From the IMG/VR virus record IMGVR_UViG_2778261139_000010: a DNA stretch of 16,410 nt; one strand, written 5' to 3'. The position numbers and the translations under genes were made by a program. This DNA is from a virus (lineage: Duplodnaviria; Heunggongvirae; Uroviricota; Caudoviricetes). Numbering within the stretch: position 1 is the stretch's first letter; every line of letters begins with the position of its first letter. The notes beneath the pieces are model-generated. The model was not told the DNA's origin and did no database searches. It worked only from the letters and a program-made list of their open reading frames with translations. Shown one piece after another: positions 1 to 16,410 of the stretch.

Positions 1-1230
1 ATGAGCAGAGCACTTAACAAACTGAGCGATACACAGCTGAGGAAAATCAACGGCACACCCGCCCAAAAAACAGCCTTTCTTAATGACGGTGGAAACCTGA
101 GCGTCAGGCATTCAACCAGTGGCCTTTTAACCTGGTATTTCACTTACAGGGCCGGAACGGGAAGGGGGGCACCACCGGAACGCATTAAGCTGGGAAATTA
201 TCCTGATCTGAGCCTGAAATCAGCCAGGGAAAAAGCGGCCCAGTGTCGCGCATGGCTGGCAGAGGGGAAAAATCCACGTCATGAAATGAATTACACCGTA
301 CAGGAAGCGTTAAAGCCGGTAACGGTTGGCGATGCGCTCACCTACTGGCTTGAGTCGTACGCAAAGGAAAACCGTGTGGATTATGACCCACTGAAAAAGC
401 GGCTAAATAATCACGTAATACAGCACATTGGCCCTATGCCGCTGGATAAATGCGAGCTACGGCACTGGCTGGCCTGTTTTGATCGGGTGGCAAAGAAAGC
501 CCCTGTTTCCGCCGGGTTCCTGCTACAGACATGCAAGCAGGCGCTTAAGTTCTGCAGGAAGCGGCGCTATGCAATCAGCAACGTTCTTGATGATATGAGT
601 GTGGCGGACGTTGGGAAAAAACCGGATATAAGTGAGCGTGTCTTAAGTAACAAAGAACTTGGCGAATTATTGCAGGCACTGGACAAAAAAATATTTTCCC
701 CTTACTACGTCGCACTAATCCGCCTCCTGATTGTTTTCGGATGCCGGACAGTAGAACTGAGGTTATCGGAGATCGGCGAGTGGGATTTTACCGAAATGCT
801 CTGGACCGTTCCGAAGGAGCACAGCAAAACGAAGGTAGCCATATTCCGGCCCATACCGGAAGCGATACTGCCGTTCGTCACGCAGCTGGTGGAGCAGAAC
901 AGGCACACGGGCTTATTGCTGGGGGAAGTGAAACAGGAAACCAGCGTATCGCAGTACGGCAGATTGGTGCACAGGAGGCTTAAACACCCTCACTGGTCAC
1001 TGCATGACATCCGGCGCACCTTTACAACCATGCTGAACGATTTAGGCGTTGATCCTCACGTCGTGGAGCAGCTTACAGGCCACCAGATGCCAGGAATGCA
1101 ACGCGTGTACAACCATTCCCGCTATATTGATGCGAAACGCAATGCGCTTGATATGTGGGTGGAGCGGTTGGAGATACTGGCGGGAACACATGAAAACGTA
1201 ACCACGCTACCAGTAACCAGAATAAAATAA
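1..1230 (+). CDS. int: Tyrosine site-specific integrase, P4-like family
   Basis: 409 aa. N-terminus has the P4-type arm-binding pattern (LNDGGNLSV..., IKLGNYPDLSLKSAREKA). C-terminal region has HDIRRTF and a terminal Y (RVYNHSRY) consistent with the catalytic R-H-R-Y signature. Confidence 0.9.
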   Translation: MSRALNKLSDTQLRKINGTPAQKTAFLNDGGNLSVRHSTSGLLTWYFTYRAGTGRGAPPERIKLGNYPDLSLKSAREKAAQCRAWLAEGKNPRHEMNYTVQEALKPVTVGDALTYWLESYAKENRVDYDPLKKRLNNHVIQHIGPMPLDKCELRHWLACFDRVAKKAPVSAGFLLQTCKQALKFCRKRRYAISNVLDDMSVADVGKKPDISERVLSNKELGELLQALDKKIFSPYYVALIRLLIVFGCRTVELRLSEIGEWDFTEMLWTVPKEHSKTKVAIFRPIPEAILPFVTQLVEQNRHTGLLLGEVKQETSVSQYGRLVHRRLKHPHWSLHDIRRTFTTMLNDLGVDPHVVEQLTGHQMPGMQRVYNHSRYIDAKRNALDMWVERLEILAGTHENVTTLPVTRIK

Positions 1231-1247
1231 TTTTTTTCGTGTTTTTT

Positions 1248-1263
1248 CAGTATGCGCATACTG
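1248..1263. promoter_or_regulatory. Perfect 16-bp palindrome CAGTATGCGCATACTG just 3' of int, preceded by a T-rich tract
   Basis: Read directly from the sequence; function unknown (possible protein-binding site). Confidence 0.4.
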
Positions 1264-1278
1264 GATAAGTGCACAGAT

Positions 1279-1322
1279 ACAACGTGAAACAATGTGCAAC
1301 AACGTGACACAATCACGAACAA
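1279..1322 (-). promoter_or_regulatory. Array A: four phased repeats of TTGT(T/G)(T/G)C on the minus strand at about 10-bp spacing
   Basis: Plus-strand reads GAAACAA (1286), GCAACAA (1296), GACACAA (1306), GAACAAG (1316). Same motif family as the arrays at 7406..7434 and 14802..14830. Confidence 0.5.
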
Positions 1323-1419
1323 GAGGCCAAAAAGAATACAGATTTATAAGTTACTGATTTTTAATGTTCAGCTGGTTTTTTATACATTAGTGAATTACGC
1401 GTTAAAGCGTGCGAAAAAA

Positions 1420-1450
1420 GGCATAAAACAAGATTTTATGCCTTTGTATT
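1420..1450. terminator. Hairpin GGCATAAAA-caaga-TTTTATGCC flanked by A-run upstream and T-rich tract downstream; possible bidirectional intrinsic terminator
   Basis: 9-bp perfect stem, 5-nt loop, followed by TTTGTATT on the plus strand and by CTTTTTT on the minus strand. Confidence 0.45.
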
Positions 1451-1604
1451 AACATGAATTTAAATGATTTTATCCTGATTATTCCTCTTTCTGTAAACCA
1501 TGCGACACCAACATTTGCCAACTCTGAATCATCCTGACACAATCAGACACATCCCAACGCAATAGAACACGAAATAACTCTTTAAGAAACGAAAGGGGGC
1601 AATA

Positions 1605-1793
1605 GTGTTAAGCACTGATCGGTTTATACGTGAAAAAGAATGCGAAAAGCTAACAGGCCTTAGCCGCTCATGCCGCTACCGCCTGGAAAAGGCCGGACAA
1701 TTCCCATCACGTCGTAAACTTGGCGGGCGTTCTGTTGGCTGGTCTTTATCTGAGGTTTTGGCCTGGAAGGATAGCTGCAAGGCAGTTCACTAA
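1605..1793 (+). CDS. alpA: AlpA-family phage transcriptional regulator (excisionase-like HTH)
   Basis: 62 aa, GTG start with SD AAAGGGGG 5-13 nt upstream. Sequence pattern typical of AlpA/Vis small HTH proteins; position directly after int. Confidence 0.8.
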   Translation: MLSTDRFIREKECEKLTGLSRSCRYRLEKAGQFPSRRKLGGRSVGWSLSEVLAWKDSCKAVH

Positions 1794-1973
1794 AAAGACT
1801 GGCGGCACACAGCCACCACCAATCCATTATTGACCGATACCGGGATCTCGGTATCGGGAATAAACGCCATAATACTGAGGTATAACCATGATGAAATATA
1901 CGCCCGTACAGGGGCGGGGATTCGTTCGCCCTGGTGAATCTGAAAAGCCATGCTATAGGGTATTTTCAGGCAT

Positions 1974-2007
1974 AAAAAAAGCGGTCCCGATATGGAACCG
2001 CCTTTCT
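1974..2007 (-). terminator. Intrinsic terminator for the minus-strand small-gene transcript
   Basis: Minus strand reads GCGGTTCC-atatc-GGGACCGC (one mismatch in stem) followed by TTTTTTT; lies about 65 nt downstream of the minus-strand ORF ending at 2070. Confidence 0.5.
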
Positions 2008-2069
2008 GAACAATTAACCCGCTGCGCCGTATGTGTCAACAATCATAAGCCCGAACATGATAACCGTGA

Positions 2070-2273
2070 TCAGGCTGGTGGGCAATTACCTTGCTTGTTG
2101 GGGCCGTATTGTGCTGCCATTTTCATCCGTTCAGAACGTGAATATTTTTTTAGAAACTCATCAAGGACAAAAGCGCATGGAGCGAATCTTTCTGATTCAT
2201 GCTCGAGCGCCATATTTTCGTGCTCTCTGTTCGTTTTTTGCGATGGTGTATTGGTTGATTCTTTATTGGTCAT
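2070..2273 (-). CDS. Hypothetical small protein downstream of RHH-1
   Basis: 67 aa; ATG ACC AA start exactly 57 nt after the RHH-1 stop, same arrangement as 2787..3014 after RHH-2. Weak SD. No recognisable family. Confidence 0.4.
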   Translation of the reverse strand: MTNKESTNTPSQKTNREHENMALEHESERFAPCAFVLDEFLKKYSRSERMKMAAQYGPNKQGNCPPA

Positions 2274-2281
2274 TGTGTGTA

Positions 2282-2364
2282 CCTGTAAAGCAATGCGCCG
2301 TAGTACCTCACGCCACGGCGCTGATAGTAATTATTCTGATTCTTTGGCCTTGCGGCGCTGGCGG
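2282..2364. repeat. Copy 1 of an 83-nt near-identical repeat spanning the RHH-1 3' end and the downstream intergenic hairpin
   Basis: 3 mismatches in 83 nt versus 3023..3105, while the rest of the two RHH genes has diverged. Confidence 0.85.
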
Positions 2365-2510
2365 CGTTTGATCTCGCCTTTTGCTGCCGTAACTAGAAAT
2401 CCGGCGGTACTTTCGCCAGGTTCTTTAAGTTGCTCAATATCGGTCATTACCTCATGCGGGATTCTGACCGTTGTCATTTGTGATTTTGCGTTCTTTGCAC
2501 CTGTTGCCAT
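2331..2510 (-). CDS. Ribbon-helix-helix-like DNA-binding protein (RHH-1), candidate repressor
   Basis: 59 aa MATGAKNAKSQMTTVRIPHEVMTDIEQLKEPGESTAGFLVTAAKGEIKRRQRRKAKESE. Strong SD AGGAG 8 nt upstream. Beta-strand (TVRIP), helix, G-E-S turn, helix pattern. Paralog of 3072..3251. Confidence 0.65.
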   Translation of the reverse strand: MATGAKNAKSQMTTVRIPHEVMTDIEQLKEPGESTAGFLVTAAKGEIKRRQRRKAKESE

Positions 2511-2530
2511 TTCTGGTTCTCCTGATAATC

Positions 2531-2623
2531 GGTGTATTTCAGTATACGCAAAAAAAAAGATAAAAAAAGTCTTGCGGTGTATTTCACCTGAATGTAGATT
2601 TAAAAATAAAGGTGAAATACACC
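2531..2623. promoter_or_regulatory. Module-1 operator cluster: GGTGTATTTCA (2531), GGTGTATTTCACC (2576) and its exact inverse GGTGAAATACACC (2611), bracketing a sigma70-like rightward promoter (TTGCGG 2572..2577, 17-bp spacer, TAGATT 2595..2600)
   Basis: Exact repeats and inverted repeats read from the sequence. Promoter assignment is by eye from hexamer match and spacing. Confidence 0.55.
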
Positions 2624-2786
2624 CAAAACAACAACGCCCCGCAGTGATGGGAACACATACGGGGCGTCTAACCAAACCATTAATTGAGGTAACGATTATG
2701 GCTATAAAAGAGCATAGCTTACTCTTTATACACACACAAACGCCCCGGAAACGGAATAATCCGTTTCATAGTTCGGTTTTGTGTAC

Positions 2787-3014
2787 TCATCCTGGCGGGC
2801 GATTCTTACGGGACTTTAGCCGCCGTGGGCAGCTTGCTAAAAATGCCTCCAACGCGAATAGTCCAGGTTTCATTTCTATCGGTATTAGTTGGATATTCAG
2901 AGGATTAGCCAGTTCGGCTTCAAGGCGAGCACAGGTTTCTAACTGCCTTTGCCGAATGATTTCATCTTCTTGCGTCTGCGTGTCTTGTATTGGTGATAGT
3001 GTGTTGTTGGTCAT
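2787..3014 (-). CDS. Hypothetical small protein downstream of RHH-2
   Basis: 75 aa; ATG ACC AA start 57 nt after the RHH-2 stop. Central region looks coiled-coil-like (EDEIIRQRQLETCARLEAELA). No recognisable family. Confidence 0.4.
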   Translation of the reverse strand: MTNNTLSPIQDTQTQEDEIIRQRQLETCARLEAELANPLNIQLIPIEMKPGLFALEAFLASCPRRLKSRKNRPPG

Positions 3015-3022
3015 GATACTGC

Positions 3023-3105
3023 CCTGTAAAGCAATGCGCCGTAGTACCTCACACCACGGCGCTGATAGTGATTATTCTGATTCTTTGGCCTTGCGACGCT
3101 GGCGG
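3023..3105. repeat. Copy 2 of the 83-nt near-identical repeat (RHH-2 3' end plus intergenic hairpin)
   Basis: See 2282..2364. Confidence 0.85.
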
Positions 3106-3251
3106 TATTCAACTTCCCGCTTTAATGCAGCTGTAACAAACTGCCCTGTACTTTCGCCGGGCATTTTTACCGCCTCAACATTGTTCATAACTTCATGTGG
3201 AACCCTTGCCGCAACTGTTTGTGATTTTGCGTTTACTGCTTTTGTCGCCAT
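3072..3251 (-). CDS. Ribbon-helix-helix-like DNA-binding protein (RHH-2), candidate repressor of the rightward early operon
   Basis: 59 aa MATKAVNAKSQTVAARVPHEVMNNVEAVKMPGESTGQFVTAALKREVEYRQRRKAKESE. Strong SD GAGGGGGG upstream. Below the 60-aa cutoff of the ORF track, found by reverse-complementing the repeat. Confidence 0.65.
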   Translation of the reverse strand: MATKAVNAKSQTVAARVPHEVMNNVEAVKMPGESTGQFVTAALKREVEYRQRRKAKESE

Positions 3252-3301
3252 GTTGAGCCCCCCTCATAAAAAACAAATGCAGTATGCAGGAAAAAAAATA
3301 A

Positions 3302-3354
3302 GTGTTCAACACTTGACGTGTTTAACACCTCGATTTAAATTGGTGTTCAACACC
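3302..3354. promoter_or_regulatory. Module-2 operator cluster: palindromes GTGTTCAACAC (3302), GTGTTTAACAC (3318), GGTGTTCAACACC (3342), overlapping a sigma70-like rightward promoter (TTGACG 3313..3318, 17-bp spacer, TAAATT 3336..3341)
   Basis: Three copies of a self-complementary 11-13 bp site positioned at -35, in the spacer and just after -10. Classical repressor/operator geometry. Confidence 0.6.
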
Positions 3355-3443
3355 TTATTTAGGCAAGGTGTAGAAACGACGAAACCCCGCACTGTAGGAG
3401 CAGTAACGGGGCTTCTAACCAACAACGTAAACGAGGAGCCGTT

Positions 3444-3641
3444 ATGGTTGCCGTAAATCATATACCACACCTTGTACACACACAAACTGCCTTTGTGTGG
3501 CGTTTTCTGGCCCTGAGTGCCGGAGAATCTCAAATCATCCACGTAACCGCCTGGACGGAACGCGAAGCGCGTAGCCGTTGCCCGTCCGGTTGTGTTGCTG
3601 TATTTGCCGCCCGTATTCGTCAGGAGGTGCGCCATGATTAA
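3444..3641 (+). CDS. Small protein resembling Icd-like (host cell-division inhibitor-like) proteins of P1/P4-type elements; first gene of the early operon
   Basis: 65 aa, SD GAGGA 6 nt upstream. FVWRFLAL...TEREAR...VFAAR pattern recalled from Icd-like annotations; family call is from memory. Confidence 0.45.
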   Translation: MVAVNHIPHLVHTQTAFVWRFLALSAGESQIIHVTAWTEREARSRCPSGCVAVFAARIRQEVRHD

Positions 3642-3846
3642 TCTGTCACTTACTGACCTTAACCGCATTCAGTTTCGTGAGAAATTCACAGGGCAGCTAC
3701 TGGTCAATGTGGATAAAGGTCGCGTGGTGTGTAATTACCACTTACCAGATGAAGCAATTGTCGCCACAAGGGAATCATTACAGGAAATCACAAAACGTGC
3801 CGGAATGATTAACACGAATATTCAGGGGATGCTTTATGCACAATAA
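3634..3846 (+). CDS. Hypothetical protein (early operon)
   Basis: 70 aa from ATG 3634, overlapping the stop of the upstream gene (translational coupling). No recognisable family. Confidence 0.5.
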   Translation: MINLSLTDLNRIQFREKFTGQLLVNVDKGRVVCNYHLPDEAIVATRESLQEITKRAGMINTNIQGMLYAQ

Positions 3847-4075
3847 AACCACACCGGACGCAGCCGCCGAAGCCATCAAAACGCTGATGCACGCGCTGAT
3901 TGATATTTCTGTTATCGCGGACAGGGCACATAAGCACGCCACCAGTGAAACAGAATATGCCGGGGCTTTCGTTCCTCATTCGCTGGCGGTTATGCAACTT
4001 AGTGCTGATATGGCGCTGAATGAGGCCAAAGCTATCCTGATTGCTGATTGTGAAAATGGGGGGGGTTATGCGTGA
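3836..4075 (+). CDS. Hypothetical protein (early operon)
   Basis: 79 aa; ATG overlaps the upstream stop; AGGGG SD. Confidence 0.55.
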   Translation: MHNKTTPDAAAEAIKTLMHALIDISVIADRAHKHATSETEYAGAFVPHSLAVMQLSADMALNEAKAILIADCENGGGYA

Positions 4076-4289
4076 TGATCGTTTTTATTCCCTGAAACAA
4101 GAATTTTCCGGCGTATCTGATGATGCGGCTGATGCGCTTTCGTCAATGCCAGAACTTATTAGAGCGGCTTTTTTCTTACTTTCCACGAAAGAATATAAAT
4201 CAACTGGAATAGACGTACTGAATATTGCTGCCGATTATGCTGATTTCGTGACAGAAGTTATTTTAAGAAAAACGACGGACGGGGATTAA
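4068..4289 (+). CDS. Hypothetical protein (early operon)
   Basis: About 73 aa from ATG 4068 (GGGGGG SD; ATGcgTGA overlap with upstream stop). The ORF track's start at 4041 is TTG; ATG 4056 is an alternative. Confidence 0.5.
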   Translation: MRDDRFYSLKQEFSGVSDDAADALSSMPELIRAAFFLLSTKEYKSTGIDVLNIAADYADFVTEVILRKTTDGD

Positions 4290-4290
4290 T

Positions 4291-4524
4291 ATGCGAGATA
4301 TTTACCACAAAACAACAGATCGCGTATTTCTTGCACTTTCTCACAGTGAAAACATGCTGGAAATATTGCGCATATGGCTTGAAACACTTGGCGACAATGA
4401 ACGCGACAAACAAAAATCAAGAATTGCCACGGCATTAATAACGCTTCTTGAGCCTGTAATAAATGAGTTGCAGGAAATAGAGACATTACACGACCAGTAT
4501 AAAGCGCCCCACACCGGAGAATAA
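4291..4524 (+). CDS. Hypothetical protein (early operon)
   Basis: 77 aa; starts 1 nt after the upstream stop. Confidence 0.55.
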   Translation: MRDIYHKTTDRVFLALSHSENMLEILRIWLETLGDNERDKQKSRIATALITLLEPVINELQEIETLHDQYKAPHTGE

Positions 4525-4529
4525 AAATA

Positions 4530-4829
4530 ATGAAACTTAAATATTCTGGCTTAACTGCCAGTGGCAACACTCACCCTAAATTTACGCGCGGTGATATTTA
4601 CCGCGACCAGTACGGCGGCACGGTAATGATTAAGGGCGTGGCGGGACGGTGCGTAACTTACCGCCGTGAAGGTTACGAATATGATTGCGTGATGCCTGTT
4701 TATCAGTTCCGGCGTGATTTTTCTCTGGTACAGACCGCGCCGCATAACGTGCCCACCAGCAGGGAGAAAGCACGCGCCAATATTCAGAAGATGAAAAACA
4801 TGATTAACGGATTCAGGGGCAAGAAATGA
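4530..4829 (+). CDS. Hypothetical protein (early operon, immediately upstream of rep)
   Basis: 99 aa; GGAGA SD; stop overlaps the rep start (ATGA). Confidence 0.55.
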   Translation: MKLKYSGLTASGNTHPKFTRGDIYRDQYGGTVMIKGVAGRCVTYRREGYEYDCVMPVYQFRRDFSLVQTAPHNVPTSREKARANIQKMKNMINGFRGKK

Positions 4830-6223
4830 AAAGCGCACCGAACTTAAAAAAACAGCCTTACGACAAGATGACCGAAGTCATCATTTTTGCGGGTAGTGAT
4901 GCGTGGGCACATGCGAAACAGTGGCAGGAACAGGACGGGCGACTGGCTGGCGATAATGTGCCTCCCATTGTGCTGGCTGATGATCAACTGGATGAACTGG
5001 CAGACCTGAGAATCATCGACGAGGGGCGCTATTGTGTCCGGCTGTACAAGGCAGGCCACATCAGGCCATCAAATATTAATGCCATTGCGCACAAGCTGGC
5101 GGCGGCGGGCGTAACTGATGCGAATTATTACCCCGAAGGGATACACAGCCAGAAGCGGGAGAACTGGCGCGAATATCTGGAACGGGAGCGGGGGAAAAAG
5201 CCAGGGGAAGAACACCACCAGCGAAAAACCACGCTACCGATGAGCGTTGGATCTGCCGGATACGACACGCAATTAGATTACGTGGTAAAGGGGATTATTC
5301 CGGCATCGTCGCTATGCAGCATATACGGGGCAAGCGGTTCCTATAAATCATTCCTTGCGGGTTCGTGGGCGTGTCACGTTTCCACGGGCCGCCAGTGGGG
5401 AGGCCGCAGGGTGGCGCATGGCGCTGTTCTCTATGTGGTTGGTGAAGGCGGTATCGGCGTTCCGCGTCGTGTAAAAGCCTGGGAAGTTGTGCACGGTGAG
5501 CAGGTAAAAAATCTGTATCTGGTAAACCGTCCGGTCTTTCCGGCGGTCCCGCTTGATGTTGATGAAATGGTTATCGCTGCCCGTCAGGTGGAGCGGGAAA
5601 CGGGTAAACCTGTACGCATGATTATTCTGGATACGCTGGCGCGTTGCTTTGGTGGGAATGATGAAAATGATTCCCGTGATATGGGGGCGTTTATCCGTGG
5701 TTGTGACGAACTGAAACGACGCACAGGGGCCACGGTGCTGGTGGTTCACCATTCCGGCAAGGATGAGACGAAAGGCGCGCGCGGTTCCAGTGCATTTCGT
5801 GCATCACTGGATGCTGAATACCGGATACGCAGGGAGGACGCAGGAAGCGAAGCGCTGGTTATCTCATGCACCAAAATGAAGGACGCGGAGGAACTCAAAG
5901 AAGCCGCATATGACTTACGCGTGGTGGAGCTGTTTACCGACGCTGACGGGGAGTTAATCACGTCGCTGGTGGTGGTGGATAAGCCGCGCCCTCCCGTTGA
6001 ACTGGAGCGCATCGAGGAGGCAGGCAACAAGACGGAAAACCATACCGCACTATGGGGGTGCATCCGTTCACGCACACAGAACGGCGACAAGTGCACGATC
6101 CCGCTGTTACGTGATGACATGAAACGGCTTGGGTATGACGTGAAAAATATGCGGCGATGGTTAGCCAAACTGGAAAAAGACGCCGTGATTTACATTGATG
6201 GTGATGATGTAGGACCACTGTAA
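4826..6223 (+). CDS. RepA-like AAA ATPase / replicative helicase-type replication initiator (satellite rep)
   Basis: 465 aa. Walker A-like GASGSYKS and Walker B-like MIILDTLA. Followed immediately by an iteron array. No obvious primase motifs seen by eye. Confidence 0.7.
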   Translation: MKSAPNLKKQPYDKMTEVIIFAGSDAWAHAKQWQEQDGRLAGDNVPPIVLADDQLDELADLRIIDEGRYCVRLYKAGHIRPSNINAIAHKLAAAGVTDANYYPEGIHSQKRENWREYLERERGKKPGEEHHQRKTTLPMSVGSAGYDTQLDYVVKGIIPASSLCSIYGASGSYKSFLAGSWACHVSTGRQWGGRRVAHGAVLYVVGEGGIGVPRRVKAWEVVHGEQVKNLYLVNRPVFPAVPLDVDEMVIAARQVERETGKPVRMIILDTLARCFGGNDENDSRDMGAFIRGCDELKRRTGATVLVVHHSGKDETKGARGSSAFRASLDAEYRIRREDAGSEALVISCTKMKDAEELKEAAYDLRVVELFTDADGELITSLVVVDKPRPPVELERIEEAGNKTENHTALWGCIRSRTQNGDKCTIPLLRDDMKRLGYDVKNMRRWLAKLEKDAVIYIDGDDVGPL

Positions 6224-6423
6224 AAAGTGAGTAGCAAAAGTGAGTAATGGTGAGGTTTTTACAAAATATTAACACGATTACTCACTTTCTCACCTGTATA
6301 CATGCTCAAAAGTGAGGAGTAAAAAAATCATTATGAAACATACACATAAAGCATCAAAAAATATCAAGTGAGACGAAGCGAGACGCTTTAAAAAGTGAGG
6401 TGTAAAAGTGAGCATGAGTGAGG
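6222..6423. repeat. Iteron array, candidate replication origin: at least 9 direct and 2 inverted copies of AAAAGTGAG(G) interspersed with AT-rich spacers
   Basis: GTGAG cores at 6227, 6240, 6251, 6313, 6368, 6396, 6408, 6419, plus inverted copies at 6281..6294. Location directly 3' of rep matches the usual PICI/SaPI origin position. Confidence 0.65.
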
Positions 6424-6677
6424 AGATAACCAAAATGCGCAGAGACAGAACAGGGCCGAAATATAAAGCGTTAGACATGACAGAGCACGCCTTAAAGGTG
6501 GCAATCAGGGTAATAGACCGCCACGCGGGGGAAGGATACGCGAAAGCACATCCCGAACTGATAAGCGCATTCATGACCACGACGGCGGCAAATTTTGCCA
6601 CGCTGACAGAGCGGGAGATTGCCGAAGCGGAACAGGTAACAACCATCAACGTTAAAACCGGAGAGGTGGAATTATGA
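6414..6677 (+). CDS. Hypothetical protein
   Basis: About 87 aa from ATG 6414 (GTG 6408 also possible); stop overlaps the ssb start. The start overlaps the last iterons. Confidence 0.5.
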   Translation: MSEEITKMRRDRTGPKYKALDMTEHALKVAIRVIDRHAGEGYAKAHPELISAFMTTTAANFATLTEREIAEAEQVTTINVKTGEVEL

Positions 6678-7084
6678 CGGCACAGATAGCCGCTTACGGG
6701 CGGCTGGTGGACGACCCGCTGGTAAAACAGAGCAGCAAGGGCACACCGATGACTCTGGCGCGTATGGCGGTATCGTTGCCATGCAGCCAGGCACATGACG
6801 GACAGGCGACGTTATGGTTATCGGTTATCGCATTTGGCAAACAGGCCGATTTCCTGGCTAAACATCAAAAAGGCGATGTTGCCAGCGTATCCGGCACGAT
6901 GCAGGTAAGCCAGTGGACCGGACAGAACGGGGAAACGCGGCGGGGGTATCAGGTTATTGCAGACAGCGTAATCAGTGCCCGCGCGGCACGTCCAGGCGGG
7001 AACAGACGCAAAACCACAGGCACACAGGGTAATCAGCCACCAGCGGGAGGCGATGACCCTTACGGTGACGGTATTCCGTTCTGA
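6674..7084 (+). CDS. ssb: Single-stranded DNA-binding protein
   Basis: 136 aa; OB-fold-like N-terminal region, Gly/Pro/Gln-rich linker, C-terminal acidic tip DPYGDGIPF resembling the SSB DDDIPF tail. Confidence 0.8.
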   Translation: MTAQIAAYGRLVDDPLVKQSSKGTPMTLARMAVSLPCSQAHDGQATLWLSVIAFGKQADFLAKHQKGDVASVSGTMQVSQWTGQNGETRRGYQVIADSVISARAARPGGNRRKTTGTQGNQPPAGGDDPYGDGIPF

Positions 7085-7094
7085 GGGGGTGACG

Positions 7095-16410: not shown

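What the first reader, a model, noticed from the sequence alone, without database searches (positions are those of the whole stretch)
2070..3443. Two tandem RHH regulator modules that are homologous but carry different operator palindromes
Two minus-strand 59-aa paralogs (2331..2510 and 3072..3251) both have strong ribosome-binding sites and an RHH-like pattern. Each sits beside its own set of three sites: GGTGTATTTCA(CC) and its inverse in module 1, and the self-complementary GTGTT(C/T)AACAC in module 2. In both modules the sites bracket a sigma70-like rightward promoter with the same geometry. The flanking DNA is recognisably homologous, but the operator sequence and the N-terminal beta-strand region of the protein differ together, which looks like an immunity-specificity swap. 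Only module 2 heads an intact rightward operon; in module 1 only about 14 codons of the rightward gene survive. This may be a captured second immunity cassette, a decoy operator set, or a sensor for a second helper phage. Each RHH gene is also followed 57 nt later by a small ORF starting ATGACCAA, so a toxin-antitoxin-like reading cannot be excluded.
Basis: partly seen in the sequence, partly recalled or inferred. Interest (0 to 1): 0.8.

Follow-up and report, generated by a model that had tools for sequence, protein, structure and literature searches.

The report
Two swappable repressor cassettes in satellite
A phage-parasitising island of E. coli carries, one behind the other, two small repressor genes of an uncharacterised family, each with its own matching set of DNA binding sites around a promoter, which points to the missing "off switch" of such islands in Gram-negative bacteria.

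Summary
The window is a capsid-forming phage-inducible chromosomal island (cf-PICI, EcCIEDL933-like). The two 59-aa minus-strand proteins belong to the uncharacterised YlcI/YnfO family. The structure model of the module-2 protein has a ribbon-helix-helix (RHH) fold.

Each gene faces a rightward sigma70-type promoter flanked by three 11-13-bp sites. The sites share a GTG-N5-CAC frame and differ only in the central 5 bp.

In 27 modules from about 15 genera, plus further E. coli islands, the geometry is constant. The site sequence follows residues 11-15 of the predicted beta-strand. It does not follow the downstream Icd-like gene. This supports a repressor/operator specificity swap.

Module 1 is not a wreck. 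The same protein and sites head an intact operon in another island. The tandem layout occurs in 110 of 5426 complete E. coli genomes, with both slots holding interchangeable cassettes. The toxin-antitoxin reading is disfavoured.

- A conserved two-hairpin leader RNA precedes the Icd-like gene.
- One plus-strand reading frame is free of stop codons from just after alpA, through both modules, to the icd start. This holds across genera.

Binding, repression and the purpose of the tandem are inferred, not shown.

The parts
1605..1793 (+). alpA-like helix-turn-helix gene (62 aa). AlpA is the known activator of Gram-negative PICIs. It lies upstream of the two modules.
   Evidence: ORF. Annotated as a helix-turn-helix regulator in near-identical islands. 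AlpA role from PMC6092414.
1972..2001 (-). Terminator-like hairpin plus T-run on the minus strand. It ends the leftward transcript of module 1.
   Evidence: Sequence. Picked up only as a weak terminator-shaped Rfam match.
1879..3456 (+). Plus-strand reading frame with no stop codon for 525 codons (first ATG at 1888, with GAGG 7 nt upstream). It is antisense to all four leftward genes, crosses both promoter/operator regions and both leaders, and ends 10 nt after the icd ATG.
   Evidence: Conserved across genera.
2070..2273 (-). Small ORF orfX1 (67 aa, phrog_21027, function unknown), downstream of ylcI-1.
   Evidence: Core motif EHESERFAPCAF-L--FLK-Y is shared with the O157:H7 island.
2295..2321 (-). 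Conserved hairpin GCGCCGTGGCGTGAGGTACTACGGCGC between ylcI-1 and orfX1. It forms the left boundary of the swappable cassette.
   Evidence: Also present after the non-YlcI regulators in L038-L040.
2331..2510 (-). ylcI-1: 59-aa YlcI/YnfO-family RHH protein with specificity residues 11-15 QMTTV.
   Evidence: NF041551 E 3.8e-17, 62.1 bits against a cut-off of 30. 57/59 identical to the sole regulator of island L041.
2532..2542 (+). Module 1 site O1 (GTGTATTTCAG). It abuts AGTATA at 2541-2546, which reads TATACT on the minus strand and is the putative -10 of the ylcI-1 promoter.
   Evidence: The CAGTATAC motif is conserved next to O1 in most loci. The promoter assignment is inferred.
2572..2600 (+). 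Rightward promoter P_R1: TTGCGG-17-TAGATT.
   Evidence: Same position as the TTGAC-17/18-TAnnnT promoter in 26 other modules.
2577..2587 (+). Module 1 site O2 (GTGTATTTCAC), between the -35 and -10 of P_R1.
2612..2622 (-). Module 1 site O3 (GTGTATTTCAC, inverted), downstream of the -10 of P_R1.
   Evidence: Same inverted position in L041.
2614..2701 (+). Leader RNA 1: hairpin 1 (2635-2666), TCTAACCA linker, hairpin 2 holding the Shine-Dalgarno sequence in its loop, then the ATG at 2698.
   Evidence: Covariance model R1 gives 77 bits, E 5e-18. 12 of 17 pairs show compensatory changes. No Rfam family matches.
2698..2742 (+). Truncated 5' end of an icd-like gene (about 15 codons of homology). Its frame continues open to 3456.
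   Evidence: Alignment of the two modules..
2748..2767 (-). Hairpin GAAACGG-ATTATT-CCGTTTC after orfX2, at the junction between the two modules.
   Evidence: The junction is 98-100% identical in other tandem islands.
2787..3014 (-). Small ORF orfX2 (75 aa, no family match), downstream of ylcI-2.
3036..3062 (-). Second copy of the conserved hairpin, between ylcI-2 and orfX2.
   Evidence: Lies in the most conserved stretch between the modules.
3072..3251 (-). ylcI-2: 59-aa YlcI/YnfO-family RHH protein with specificity residues 11-15 QTVAA.
3302..3312 (+). Module 2 site O1 (GTGTTCAACAC). It contains TTGAAC on the minus strand, the putative -35 of the ylcI-2 promoter (-10 CATACT at 3281-3286).
   Evidence: The promoter assignment is inferred from the sequence.
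3313..3341 (+). Rightward promoter P_R2: TTGACG-17-TAAATT.
3318..3328 (+). Module 2 site O2 (GTGTTTAACAC), between the -35 and -10 of P_R2.
3343..3353 (+). Module 2 site O3 (GTGTTCAACAC), just downstream of the -10 of P_R2.
3362..3447 (+). Leader RNA 2: hairpin 1 (about 3382-3414), TCTAACCA linker, a hairpin around the Shine-Dalgarno sequence, then the ATG at 3444.
   Evidence: Covariance model R1 gives 68 bits, E 1e-15..
3444..3641 (+). Icd-like gene, first gene of the rightward operon that continues to RepA helicase, SSB, PerC and the capsid/packaging genes.
   Evidence: NF033153 E 5.8e-18. Operon layout.

Best explanation
The window is an EcCIEDL933-like capsid-forming PICI. Between alpA and the replication/packaging operon it carries two complete, hetero-specific regulatory cassettes in series.

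Each cassette has these parts:
- a leftward gene for a small ribbon-helix-helix protein of the YlcI/YnfO family;
- a divergent rightward sigma70 promoter;
- three copies of an 11-13-bp site, GTG-N5-CAC, whose central 5 bp are specific to the cassette;
- a structured leader RNA followed by an Icd-like start codon.

Proposed mechanism (inferred):
1. The protein binds its own sites as a dimer. The variable beta-strand residues 11-15 read the central bases.
2. The site between the -35 and -10 hexamers, and the site just after the -10, shut off the rightward promoter.
3. The site next to the regulator's own promoter gives autoregulation.
4. YlcI-2 (QTVAA; GTGTTCAACAC) therefore holds the replication/packaging operon silent.
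5. YlcI-1 (QMTTV; GTGTATTTCAC) silences a second upstream promoter, P_R1. That promoter points into the same operon, antisense through orfX2 and ylcI-2.
6. The icd' frame of module 1 stays open up to the real icd start. P_R1 transcripts and read-through from the AlpA-activated alpA promoter can therefore be translated all the way, and would not be cut short by Rho.
7. The operon is then silent only while both repressors are present. Firing of the upstream promoters would also interfere with ylcI-2 expression.

What is shown here: family membership, the fold, the sites and their statistics, conserved geometry, protein/site co-variation, cassette swapping, recurrence of the tandem layout, and the stop-free frame.

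What is inferred: DNA binding, repression, autoregulation, read-through and its translation, and whatever a helper phage does to the repressors.

The confidence of 0.7 applies to the core claim: RHH repressors, each specific for its own operator set at a divergent promoter, in two exchangeable cassettes. For the series-promoter and translated read-through part I would give about 0.35.
For: - Identity of the island: int, alpA, RepA, SSB, PerC, capsid, protease, portal and terminase in a 96% identical annotated island inserted in tqsA. cf-PICI description in 10.1101/2022.09.08.507074.
- Family: NF041551 at 62.1 and 59.7 bits against a cut-off of 30.
- Sites more frequent than chance.
- Constant geometry in 27 modules: O1 at -40, O2 at +5, O3 at +27 to +30.
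- Co-variation of residues 11-15 with the site, not reached in any of 2000 permutations. About a dozen distinct pairs, including QSVTA with GTGTAAGACAC and KKLEA with GTGGCTGACAC inside E. coli tandem islands.
- Sites 32-33/33 identical while neighbouring DNA is 53-59% identical across genera.
- The same Icd protein follows different regulator/site sets.
- Unrelated Arc-like RHH genes, with their own palindromes, occupy the same slot.
- The module-1 type heads an intact icd-primase operon in L041.
- The tandem junction is in 110 of 5426 genomes, at three different insertion sites.
- The stop-free frame is open in 23 of 28 intergenic regions, against 1.68 expected. It often starts within 90 nt of the alpA stop.
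- alpA overexpression alone induces EcCIEDL933.
Against: - No experiment exists. No paper in the searched library assigns a function to YlcI/YnfO.
- The regulator's N-terminus and the sites lie within 250 bp of each other, so part of the co-variation is simple linkage within one recombining cassette. The loci are also related by descent, so the permutation result overstates independence.
- Both promoters are consensus matches only.
- Published work names AlpA, an activator, as the switch of Gram-negative PICIs, and found no repressor (PMC6092414).
- The tandem layout was seen only in E. coli; 28 loci from other genera have one module. It could be a tolerated recombination product.
- In two tandem islands the long frame is broken (L038 by one stop, L046 by a frameshift), so it is not indispensable.
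Confidence: 0.7

Rival explanations
1. Module 1 is a leftover of recombination between two islands with different regulator types, and does nothing useful for this island. It persists only because losing ylcI-1 while P_R1 is still intact would let P_R1 fire into the replication operon and harm the host.
For: - The icd copy of module 1 is cut after about 15 codons.
- The junction is nearly identical (98-100%) in many genomes, as expected for a single event that later spread.
- The tandem layout was found only in E. coli.
- Uncontrolled PICI replication lowers host viability (PMC6092414).
Against: - The layout is found at three different chromosomal insertion sites.
- It occurs with at least three regulator types in slot 1 and four in slot 2, so cassettes kept being exchanged within the tandem frame.
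- The module-1 protein is identical in islands that are only 88-96% identical overall.
- All three sites, the promoter and the leader are intact.
- The reading frame across the junction is open in most copies.
Confidence: 0.25
2. Module 1 works in trans as immunity against rival satellites. YlcI-1 silences incoming or co-resident PICIs whose only promoter carries GTGTATTTCAC sites, while YlcI-2 runs the island's own switch.
For: - Islands with exactly this protein and these sites as their sole module exist in E. coli, at another insertion site and with a primase instead of RepA.
- E. coli genomes often hold several related islands, up to 6 matching places per genome.
Against: - No co-occurrence or exclusion statistics were computed.
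- This does not explain why module 1 keeps its own promoter, leader and start codon pointing into the operon.
- It does not explain why the frame across the junction stays open.
Confidence: 0.15
3. The pairs ylcI-orfX are toxin-antitoxin-like addiction modules: an RHH antitoxin that autoregulates, with a small toxin downstream. The repeated sites serve only autoregulation.
For: - RHH antitoxins are among the structural matches: CopA_SO, HicB, TacA, MazE9.
- A small ORF follows each regulator on the same strand.
Against: - In 26 loci from other genera the gene is followed by a terminator-like hairpin, or by unrelated short ORFs, not by any conserved partner.
- orfX1 also sits behind unrelated Arc-like regulators, so it is not tied to YlcI.
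- The genes are 57 nt apart with a strong hairpin between them.
- No toxin family matches in Pfam, NCBIfam or PHROGs.
- Two of the three sites bracket the -10 of the rightward promoter, not the regulator's own promoter.
Confidence: 0.05
4. The real gene is the long plus-strand ORF, an N-terminally extended Icd-like protein. On this view the minus-strand 59-aa ORFs are shadows of it.
For: - The plus frame is open for 525 codons here and is conserved as open elsewhere.
- PGAP calls part of it an Icd-like pseudogene in O157:H7.
- The depositors of Pasteurella 'phage' Pmp7 annotated the 224-aa long form as a repressor.
- phrog_29966 is a 188-position profile that matches Icd only at its C-terminal end.
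Against: - The translation is Cys-rich, looks like junk, and crosses promoters and poly-A runs.
- The minus-strand proteins have strong ribosome-binding sites and a confident fold.
- They belong to a curated family that also occurs in lambda, where there is no icd.
- They show invariant structural positions next to variable DNA-reading positions.
- Both readings can hold at once: the frame may be kept open for translation, not for its product.
Confidence: 0.05

Closest known systems
Phage P22 immI region: Mnt and Arc ribbon-helix-helix repressors controlling P_ant
   Same: - Small RHH repressors are transcribed divergently from the promoter they control.
- Short operators overlap the -35/-10 region.
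- They autoregulate.
- The operon they control starts with small regulatory genes.
   Different: - There is no sequence-level relationship.
- Here there are three copies of an 11-13-bp site per promoter.
- The element is a satellite, not a phage.
- The controlled operon carries replication and capsid genes.
- Two hetero-specific cassettes stand in series.

The P22 details are from general knowledge and were not tested here.
Stl / Rpr master repressors of SaPIs and other Gram-positive PICIs
   Same: - Same position in the island: between int and the replication operon, and divergent from that operon.
- Same presumed job: keeping the island silent until a helper phage arrives (PMC6092414).
- Allelic diversity would match different helpers.
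   Different: - Stl/Rpr are larger helix-turn-helix proteins with no homology to YlcI.
- For Gram-negative PICIs the literature says a global repressor is 'unclear' and names AlpA as activator.
- Lifting of YlcI repression by a phage protein is pure conjecture.
Phage P1/P7 immI: c4 RNA, icd, ant
   Same: - The operon opens with a structured leader RNA followed by an Icd-like gene (NF033153).
- In P1, translation of icd is what allows transcription to continue (general knowledge). This resembles the translation-dependent read-through proposed here.
   Different: - There is no match to Rfam C4 or isrK, even at E up to 10.
- The leader here is two hairpins with the ribosome-binding site in a loop.
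- Control is by a divergent protein repressor rather than an antisense RNA.
YlcI / YnfO (DUF3950) of lambda and the DLP12 and Qin prophages
   Same: - Same NCBIfam family.
- The lambda protein (64 aa, MSTKNRTRRTTTRNIRFPNQMIEQI...) is 41% identical to the Klebsiella island variant.
- The lambda protein matches Pfam DUF3950.
   Different: - In lambda the gene lies 200-360 nt from the right cos end, next to bor and gp78/79. There is no icd, no divergent promoter set and no leader.
- The two window proteins do not reach Pfam DUF3950.
- The function of the lambda gene is unknown.
Plasmid copy-control and partition RHH repressors (CopG, omega)
   Same: - Binding to several short repeats around promoters, in direct or inverted orientation, as with the omega heptads.
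   Different: - Sequence identity is only 13-17%.
- The repeats are of a different length and arrangement.
- The biological setting is different.

Membership tests
YlcI/YnfO family (NCBIfam NF041551) | Profile score above the curated cut-off of 30 bits | tested here: met
   62.1 bits for 2331-2510 and 59.7 bits for 3072-3251. Both align to profile positions 1-42 of 42.
YlcI/YnfO family (NCBIfam NF041551) | Match to Pfam DUF3950 (PF13132), the older model of the same group | tested here: not met
   No PF13132 hit for either window protein at E up to 1. The lambda, Pasteurella and Klebsiella relatives do match, at 72.8, 29.8 and 30 bits. The window proteins are therefore a divergent branch, with GESTGQF in place of GNFSAWV.
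Ribbon-helix-helix (MetJ/Arc/CopG) DNA-binding fold | N-terminal strand followed by two helices in about 45-50 residues | tested here: met
   The AlphaFold model has mean pLDDT 86.9, extended residues 1-18, and helices 19-28 and 35-58. A strand cannot be assigned in a monomer.
Ribbon-helix-helix (MetJ/Arc/CopG) DNA-binding fold | Structural similarity to solved RHH proteins | tested here: met
   [not shown]
Ribbon-helix-helix (MetJ/Arc/CopG) DNA-binding fold | Sequence-profile match to a curated RHH family | tested here: not met
   No Pfam RHH model matched. A profile search of PDB sequences found nothing related.
Ribbon-helix-helix (MetJ/Arc/CopG) DNA-binding fold | Dimer with a two-stranded antiparallel sheet that reads bases in the major groove of repeated sites | not testable with these tools
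   No multimer or DNA-complex prediction is available. Indirect support: the site centre co-varies with strand residues 11-15.
Type II toxin-antitoxin module with RHH antitoxin | A conserved partner toxin gene adjacent to the antitoxin | tested here: not met
   No conserved downstream ORF in 26 loci from other genera. orfX1 also follows unrelated regulators.
Type II toxin-antitoxin module with RHH antitoxin | Partner belongs to a known toxin family | tested here: not met
   orfX1 matches only phrog_21027 (unknown function). orfX2 has no match in Pfam, NCBIfam or PHROGs.
PICI master repressor (functional class: Stl/Rpr) | Gene lies between int and the replication module, divergent from the operon it controls | tested here: met
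   Layout is int, alpA, [orfX-ylcI leftward], then rightward icd ... repA, ssb, perC, capsid genes.
PICI master repressor (functional class: Stl/Rpr) | Represses the island operon and is inactivated by a helper-phage protein | not testable with these tools
   Needs reporter assays and helper infection. The literature reports only AlpA-dependent activation.
P1-type immI (C4 antisense RNA upstream of icd) | Leader matches Rfam C4 (RF01695) or isrK | tested here: not met
   No hit at gathering threshold in the whole window. No hit at E up to 10 in 1950-3700.
Capsid-forming PICI (EcCIEDL933 type) | int, alpA and a replication module, plus its own capsid, protease, portal, connectors and terminase, in about 15 kb | tested here: met
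   Annotation of the 96% identical island. ORF layout of the window. Definition in 10.1101/2022.09.08.507074.

The most novel reading that the evidence does not exclude
YlcI/YnfO-type RHH proteins, and the Arc-like proteins that replace them in the same slot (including in the prototype EcCIEDL933), are the missing master repressors of Gram-negative PICIs and cf-PICIs.

On this reading the switch works by translation-coupled read-through. A stop-free frame begins at the end of alpA and runs antisense through the repressor genes, operators and leader into icd. AlpA-driven transcripts are translated along it, which protects them from Rho. They then override and silence the repressors. Two hetero-specific cassettes in series give the island two independent locks or sensors.
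Probability: 0.25. Interest if true: 0.85.

Novelty: new variant of a known kind. Interest (0 to 1): 0.62.

Why it matters
Since 2018 the PICI field has held that Gram-positive islands use a master repressor, while for Gram-negative islands a repressor is 'unclear' and only the activator AlpA is known (PMC6092414). A 2025 preprint on cf-PICIs still calls the variable gene after alpA 'of unknown function'.

This analysis does four things:
- It assigns a concrete, testable role to that region and to the uncharacterised YlcI/YnfO family.
- It gives about a dozen protein/operator pairs that could be used directly for specificity-swap experiments or as orthogonal repressor parts.
- It shows that islands combine such cassettes in series.
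- It finds that in O157:H7, which carries the prototype island, the regulator gene is not even annotated.

The stop-free frame across an antisense repressor cassette would be an unusual way to couple an activator to a repressor switch, if it is selected for translation.

Tried and rejected
- Rfam search of the whole window, and a sensitive search of 1950-3700. No family matched, and in particular neither C4 nor isrK.
- Profile search of PDB sequences. Only chance hits.
- tblastn of YlcI-2 against the phage collection at E up to 1e-3. Nothing. The more lambda-like Klebsiella variant had to be used instead.
- Toxin-antitoxin reading. Rejected because the downstream ORF is not a conserved partner.
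- 'The sites belong to Icd or to AlpA.' Rejected because the same Icd and the same AlpA occur with different site sets.
- 'Module 1 geometry is degenerate.' The inverted, shifted O3 is reproduced exactly in the single-module island L041, and a similar inversion occurs in the QSVTA class.
- A 1-mismatch module-2-type site at the alpA start codon (1605-1615). It is most likely coincidence, because the same alpA sequence occurs with unrelated regulators.
Full report
**What the window is**

The 16.4-kb window is a capsid-forming phage-inducible chromosomal island (cf-PICI) of the EcCIEDL933 type. A 96% identical island in E. coli strain 10 is inserted in tqsA. It is annotated, in order, as: integrase, a helix-turn-helix (alpA-like) regulator, hypothetical, YlcI/YnfO, hypothetical, YlcI/YnfO, Icd-like, several small genes, RepA helicase, SSB, PerC, major capsid, protease, portal, connectors, HNH, and small and large terminase. 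This matches the published description of cf-PICIs (10.1101/2022.09.08.507074). The finding lies in the stretch between alpA (1605-1793) and the rightward replication/packaging operon, which starts with the Icd-like gene (3444-3641; NF033153, E 5.8e-18).

**Check of the observation**

- The two minus-strand ORFs, 2331-2510 and 3072-3251, each give 59 aa. They are 61% identical.
- The module-1 sites lie at 2532-2542, 2577-2587 and 2612-2622 (inverted). That is 3 matches against 0.28 expected.
- The module-2 sites lie at 3302-3312, 3318-3328 and 3343-3353. That is 7 strand-matches against 0.51 expected; no shuffle out of 200 reached this.
- The promoters are TTGCGG-17-TAGATT (2572-2600) and TTGACG-17-TAAATT (3313-3341).
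- The small ORFs 2070-2273 and 2787-3014 start ATGACCAA, 57 nt after each regulator.

Three details need correcting.
1. The two site types share the frame GTG-N5-CAC and differ only in the five central bases.
2. Only the site between -35 and -10 occupies the same position in both modules. O1 and O3 sit differently, and O3 of module 1 is inverted.
3. The remnant of icd in module 1 has about 15 homologous codons. Its frame nevertheless runs on, without a stop, for 252 codons to 3456.

**What the proteins are**

- Both match NCBIfam NF041551 'YlcI/YnfO family protein' at about twice the curated cut-off.
- Both match PHROG 949, of unknown function.
- Neither matches any Pfam model, including DUF3950.
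- I found no paper that assigns a function to this family.
- The family is small. It has 84 representatives at 50% identity out of 1.84 billion proteins, and the named homologues are all from Enterobacterales.
- An AlphaFold model built on 41 homologues is confident (pLDDT 87). It shows an extended N-terminus (residues 1-18) and two helices, 19-28 and 35-58.
- Foldseek found nothing.

The RHH reading is therefore supported at the level of fold, but not of sequence profile.

**Comparative evidence for repressor/operator pairs**

A scan of one genome per species returned 35 loci with a homologue, from Edwardsiella, Pectobacterium, Kosakonia, Yokenella, Serratia, Xenorhabdus, Proteus, Klebsiella and others. 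Upstream of the gene the same architecture recurs:
- a site next to the regulator's start, followed by a conserved CAGTATAC. On the regulator's strand this reads TATACT, a plausible -10 for its own promoter;
- a TTGAC-type -35 hexamer whose last base begins the second site;
- a TAnnnT -10 hexamer;
- a third site;
- a leader, then ATGGCT of an Icd-like gene.

Measured from the first base of the -35 hexamer, the sites lie at -40, +5 and +27 to +30 in nearly all loci.

The site sequence changes from locus to locus together with residues 11-15, which sit just before the invariant R16-V-P-H:

| Residues 11-15 | Site |
|---|---|
| QT[VLI]AA | GTGTTCAACAC |
| QSLKS | GTGGGCCACAC |
| [KR]KLEA | GTGGCTGACAC |
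| QK[LV]Q[AT] | GTGGAGTCCAC |
| KRFDV | GTGTC[CG]GACAC |
| QKMSA | TGGGTGCCAG |
| QMTTV | GTGTATTTCAC |
| QSVTA | GTGTAAGACAC |

- Identical pentapeptides go with 10.55 of 11 identical site positions. Unrelated pentapeptides go with 6-7, which is the shared GTG/CAC frame. No permutation out of 2000 reached the observed correlation.
- The loci are related and the two features are physically close, so this number overstates independence. Two further observations answer that concern.
- First, within the KKLEA class, E. coli, Pectobacterium and Xenorhabdus copies keep 32-33 of 33 site positions. The remaining intergenic columns are 53-59% identical and the proteins 68-74% identical.
- Second, the sites do not follow the gene on their other side. 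The identical Icd protein (WP_000226782.1) follows a QTVAA regulator in the window and an unrelated Arc-like regulator in O157:H7. WP_024201884.1 follows both KKLEA and QSVTA regulators.

The only cassette-specific protein segment is therefore the regulator's N-terminal part.

**The slot is a cassette**

In other E. coli islands the module-1 position holds 57-59-aa proteins that are not YlcI. Examples are MSTPLEKRSPPYQMRLPE...SLATWIKRVLRKEL and VSTHKNERRGNPPFQFRLDPDL...SLAAWIKRIIRKEL. They have the sequence pattern of Arc-type RHH proteins. One gives a sub-threshold Pfam Arc hit (E 0.038), and the other matches no Pfam model. Each has its own palindromes, such as ATGGTAATTACCAT or GTGTATATACAC.

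The boundaries of the exchanged segment are conserved:
- on the left, a hairpin GCGCCGTGG.GTGAGGTACTACGGCGC just after the regulator's stop codon (2295-2321 and 3036-3062). This lies in the most conserved stretch between the two modules;
- on the right, the leader hairpin and the TCTAACCA linker.

This is the pattern expected of immunity-type cassettes that are exchanged by recombination at conserved flanks.

**Module 1 is a complete, working-type module**

An island at tRNA-Pro in strain M11957 (L041) carries a protein 57/59 identical to YlcI-1. It has the same three sites, including the inverted third site at the same distance. There the module is the only one, and it heads an intact Icd-like to primase operon. 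The unusual geometry of module 1 is therefore a property of the QMTTV class, not decay.

**How common the tandem is**

- The junction piece (leader 1, truncated icd, orfX2; 2625-3015) is found at 80% coverage or more in 110 of 5426 complete E. coli genomes.
- It occurs in islands inserted at tqsA, at roxA/pepT and at tRNA-Pro/yejM.
- A covariance model of the leader finds two leaders in each tandem E. coli locus and exactly one in each of 28 loci from other genera.
- Within the tandem frame both slots vary. Slot 1 holds QMTTV or either Arc-like type. Slot 2 holds QTVAA, KKLEA, QSVTA or a 106-aa variant.
- The module-1 protein is identical (WP_000190458.1) in islands that are 88-96% identical overall.

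**The toxin-antitoxin alternative**

- In other genera the gene is followed by a terminator-like hairpin or by unrelated short ORFs, never by a conserved partner.
- orfX1 also follows the Arc-like regulators.
- The two genes are separated by a strong hairpin.
- Neither orfX matches a toxin family.

I consider this reading unlikely.

1. *The leader.* The roughly 85 nt before each Icd-like start codon form a conserved leader with these parts:
   - a GC-rich hairpin with an inner AGUG/CACU stem;
   - the linker TCTAACCA;
   - a second hairpin that presents the Shine-Dalgarno sequence in its loop.

   In an alignment of 26 distinct leaders, 12 of 17 predicted pairs show compensatory changes. No Rfam family matches. 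Its role is unknown.

2. *The stop-free frame.* One plus-strand frame has no stop codon from 1879 to 3456, which is 525 codons.
   - About 262 of these codons lie outside the minus-strand genes. The first ATG (1888) has GAGG 7 nt upstream and lies 95 nt after the alpA stop.
   - The frame ends 10 nt after the icd ATG.
   - The same holds elsewhere: 498-607 codons in other tandem islands, and 314 aa in frame with Icd in O157:H7.
   - In Kosakonia it is 413 aa, starting about 10 nt after alpA and ending at the icd stop. In a Pasteurella PICI it is 224 aa, and there the depositors annotated the long ORF rather than the regulator.
   - Take the frame anchored on the regulator's start codon and the 186-nt promoter/operator/leader region. 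That frame has no stop in 23 of 28 distinct loci. In total it has 16 stops, against 171 and 134 in the other two frames.
   - Dinucleotide shuffles predict 1.68 loci with any stop-free frame.
   - Where alpA is adjacent, the frame opens within about 90 nt of its stop codon.
   - The translated sequence looks like junk. If the frame is selected, it is for being translated, not for its product.

**Proposed mechanism**

Shown here: two complete RHH-regulator/operator/promoter/leader cassettes in series, each with a cassette-specific site. Inferred: the mechanism below.
- Each RHH dimer binds its own sites.
- The sites flanking the -10 hexamer repress P_R.
- The site at the regulator's own promoter gives autoregulation.
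- YlcI-2 keeps the icd-repA-capsid operon off.
- YlcI-1 keeps P_R1 off. P_R1 transcripts would run antisense through orfX2 and ylcI-2 and on into the same operon.
- These transcripts would be translated from the icd' start codon along the open frame, and so be shielded from Rho-dependent termination.
- The AlpA-activated alpA transcript could do the same from 1888.

This would reconcile the published finding that AlpA alone induces these islands with the presence of repressor cassettes. Read-through from upstream would override the repressors and, by convergent transcription, lower their expression.

With two cassettes the operon is silent only when both repressors are present. Loss of either could start expression, which would allow two different helper signals. 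I cannot tell this apart from two other readings: a tolerated recombination product held in place because P_R1 must stay repressed, or trans-immunity against rival islands of the L041 type.

**Comparison with known systems**

- In function, the closest analogues are the Mnt/Arc-P_ant arrangement of P22 immI and the Stl/Rpr master repressors of Gram-positive PICIs.
- The Icd-led operon with a structured leader recalls P1 immI, but without its C4 RNA.
- In membership, the proteins are YlcI/YnfO-family proteins (criterion met) with an RHH fold (met structurally, not by sequence profile). They are not Stl/Rpr homologues and not a toxin-antitoxin pair.
- Lambda and many Stx phages carry a YlcI/YnfO (DUF3950) gene a few hundred bases from the right cos end. 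Its function is unknown. Lambda is a known PICI helper, so the relationship deserves a test.

**Novelty and verdict**

- RHH repressors with co-varying operators are a familiar kind of system.
- Three things are new here: the assignment of this role to an uncharacterised family, in the very region of Gram-negative PICIs for which the literature reports no repressor and 'unknown function'; the recurrent series arrangement of two exchangeable cassettes; and the stop-free frame laid across them.
- All functional statements remain computational inferences.
- I rate it a new variant of a known kind, interest 0.62.

Noticed in passing
window 1879-3456 (+); also L006 3604-4845 (-), L039 2825-3769, L040 2340-4148, L041 2486-3580, L043 2583-3257 (-): One reading frame on the icd strand has no stop codons. 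It runs from just after alpA, antisense through orfX and the regulator genes, across promoters, operators and leader, to or into icd. It is open in 23 of 28 intergenic regions against 1.68 expected from shuffles. The translated sequence looks like junk. One possibility is a translated read-through path that protects AlpA-driven transcripts from Rho.
   Followed up: partly
window 2614-2701 and 3362-3447 (+): Conserved leader of about 85 nt before every Icd-like gene: a GC-rich hairpin with an inner AGUG/CACU stem, the linker TCTAACCA, and a second hairpin with the Shine-Dalgarno sequence in its loop. 12 of 17 pairs show compensatory changes. No Rfam family matches, and its function is unknown.
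   Followed up: partly
window 2295-2321 and 3036-3062 (-): A nearly identical 27-nt hairpin, GCGCCGTGG.GTGAGGTACTACGGCGC, follows the stop codon of each regulator. It is kept even where the regulator is an unrelated Arc-like protein. It may be an attenuator between the regulator and orfX, and it marks the left recombination boundary of the cassette.
   Followed up: partly
L039 (E. coli O157:H7 EC4115, NC_011353.1) 3268-3441 (-): In the EcCIEDL933-type island of O157:H7 the 57-aa Arc-like regulator in this slot is not annotated at all. PGAP instead calls part of the plus-strand open frame (2825-3418) an 'Icd-like pseudogene'.
   Followed up: partly
L042 (lambdoid phage O276, NC_049951.1) 200-394; 153 phage records: Lambda, lambda hybrids and many Stx-converting phages encode a YlcI/YnfO (DUF3950) protein 200-360 nt from the right cos end. 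Lambda is a known helper of E. coli PICIs, so a link between the phage protein and the island's regulators (for example mixed dimers) is conceivable. This is untested.
   Followed up: no
L002 (Edwardsiella hoshinae NBRC 105699) 4001-4171: A protein identical to YlcI-2 over residues 1-57, with the same GTGTTCAACAC / GTGTTTAACAC sites, is present in a different genus. This fits the reported cross-genus spread of cf-PICIs. Its downstream flank is unrelated and has no orfX.
   Followed up: partly
window 1605-1615: A one-mismatch copy of the module-2 site (GTGTTAAGCAC on the plus strand) coincides with the GTG start codon of alpA. It is probably coincidence, because the same alpA sequence occurs in islands with unrelated regulators.
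   Followed up: partly
L015 and L025 (Xenorhabdus) upstream of the ylcI homologue: Two Xenorhabdus copies have deletions that remove part of the promoter/site array. L015 has lost the -10 hexamer and one site copy, and L025 keeps a single site. The rightward promoter is lost, so these look like decaying modules.
   Followed up: no
window 2550-2558; L046 IG1: The poly-A run between O1 and the -35 of P_R1 is one base longer in strain HY220605, which breaks the long open frame there. It is a possible slippage-prone tract.
   Followed up: no
window 2070-2273 and 2787-3014 (-); L039 3037-3225 (-): The small ORFs after the regulators form a family of their own. The core motif is ERFAPCAF-L--FLK-Y in orfX1 and the O157:H7 copy, and GLFALEAFL in orfX2. 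They are found only in the E. coli islands, and their function is unknown.
   Followed up: partly
L040 3446-3751 (-): One slot-2 regulator is a 106-aa YlcI variant. A segment of about 45 aa is inserted before the conserved C-terminal RRKAKESE tail.
   Followed up: no

Follow-up and report, generated by a model that had tools for sequence, protein, structure and literature searches.

A hairpin leader of small-gene cassettes between alpA and the Icd-like gene in Escherichia coli phage satellites

Results

Gene organization between alpA and the Icd-like gene

The stretch of DNA analysed here (16,410 nucleotides of IMGVR_UViG_2778261139_000010, hereafter the window) is a capsid-forming PICI (cf-PICI) of E. 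coli, a phage satellite which carries int, alpA and genes encoding a RepA helicase, a capsid, a portal and a terminase. A 1.9-kb query matched the island adjoining roxA in E. coli O22:H8 RM10809-3 with 99.7% identity over 91%. The genes of that island are ordered int, alpA, two YlcI/YnfO genes, ash/Icd-like, RepA helicase and SSB, followed by PerC, capsid, protease, portal, connectors, HNH and terminase, and the cf-PICI paper gives EcCIEDL933 as the prototype of the capsid-forming PICI architecture.

The minus strand carries two modules of ~741 nt, A and B, in the interval bounded by alpA and the Icd-like gene. Each contains a regulator gene, the element studied here and a small ORF, all on the minus strand and divergent from a rightward promoter. 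Regulator A (2331-2510, minus strand) is an RHH-like protein of 59 aa belonging to the YlcI/YnfO family (NCBIfam NF041551, E = 4e-17). Regulator B (3072-3251, minus strand), assigned by family match, also has 59 aa and is 61% identical to regulator A. Substitutions in both regulator genes cluster at codon position 3. Since a PDB sequence search with the regulator gave no relative, the assignment of the RHH (ribbon-helix-helix) fold depends solely on weak profile matches to proteins of the Arc-like repressor type. The small ORF of module A (2070-2273, minus strand) encodes 67 aa of the FAPCAF type and that of module B (2787-3014, minus strand) encodes 75 aa of the ..FALEAF..NRPPG type. According to a family alignment, the two are distant relatives within a single small-protein family that conserves a P..F.L..F core; the family comprises E. 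coli hypothetical proteins only, without a Pfam domain. The minus-strand operon is closed on the A side by a canonical intrinsic terminator read from the sequence (1971-2003, minus strand; GGCGGUUCC..GGGACCGC followed by U7), a stretch also covered by a chance Rfam match to Atu_C8. The first gene of the rightward operon encodes a 65-aa Icd-like (P4 Kil-like) protein (3444-3641, plus strand; NCBIfam NF033153, E = 6e-18). The regulatory module between alpA and the Kil/Icd-like gene is undescribed, and so is the element, though the latter is of a familiar kind; searches of the literature for YlcI/YnfO function and for the element sequence found no match.

Repeat detection found a different set of operator-like repeats in each module. 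Module A shows CGGTGTATTTCA twice and a perfect 14-bp inverted repeat, GGTGTATTTCACCT / AGGTGAAATACACC, at 2530-2623, while the repeats of module B, AAATAAGTGTTCAACAC / AAATTGGTGTTCAACAC at 3296-3353, overlap a promoter-like site reported by the promoter scan at 3313-3341 (plus strand). These separate sets are consistent with allele-specific operators, as would be expected of two immunity specificities in tandem. The set of module B (3296-3353) comprises two GTGTTCAACAC palindromes. A conserved hairpin, CCCCG..N17-18..CGGGG followed by CUUCUAACCAA, is found at 2627-2654 and 3385-3411 (plus strand), in the leaders of the truncated copy of the Icd/Kil-like gene and of the gene itself; P4 has CI/seqA at this position, and the Rfam C4/isrK models gave no match to it. 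A near-perfect 24-bp palindrome at 1834-1857, whose arms CCGATACCGGGA/TCTCGGTATCGG are 92% complementary, is located in the gap that separates alpA from the start of the eta-like ORF described below, and is a candidate regulatory site for an upstream 'late' promoter.

The window also shows 15 Chi sequences (GCTGGTGG) in 16.4 kb, nine on the plus and six on the minus strand, when 0.47 are expected from shuffles; examples are located at 885, 2074, 5737, 5965, 6703 and 9260 on the plus strand and at 4753, 5215 and 7037 on the minus strand. One of them (2074-2081) lies over the last codons of the 67-aa ORF, and the Chi complement CCCACCAGCC is conserved near the end of the small ORF in relatives. 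These sites may protect the linear DNA of the satellite from RecBCD.

Anatomy of the element and its hairpin

In pairwise alignment, positions 2282-2364 (copy A) and 3023-3105 (copy B) are identical at 80 of 83 nt, with three mismatches (96%). Outside the element, identity between the modules ranges from 41% in the downstream ORFs through 49% in the promoter/operator region and 61% in the remainder of the regulator genes to 66% in the rightward gene's leader. The near-identity of two 83-nt segments amid diverged coding sequence, from which the original prediction started, is therefore confirmed (96% vs 61% in the rest of the RHH genes), and independent repeat detection recovered the same pair as 2263-2387 and 3004-3128, 741 nt apart. 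Both copies read on the minus strand, where each comprises the last 10 codons and the stop of its regulator gene and then 49 nt of spacer. The element does cover the last codons, as had been proposed, but not the entire 57-nt spacer: 49 of these nt lie inside it, and the 8 nt directly before the ATG are unlike between copies A and B.

The spacer forms a minus-strand hairpin with a longer stem than the seven base pairs originally proposed. Hairpin A (2295-2321), GCGCCGUGG-CGUGAGGUA-CUACGGCGC, has 9 bp, and hairpin B (3036-3062) has an 11-bp stem with a 5-nt loop. A covariance model built from relatives has exactly two matches in the window, both on the minus strand (2268-2337 with 90.5 bits and 3009-3078 with 93.3 bits), and the next best hit reaches 13.8 bits. 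The 81-nt contexts of the hairpins fold with -21.8 (A) and -24.3 (B) kcal/mol (z = -2.6 and -2.8), values as good being reached by one of 200 shuffles. Each stem is followed by the 13 nt AUUGCUUUACAGG, with a weak Shine-Dalgarno AGG, and by the 8 unlike nt, which lead to the AUG of the 67-aa ORF in leader A (2274-2294, minus strand) and of the 75-aa ORF in leader B (3015-3035, minus strand). The repeated unit is thus ~10 nt, a GC-rich 9-11-bp stem-loop, AUUGCUUUACAGG, 8 nt and AUG.

Among 195 copies of the unit, 192 have the end of the stem 21 nt from the ATG and no indels. Hairpin dG averages -14 kcal/mol, and the 9-11-bp stems have values from -13 to -19. Conservation stops abruptly on both sides, at the stop codon of the upstream gene and ~8 nt short of the ATG downstream. 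A GC-rich stem of 9-11 bp with a short loop is what is expected of an intrinsic terminator, and a U-rich tail (at least 5 U in the 8 nt 3' of the stem) is present in 132 of the 195 copies (68%). The tail AUUGCUUUA agrees with a lenient U-tract rule and the variants AUUGCUAUG, ACAGGGUUA and CAACCAUAG do not; of the two copies in the window, only hairpin B was terminator-like in the terminator scan. Because 32% of copies lack a U-rich tail, termination cannot be a universal role of the element.

Distribution of the element and its association with the small ORF

Of 5426 complete E. coli genomes, 1579 (~29%) gave blastn matches to the 83-nt query, at 2068 places in all, with a median of one and a maximum of six places per element-bearing genome. 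In nearly all cases the match sits where a regulator gene of YlcI/YnfO or Arc-like type ends in a satellite island; a dispersed REP/BIME palindrome was discarded on the basis of these numbers and this near confinement. All matches in the plasmid set belong to Escherichia, E. albertii among them, and the phage collection searched with the element gave zero matches. The original prediction was to be abandoned if the spacer proved private to one genome; it is instead widespread in E. coli and occurs in E. albertii. Regulator homologs of Edwardsiella, Pectobacterium, Xenorhabdus and Klebsiella do not have the element, and the YlcI/YnfO genes of Xenorhabdus and Klebsiella show a textbook terminator hairpin (CCCUCUUAAAGAGGG and a U run) soon after the stop.

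When loci were retrieved through the small-protein family, the hairpin leader was found directly upstream of the small ORF in 80 out of 80. The genes upstream of it at these loci are of at least four unrelated or divergent kinds: several YlcI/YnfO alleles, a longer YlcI type, a type ending '..REELQRRKAKESE' and Arc-like repressors. The O157 island of EcCIEDL933 type shows an identical non-coding element that begins 3-4 nt past the end of the Arc-like gene. Island L207 contains three successive units of hairpin, leader and small ORF, the first of them in a 5' UTR, and in L017 a second copy of the element lies behind another small ORF. YlcI/YnfO genes without a small ORF behind them do not have the element. 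Since the element occurs after diverse upstream genes and is absent where the small ORF is absent, it is the leader of a small-ORF cassette and not a 3' feature of RHH genes, where it had first been placed; it tracks the downstream small ORF, and stands behind an Arc-like gene and behind other small ORFs as well. The element is the fixed leader of an orphan small-protein family.

In islands L069, L075, L042 and L074-L079 the regulator stop is directly followed by the CCCACCAGC.. region, which elsewhere stands behind the small ORF (comparison islands L205, L206 and L122). From these islands it follows that hairpin, leader and small ORF behave as an insertion/deletion unit, found in 0-3 copies.

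Mosaicism and the tandem arrangement

The regulator types (YlcI-A, YlcI-B, YlcI-x and Arc) were found in nearly all combinations with the small-ORF types, which makes the element a mosaic joint. Tail and hairpin types are likewise reassorted with respect to the regulators' N-terminal parts, and the leader is ~98% identical between cassettes whose proteins are just 29% identical. Double modules follow a constant order, with a PPG-type ORF always in the icd-proximal unit and an MTNKE/FAPC-type ORF always in the alpA-proximal unit, and comprise six different regulator pairs. The tandem of the window is a recurrent architecture, not a recent duplication.

At the tandem junction (~2748-2786), the 3' flank of the 75-aa ORF abuts a 5' remnant of an Icd-like gene that belongs to module A. 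This remnant (2699-2786, plus strand) contains ~16 codons of the Icd-like gene, MAIKEHSLLFIHTQT.., fused to that flank; module A drives only this remnant. Since the element is internal to each module and the junction lies away from it, the element did not generate the tandem, contrary to the suggestion that it served as the recombination substrate. Its being a tandem-duplication junction was ruled out by the junction position together with the recurrence of the double module. Intragenomic gene conversion is likewise not needed to explain the identity of copies A and B, because the same hairpin variants join the same two ORF types in islands from which a single module was recovered.

RNA structure, strand and candidate functions

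Structure statistics were calculated on 26-30 distinct cores, all from Escherichia. Stem cells are paired in 91% of cases, compared with 24-56% in slid registers, and the consensus fold consists of this hairpin and nothing else. In 26 of 30 cores the sense hairpin is more stable than its antisense counterpart, with means of -13.0 and -9.0 kcal/mol, respectively. G.U cells number 40 against seven A.C cells; counted by distinct pair types, the values are 8 and 5 (p = 0.29). A common variant, GCGCCAUAG...GCAGGCGC, retains just a 5-bp outer stem and a small inner helix. Covariation falls short of significance: only one double compensatory change was seen, 49-300 of 500 shuffles reach the observed values, and diversity is low. 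Support for an RNA structure is therefore moderate, and fold, pairing and the comparison of sense and antisense stability make the minus-strand RNA hairpin of the original prediction the better-supported strand.

The strand comparison bears on another reading, in which the inverted repeat GCGCCGT-N13-ACGGCGC would be bound as duplex DNA, for example by AlpA or the integrase, or would be a recombination site. Both copies in the window show a perfect 7-bp palindrome, and the sequence is constant across regulator alleles, as a site for a conserved factor would be. However, an ancestral G.U and most variants break the palindrome and keep sense-strand RNA pairing, the repeat is unrelated to the allele-specific operator repeats, it is part of a transcription unit, always equally far from a start codon, and it has no att or attC feature; we consider a DNA site quite improbable. 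An integron attC site was also set aside: no GTTRRRY box is visible, and the integrase of the island is annotated as a generic tyrosine recombinase beside alpA.

A translational control structure had been proposed; in the simple form of occlusion it is not supported, as no conserved pairing hides the ribosome-binding site. Sequestration of the Shine-Dalgarno sequence was rejected in view of the consensus fold, which is the hairpin alone; a helix over ACAGGG is peculiar to copy B. A CsrA site, with GGA in the loop and the Shine-Dalgarno sequence, was sought by eye and rejected, the motif being present in some variants only. Neither scan nor inspection by eye found a promoter within the leader or a promoter for an antisense sRNA. 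Searches with the RNA families of Rfam 15, C4/isrK included, gave no match above the gathering threshold in the window and none over the element at E <= 10. Duplex energies of the hairpin, on either strand, with icd leader RNAs fell within the shuffled range (lowest z = -1.6), and the complement of the loop has no other occurrence in the window.

The loop UGAGG is conserved as strongly as the stem, and UGAGG(U/A)A is at least 90% conserved. Together with the constant 21-nt distance to the AUG, the arrays in which one hairpin precedes each cistron and the arginine-rich stretches of most small-protein family members, this would agree with an RNA operator, a boxB-like hairpin bound by the Arg-rich N-terminus of the small protein (..ARKRRRRK..) or by the RRQRRKAKE tail of the regulator. 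Its outcome would be translational autoregulation, or antitermination across the hairpin array. We regard this as unlikely: neither small ORF of the window has an arginine-rich N-terminus, Arc-like regulators have no basic tail although the hairpin behind them is unchanged, one array copy shows a different loop, and domain searches detected no RNA-binding domain.

A further explanation assigns the element no dedicated function and takes it for a decayed terminator and ribosome-binding leader, conserved through recent spread of the cassette and homologous exchange or gene conversion. The sampled diversity is low and restricted to Escherichia, so recent spread and recombination could mimic purifying selection; besides the 26-30 distinct cores and the lack of significant covariation, recombination is rampant, and tail and hairpin types are shuffled against regulator N-terminal parts. 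Yet the leader stays ~98% identical where the proteins have fallen to 29%, the conservation edges match functional landmarks in many independent combinations, and 192 of 195 copies have no indels. The chance that the element lacks a function of its own is, in our judgement, small.

An eta-like open frame antisense to both modules

The plus strand shows an eta-like open frame of 522 codons (1888-3456), antisense to both modules, their promoters and both elements. It contains no stop, compared with 28 and 49 in the other two frames, and none of 20,000 shuffles of the non-coding parts of the minus strand kept it open. The frame is open over 191-765 codons in 23 of 23 relatives tested, and in L122 (2506-3450, minus strand) and L207 (334-2124, minus strand) it is joined in frame to the Icd-like domain.

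Conservation of the spacer could then reflect the opposite strand, as coding sequence or as a transcript element of the eta-like ORF, and PGAP does place Icd-like or BRO-N pseudogenes over the element. Where the eta-like ORF alone could code, however, substitutions at the three codon positions number 28/28/30, 101/90/85 and 57/57/59 and show no periodicity, whereas the controls give 11/72/27 for alpA and 63/77/128 for the RHH genes; in the spacers, position 3 is the least variable. Antisense coding as the cause of conservation was ruled out by this absent periodicity. An open frame merely forbids stops and leaves 96% identity unexplained, and with the antisense hairpin the weaker one in 26 of 30 cores, we hold constraint from the opposite strand to be highly improbable.

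In P4, termination is prevented by translation of a long ORF, eta, driven by a late promoter further upstream, and the C-terminal nested product of eta is Kil (PMC10111431). By this analogy the eta-like frame looks like an instance of the P4 eta/kil logic, in which translation, not the product, would matter. The region resembles the P4 immunity region (PMC10111431) in its succession of alpA, long eta-like ORF, Kil/Icd-like 65-aa gene and replication genes. It differs from P4 in that the Rfam C4/isrK (CI RNA) models give no match, in the protein repressor cassettes located antisense inside the eta-like frame, and in a hairpin that, unlike P4 seqA/seqC, has no complementarity to icd leaders. That an array of boxB-like stem-loops, antisense within a translated-but-noncoding eta-like frame, might be a post-transcriptional switch (attenuation/antitermination or translational autoregulation) for a satellite leaving repression seems to us very doubtful.

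Discussion

We tentatively favor, at a little less than an even chance, the view that the element serves small-gene cassettes of the regulatory ('Bro') zone of E. coli PICIs and cf-PICIs as a portable leader, and acts in cis as an intercistronic mRNA stem-loop. Anatomy, distribution, small-ORF linkage and combinatorial mosaicism are observed, while action at the RNA level and the direction of that action are inferred.

As a portable intercistronic leader, the element would operate in a transcript shared by a repressor-type gene (either a YlcI/YnfO allele or one of the Arc-like type) and one to three tiny orphan genes. The stem-loop would form in this mRNA and punctuate the polycistronic transcript. 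Toward the upstream gene it may be a leaky terminator and a protector of the 3' end of the regulator message; for the terminator analogy speak the Xenorhabdus and Klebsiella terminators at a comparable position, the U-rich tails of 68% of copies and the terminator-like copy B. Toward the downstream gene it may provide a fixed, context-independent 5' edge for a weak ribosome-binding site. This would yield an excess of regulator and keep the small protein at a fixed low level irrespective of the upstream regulator allele. Because no other sequence between its highly variable neighbours is conserved, the 60-80-nt element probably also provides the site of crossover when regulators and small genes are shuffled by homologous exchange. 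A loop as conserved as the stem stands against the mRNA stem-loop reading, since it is not required of a plain stabiliser.

Several known systems share parts of this arrangement. The immI region of phage P22 contains arc, an intercistronic region and ant, with the sar antisense RNA. As in P22, a ribbon-helix-helix repressor comes first and expression of the second gene would be set via a short intercistronic region; here, however, the second gene encodes a 57-75-aa orphan protein and not Ant, no antisense sRNA promoter was found by scan, and the antisense hairpin has no U tract. Intercistronic stem-loops for differential expression include REP in malE-malF, the early RNase III sites of T7 and leaky terminators. 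The element resembles them as a GC-rich hairpin just past the upstream stop in a polycistronic operon, repeated before successive cistrons. It differs from REP in not being a dispersed repeat, with a median of one copy in the genomes that have any, from a classical RNase III site in its stem of 9-11 bp, which is too short, and from intercistronic stem-loops in general in its fixed distance to the next AUG and its conserved loop.

The PeSL 'mobile regulatory cassettes' of T4-type phages carry an early promoter. Like PeSL, the element is a short conserved stem-loop unit beside variable small ORFs that would offer homology for modular shuffling, but no promoter was detected in it and its carrier is a satellite, not a T4-type phage. 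With lambda nutL boxB and the N leader it shares a hairpin in the leader of a small protein with an arginine-rich motif; neither its stem nor its loop matches boxB, a convincing boxA is missing, and the arginine-rich motif is not universal. On the features tested, the element is outside the P22 arc-ant, PeSL and intercistronic stabiliser/attenuator classes.

PICIs and cf-PICIs are common in E. coli, O157:H7 included, and to our knowledge their silencing is known in outline only, through AlpA induction. In the module described here, a single invariant hairpin leader connects small orphan genes with repressor-plus-operator units that can be swapped. A hairpin that sets the ratio of repressor to small protein would offer a way to test satellite immunity and induction; one that is mainly a recombination joint would explain the exchange of immunity specificities between islands. 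Either way, it is a compact portable leader of ~50 nt, with hairpin and ribosome-binding site, that tolerates any upstream gene.

Follow-up and report, generated by a model that had tools for sequence, protein, structure and literature searches.

What keeps the replication genes of a Gram-negative phage satellite silent, and what switches them on? Gram-negative phage-inducible chromosomal islands (PICIs) differ from SaPIs in their regulatory region, and this difference from the Gram-positive islands has been called "a mystery" (Fillol-Salom et al. 2018, PMC6092414). The DNA analyzed here, a stretch of 16,410 nucleotides referred to below as the window, raises the question at positions 3302-3354, where three copies of a short palindrome are grouped around a promoter-like site ahead of a replication operon. 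A sequence-only reading of this locus had proposed a master switch, in which the small, divergently transcribed protein RHH-2 holds the operon silent until a helper-derived signal removes it, as with Stl in staphylococcal islands.

Identity of the island and layout of its early region

An island in tqsA of E. coli 2014C-3307 (NZ_CP027368) is 99.6% identical to the window over 3000-3700. Its annotation begins with an integrase, an AlpA-type regulator, two small leftward genes, and an Icd-like protein, and continues with a RepA-family helicase, SSB, PerC, an HK97-type capsid, a protease, a portal, connectors, HNH, and the small and large terminase; no tail genes are annotated. This is the gene content given for capsid-forming PICIs (cf-PICIs) in 10.1101/2022.09.08.507074. 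We defined the class by int, alpA, and a replication module combined with the island's own HK97-type capsid, protease, portal, connectors, HNH, and TerS/TerL, without tail genes and in an island of ~15 kb. Judged through the annotation of the near-identical island, the window is a cf-PICI, a phage satellite in E. coli, with the following features in its early part.

1-1230, plus strand: int
1605-1793, plus strand: alpA, AlpA-family regulator (Pfam PF05930, 65.2 bits)
1981-2001, minus strand: intrinsic terminator of the leftward genes, a hairpin followed by U7 (fold -19.8 kcal/mol, z-score -4.4)
2070-2273, minus strand: orf67, counterpart of orf75, 3' of RHH-1
2331-2510, minus strand: RHH-1, a second YlcI/YnfO protein, β-strand QMTTV
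2787-3014, minus strand: orf75, small leftward gene downstream of RHH-2
3072-3251, minus strand: RHH-2, 59 residues, YlcI/YnfO family, proposed repressor, β-strand residues 11-15 QTVAA
3444-6223, plus strand: early operon, made up of the Icd-like gene, five small ORFs, and the RepA/AAA_25 helicase gene
3444-3641, plus strand: Icd-like gene (icd), first of the early operon
4826-6223, plus strand: RepA/AAA_25 helicase gene

RHH-2 thus lies on the minus strand and diverges from the early operon, as had been described. The product of orf67 matches phrog_21027 and is annotated as hypothetical in some genomes. A hairpin is present between RHH-2 and orf75.

Three palindromes over the early promoter

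The palindromes and the promoter-like sites around them are arranged as follows.

3281-3309, minus strand: candidate promoter P_L of RHH-2, -35 TTGAAC (3309-3304, within O1), 17-bp spacer, -10 CATACT (3286-3281), read from the sequence
3302-3312: O1, GTGTTCAACAC, within the extended palindrome AAGTGTTCAACACTT (3300-3314), exact match
3313-3318, plus strand: -35 of the early rightward promoter P_R, TTGACG, consensus scan
3318-3328: O2, GTGTTTAACAC, exact match
3336-3341, plus strand: -10 of P_R, TAAATT, 17 bp from the -35, consensus scan
3343-3353: O3, GTGTTCAACAC, within GGTGTTCAACACC at 3342-3354, exact match

Exact copies of GTGTTNAACAC are found three times in the window, at 3302-3312, 3318-3328, and 3343-3353, and a repeat finder returned the same three, with start-to-start distances of 16 and 25 bp; the palindromes reported earlier are real. 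When one mismatch is allowed, the 16.4-kb window contains four matches against 0.58 expected, a number reached in 1 of 200 shuffles. The fourth match, GTGTTAAGCAC, is a near-copy at the alpA start codon; it was considered as a fourth operator and rejected as a coding coincidence, as it codes for MLST and is identical in EcCICFT073, whose operators differ (GTGGGCCACAC).

A scan of both strands over 2700-3700 gave a single sigma-70-like site, the TTGACG/17-bp spacer/TAAATT of P_R on the plus strand. The palindromes had been placed at the -35, in the spacer, and just after the -10 of this promoter. That description is accurate for O2, which begins on the last base of the -35 and occupies the spacer, and for O3, which begins 2 bp past the -10 and spans the predicted +1 (~3348). 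O1 lies beside the -35 and not on it, adjoining it on the upstream side and overlapping the candidate leftward -35, TTGAAC. The leftward promoter P_L, with 8 of 12 matches, falls under the threshold of the consensus scan and is inferred; a CAGTAT(A/G)C block at its offset is kept in nearly all operator classes and is overlapped by an operator copy in most relatives.

In a gapless alignment of 26 distinct close relatives, the operator arms and the hexamers of both promoters are essentially invariant, and variation falls at 3329-3335 and at the central base of O2 and O3. O1 does not vary in these relatives and stands at +50 from the RHH start codon in other loci of the QT[VI]AA class. In O2 the central base alone varies, and in O3 the centre is C, T, or A between unvarying arms. 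Invariant arms around a free centre are the pattern expected of a dyad-symmetric site. TTGAC is found at the offset of the P_R -35 in most related loci across operator classes, a few reading TTGAA, TTGAG, or TTGCG, and the related loci inspected have a -10-like hexamer directly before the third operator.

RHH-2 is a predicted ribbon-helix-helix protein

Both small proteins belong to the YlcI/YnfO family: RHH-2 scores 59.7 bits and RHH-1 62.1 bits against NCBIfam NF041551, for which the curated cut-off is 30. They are 61% identical and also match PHROG 949. In the literature searched, YlcI/YnfO is listed solely as a "prophage-associated protein". Sequence and profile searches of Pfam and PDB placed RHH-2 in no ribbon-helix-helix (RHH) family above threshold, no HTH family was detected in it, and Foldseek returned nothing significant with its model. 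The AlphaFold model, built with 33 homologues (pLDDT 87), has an extended N-terminus followed by two helices, and a G-E-S turn ahead of helix 2 is invariant in the family alignment. The predicted monomer therefore combines the N-terminal strand, the two helices, and the G-x-S/T/N turn before helix 2 that define the RHH superfamily fold, and we predict RHH-2 to be an RHH protein from this model and the invariant turn. Its closest structural matches include copy-control and partition RHH repressors, namely omega, ORF56, and the CopG family. One RHH domain and a basic tail make up the 59 residues, and nothing in them is sensor-like.

In the Arc-operator structure, Q9, N11, and R13 are the base-contacting residues. 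An hhalign alignment of RHH-2 with Arc, which is weak (probability 5.6%, P 0.007), sets residues 12, 14, and 16 against these three.

Operators change with the β-strand

We compared ~110 related loci from many Enterobacterales, 33 of them in genomes of different species and 80 in viral contigs, to which EcCICFT073 and three more E. coli islands were added. In the family alignment, residues 11-15 are hypervariable between near-invariant flanks (NAKS before, R-V-P-H after). The operators stand at fixed offsets from the RHH start codon, +21 or +50, +67, and +92. Upstream of the RHH gene, nearly all loci have a first copy ~21 nt from the ATG, over a conserved CAGTATAC block that reads TATACT on the RHH strand. 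In most loci there follow a TTGAC and a second copy whose first base is the last of that -35, then a -10-like hexamer and, straight after it, the third copy. At these fixed positions, 19 β-strand variants are paired with 14 operator cores, among them the following.

Strand QT[VIL]AA: core GTGTTYAACAC (E. coli, Edwardsiella, Pectobacterium, Kosakonia, and others, 58-72% protein identity)
Strand [KR]KLEA: core GTGGCTGACAC (Xenorhabdus and E. coli)
Strand QSVTA: core GTGTAAGACAC
Strands KRFDV, KKIDV, and KRIDA: core GTGTC-N-GACAC
Strand QK[LV]Q[AT]: core GTGGAGTCCAC
Strand QALKA: core GTGGGCCACAC (EcCICFT073)
Strand QMTTV: core GTGTATTTCAC (RHH-1 of the window)

The same strand goes with the same operator across genera at 58-72% protein identity, whereas different strands at similar protein identity go with different operators. 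Over 43 unique protein/operator pairs, residue 14 accounts for 92% of the operator-class entropy (0.92) and residue 12 for 0.75, and R16 is invariant. As regards functional class, the repeated sites overlap the core promoter and change in concert with the recognition residues.

Because the RHH gene and its operators lie less than 100 bp apart and are co-inherited, their covariation is not fully independent evidence of binding. The argument for pairing comes from the way the operators change: the copies all change together, the accompanying changes fall only in the reading residues, and the same pairing recurs in diverged lineages. Given the fixed sites and the inner bases that covary with residues 12 and 14, RHH-2 very likely binds O1-O3. 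The prediction of operator class by residues 12 and 14 and the palindromes with a free centre also give indirect support to an RHH dimer that reads the major groove with a β-ribbon.

Exchangeable cassettes

RHH-1 is followed by a control region of the same design, since 2511-2750 is a paralogue of 3252-3460.

2532-2622: RHH-1 control region, paralogous operators and promoter-like site
2532-2542, 2577-2587, and 2612-2622: RHH-1 operators GTGTATTTCAG, GTGTATTTCAC, and GTGAAATACAC (inverted)
2572-2577 and 2595-2600: RHH-1 promoter-like site, TTGCGG and TAGATT, 17 bp apart

After these operators come the same leader hairpin and then a truncated icd start, with an ATG at 2699 and approximately the first 15 codons. 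The RHH-1 cassette serves as an internal control for specificity inside the window.

The RHH-1/RHH-2 double cassette is present in at least 20 complete E. coli genomes, and in one double-cassette genome the second cassette has been exchanged for one of the KKLEA/GTGGCTGACAC type. O157:H7 islands have the same leader and icd, but upstream of these stand two GGTAATTACC palindromes and the gene of an unrelated small protein, whose sole family signal is a weak Pfam match to Arc (E 0.038). About a quarter of the complete E. coli genomes contain related sequence. The paralogous, swapped, and O157 arrangements suggest that the RHH gene and its operators form an exchangeable, immunity-like cassette. 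The specificity unit would be a segment of ~200 bp, consisting of the coding end for the N-terminus and the operators, with many alleles; in the O157 island, an unrelated Arc-like RHH protein would take the same slot.

A structured leader ahead of icd

Between O3 and icd, the early transcript is predicted to fold into a structured leader.

3346-3443, plus strand: structured 5' leader (fold)
3346-3375: 5' hairpin
3381-3415: bipartite hairpin
3414-3421: conserved UCUAACCA
3424-3443: small hairpin, with the icd Shine-Dalgarno in its loop

For the 15 pairs tested in hairpins 2 and 3 across 27 diverse loci, 11 show compensatory changes, and 91.8% of cells are paired against 27-40% in slid controls. 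As this covarying leader begins just 3' of O3, the transcription start would fall in the operator region. Rfam gave no match at the gathering threshold over the window and none at E-value <=10 over 2450-3750. An immunity RNA of the P1 c4 or P4 CI type (RF01695, RF01394) was considered for the leader and rejected for want of an Rfam match; the leader is nonetheless structured.

A proposed resident repressor of the early operon

Overall, we think it probable that RHH-2 is the resident early-operon repressor of this cf-PICI, with induction by AlpA-dependent read-through as its less certain part. The proposed repression of P_R together with autoregulation is strongly supported by the arrangement and covariation of the sites. 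At each 11-bp palindrome, an RHH-2 dimer would place its two-stranded β-ribbon in the major groove, where residues 12 and 14 would read the inner bases; R16 is a candidate reader of the common GTG/CAC arms. With O2 (spacer) and O3 (-10/+1) occupied, RNA polymerase would be kept off P_R, and icd, the small early genes, and the RepA helicase would stay silent. RHH-2 would also limit its own synthesis, because O1 overlaps the -35 of P_L. The earlier proposal of a repressor that holds the icd-rep operon silent is thus retained as the best reading of palindromes that lie over the early promoter and covary with the predicted DNA-reading strand.

Proposed release of repression

Published work on EcCICFT073 points to AlpA as the inducer. 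AlpA activates its own promoter and the downstream genes, its over-expression alone leads to excision and replication of the island without any phage, its expression alone is necessary and sufficient for induction, and helper phages work by turning alpA on (PMC6092414). The published model for these islands works without a repressor, which we counted against the main explanation. The gene order in EcCICFT073 is alpA, a leftward small gene, a YlcI/YnfO gene, operators, leader, icd, and primase; the YlcI/YnfO protein has the strand QALKA and is accompanied by two copies of GTGGGCCACAC and a degenerate third. As the cassette is present in this island, where no repressor was identified, RHH-2 is a strong candidate for the missing one. 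In the literature searched on YlcI/YnfO, on RHH proteins of PICIs, and on EcCICFT073 transcriptomes, no earlier description of an RHH/operator module was found.

It is unlikely, in our judgment, that RHH-2 is an Stl-like master repressor for which the primary replication signal is a helper protein stripping it from O1-O3, as the sequence-only reading supposed. The gene sits where stl/rpr does, beside int and transcribed away from the replication operon (PMC6092414), but the protein is a 59-residue single domain, RHH plus basic tail, with no room for a sensor domain, and thus lacks the HTH and helper-binding domain by which we defined Stl/Rpr membership. Its many specificity alleles could reflect an arms race; the variable residues, however, are predicted to face the DNA and follow the operators, not a helper. 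Among 50,697 phage records, tblastn with the protein and blastn with the 192-bp control region found no relative, and there was no evidence in them for a helper sharing the RHH-2 immunity. The helper inducer of alpA has no published identity (PMC6092414), a point in favor of the Stl-like reading. EcCICFT073 carries the cassette, yet AlpA over-expression suffices there without phage, and this argues against RHH-2 as an Stl-like helper sensor. We find RHH-2 better described as a resident repressor of the early operon, one layer of the switch, than as a master helper sensor. Of the proposed master switch, the repressor layer over the early promoter is kept, and release by a helper signal gives way to an AlpA override as the likelier course.

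How AlpA might override a resident repressor is suggested by the reading frame that joins alpA to icd.

1888-3456, plus strand: stop-free frame of 522-523 codons (open-frame scan)

The frame begins 95 nt past the alpA stop, with a GAGG Shine-Dalgarno, and ends 10 nt within icd. It runs antisense to orf67, RHH-1, orf75, and RHH-2, in the same register relative to each of these four leftward genes, and passes through both promoter/operator regions. Internal stops are absent from it and number 28 and 49 in the other two frames; the longest open run in 2000 dinucleotide-preserving shuffles was 245 codons versus the 523 observed. Among 33 non-redundant loci, the frame is open antisense to the RHH gene in all 33 and over the ~190-nt intergenic region in 26, the other frames having 3-6 stops per segment. 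When the RHH genes were recoded synonymously, the frame stayed open in an average of 40% of trials per locus (0.40), from which the probability that all 33 are open is ~1e-14 if the loci are independent. In most loci, the frame starts 40-100 nt after alpA; at its other end it either shares the icd reading frame or meets a stop no more than ~30 nt from the icd start. An open frame of 428 codons leads from alpA into icd in EcCICFT073, and one of 314 codons crosses the unrelated RHH gene in O157. In the island with the swapped second cassette, the frame is open despite 217 substitutions, whereas random sets of 200 substitutions left it open in 0.3% of trials. The open frame is not strictly essential, as 1-nt indels split it in some strains (L001, L120).

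We rejected the 522-codon ORF as a conserved protein: its apparent motifs KTKA..GRQ and AGGQ were traced to other features, namely the hairpin that terminates the leftward genes and, in antisense, the C-terminal end of the small leftward protein, and no conservation is seen in the rest. Primers for pJP1290, a published reporter that depends on AlpA (PMC6092414), map to L117 8128-9200, which is 486 nt past alpA, beyond the terminator of the leftward genes and within the corresponding ORF of EcCICFT073. Rightward transcription dependent on AlpA is therefore demonstrated as far as 486 nt past alpA, in the open frame. The statement that P_R is the only plausible rightward promoter accordingly stands for sigma-70 consensus scans, but the conserved open frame that joins alpA to icd points to read-through as a possible second way into the operon.

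Induction, the less certain part of the proposal, would probably involve no helper protein binding to RHH-2; the helper would turn alpA on, and AlpA-dependent rightward transcription would run on through the frame 1888-3456 to icd. We infer that translatability has been retained in this frame for the protection against Rho that ribosomes would give the transcript. Control of the P4 replication operon through premature termination (PMC4825925) offers an analogy for such read-through. Being antisense to the RHH genes, the read-through transcript may interfere with repressor synthesis, and it would bring polymerase and ribosomes into icd and rep. It is possible, if less likely than not, that Gram-negative PICIs and cf-PICIs share a two-layer switch, made of a swappable RHH/operator clamp and a "conduit" frame that is kept open but not conserved as protein; convergent transcription would stop repressor synthesis, and the replication operon would be expressed and then locked on.

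Other roles for RHH-2 and the palindromes

We give little credence to RHH-2 as a dosage governor like the plasmid proteins CopG and omega, which would throttle the rep operon after induction as copy number rises, quiescence coming mainly from the absence of AlpA and from the structured leader. An autoregulatory layout is compatible with such a role, the closest structural matches include omega, ORF56, and the CopG family, and the icd Shine-Dalgarno in the loop of a leader hairpin suggests an extra layer of control. P_R, however, combines a near-consensus -35 with a 17-bp spacer, the genes that it drives include those of a cell-division inhibitor and a helicase, and uncontrolled replication of a related island is toxic (PMC6092414), so some factor must hold this promoter off at rest; RHH-2 is the sole candidate with sites at P_R. 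Dosage control overlaps with the main explanation and does not exclude it.

A toxin-antitoxin-like or addiction pair formed by RHH-2 and orf75, with palindromes that autoregulate P_L and an incidental overlap with P_R, is very unlikely. In nearly all loci, two of the three sites are on the P_R -35/spacer and -10/+1 and only one is on the leftward promoter. The hairpin separates the two genes, the partner has no match to any toxin family, and RHH-2 has no C-terminal toxin-binding extension typical of RHH antitoxins.

Binding of the palindromes by AlpA, by the Rep helicase (as origin iterons), or by a host factor in place of RHH-2 is scarcely credible and, for AlpA sites and origin iterons, was rejected: the operator class follows RHH residues 12 and 14, near-identical AlpA alleles (95-100%) are found with three operator classes, the downstream icd/rep module is equally independent of operator class (O157 has the leader and icd of the window behind a different RHH/palindrome pair), and the one near-copy in favor, GTGTTAAGCAC at the alpA start codon, is the MLST coding sequence, the same in EcCICFT073 with its GTGGGCCACAC operators.

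Implications

An RHH repressor with promoter-overlapping operators, which is our preferred reading of the locus, is a classical kind of system. What would be new is its occurrence in Gram-negative satellites as a set of swappable specificities, the proposed functional assignment of the YlcI/YnfO family, and the conserved open frame that joins alpA to icd. For Gram-negative satellites, whose repressor is described as missing in published work (PMC6092414), the locus provides a candidate with mapped operators, present in the model PICI EcCICFT073 and, as an unrelated RHH protein, in the model cf-PICI EcCIEDL933; with such a concrete candidate, the repressor question becomes directly testable. 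The cassettes also provide naturally matched pairs of repressor and operator whose recognition code comes down to two residues, possibly usable as orthogonal parts. Finally, the open frame suggests wiring between AlpA and the repressor. If the two-layer switch is true, it would explain why AlpA looks like the sole inducer despite a repressor, and the frame would clearly exemplify selection that acts on translatability only, over a stretch that includes an antisense gene and a promoter region.

Comparison with known systems

In the immI region of P22, the operators of Arc and Mnt belong to one promoter of a divergent pair and lie between and over its -35 and -10. RHH-2 resembles these repressors in being very small and in controlling an outward operon together with its own side, and, in the weak hhalign register, its specificity lies at positions equivalent to Q9, N11, and R13 of Arc. 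It differs from them in having no sequence relationship detectable in Pfam and PDB searches, in having three 11-bp palindromes apart from one another, where the P22 case has a tetramer on a single 21-bp operator, and in belonging to a satellite, not a phage, with replication functions instead of an antirepressor as its target operon.

Similar to Stl/Rpr of the SaPIs, RHH-2 is a presumed silencer divergent from the excision/replication operon and next to int (PMC6092414). Stl, however, is a large HTH protein with a helper-capturing domain, and RHH-2 is a 59-residue RHH protein. With CopG of pMV158 and omega of pSM19035, it shares RHH dimers (predicted for RHH-2) on repeated or palindromic sites over the promoter of a replication initiator. 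CopG is co-transcribed with rep, whereas RHH-2 is divergent; omega reads 7-bp heptads; and neither belongs to the YlcI/YnfO family.

The Icd-like first gene behind a structured, conserved leader recalls P4 (CI RNA, seqA/seqC) and P1 immI (c4-icd-ant), as does a satellite replication operon controlled at transcript elongation and translation (PMC4825925, PMC10111431). The leader differs from theirs in giving no C4 or isrK match in Rfam, even at E-value 10, and the protein repressor with DNA operators proposed here is something that P4 lacks.

The modules of EcCICFT073 and EcCIEDL933 are nowhere described as repressor/operator in the literature searched. Their specificity alleles differ from those of the window, and O157 uses an unrelated Arc-like RHH protein with GGTAATTACC. 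These islands nevertheless share with the window the whole series of int, alpA, a leftward small gene and RHH gene, operators, leader, icd, and rep.

Probable exchange of regulatory cassettes between related islands

In the O157:H7 cf-PICI (locus L035), the site occupied in the window by RHH-2, the YlcI/YnfO protein proposed as the early-operon repressor, and its three operator palindromes harbors different elements.

L035 2257-2475: an unrelated Arc-like protein, 57 residues long, accompanied by two GGTAATTACC palindromes

The leader and icd, the first gene of the early operon, which lie 3′ of these elements, are the same as those of the window, and in BLAST comparisons the similarity of the window to the O157 islands starts at about window position 3385. 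P0027, a chimeric member of the RHH family, combines an N-terminal half of the QSVTA class (residues 11-15) with a C-terminal half (GESTGQFVTAALKREVEYRQRRKAKE) identical to that of RHH-2. This suggests that recombination within the RHH gene carries the reading strand along with the adjoining operators. In E. coli RM10809-3 (L118 2351-2689), a double cassette with 99.8% identity stands ahead of a first rightward gene whose annotation reads partial 'ash family protein'; next comes a different icd allele. One and the same cassette is thus found before different early operons.

The other cassette of the window is built around RHH-1, the paralogue of RHH-2.

2331-2750: paralogous regulatory cassette with RHH-1, palindromes GTGTATTTCAC, a promoter, the leader hairpin and an icd cut short after its start

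This region looks like what is left of a recombination event involving two islands; the promoter in it would drive antisense transcription into orf75 and RHH-2.

A conserved leader RNA precedes icd

3346-3443, + strand: conserved leader RNA whose structure has three hairpins; it also contains a UCUAACCA motif

The structure is backed by strong covariation across genera, and the loop of the third hairpin contains the Shine-Dalgarno sequence of icd. No Rfam family was found for this leader.

The region between alpA and icd

2070-2273 (orf67) and 2787-3014 (orf75), - strand: small genes, one behind each RHH gene, with a hairpin in between
1888-3456, + strand: stop-free frame of 522 codons, from just 3′ of alpA to the icd start
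1833-1862, + strand: perfect 10-bp hairpin, arms CCGAUACCGG and UCGGUAUCGG, in the gap that separates alpA from the long frame

The orf67 type matches phrog_21027, has no Pfam match and carries a conserved EHESERFAPCAF motif, found too in EcCICFT073 and O157. The long frame lies antisense to four leftward genes, extends across two promoter regions and has no annotation in a near-identical genome. Most of the related islands, EcCICFT073 and O157 among them, keep it open, though its protein sequence is not conserved. The hairpin that precedes it, with no U-run on its 3′ side, could serve in the processing or regulation of a proposed read-through transcript.

Finally, GTGTTAAGCAC (1605-1615), which overlies the alpA start codon, has one mismatch to the operator pattern. 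As it is unchanged in EcCICFT073, a studied Gram-negative PICI, even though the operators of that island differ, the likeness is probably a coincidence.

Follow-up and report, generated by a model that had tools for sequence, protein, structure and literature searches.

E. coli commonly carries capsid-forming PICIs and P4-like satellites, and publications on how these are kept silent have concentrated on alpA and, in some elements, on C4/CI RNAs. The stretch of DNA analysed here (16,410 nt, hereafter the window) is a capsid-forming PICI or P4-like satellite, and the region around its first rightward cistron raises the question of what holds the early genes in check: a protein, an RNA or, as the first-pass annotation had proposed, protein-based and RNA-based control layered on the same operon. 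Our best explanation is that positions 3302–3641 comprise the first cistron of the early operon (replication and packaging) of the satellite together with its control region, following the plan of P4 with different parts. An RNA layer over the protein repressor is likely, so that this part of the proposal stands; the expectation of a C4-type RNA does not, as none was found in the window.

Layout of the early control region

Behind the integrase and alpA genes, two tandem regulatory modules lead to an AAA_25/RepA-type replication protein and an SSB. Further right lie HK97-type capsid, protease and portal genes, then HNH and terminase genes, and the right end of the window is the host phoQ gene. 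A satellite copy that is 99.5% identical is present at a different chromosomal site in strain 2014C-3307, where PGAP names the equivalent of the ORF at 3444–3641 ‘host cell division inhibitor Icd-like protein’ and the divergent gene ‘YlcI/YnfO family protein’. By content, a module comprises a repressor gene with operators and promoter of its own, plus a predicted antisense cassette. The features referred to below are as follows.

1–1230: integrase
1605–1793: alpA (PF05930)
1888–3456, plus strand: eta-like read-through ORF, ATG to stop, 522 aa (open-frame statistics)
2331–2513, minus strand: ylcI-1, second YlcI/YnfO-family repressor (NF041551, 62 bits)
2627–2740, minus strand: module-1 copy of the predicted antisense cassette (covariance model match at 2627–2683, 72.9 bits)
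3072–3251, minus strand: ylcI-2, 59-aa YlcI/YnfO-family putative repressor of the rightward promoter (NF041551)
3302–3312, 3318–3328 and 3343–3353, strandless: three operators GTGTTNAACAC, perfect palindromes bracketing the promoter
3313–3341, plus strand: rightward σ70-like promoter TTGACG, 17-nt spacer, TAAATT (consensus scan, 9/12 matches)
3381–3415, minus strand: SL2, two-tier hairpin read as intrinsic terminator of the predicted antisense RNA (covariance model match at 3375–3430)
3415–3451, minus strand: SL1 of the predicted antisense RNA (82-nt fold)
3444–3641, plus strand: Icd/Kil-like first cistron, 65 aa (NF033153, 64.7 bits)
3457–3485, minus strand: predicted antisense promoter, −35 TTGTGT (3485–3480), 17-nt spacer, −10 TATGAT (3462–3457)
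3479–3508, plus strand: in-gene hairpin followed by GCGTTTTCT, with a left arm that overlaps the −35 element of the predicted antisense promoter
4826–6223: AAA_25/RepA-type replication protein

The resemblance of the first rightward ORF to Icd-like proteins, previously noticed from its translation, was borne out by a profile search, in which it matched NCBIfam model NF033153 (‘host cell division inhibitor Icd-like’) at 64.7 bits with a curated cut-off of 25; the same model gave 52.6 bits for P1 Icd and 76.1 bits for P4 Kil as controls. By family membership the product is a putative cell-division inhibitor, and cell division inhibition or killing activity is known both for P1 Icd, according to a note in the P1 record, and for P4 Kil (PMC10111431). 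It was also correct that genes of this type lie directly 3′ of a c4 or CI RNA in P1 and P4: the order in the P1 record is promoters, a1/b1, c4 RNA, a2, b2, icd and ant1, and in P4 an Rfam C4 match (74.9 bits) and isrK/c4-a1b1 are located just upstream of a 65-aa ORF, the one matching NF033153 at 76.1 bits.

The protein layer of the control region is formed by YlcI-2, which matched NF041551 at 59.7 bits (cut-off 30) and is transcribed divergently from the three operators. These flank the −35 and −10 elements of the module-2 rightward promoter, from which transcription would start near 3348, and a search for GTGTTNAACAC at a one-mismatch setting returned 4 matches versus 0.58 expected. The divergently encoded YlcI/YnfO-family protein is presumed to bind the three operators around the promoter at 3313–3341. 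An AlphaFold model of YlcI-2 (pLDDT 88) showed an extended N-terminus followed by helices at residues 18–27 and 34–57; Foldseek with this model gave no significant match, with the RHH antitoxin ParD2 at E = 9 and a TM-score of about 0.5, and a sequence search of the PDB gave no match, which leaves an RHH fold of the repressor plausible. Relatives have unrelated palindromes at the place of the GTGTTNAACAC operators. The same is seen within the window, where YlcI-1 and YlcI-2 are 60% identical in alignment, and the module-1 operators GGTGTATTTCACC and GGTGAAATACACC, read from the sequence near 2576–2623, are unrelated to GTGTTNAACAC.

The leader hairpin and the strand to which it belongs

Between the rightward promoter and the icd gene, the first-pass annotation had placed a hairpin with CCCCG and CGGGG arms, with a cognate version in module 1. 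Both were found: the arms at 3385–3389 and 3407–3411 are part of a longer two-tier hairpin at 3381–3415 (−16.6 kcal/mol, z = −3.6, 0/200 shuffles as stable), and the module-1 hairpin pairs CGCCCCG at 2635–2641 with CGGGGCG at 2660–2666 (−18.4 kcal/mol, z = −3.7). The hairpin is not confined to the window. Among loci found via the Icd protein (80 from IMG/VR and 15 from genomes of other genera, including Klebsiella, Enterobacter, Pectobacterium, Rahnella and Rosenbergiella), the promoter and operator sequences are completely different, and the hairpin followed by C-U-N-A-C-C-A is common to nearly all; a BLAST search with the leader matched 1336 of 5426 complete E. coli genomes. From 32 distinct homologous hairpins a covariance model was built; it matched the window at exactly two places, 2627–2683 (72.9 bits) and 3375–3430 (69.3 bits), and had no match in P4, P1 immI, the C4-type locus L088 or an rrn operon. 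In the alignment of the 32 distinct copies, compensatory changes were present in 11 of the 13 hairpin pairs, although the homologous sequences are phylogenetically related and such counts overstate the number of independent events.

The pattern of these changes bears on the strand. The 32 distinct hairpins give 414 pair cells. Watson-Crick pairs account for 358 of these and, read on the plus strand, A·C or C·A for 41, with no plus-strand G·U at all; the 41 A·C cells are G·U wobbles on the minus strand, where the same helix is paired in 96.4% of cells versus 86.5% on the plus strand. The covariation score was 0.229 on the plus strand, versus 0.058 in shuffles (0/500 as high, slid controls far lower), and rose to 0.384 on the minus strand, with no shuffle of 500 reaching either value and the number of additional pair types going from 14 (plus) to 25 (minus). 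This substitution pattern counts against a structure in the leader of the icd mRNA, as had been proposed, and favours an opposite-strand transcript.

On the minus strand only, the hairpin also has the two parts of an intrinsic terminator, a G+C-rich hairpin and a U-rich tract. Minus-strand stems of the 32 copies have folding energies of −16 to −29 kcal/mol, typically −22 to −27, and are followed by U-rich tails (e.g. GUUUUUUG, GCUUUUUG and GUCGUUUC), the first 12 nt past the GC core averaging 6.3 U; the plus-strand sequence past the hairpin is CUNACCA, not a U-rich tail. In the window the U-rich tail of SL2 runs to about 3370, and its U-tract is interrupted (UUUCGUCGUUUCU) and failed a simple terminator scan. 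We are confident that the structure belongs to a minus-strand RNA, and the ‘leader hairpin’ is most likely the terminator of an opposite-strand RNA, not an mRNA leader structure.

Several other identities for the element were considered and dropped. A tRNA minihelix or RNase P substrate (hairpin plus ACCA) would have its ACCA 2–3 nt too far from the helix end, and the ACCA after the hairpin is accounted for by its pairing with the AUGG region in SL1. A CRISPR-repeat mimic and a hammerhead-like core, judged from sequence alone, were discarded, since the element lacks the core motifs and its stems covary freely. A long-range pairing of the leader (3362–3371) with the coding region (3465–3475), present in the minimum free energy fold, is not kept in relatives.

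A predicted antisense RNA over the icd start and its alternatives

We favour, with some caution, the reading that the hairpin ends a discrete cis-antisense RNA of ~80 nt (about 3451 to 3370), which would cover the Shine-Dalgarno sequence (SD) and AUG of icd and repress its translation. Folding of the predicted 82-nt minus-strand RNA gave −30.5 kcal/mol (z = −4.05 versus shuffles), and the predicted antisense RNA of the E. coli Nissle 1917 locus, near 1312085–1312190 of NZ_CP007799, gave z = −4.67. The 5′ strand of SL1 complements the AUG (3444–3446), and the anti-SD, the complement of GAGGAG at 3433–3438, is in the loop; among homologues, the 5′ strand is the complement of AUGGCU or AUGGUU and the apical loop carries the anti-SD CUCC. 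The 3′ strand of SL1, UGGUNAG, is the complement of the invariant CUNACCA at 3415–3421, a motif that never varies because it is the pairing partner of the invariant start region in SL1. Nearly all of the 32 diverse homologues folded into SL1, with its anti-SD loop, directly followed by SL2. Mirror-image structures can form in the mRNA too, so that a role on the plus strand retains some probability.

The predicted antisense promoter, TTGTGT/TATGAT, scored 8/12 and was not listed by a stricter promoter scan of the window; a start at about 3449–3452 is predicted from it. Across the family, a −10-like element was defined as a minus-strand TANNNT hexamer with at least 4/6 matches, its offset measured from the AUG of the downstream ORF. 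By this definition it is present at fixed offsets in 68/68 distinct contexts, among them unrelated genes of GIY-YIG endonuclease, Zn-ribbon-like and ArdC-like types: at +13 to +18 in 52, at +7 to +12 with a TGG extended −10 in 14 (the Nissle copy having a perfect TGGTATAAT), and at +12 in two. The −35 elements are weak and variable, and across the family no better than random expectation. The fixed hexamer falls in coding sequence, and a shared N-terminal peptide could partly explain its position.

In the mechanism that we propose, an RNA of ~80 nt would be made on the opposite strand from a promoter inside codons 5–14 of the Icd-like gene, starting near 3451. Its 5′ hairpin would pair the anti-AUG region with UGGUNAG and display the anti-Shine-Dalgarno CUCC in the loop, and its end would be the hairpin at 3415–3381 with the U-rich tail. 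As this RNA would be fully complementary to the translation-initiation region of icd, translation of Icd should be blocked. If P1 icd and P4 kil are a guide, icd mRNA left untranslated may then be exposed to Rho, and the downstream operon silenced; we place less confidence in this role of Rho than in the discrete antisense RNA. Family memberships, operators, the strand of the structure, the conservation of the cassette and the open frame described below are observed, and transcription of the antisense RNA, repression of Icd by it and the parts played by Rho and by read-through from alpA are proposed. The EHEC island sRNA Esr41 was considered as an identity for the antisense RNA and rejected, as it sits in a different island.

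Module 1 appears to hold a second copy of the whole unit. Here SL1 lies over a remnant AUG at 2699, a predicted antisense promoter (−35 TTGTGT at 2740–2735, 17-nt spacer, −10 TATGCT at 2717–2712) has its −10 at +13, and the predicted 85-nt antisense RNA folds at −33.5 kcal/mol (z = −4.39 versus shuffles). Homology of the module-1 remnant to icd ends after CACACACAAAC, just past the TTGTGT at 2740–2735; since it reaches only just past the −35 element, the piece that was retained is the complete antisense cassette.

The cassette is also found before genes unrelated to icd. Such copies were collected by a pattern scan of IMG/VR, the pattern fixing the 3′ arm and tail, followed by the covariance model, with two further copies (L122 at 4776 and L156 at 1722) coming from the covariance model alone. 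They lie in environmental phage contigs and precede GIY-YIG homing endonucleases (L115, L162 and two copies in L122), an 86-aa Cys-rich ORF (L119 and L124), and two genes within a block of ArdC-like, RadC and ParB-like genes (L156). These copies have the usual spacing to the AUG and the usual −10 offset, and nearly all of the ORFs start with ATGGCT. The INPHARED phage collection held no useful relatives of the environmental phage contigs carrying the cassette. It is an evenly balanced proposition that the ~80-nt unit, with a −10 element within codons 5–6, a 5′ hairpin that displays the anti-SD and a terminator hairpin, represents a new and widespread family of portable cis-antisense RNA genes, which replaced c4/CI as the immunity RNA arm in a large group of enterobacterial satellites and travels with an ATGGCT start before unrelated, potentially harmful genes.

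Other explanations must be set against the antisense RNA. The minus-strand hairpin could be a terminator or insulator only, which stops stray leftward transcription into the operator and repressor region without any regulatory antisense RNA. The evidence for the strand and for termination serves this reading equally well, and the weak −35 elements are in its favour, but the conserved unit extends well past the terminator, with the anti-SD loop of SL1 in nearly all 32 copies, the −10-like hexamer keeps its spacing in every context, and module 1 retains the whole unit, beyond the hairpin alone; we therefore regard a terminator without a regulatory RNA as unlikely.

Slightly less probable still is a hairpin that acts in the mRNA, as an insulating or stabilising cis element of the 5′ UTR with a CA-rich standby site, setting translation initiation with no antisense RNA at all. 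The hairpin is always 22–33 nt upstream of the AUG, and a short helix presents the SD in its loop; unrelated genes follow the element, which may also lie within operons directly past a stop codon; and the plus-strand fold is significant (z = −3.6). Against this, the 41 wobble-type departures are all of the A·C type on the plus strand, the minus strand is clearly superior in pairing and covariation, and the minus-strand −10 hexamer and U-rich tract would be left unexplained. A pairing of CUNACCA with 16S rRNA as a translational enhancer was also considered, and 16S rRNA has no complement to this motif.

The hairpin inside icd had been taken for an attenuator. The arms CACACAAA-ctgcc-TTTGTGTG and the following GCGTTTTCT are indeed present at 3479–3508, and a simple terminator scan lists the hairpin (3479–3499, followed by GCGUUUUCU) with an 8-bp stem and 5 T in the next 8 bases, as would be expected of a transcriptional attenuator of the operon. 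However, it is no more stable than shuffled sequences (−9.9 kcal/mol, z = −0.44, 55/200 shuffles as good), its U-run begins 3 nt past the stem, and translating ribosomes would melt it. The arms encode HTQ and FVW; of 53 related genes, 47 have identical arms and the other six have them replaced with no compensatory change, and the hairpin is missing from other Icd subfamilies, including the Nissle-type Icd gene. We consider attenuation at this site very unlikely; the best reading is that the left arm supplies the −35 element of the predicted antisense promoter.

A Nus-factor site of the rrn or lambda boxB-boxA type, or a Rho-loading (rut) site, formed by the hairpin and CUNACCAMAA and serving the processivity of the operon, is improbable in the extreme. 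The rrnH leader likewise has a hairpin with boxA 3 nt later, icd is C-rich in its 5′ portion (GC skew of −0.15 to −0.22 across 3410–3549), and some variants contain CUCUUAC, as does lambda nutR. The boxA consensus is GYTCTTTAANA, in which C4 and T6 were mutated to abolish function (PMC5725501). The family consensus is CKTCTNACCA, with N mostly A, and leaves T6, T7, A8 and A9 unmatched; moreover, the loops lack conservation, and the evidence on the strand is contrary to such a site.

Weakest of all, and largely refuted, is the model of the first-pass annotation, in which a processed same-strand immunity RNA of the c4/CI type would pair through its loops near the Icd ribosome-binding site. In its favour, the Icd and Kil genes of P1 and P4 do follow such RNAs, and close relatives of the Icd gene here have a true C4 RNA. 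An Rfam search of the window at E ≤ 1 gave no C4, c4-a1b1, isrK or other family at either leader, and both strands of 3370–3451 matched no family of any kind, versus 74.9, 72.6 and 77.7 bits for C4 (RF01695, clan CL00128) in the positive controls P4, L084 and L088. A search for complementary targets of the hairpin loops gave nothing consistent: no such site recurred across loci, the loop variants vary independently of the downstream SD region, and a single 10-nt match of the module-1 loop to alpA at 1701 compares with about 0.2 expected by chance. The structure, as set out above, favours the minus strand.

The relatives with a C4 RNA do show how the two kinds of element are distributed. L084 has first a YlcI module, including the hairpin and a truncated icd, and then isrK, c4-a1b1, C4 and an intact icd, and E. 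albertii L088 has isrK and C4 only. An Rfam C4 RNA thus lies, in P4, L084 and L088, where the window has its cassette, upstream of an NF033153 gene; in the position immediately before icd, the hairpin element and C4 are alternatives. As L084 has a C4 RNA and the window does not, layering of a YlcI protein with a C4 RNA exists in the family, but not here.

A read-through frame and the closest known systems

The control region is also crossed by a long open frame. The plus-strand frame 1879–3456 is open for 525 codons (1, 29 and 49 stops in the three frames), where the longest open run in 1000 dinucleotide shuffles had a mean of 101 and a maximum of 204 codons. It is antisense to four small minus-strand genes and spans two promoter regions. 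The ATG-initiated ORF within it (1888–3456) starts after alpA, crosses both modules and both cassettes, and stops 10 nt past the icd AUG; its product has no match in Pfam, PHROG or NCBIfam. The control region is crossed by an open frame of 200 codons or more in 66 of 73 distinct relatives; this frame is that of icd in 37, and in 32 its stop falls between −28 and +10 of the AUG. The arrangement is that of P4 eta, a long frame that begins upstream of the immunity promoter, meets no stop across the immunity region and has its end at icd or kil, or in the frame of that gene; in our own ORF analysis P4 eta gave 217 codons open in the kil frame. In P4, translation of Eta prevents termination and is coupled to the alpA homologue, with Kil being a truncated Eta (PMC10111431), and alpA is required for induction of cf-PICIs (10.1101/2022.09.08.507074). 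By analogy, transcripts from the alpA side could be translated straight through 1888–3456 and bypass both the repressor and the ribosome site blocked by the antisense RNA, although we hold this read-through with less confidence than the discrete antisense RNA.

If the antisense RNA exists, a quarter of sequenced E. coli genomes would contain an unannotated small RNA that gates a toxic Icd/Kil gene together with a replication and packaging operon, and the satellite would be governed by a three-part switch of protein repressor, antisense RNA and translated bypass. The cassette would also offer a compact and apparently portable antisense control unit that is placed before unrelated genes. For annotators, there would be reason to stop naming long ‘hypothetical’ or ‘ash family’ proteins across such regions.

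Four known systems can be compared with this arrangement. The PeSL cassettes of T4-type phages are likewise short promoter and stem-loop motifs at the borders of variable modules, where they mark recombination junctions (PMC2839356, PMC4122927), and here the module borders and the truncated icd coincide with the cassette. Sequence and host differ, however, and PeSLs are same-strand promoter/terminator units, not antisense RNA genes. P1 immI (c4 RNA-icd-ant) also has an Icd-family first gene under RNA control, and according to its record icd is apparently required for expression of ant. Unlike the RNA predicted here, c4 shares a transcript with its targets a2 and b2, which lie downstream of it, and the genes downstream of icd are replication and packaging genes in the satellite and the antirepressor in P1.

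The P4 system (PLE-CI RNA-kil/eta) shares a 65-aa NF033153 first cistron that heads the replication operon, an RNA at the translation start, and a long nested or read-through frame that crosses the immunity region from the side of the alpA homologue. The P4 RNA is a processed same-strand RNA of the C4 family with seqA and seqC targets, and P4 acts without a protein repressor, whereas here a YlcI-type repressor has its operators, the RNA is predicted on the opposite strand, and no C4 or isrK match was found.

In P22, the sar RNA of immI is about 69 nt long, covers the ribosome site of ant and ends at an intrinsic terminator, and a sar model is held in Rfam. P22 immI (mnt, arc, sar, ant) resembles the arrangement predicted here in combining small protein repressors on the promoter with a short opposite-strand antisense RNA on the first regulated gene (PMC2629481). 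It differs in that the window has no Rfam match of any family at E ≤ 1, sar included, that the target here is an Icd/Kil-type gene and in P22 the antirepressor, that the promoter predicted here lies inside the coding sequence of the target, and that the cassette here is also found before unrelated genes. The antisense cassette is a member of neither the P22 sar nor the P4 CI RNA family; the closest known system for how it would work is P22 immI, and for what it replaces, P4 PLE-CI-kil/eta.

The tandem modules and their hairpins

Two heteroimmune regulatory modules lie in tandem in the window, each comprising one YlcI-family putative repressor gene, its own operators and one antisense cassette, a predicted ~80-nt minus-strand RNA unit with a -10-like hexamer, a 5′ hairpin and a terminator-like hairpin.

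2331-2745: module 1, containing ylcI-1
3072-3500: module 2, containing ylcI-2
3036-3062, minus strand: 12-bp hairpin GCGCCGTGGTGTGAGGTACTACGGCGC, 3′ of the ylcI-2 stop codon

Module 1 ends in a remnant of the Icd/Kil-like gene icd, cut directly past CACACACAAAC, and transcription from the module-1 promoter would run antisense through ORF 2787-3014 and ylcI-2, towards module 2. The 12-bp hairpin, the sequence motif of which was found again downstream of ylcI-1 and in E. coli Nissle 1917, is probably the terminator of the repressor gene ylcI-2.

Within alpA, positions 1701-1710 hold TTCCCATCAC, a perfect 10-nt same-strand complement of the top of the module-1 hairpin (GTGATGGGAA, 2649-2658); chance alone would give about 0.2 matches of this kind, and the complementarity also occurs in locus L002. 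Between int and alpA (1381-1462, plus strand), there was a weak Rfam match to the Brucella sRNA BSnc120 (27.3 bits, E = 0.012; gathering score 114); this region is in effect an A/U-flanked hairpin, probably a terminator.

Cassettes in front of other genes

The hairpin and tail of the cassette were also detected upstream of genes other than icd in uncultured phage contigs, with unchanged spacing to the ATGGCT start.

L115: 8177-8234
L122: 4776-4831 and 11403-11460
L156: 1722-1776 and 5173-5231
L162: 8340-8394
L119, L124, L158 and L181: further copies

The genes behind these cassettes either code for GIY-YIG homing endonucleases, correspond to a small Cys-rich ORF, or share a block with ArdC-like, RadC and ParB-like genes. 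Separately, the 16.5 kb record LR881103.1 (L223, 'Escherichia phage vB_KppS-Ant'), deposited as a phage, carries the same cassette (62.1 bits, 2416-2472), followed by an Icd-like gene as well as a primase, in a region annotated as a single long hypothetical protein; the record seems to be that of a satellite and not of a phage.

Family labels and the long open reading frame

What is labelled 'ash family protein' (PF10554) in relatives is an N-terminal extension of Icd, as in L084 (3001-3327), a locus with a C4 RNA before an intact icd. Since the first ~45 residues of this extension are the translated C4 RNA gene (2997-3084), the Pfam Phage_ASH family may, at least in part, represent an RNA gene or eta frame and not a protein domain.

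The PHROG label of the Icd/Kil family (window 3444-3641; phrog_1743, phrog_6196), 'transcriptional repressor', probably goes back to an old annotation of P4, 'cI gene product', given before the immunity factor proved to be an RNA.

1888-3456, plus strand: 522-aa ORF crossing two promoter regions, antisense to four small genes

This ORF lacked any family match. About 90% of related elements keep the frame open, and half of them have it in frame with icd. The ORF appears to be the counterpart of eta, the read-through ORF across the P4 immunity region, in which case the act of translation, and not the product, would be what matters.

Follow-up and report, generated by a model that had tools for sequence, protein, structure and literature searches.

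Five short genes (p1 to p5) lie between an Icd-like gene and rep in a 16,410-nt stretch of viral DNA, referred to here as the window. This region is probably the promoter-proximal, replication-side operon of an Escherichia coli capsid-forming PICI (cf-PICI) of the OI-51/CP-933C/EcCIEDL933 family. Judged by homology, the last of the five genes encodes RgdR. The module has a constant part, a p4-like gene and a DUF4222 gene before rep, and a shuffled part made up of p1, p2, p3 and alternative cassettes. The window is an ordinary member of a known element and the new biology that remains in it is modest. In practical terms this corrects the picture of a wholly unknown region: the string represents one allele of an early operon known from a well-described satellite family, and it includes the gene for a published EHEC virulence regulator.

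A capsid-forming PICI inserted at roxA/phoQ

The island occupies the roxA/phoQ site, which is also the site of O-island 51/CP-933C/Sp7 in E. coli O157:H7 (Sp7 in strain Sakai), and the island end lies before phoQ, at about 14.9 kb. Pfam searches identified the int, alpA and rep backbone of a cf-PICI (Phage_integrase/Arm-DNA-bind_3, Phage_AlpA and AAA_25), an SSB, and phoQ on the flank. Annotated E. coli islands that carry capsid, protease, portal, connector, HNH, TerS and TerL genes, but no tail genes, match the window with 96.6-98.1% identity over 91-93%. The ORFs at 7599-13988 are collinear with the island of NZ_CP146507 (96.6% identical over 91%), and their capsid/packaging identity is taken from its annotation.

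The module is not unusual: of 5426 complete E. coli genomes 1365 contain matches to it, and the annotation of O157:H7 shows its genes in the same order. Neither blastn of the region nor tblastn of the five concatenated proteins gave a match among 50,697 phage genomes, which indicates that, at this sensitivity, the genes belong to satellites and not to sequenced phages. A prototype of the family, EcCIEDL933, is induced by a helper phage and transferred in its own small capsids with helper tails, as shown for EcCIEDL933 only.

Anatomy of the five-gene string

The genes are ordered Icd-like, p1, p2, p3, p4, p5 (RgdR) and rep (Table 1). Adjacent frames overlap by 8 nt at icd/p1, 11 nt at p1/p2 and 8 nt at p2/p3, are separated by 1 nt at p3/p4 and 5 nt at p4/p5, and overlap again by 4 nt at p5/rep, where the p5 stop and the rep start share the letters ATGA. 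Every ATG is preceded 5-10 nt 5' by a Shine-Dalgarno-like motif (purine- or G-rich), and the + strand of 3634-4829 holds no terminator-like site with a strong stem. From the anatomy of the junctions we infer that p1-p5 and their neighbours are transcribed as one unit and that their translation is coupled. The initial annotation of this DNA had described five tightly packed ORFs (70-99 aa) with overlapping or abutting junctions between the Icd-like gene and rep, and had placed them in a satellite. All of the coordinates were confirmed, and the int-alpA-rep backbone with its capsid/packaging genes bears out the satellite origin.

Table 1. Coordinates of the operon, its candidate promoter and neighbouring features in the window
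Feature	Position	Strand	Description
alpA	1605-1793	+	62 aa; Pfam Phage_AlpA, E = 5e-18; context, outside the five-gene operon
Candidate promoter/operator region	3302-3354	+	three palindromes around a sigma-70-like promoter; putative function
Icd-like gene	3444-3641	+	65 aa; first gene of the unit; NCBIfam phage_ICD_like, E = 5.8e-18; PHROG 29966/1743
p1	3634-3846	+	70 aa; pI 7.9
p2	3836-4075	+	79 aa; acidic, pI 5.3
G8 homopolymer	4058-4065	+	p2/p3 junction; encodes Gly of the p2 tail; Shine-Dalgarno-like motif of p3
p3	4068-4289	+	73 aa; acidic, pI 4.4
p4	4291-4524	+	77 aa; acidic, pI 5.3; helical-looking sequence
p5	4530-4829	+	99 aa; DUF4222; pI 10.1, net charge +11.7; RgdR orthologue
rep	4826-6223	+	465 aa; RepA/AAA_25 helicase type; PF13481, E = 7e-44; phrog_2850, E = 4e-256

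A palindrome-flanked candidate promoter precedes the operon

Three 11-bp palindromes, GTGTT(C/T)AACAC, are located at 3302-3312, 3318-3328 and 3343-3353, and a promoter scan placed a sigma-70-like sequence (TTGACG-17-TAAATT) among them at 3313-3341. A search of the window with the palindrome pattern returned three exact sites and one site with a single mismatch, against 0.58 expected. The same triplet occurs 101-142 nt upstream of the Icd-like gene in three related loci (L001, L003 and L019), and a fourth (L039) has a different palindrome triplet with similar spacing. Not all related islands have this palindrome set. Transcription of the unit would start at this promoter. AlpA is reported to be the activator of E. 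coli PICI genes (PMC6092414) and, according to the literature, is itself switched on by a helper phage; with coupled translation the small proteins would appear together with Rep upon induction of the island.

A C4/CI-type leader RNA was also considered. When the entire window was compared with Rfam at E values up to 1, the only two matches were at chance level and lay elsewhere, and shuffled sequence folds about as stably as the leader hairpin at 3381-3415 (z = -0.32). The absence of an Rfam match and the unremarkable leader fold led us to drop this idea.

p5 is an orthologue of RgdR

p5 matches Pfam DUF4222 (PF13973) over the full profile (residues 16-68) with 82.1 bits against a gathering threshold of 27 (E = 2e-23), and also matches phrog_285 (E = 2.6e-31). 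It is 81% identical over 99 aa to RgdR (ECs1581) of Sakai and 91% identical to the TW14359 allele, which lies within an identical module order. The orthologues in the RgdR paper had >77% similarity over 99 aa, a range that includes p5, and on this sequence basis p5 is an RgdR orthologue. Like RgdR ECs1581 (Flockhart et al. 2012, PMC3378721), p5 has 99 aa, the DUF4222 domain, RGD at positions 20-22 and K35, and is encoded upstream of rep in an island at roxA/phoQ; it is an allelic variant whose regulator activity is predicted from orthology. The functionally mapped residues R20, G21, D22 and K35 are all present in p5, in the segments ...KFTRGDIYRD... and ...MIKGV.... Among 56 homologues G21 and D22 are invariant and position 20 varies (R/L/P/N/H/C), which means that RGD is not shared by the family as a whole.

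RgdR is a small basic regulator with low-affinity, non-specific DNA binding that activates the LEE1 promoter and type III secretion and represses motility, even from a resident, uninduced island, and its published phenotypes concern host genes only (PMC3378721). In the published complementation only the rgdR-containing region was needed for the type III secretion phenotype, an experiment that is silent on p1-p4. Activity has been published for ECs1581, C1493 and lineage variants, the TW14359-lineage allele included.

In the structural model of p5, residues ~20-66 form a five-strand barrel of SH3/Tudor-like type and residues 77-96 a basic helix at the C-terminus. This fold is a prediction and not published knowledge. 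The predicted barrel may be comparable to the Tudor-like domains of CarD/CdnL (N-terminal domain), Mfd (RID) and UvrD/PcrA (C-terminal domain), and to Sso7d-like SH3 DNA binders. As the first structural model for RgdR it leads to hypotheses of architectural DNA binding, H-NS antagonism and RNA polymerase contact. RgdR may act through the barrel, on which the functionally mapped residues 20 and 35 lie, together with the basic helix, and so bind DNA in an architectural or transcription-modulating role.

In every related locus examined DUF4222 is found directly upstream of rep, and p5 itself lies in a PICI/OI-51-type island. A profile scan of genome contigs with the DUF4222 alignment returned only Shigella flexneri and E. 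albertii, with patterns so narrow that they understate the wider family. RgdR is fixed in position before rep and mostly preceded by a p4-like gene, which points to a function in the cycle of the island itself. Its primary job may be in the island's own early programme beside rep and ori, and the effects on the LEE1 and flagella promoters would then be a by-product.

Constant and shuffled parts of the module

A p4-like gene and DUF4222 directly precede rep in about 90% of related loci, and the ORF immediately upstream of DUF4222 was p4-like in 57 of 63 distinct cases (not in the other 6). p1, p2 and p3 come and go among these loci, with alternative cassettes and chimeras at the same position.

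p1 belongs to phrog_340 (E = 1e-23) and is a domain of ~60 aa with the pattern FTG-x2-LV...G-x-V, which also occurs in 66-aa and 121-aa forms. It is present in about a quarter of related loci, always within the same Icd...DUF4222-rep module, and has no Pfam, NCBIfam, PADLOC or PDB match; it is perhaps a dispensable accessory cassette. p4 belongs to phrog_2196 (E = 1.3e-37), and an exhaustive HMMER search with p4 found only 9 representatives among 1.84 billion proteins, none of them part of a longer fusion that might hint at a function. The acidic helical proteins p2, p3 and p4 would be protein-binding partners and not enzymes. Adjacency and opposite charge, and these two features alone, suggest that p4 possibly works with the basic RgdR.

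The initial annotation had recognised no family for any of the five proteins. For p1-p4 this holds: neither they nor the alternative cassette proteins gave anything significant in Pfam, NCBIfam or PADLOC, and in PHROGs they fall into 'unknown function' families only. It does not hold for p5, with its DUF4222 match. Comparison of the five proteins with PDB chains, by sequence and by profile, returned nothing below E = 0.05. Close relatives of p1-p4 are almost all from E. coli, and each family is narrow, with most of its members in Escherichia/Shigella. The possibility that p1-p5 and ECs1579 form an array of tandem paralogues was rejected (hhalign probabilities all ≤2.5%).

Alternative functions of the small proteins

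The small proteins had originally been linked to helper interference, anti-defence or host takeover. In its present form this explanation holds that p1-p4, and perhaps p5, bind and inhibit phage or host proteins in order to interfere with the helper, counter defences or shut off the host. Small, acidic and probably helical proteins are a common format for protein inhibitors, the turnover of cassettes, with chimeras and alternative genes at one position, is as would be expected of conflict genes, and the narrow Escherichia/Shigella families are absent from sequenced phage genomes. In addition, RgdR does reprogram host genes. Against this, none of the seven proteins of the string matches PADLOC at E values up to 1, the lack of Pfam and NCBIfam matches extends to all of p1-p4, dN/dS values are well below 1 with no whole-gene diversifying selection, and hundreds of O157:H7 genomes hold one fixed allele. 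The characterised interference genes of E. coli PICIs, such as rpp, are located downstream of rep. Furthermore, the prototype cf-PICI is reported not to block helper reproduction (bioRxiv 10.1101/2022.09.08.507074). Taken together, a function in conflict is possible but unlikely. The links to helper interference and anti-defence found no backing in PADLOC, in phage-genome relatives or in the prototype. Host takeover applies loosely to p5, as RgdR raises type III secretion and lowers motility (PMC3378721). As for the claim that these genes are the likely place of new biology, four of the five are indeed without known function, but p5 is published and the module is common and annotated in O157:H7.

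Alternatively, p4 and RgdR might serve the adjacent Rep as replication accessory factors, in origin binding or helicase loading, with the host effects incidental. The invariable position of DUF4222 immediately 5' of rep (with the ATGA overlap in the window), the DNA binding of RgdR and the p4-like gene ahead of DUF4222 in most distinct cases all fit such a role. However, the rep type varies across related loci (38-100% identity) and the same RgdR type stays directly upstream of unrelated or very divergent rep genes, including the 465-aa RepA type and the 710-aa primase of Sakai, which is not expected of a specific Rep partner. The DNA binding is non-specific, RgdR affects host promoters while the island is uninduced, and truncated 63-aa copies exist away from any rep. 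We consider an accessory role in replication quite unlikely.

A bolder reading, which we hold to be decidedly improbable, makes RgdR and p4 a satellite transcription-reprogramming pair. RgdR would act in a CarD- or Sso7d-like manner, through its Tudor/SH3 barrel and basic helix, on RNA polymerase or H-NS-silenced DNA with p4 as its modulator, and p2/p3 would be a second, lineage-specific effector whose form (fused in O157:H7, split in O55:H7) alters the interaction with helper or host. If true, host takeover would be a general function of the PICI early operon, and the operon would have a part in differences between pathotypes.

A poly-G tract sets the form of p2 and p3

p2 matches phrog_5146 and positions 1-76 of phrog_2512, and p3 matches phrog_24341 and positions 78-145 of phrog_2512. 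Since phrog_2512 spans both proteins and natural fusions exist, p2 and p3 probably work as one unit. p2 has relatives in 261 protein clusters, with all named top matches from E. coli, and p3 in 76 protein clusters from E. coli and Shigella. In an AF2 model of a fused homologue p2 is a predicted helical hairpin (helices 7-37 and 42-73, pLDDT about 65-72). As a whole, this model of a natural, C-terminally truncated p2-p3 fusion (51-sequence alignment) reached a pLDDT of 57 and a pTM of 0.50, a poor result that lends no support to a joint p2-p3 fold. Structure prediction, which the initial annotation had proposed as a check, thus gave a barrel and helix for p5 but a poor result for this fusion.

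The G8 homopolymer at the p2/p3 junction is the only run of G or C of at least 8 in the window. Among IMG/VR loci the tract is G7 (n = 14), G8 (n = 22), G9 (n = 13), G10 (n = 3) or G11 (n = 1), and among complete genomes with this flank it is G7 (232), G8 (22) or G9 (9). Its length sets the form of p2/p3: two separate frames, two separate frames of which p2 has a longer tail, or a single fusion. Both coding regions are kept in all three cases. A full fused p2-p3 ORF of 142-170 aa is present in 14 of 73 loci; the fusion in TW14359 has 154 aa (WP_000551675). A p1-like gene is inserted between p2 and p3 in about 12 loci. The likely start of p3 is the ATG at 4068, which is retained whatever the length of the tract; the ATG at 4056, further upstream, shares the p3 frame only when the tract is G8 or G11.

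Poly-G length is a stable lineage polymorphism and not fast phase variation: O157:H7 genomes are uniformly G7 (p2/p3 fused) and O55:H7 genomes uniformly G8 (split). Lineage-stable lengths in hundreds of complete genomes also led us to reject sequencing noise as the source of the differences. A contingency locus, in which fast reversible phase switching or programmed slippage toggles p2/p3, would draw on the uniqueness of the run in the window, on the occurrence of all lengths from G7 to G11 with all three reading-frame classes populated, and on the finding that, of 26 locus pairs whose flanks are ≥99.5% identical, 13 differ in tract length. Such a switch is very unlikely given the stability within lineages and the lack of an ON/OFF outcome, as p3 either has an ATG and a Shine-Dalgarno-like motif of its own or is joined to p2. 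In addition, G runs are poorer substrates for transcriptional slippage than A/T runs.

The indel that separates the split form of O55:H7 from the fused form of O157:H7 is a natural experiment showing that p2 and p3 belong together, and a small lineage marker inside OI-51. None of the three leads from this study (the RgdR fold, the rep-adjacent position and the poly-G indel) alters the understanding of satellites.

The five short frames are genes

All of p1-p5 are real, conserved genes. Each of the five proteins matches a PHROG family, with E values from 1e-23 to 1e-37. Orthologues from 80 IMG/VR loci are under purifying selection, with median dN/dS values of 0.17 (p2), 0.30 (p3), 0.35 (p4) and 0.27 (p5). 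p1 was left out of this test because diverged ungapped orthologues were too few; it is conserved in 28 loci. Three antisense ORFs were considered as genes and rejected. The ORF at 4551-4838 is a codon-aligned shadow of p5 (dN/dS of 1.45 against 0.29 in the sense frame), and stop codons break the ORF at 4286-4570 in 16 of 47 orthologous sequences and the one at 3809-3997 in 5 of 7. The chance that some or all of the five are random reading frames in a regulatory or leader region is negligible: they are short and lack an annotated function, and a spurious 522-aa ORF nearby (1888-3456) illustrates that long open frames can arise here, but purifying selection acts in the sense frames only, every start has its Shine-Dalgarno-like motif, PHROG matches are strong, gene order is conserved in >100 loci and p5 has published genetics.

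Comparison with known systems

The left (early) operon of satellite P4 and the immI operon of phage P1 (c4 RNA-icd-ant) both open, after a structured leader, with a short Icd-type gene; small, tightly coupled genes follow, up to or near a replication or antirepressor function. By analogy of layout, with the Icd-type gene first, the string in the window resembles both. No match was found between p1-p5 and the P4 and P1 proteins, and the window lacks an Rfam C4/CI-type RNA. P4 and the PICIs are considered independent lineages by the authors of the PICI study (PMC6092414).

The window shares with the EcCIEDL933 family of cf-PICIs (PMC6092414) the int-alpA-...-rep order, a capsid/packaging module, the lack of tail genes, a size of ~15 kb and rgdR. 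The variable stretch just downstream of alpA in E. coli PICIs has been reported as 'of unknown function'. The Sakai/EDL933 island has ECs1578-1580 in place of p1-p3 and its primase in place of the RepA type of the window.

The OI-51 variant of TW14359 (O157:H7 lineage I/II, NC_013008 1538554-1541338) has a gene order identical to that of the window, with identities of 100% for p1, 97% for p2, 84% for p3, 87% for p4, 91% for DUF4222 and 95% for RepA. The two islands differ at the poly-G tract, which is G7 in TW14359, with p2/p3 as one protein, and G8 in the window, with the two split. TW14359 lacks the tandem YlcI/YnfO cassettes that the window has upstream on the minus strand, and downstream it carries a different capsid/packaging module, composed of a major capsid protein, a decoration protein and TerS.

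Organization of the gene string

The five small ORFs p1 to p5 form, with the Icd-like gene in front and rep behind, a string of seven genes in which neighbors overlap by 8, 11, 8 and 4 nt or are separated by 1 and 5 nt. A GGAG- or GGGG-type motif lies 5-10 nt 5' of each ATG, and we found no convincing intrinsic terminator on the + strand within the string. The ORF positions, the packing and the start motifs therefore bear out the coordinates, sizes and junctions in the initial annotation. This anatomy suggests that the seven genes are co-transcribed and translationally coupled. A junction motif, ATTCAGGGG / ATTC(GT)CAGG(A/G)GG, is followed by ATG after 6-8 nt and is used repeatedly at gene junctions; because it recurs, unrelated proteins of related islands have common '...IQG-x-x-H-x' tails. 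The motif may serve both as ribosome-binding site and, we infer, as a joint at which cassettes perhaps recombine.

Features of the gene string and its surroundings (window positions unless a locus is named)
Feature	Position	Strand	Length	Description
ORF over both minus-strand copies	1888-3456	+	522 aa	antisense to both copies
Small-gene pair, two tandem copies	2070-3251	-		between alpA and the Icd-like gene
GC-rich hairpin	2634-2667			leader of truncated Icd-like copy
Palindromes GTGTT(C/T)AACAC	3302-3354		three of 11 bp	bracket the candidate promoter
Candidate promoter	3313-3341			sigma-70-like TTGACG-17-TAAATT, just upstream of the Icd-like gene
GC-rich hairpin	3381-3415			leader of the Icd-like gene
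Icd-like gene	3444-3641		65 aa	precedes p1; NCBIfam, E 5.8e-18
Junction motif icd/p1	3618-3636
p1	3634-3846	+	70 aa
Junction motif p1/p2	3822-3838
p2	3836-4075	+	79 aa
G8 run	4058-4065		8 nt	p2/p3 junction (p2 stop, p3 start); the window's only G/C run of at least 8
p3	4068-4289	+	73 aa
p4	4291-4524	+	77 aa
p5	4530-4829	+	99 aa
ORF opposite p5	4551-4838	-	95 aa
Junction motif p5/rep	4809-4828
rep	4826-6223		465 aa	RepA/AAA_25 helicase type, follows p5; alike in TW14359
ORF opposite SSB start	6290-6796	-	168 aa
rep, other type	Sakai/EDL933		710 aa	primase type
Replication gene of a related locus (L002)	4601-6733 in L002
p1-p2 chimera of a related locus (L104)	852-1163 in L104

p1 to p5 are genes. 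All five match PHROG families (E 1e-23 to 1e-37), and among orthologues from IMG/VR loci (80 fetched through p5, 28 through p1) the median pairwise dN/dS against the window was 0.17 for p2, 0.30 for p3, 0.35 for p4 and 0.27 for p5; p1 is conserved in 28 loci, with too few diverged ungapped orthologues for dN/dS. The PHROG matches and the ratios of 0.17-0.35 reject chance non-coding ORFs as an explanation. The ORF opposite p5 owes its open frame in 49/51 orthologues solely to its codon alignment with p5, and is broken only where p5 uses the rare sense codons TTA, CTA and TCA; its dN/dS of 1.45, against 0.29 in the sense frame, makes it a shadow ORF. The 168-aa minus-strand ORF further downstream has no Pfam or PHROG match and is probably spurious, since it lies opposite + strand small genes and the SSB start annotated in related islands.

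Identity of the element and of p5

The window opens at its 5' end with genes for a tyrosine integrase and AlpA, continues after alpA with the small-gene string, rep, SSB and a block of capsid, protease, portal, connector, HNH, TerS and TerL genes, and has phoQ at its far end. The capsid-to-TerL block is collinear with annotated E. coli islands and 96-98% identical to them. Architecture and chromosomal site (roxA/phoQ) are those of O-island 51 (OI-51, CP-933C or Sp7) of E. coli O157:H7, an island that is the prototype capsid-forming PICI, EcCIEDL933. In the OI-51 variant of O157:H7 TW14359 the gene order is exactly that of the window, with identities of 100% for p1, 97% for p2, 84% for p3, 87% for p4, 91% for RgdR and 95% for RepA. 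A megablast search with 3400-4900 matched 1365/5426 complete E. coli genomes, 294 of them covering at least 80% of the region.

The p5 product matches DUF4222 at 82 bits (cut-off 27). The literature on this domain led to RgdR, ECs1581 of O157:H7 Sakai, a basic 99-aa protein whose gene in OI-51 immediately precedes the replication gene (PMC3378721). Type III secretion falls when rgdR is deleted; when expressed, RgdR activates LEE1 transcription whether or not Ler is present, and motility is repressed. DNA binding by the purified protein is non-specific and of low affinity, residues 20 and 35 are important for RgdR activity, and the lineage I/II and II alleles are reported to be likewise active (Flockhart et al., PMC3378721). 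p5 has the length of ECs1581, is 81% identical to it and retains R20-G21-D22 and K35; by sequence, p5 is this published regulator. The initial annotation had listed all five proteins as unknown, which does not hold for p5 but stands for the function of p1-p4. Together with the TW14359 gene order and identities, the assignment of p5 lets the whole small-gene module be read as an allele of the annotated O157 island region. The identities of the element and of RgdR are well supported.

Among 56 aligned RgdR homologues, position 20 varies (R, L, P, N, H or C), and G21, D22 and I23 are invariant within a conserved core x-G-D-I-[YF]-R-D. The 'RGD' motif behind the name is not conserved. An AlphaFold2 model was built from a 56-sequence alignment of little depth (77-96% identity), as only close relatives were reached by the word-indexed search. 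The model (mean pLDDT 77; ~90 over residues 20-66) has a small barrel of five strands plus a short helix, then a basic helix at 77-96. The predicted barrel may resemble FeoA, Mfd, the UvrD/PcrA C-terminal Tudor domain, the CarD/CdnL N-terminal domain, eukaryotic Tudor domains and Spt5 KOW domains; a Foldseek comparison with viral models found DUF1653-like phage proteins.

The orphan proteins and the mosaic string

Single-sequence and profile searches with p1-p4 gave no significant match in Pfam, NCBIfam, PADLOC or PDB sequences, and blastn and tblastn found none of them in 50,697 phage genomes. Their families are narrow: 261 clusters at 90% identity for p2, with all named top matches from E. 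coli, 76 clusters for p3, and 9 representatives among 1.84 billion proteins for p4. Paralogy among p1-p5 was not detectable by hhalign. p2, p3 and p4 are acidic (charges -5 to -6.5); p2 and p3 are predicted to be helical, and p4 looks helical from its sequence. p1 is near neutral and holds a ~60-aa domain (FTG-x2-LV...G-x-V...), with other forms of 66 aa and 121 aa.

In 73 IMG/VR loci that have DUF4222 as well as an Icd-like gene, the string is a mosaic with a stable end and a variable front. p1 occurs in about a quarter of the loci, at times between p2 and p3, and other islands carry ECs1578-, ECs1579- or phrog_1478-type genes at the front. The shortest strings (L020, L039) consist of Icd-like, p4-like and DUF4222 genes alone. 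Two deletion chimeras were found: one in L104 has the first 50 aa of p1 fused to the C-terminal half of p2, and the protein P0304, on 36 contigs including one of 4.48 Mb, has the first 47 aa of p3 fused to full-length p4. This cassette turnover and the format of the proteins make a conflict role of p1-p4 (helper interference, anti-defence or host shut-off) plausible, but no homology supports it and the prototype capsid-forming PICI is reported not to harm its helper (bioRxiv 10.1101/2022.09.08.507074); we consider the role unlikely.

At the stable end, the ORF directly 5' of DUF4222 is p4-like in 57/63 distinct cases, and DUF4222 always lies directly upstream of rep, whatever its type. This fixed position would suit p4 and RgdR as replication accessories. 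However, the rep partners are diverse (465-aa RepA to 710-aa primase type, 38-100% identity) and RgdR is active from an uninduced island, so that we regard an accessory role as quite improbable.

Poly-G tract between p2 and p3

The length of the tract sets the relation of p2 to p3. With G7/G10, p2 runs straight into p3 (CENGGVMRDDRF..., ORFs of 142-170 aa); G8/G11 give the window form with a p2 end of ...GGGYA*; G9/G12 give a p2 of 86/87 aa with another tail. The phrog_2512 profile (154 positions) spans p2 and p3 together. IMG/VR loci carry G7 (14), G8 (22), G9 (13), G10 (3) and G11 (1), and the length differs in 13/26 locus pairs with flanks at least 99.5% identical. Exact matches in 268 complete RefSeq genomes with a window-type flank gave G7 in 232, G8 in 22 and G9 in 9. 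Among those listed, all O157:H7 genomes are G7, with p2-p3 fused and annotated as one protein (~154 aa), and all O55:H7 genomes are G8, with p2 and p3 split and annotated as two. On an evolutionary scale the tract is thus a hot spot of indels, with states that are stable within lineages. These stable lengths rule out sequencing noise and a fast phase switch; phase variation at the tract is very hard to credit. No frame destroys either coding region, and a very successful clone carries the fused form as a fixed state; p2 and p3 therefore most probably function as a unit. A model of the fusion from a C-terminally truncated sequence was poor (pLDDT 57, pTM 0.50).

Upstream region

The palindromes around the candidate promoter also occur in three related loci (L001, L003, L019), whereas L039 has another triplet, CTGGAATCCAG/GTGGATTCCAC, at similar spacing. 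The difference suggests that the triplets are exchangeable operator specificities; AlpA and the divergently encoded 59-aa YlcI/YnfO-like protein are candidates for binding them. Each minus-strand pair encodes a 59-aa YlcI/YnfO-family protein (phrog_949) and a 67-75-aa hypothetical protein, and has its own palindrome-bearing intergenic region and hairpin, then TCTAACCAA; a truncated Icd-like start (MAIKEH..IHTQT) comes after the first copy. The 522-aa ORF over both copies is almost certainly spurious, as its translation is repetitive and of low complexity. After each of the two GC-rich hairpins (CCCCGC...GGGGC) comes UCUAACCAA. The hairpin before the truncated copy is more stable than shuffled sequence (z -3.0), that before the Icd-like gene folds no better than shuffled sequence (z -0.3), and neither has an Rfam match to a C4/CI-type RNA.

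Comparison with known satellites

In E. coli PICIs the helper phage switches on AlpA, which in turn activates the genes of the island (PMC6092414). We propose that the string is an early operon, induced by AlpA or the helper, through which the small proteins are made along with Rep. The functions that we infer for RgdR within the PICI cycle and for p1-p4 are as follows: RgdR may be a DNA-binding modulator of SH3/Tudor-like type that would serve primarily the early programme of the island itself, the effects on host promoters (LEE1 up, motility down) following from this; p4 and p2/p3 would be acidic protein-binding partners, and p1 a dispensable cassette. The observation of five small ORFs is thus confirmed, and its reading as a site of helper-interference, anti-defence or host-takeover functions is supported in part. 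Residual interest is modest but real, and lies in four small orphan proteins, in RgdR in the island cycle and in the split/fused p2-p3 polymorphism. The region is an ordinary allele of the early operon of a known satellite, and one gene of this operon is already characterised.

Follow-up and report, generated by a model that had tools for sequence, protein, structure and literature searches.

The origins of phage-inducible chromosomal islands (PICIs) lie immediately 3' of rep and consist of two iteron sets flanking an A+T-rich region, and the rep-ori segment of EcCICFT073 supports plasmid maintenance, which is lowered by deletion of ori (PMC6092414). In SaPIs, Rep is a helicase that loads itself, and its C-terminal winged helix binds the 6-12 iterons located directly after rep (PMC9371898). 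None of the texts that we searched describes autonomous rep-ori replication for the Rep family considered here, and the papers on cf-PICIs do not discuss the origin. A full-text search with iteron words retrieved no relevant paper, and Fig. 2a of PMC6092414 may show such iterons. In this study, we analyzed a cluster of short repeats following the rep gene in a viral DNA of 16,410 nucleotides (IMG/VR record IMGVR_UViG_2778261139_000010; this whole stretch is called the window). We conclude that, almost certainly, a phage-satellite island of E. coli uses this cluster as its replication origin. An iteron origin at this place is built on a pattern already described for such islands, is expected by the field and comes as no surprise.

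The window is occupied by a PICI-type satellite that encodes a capsid and resides at the roxA(ycfD)-phoQ site of E. coli. Its genes are ordered integrase, DUF4222, RepA helicase, SSB, capsid, protease, portal and terminase; Pfam matches in the window supported the integrase, helicase, SSB, capsid, protease and portal, and the head closure, connector, HNH, terS and terL genes were identified in a 98.8%-identical island (H1). As in capsid-forming PICIs, there is an integrase at the left end, a unidirectional rightward operon, a replication module and the element's own capsid, portal, protease and terminase (terS and terL, 11987-13988), together with an absence of tail genes and a specific att site that is unused by prophages. 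The att core GGACATATTT (14942-14951) adjoins phoQ, and the supplement of PMC6092414 gives the same att site for EcCICFT073. A megablast search with rep and the array matched none of 50,697 phage records; thus, the element is not a catalogued phage. The window was not equated with EcCIEDL933, because the O157:H7 island at this att site, which has a lambda-type capsid gene, is a classical PICI rather than the published cf-PICI. Of 5426 complete genomes, 658 contained sequence alignable to the array and 1682 contained rep-ori-like sequence, with up to eight rep-ori-like places in a single genome.

The rep gene (4826..6223, + strand) encodes a 465-aa helicase-initiator of the RepA family (Pfam AAA_25, E=7e-44; full-length match to phrog_2850), which is named 'helicase RepA family protein' by PGAP. 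Its start overlaps (ATGA) the DUF4222 gene (4530..4829, + strand; Pfam DUF4222, E=2e-23), a conserved left neighbour of the rep-ori cassette in H1, in the relatives L082-L089 and in EcCICFT073. The protein comprises an N-terminal domain of unknown function (residues 1-122), the AAA_25 RecA-type helicase core (146-314) and a winged helix (404-465), and AAA_25 was the only match in the domain search, which detected neither a primase nor a D5-type domain. The nearest solved structure in a PDB sequence search was RSF1010 RepA (1g8y), a weak match (E=0.005). The AlphaFold model was poor over residues 319-403 and reached a pLDDT of about 90 over residues 404-465 (encoded by 6035..6220, + strand), where three helices are followed by a beta hairpin. 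When this C-terminal model was compared with the PDB by Foldseek, the top matches were all winged-helix DNA-binding domains, which we took as support for the fold only, every E value being at least 0.048 and hence below significance. The C-terminus of Rep is thus predicted to be a winged helix, through which the protein would read duplex DNA; support for recognition of the iterons comes from the covariation described below.

The stop codon of rep (TAA, 6221-6223) shares its final A with the first base of the first AAAAGTGAG, as read directly from the sequence, so that the array begins within the gene. Exact AAAAGTGAG occurs in five direct copies (starts at 6223, 6236, 6308, 6391 and 6404), and the array holds seven of the eight AAGTGAG occurrences in the whole window (six direct and one inverted), a total that was reached in none of 200 shuffles. 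At the level of the five-base core GTGAG, there are eight direct copies within 6223-6425 (starts at 6227, 6240, 6250, 6312, 6368, 6395, 6408 and 6418), one degenerate copy (GCGAG, 6378) and two inverted copies (CTCAC, 6281 and 6289). The sequence-only reading had counted nine direct and two inverted copies, which is correct for this core if the degenerate copy is included, and does not hold for the full 9-10-mer. Its description of a dense array directly after rep was confirmed: 10 exact cores fall within 210 nt, whereas no other non-overlapping stretch of this length in the window has more than two.

Rather than forming a plain run, the repeats follow a definite layout. Blocks of three iterons stand at both ends (6218-6266 and 6386-6434), 73% alike and 168 bp apart; they enclose first an inverted/direct pair around ACCTGTATA and, after it, an A+T-rich spacer. 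The left iteron block (6223..6256, + strand) consists of AAAAGTGAGTA, AAAAGTGAGTA and GGTGAGG, whose cores are spaced 13 and 10 nt apart; both its position and its spacing are the same in relatives. The inverted iteron (6279..6289, - strand; TACTCACTTTC on the top strand) is kept in every lineage and precedes by 29-31 nt the direct iteron that follows, here the single AAAAGTGAGGA (6308..6318, + strand), with which it pairs across the central element CTCACCTGTATACA (6289..6302; no strand given). Within this element, ACCTGTATA (6292-6300) was invariant in nine E. coli/Salmonella origins of any iteron class (alignment A2), and a YGTATATA-like core recurred in most other lineages, as located by motif positions. 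Of the two inverted copies, the first alone is conserved in relatives; the second CTCAC (6289-6293) belongs to a conserved TTTCxCACCTGTATA element that is independent of iteron class (alignment A2). The spacer (6317..6365; no strand given) is 78% A+T and A-rich on the top strand, in agreement with the AT-rich spacers noted earlier, and the 50-nt stretch from 6320 has the second-lowest G+C in the window; this would be the unwinding region. Finally, the right iteron block (6366..6425, + strand) comprises AAGTGAGAC, the degenerate AAGCGAGAC, AAAAAGTGAGGTG, AAAAGTGAGCA and GAGTGAGGAG. Six cores lie to the left of the spacer and five to its right; the right-hand iterons are all direct, so that the array is asymmetric about the spacer, and one conserved inverted iteron (6279-6289) faces the direct iteron at 6308-6318. 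Iteron length is 9-11 bp; in alignment A2 the AAAAGTG.G cores were invariant and the spacers variable, the A+T-rich spacer being the least conserved part.

Comparison with the described PICI systems revealed close similarity in architecture. Like the origins of SaPIbov1, SaPI1 and EcCICFT073, that of the window starts immediately 3' of rep; like PICI origins in general, it is made up of two sets of short iterons, 6-12 in all, that flank an A+T-rich centre, one or more of them being reversed, and it lacks DnaA boxes. Its initiator is a helicase, as in PICIs, and is predicted to share their C-terminal winged helix. EcCICFT073 shares with the island not only the att site but also the slot of the array, which lies there in the order DUF4222, rep, ori, small ORF, SSB and PerC. 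On the other hand, the core of the window Rep is of the RecA-type AAA_25/RepA class (SF4-like), in contrast to the D5_N/DUF5906 SF3-type core of SaPI Reps and of the EcCICFT073 Pri-Rep; the iterons read GTGAG rather than GGTAGAYA as in EcCICFT073; and, unlike in the PICI and EcCICFT073 systems, neither a primase domain nor a separate pri gene was recognised. The window Rep and the EcCICFT073 protein share their N-terminal 122 residues only (63% identity). We therefore read the array as an iteron origin of the PICI/SaPI type already known, to which Rep would bind, joined here to a RepA-type helicase that lacks a primase domain.

Two other replicon types were also considered. The alpha protein of P4 combines a primase with an SF3-type helicase and binds the origin through its C-terminal domain, and P4 replication needs two separated sites, ori and crr. 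The window resembles P4 in being an E. coli satellite in which one protein would serve as helicase and origin binder and in having short repeats (8 bp in P4) in both orientations (cf. PMC6092414), but it has one compact array, no alpha-type primase/SF3 helicase and an unrelated repeat sequence. A P4-like ori/crr system was therefore rejected, since Rep has no primase or D5-type domain and AAGTGAG occurs just once outside the array (position 630), so that there is no second cluster in the window. Iteron plasmids such as pPS10, RK2, F and R6K have iterons of 17-22 bp and WH1-WH2 Rep_3 initiators that recruit host DnaB, usually with DnaA boxes, and in RSF1010 the initiator RepC, the helicase RepA and the primase RepB' are separate proteins. 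Here, as in iteron plasmids, iterons adjoin an A+T-rich element and the element encodes its own initiator (whose binding is predicted). However, with iterons of 9-11 bp, a Rep matching AAA_25 only, no DnaA box with up to one mismatch in 6150-6450, and an initiator and helicase that would form one polypeptide, an iteron-plasmid origin was rejected as well.

Elements of Xenorhabdus, Pectobacterium, Serratia and Morganella (L003-L070) encode T7 gp4-like primase-helicases with a C-terminal winged helix, which are homologous to Rep residues 130-465 (52-72% identity) and are followed by an origin of identical layout; those of Xenorhabdus also share the GTGAGGA iteron and N441 with the window. These proteins carry N-terminal Zn-ribbon and Toprim primase domains, whereas in the window Rep an unrelated 122-residue domain has taken their place.

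To define the relationship between Rep and its iterons, relatives were classified when at least four cores could be recognised within 260 nt after rep, as was the case in 66 of 80 usable Rep relatives. The other 14 had fewer than four recognisable cores under simple motif classes; some of their rep genes are truncated or frameshifted, and others probably represent further core classes. All 66 kept the array immediately 3' of rep with the same layout, with a core of GTGAG, GTGGGGA, GTGGGGG or GTGCGG depending on lineage. The spacer measured 55-66 nt in relatives and was not markedly A+T-rich in some lineages (e.g. Pantoea and Kluyvera). Overall Rep identity did not predict the iteron class, as an 84%-identical Rep was accompanied by GTGGGGA and a 66%-identical one by GTGAGGA; thus, the class could be resolved only by a column-by-column test. 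In this test, column 441 was the only Rep column that separated the GTGAG from the GTGGGGA origins of E. coli/Salmonella. Across the 66 relatives, the identity of residue 441 always agreed with the fourth core base, N occurring with A (24/24), H or K with G (35/35) and S with C (7/7). The O157:H7 island obeys the same rule. In the window, N441 is encoded by AAT (6146-6148) and lies at the N-terminus of helix 3. The pair L084 and L085 differ at three of the last 80 Rep residues, and nearly all of their aligned cores have A versus G, with one A-type core in L085 as the exception. On a neighbour-joining tree built without column 441, the residue changed at least seven times and the iteron class eight times, which points to at least seven independent switches of residue and core, a count that comes from one tree of related sequences and could be inflated by recombination. 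In addition, two tandem origins of different class follow a single rep in L003, L084 and L086. Tentatively, we regard it as a real possibility that N441, at the start of the recognition helix, sets origin specificity through the fourth core base (Asn-A, His/Lys-G, Ser-C), that repeated flips within E. coli satellites give co-resident islands orthogonal replicons, and that relatives with tandem origins could use a neighbour's Rep.

The placement of an iteron origin directly after rep, which had been proposed from the letters of the DNA, is thus strongly supported by position, layout, about 70 relatives, the one-residue covariation in Rep and the published PICI pattern (PMC6092414, PMC9371898). 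We consider it very probable that 6223-6425 is the vegetative replication origin of a PICI-type satellite encoding its own capsid. Scans of 6150-6450 found no DnaA box with up to one mismatch (a single DnaA-like site with two mismatches lies inside rep), no IHF consensus and no GATC, which fits a self-contained initiator. No Rfam match was obtained for 6000-6700 with E values up to 1, so a known RNA apparently does not explain this region. In single-strand folding, the left half was able to adopt a long hairpin (z values of -4.9 and -3.7 for the two strands), unlike the right half (z = -0.7); as the hairpin is an automatic outcome of the inverted iterons, no function is claimed for it.

In the mechanism that we propose, induction and excision would lead to synthesis of Rep (4826-6223) from the rightward operon. 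Its winged helix (404-465) would read the 9-11-bp iterons A(3-4)GTGAG(G), with contacts centred on each AAAGTGAG and N441 touching the A at core position 4, and the protein would gather on both end blocks as well as on the inverted and direct iterons that flank ACCTGTATA. Melting of the intervening 49-bp A+T-rich spacer may follow, after which the RecA-type helicase core would load itself as a ring and unwind outward. Since Rep is without a primase domain, an extra factor is needed, and priming would presumably be done by the host primase. The strands would be coated by the SSB of the island, whose gene (6674..7084, + strand; Pfam SSB, E=9e-16) belongs to the same replication module.

Several other explanations of the repeats were weighed. 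First, they could be operator sites at which Rep or a regulator controls the downstream operon (small ORF, ssb, perC and morphogenesis), e.g. by roadblock or switch, rather than a replication start. The array lies inside a unidirectional operon, and the scan of 5900-6800 gave one promoter and one terminator, each on the minus strand and neither in excess of shuffled sequence. We therefore discarded the idea that the array contains a promoter or a terminator of rep, and a bound protein would meet RNA polymerase. The last iterons also overlap the start region of the next gene. However, the array travels with rep and not with the downstream gene, being present before ProQ-like genes (L084/L086), hairpin-containing DNA (L006/L064) and other ORFs (L033); its two blocks around an A+T-rich spacer have the layout of experimentally defined PICI/SaPI origins, and the syntenic EcCICFT073 array acts as ori. 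We thus think it very unlikely that the repeats are operators instead of an origin; the array may affect transcription as a side effect, and at most bound Rep could hinder transcription through the region.

Second, translation of the downstream gene might be coupled to origin occupancy, with the last iterons serving as ribosome-binding site, as the sequence-only reading had suggested. The gene concerned (6414..6677, + strand) is small and of unknown function (phrog_1231, E=5e-51; residues 6-86 against profile positions 2-82). It has two candidate starts: ATG 6414 inside the array, which is the start annotated by PGAP in H1, and ATG 6435, before which the AGGAG of the last iteron (6421-6425) stands at 9 nt. 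The overlap of the last iterons with this start and their Shine-Dalgarno-like appearance are therefore true here, and also in E. coli/Salmonella relatives with the same downstream gene; in L082, L085, L087, L088 and L089 the family ATG follows the penultimate iteron (GAGGAG, GGGGAG or GAGAGG) at 9-10 nt and is abutted by the last one. Nevertheless, the coupling itself was not supported, because the predicted target of Rep is duplex DNA and a Shine-Dalgarno sequence acts in mRNA, so that occupancy of one cannot mask the other. The arrangement is also absent from elements with other downstream genes, such as L084, L086 and L006, where iterons and start do not overlap, and from lineages with GTGCGGC iterons, which are not purine-rich (e.g. 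L033) and where the next gene starts further downstream with its own AAGG. Moreover, the usual start of the phrog_1231 family aligns with an ATA at 6426 in the window, and this shift of the start argues against a finely tuned coupling. We consider the coupling slightly less likely still than the operator function; the Shine-Dalgarno likeness is more simply explained by the purine-rich iteron together with close packing of the genes.

Third, arrays of short repeats are frequent targets of small terminases, and as the island encodes terS and terL, its small terminase could recognise the repeats for packaging (as pac or cos-binding repeats). This appears highly improbable, given that the array, which covaries with a Rep residue, lies 5.5 kb away from terS and is kept after rep despite a different packaging module or none nearby, as in the O157:H7 island with its lambda-type capsid gene and in the Xenorhabdus primase-helicase elements. 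Finally, a chance cluster of a purine-rich word in A+T-rich intergenic DNA, for which the shortness of the core was the one argument, is refuted by the shuffle and density counts given above, and the layout is conserved across genera.

Our results assign an origin to a very common family of E. coli satellites and indicate that a change in the helicase class of the initiator leaves the PICI design of the origin intact. The rule linking residue 441 to the fourth core base offers a cheaply testable prediction on how such islands avoid or exploit cross-replication. If it is true, the family would be a set of natural, easily re-programmable orthogonal initiator/origin pairs and could supply replicons for engineering.

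Analysis of the region directly downstream of rep (4826-6223) revealed that the iterons begin at the rep stop codon itself, as the final A of this TAA (6221-6223) doubles as base 1 of the first AAAAGTGAG. Within 6223-6425 we found five exact direct copies of AAAAGTGAG and AAGTGAG in six direct and one inverted copies; counting the 5-nt core gives eight direct copies (GTGAG), a degenerate one (GCGAG) and two in inverted orientation (CTCAC). Thus, the nine direct and two inverted copies counted in the sequence-only reading hold for the core, and are a generous figure for the full 9-10-mer. Rather than a plain run, the array has an ordered layout: a left block of three iterons (6218-6266) is followed by an inverted iteron (6279-6289), a central element (6289-6302) containing ACCTGTATA at 6292-6300, a single direct iteron (6308-6318), a 49-bp A+T-rich spacer (6317-6365; 78% A+T), which lies in the second-lowest-G+C stretch of the window, and a right block of three iterons (6386-6434) that is 73% alike to the left one and 168 bp apart from it. 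Neither a DnaA box nor an IHF consensus or GATC was found in the origin region, and the array region had no promoters or terminators above chance and no Rfam match; the origin, inside a rightward operon, therefore appears self-contained. As single-stranded DNA, the left half (6227-6293) folds into a long hairpin in which iterons 1-2 pair with inverted copies (-17 kcal/mol, z = -4.9; opposite strand, z = -3.7), and no comparable hairpin was observed for the right half.

For comparison, we collected 80 loci with Rep homologues from a scan in which each species was represented by one genome (in Citrobacter, Xenorhabdus, Pantoea, Kluyvera, Kosakonia, Enterobacter, Pectobacterium, Serratia, Morganella and others), and a protein search contributed a further seven Rep variants from E. 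coli/Salmonella. Of the 80 usable loci, window included, 66 had one short motif repeated four or more times in the 260 nt past the rep stop. The layout was alike everywhere: two to three direct iterons, the first within 1-5 nt of the rep stop, one inverted iteron approximately 45-60 nt in, a centre resembling YGTATATA, a direct iteron 29-31 nt past the inverted one, a spacer of 55-66 nt and three to five direct iterons. As to the core, the window shares GTGAG(GA) with other E. coli, Salmonella and Xenorhabdus. The GTGGGGA core is that of further E. coli and of Pantoea, Kluyvera and Kosakonia, GTGGGGG belongs to Pectobacterium, Serratia and Morganella, and Kosakonia cowanii, Enterobacter soli, Phytobacter and Citrobacter amalonaticus have GTGCGGC. 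When nine E. coli/Salmonella origins were aligned, the AAAAGTG.G positions proved invariant and the spacers varied freely, with the fourth core base being A or G by class. The 9-bp ACCTGTATA element between the inverted and direct iterons was also invariant in these nine origins, whatever the iteron class, and takes the form YGTATATA in most of the remaining lineages; it could serve as a nucleus for melting or as a site for a host factor.

The iteron class was not predicted by overall Rep identity, since an 84%-identical Rep had GTGGGGA iterons and a 66%-identical one GTGAGGA. A column-by-column alignment scan revealed that only one column, corresponding to N441 of the window Rep (context K-N-M/F-R-R-W-L), splits the GTGAG loci of E. 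coli/Salmonella from those with GTGGGGA. Across all 66 loci, residue 441 followed the fourth core base without exception (Asn-A, 24/24; His-G, 10/10; Lys-G, 25/25; Ser-C, 7/7), and an O157:H7 island added afterwards obeyed the same rule. On a neighbour-joining tree built with column 441 left out, at least seven changes of the residue and a minimum of eight changes of iteron class were needed, so the covariation is not one inherited event. In the pair L084 and L085, the last 80 Rep residues differ at three positions (A/P, N/H and Y/D), and the aligned iteron cores are nearly all A versus G, one L085 core being A-type. Pairing of asparagine with adenine, histidine or lysine with guanine and serine with cytosine accords with common protein-DNA contact preferences. 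When residues 319-465 were modelled, a confident C-terminal three-helix-plus-hairpin domain was obtained (pLDDT approximately 90 over 404-465), in which residue 441 immediately precedes helix 3 (442-451), the usual recognition helix. The Foldseek list consisted of winged-helix DNA-binding domains (HrcA, IclR, MarR, DtxR, ArsR, ORC and MCM), none with an E-value below 0.048; the model thus supports a winged-helix fold, whereas homology is unproven.

The window's array fits, in every point, the published description of origins in SaPIs, which are phage-inducible chromosomal islands (PICIs), where 6-12 iterons lie directly downstream of rep and an A+T-rich centre has at least two iterons on each side in opposite directions (PMC9371898). 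The SaPI Rep loads itself as a helicase and reads iterons of 5-6 nt through a C-terminal winged helix, and a binding, opening and self-loading model has been proposed for it (PMC9371898). By the same scheme, the winged helix of the window Rep would bind the iterons, Rep would gather on either side of the spacer and then open it, and would load its own RecA-type helicase ring, with priming presumably from host DnaG. Origins of PICIs are described as sitting directly 3' of rep, with two sets of iterons around an A+T-rich region (PMC6092414). In the E. coli PICI EcCICFT073, a rep-ori segment keeps a plasmid maintained, and deletion of rep or ori impairs maintenance (PMC6092414). Its gene order is DUF4222, rep, a 289-nt intergenic region with eleven GGTAGA cores in both orientations, an 85-aa ORF, SSB and PerC, which places the tested origin in exactly the same slot as the window's array. 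The proteins on either side are clearly homologous to their window counterparts; however, the initiator is a 584-aa D5_N/DUF5906/Pox_D5 protein that has only the first ~122 residues in common with the window Rep (63% identity). Initiator and iterons, both different in this slot, appear to be swapped jointly as one cassette. The shared module (Rep residues 1-122, window 4826-5191; L090, the EcCICFT073 region, 2242-2616, the N-terminus of an unrelated D5/SF3-type Pri-Rep) has no Pfam match in Rep and occurs on two helicase classes, each time with a DUF4222 gene upstream; a role as interaction domain is possible.

The window encodes a tyrosine integrase (1-1230), a DUF4222 protein, the AAA_25/RepA-type helicase (rep), SSB, and an HK97-type capsid protein, prohead protease and portal. 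In E. coli O22:H8, an island of 98.8% identity sits between roxA (ycfD) and phoQ, and its annotation adds head-closure, connector, HNH, terS and terL genes, tail genes being absent. The window terminates in phoQ, with a 10-bp att core, GGACATATTT, at 14942-14951 overlapping the phoQ end; this core and site are listed for EcCICFT073 (PMC6092414, supplement). Together with the gene content, this identifies the element as a PICI-type phage satellite with its own capsid gene, like capsid-forming PICIs (10.1101/2022.09.08.507074). The same core is listed for EcCIRM12579, and at least three different satellites use the site: the window's capsid-encoding one, the CFT073 type and an O157:H7 type with a lambda-like capsid gene. 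A search of 50,697 phage records with rep and the array gave no match to the element. A 522-aa ORF (1888-3456, + strand) without Pfam or PHROG match separates the integrase/regulator end from the replication genes; it is absent from the O22:H8 island, where short YlcI/YnfO-family genes are found at this place, and probably has an accessory function, possibly in defence.

Array layout, relatives, residue-441 covariation and the published PICI/SaPI pattern all support the earlier proposal of an iteron origin after rep, and on this comparative evidence the array is very probably the replication origin of the satellite. If it were an operator only, it would not be expected to go with rep rather than with the downstream gene, as it does. 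A packaging site is disfavoured by the 5.5 kb between the array and terS, and by retention of the array in elements with differing packaging modules. A chance cluster is excluded, since seven of the eight AAGTGAG copies in the 16.4-kb window fall in the array, a count of eight was reached by 0 of 200 dinucleotide-preserving shuffles, and 10 exact cores fall in a 210-nt frame placed on the array versus at most two in every other non-overlapping frame.

The small ORF past the array belongs to phrog_1231, and its codon at 6426 aligns with profile position 1. This codon is ATG, abutting the last iteron, in five loci (L082, L085 and L087-L089), where the penultimate iteron gives GAGGAG, GGGGAG or GAGAGG 9-10 nt upstream. 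The window lineage has ATA instead, plus a 1-nt insertion just before, and two in-frame candidate starts: ATG 6414, within the array and the PGAP start in the O22:H8 island, and ATG 6435, 9 nt past AGGAG (6421-6425); public annotation of locus L083 appears to start the gene at the ATA. Thus, the last iterons do overlap the next start and resemble a Shine-Dalgarno sequence, as had been noticed. However, the suggested coupling of translation to origin occupancy is unsupported, because Rep reads duplex DNA whereas ribosome-binding sites work at the RNA level, the arrangement is missing where iterons are not purine-rich or another gene follows, and the start has shifted in the window's own lineage. 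Bound Rep as a transcriptional roadblock is possible.

In the window, a known origin design is joined to a RepA-type, primase-less helicase-initiator: the window Rep lacks both the Zn-ribbon and Toprim primase domains carried by its Xenorhabdus and Pectobacterium homologues. Beyond what was expected are a putative one-residue/one-base specificity rule and tandem double origins in some relatives. Tandem cassettes lie behind a single rep in L003 (4018-4450), L084 (2911-3310) and, alike, L086; the Xenorhabdus beddingii pair consists of a full GTGAGGA cassette and, directly behind it, a full GTGGGGA cassette of the same layout, and in the E. coli loci L084 and L086 the second is degenerate. Sequence resembling rep plus the array was found in 1682 of the 5426 complete E. 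coli genomes, with as many as eight places per genome, so several related replicons often share one cell. The tandem cassettes suggest that an element may also be replicated by a second Rep of other specificity from a co-resident element.
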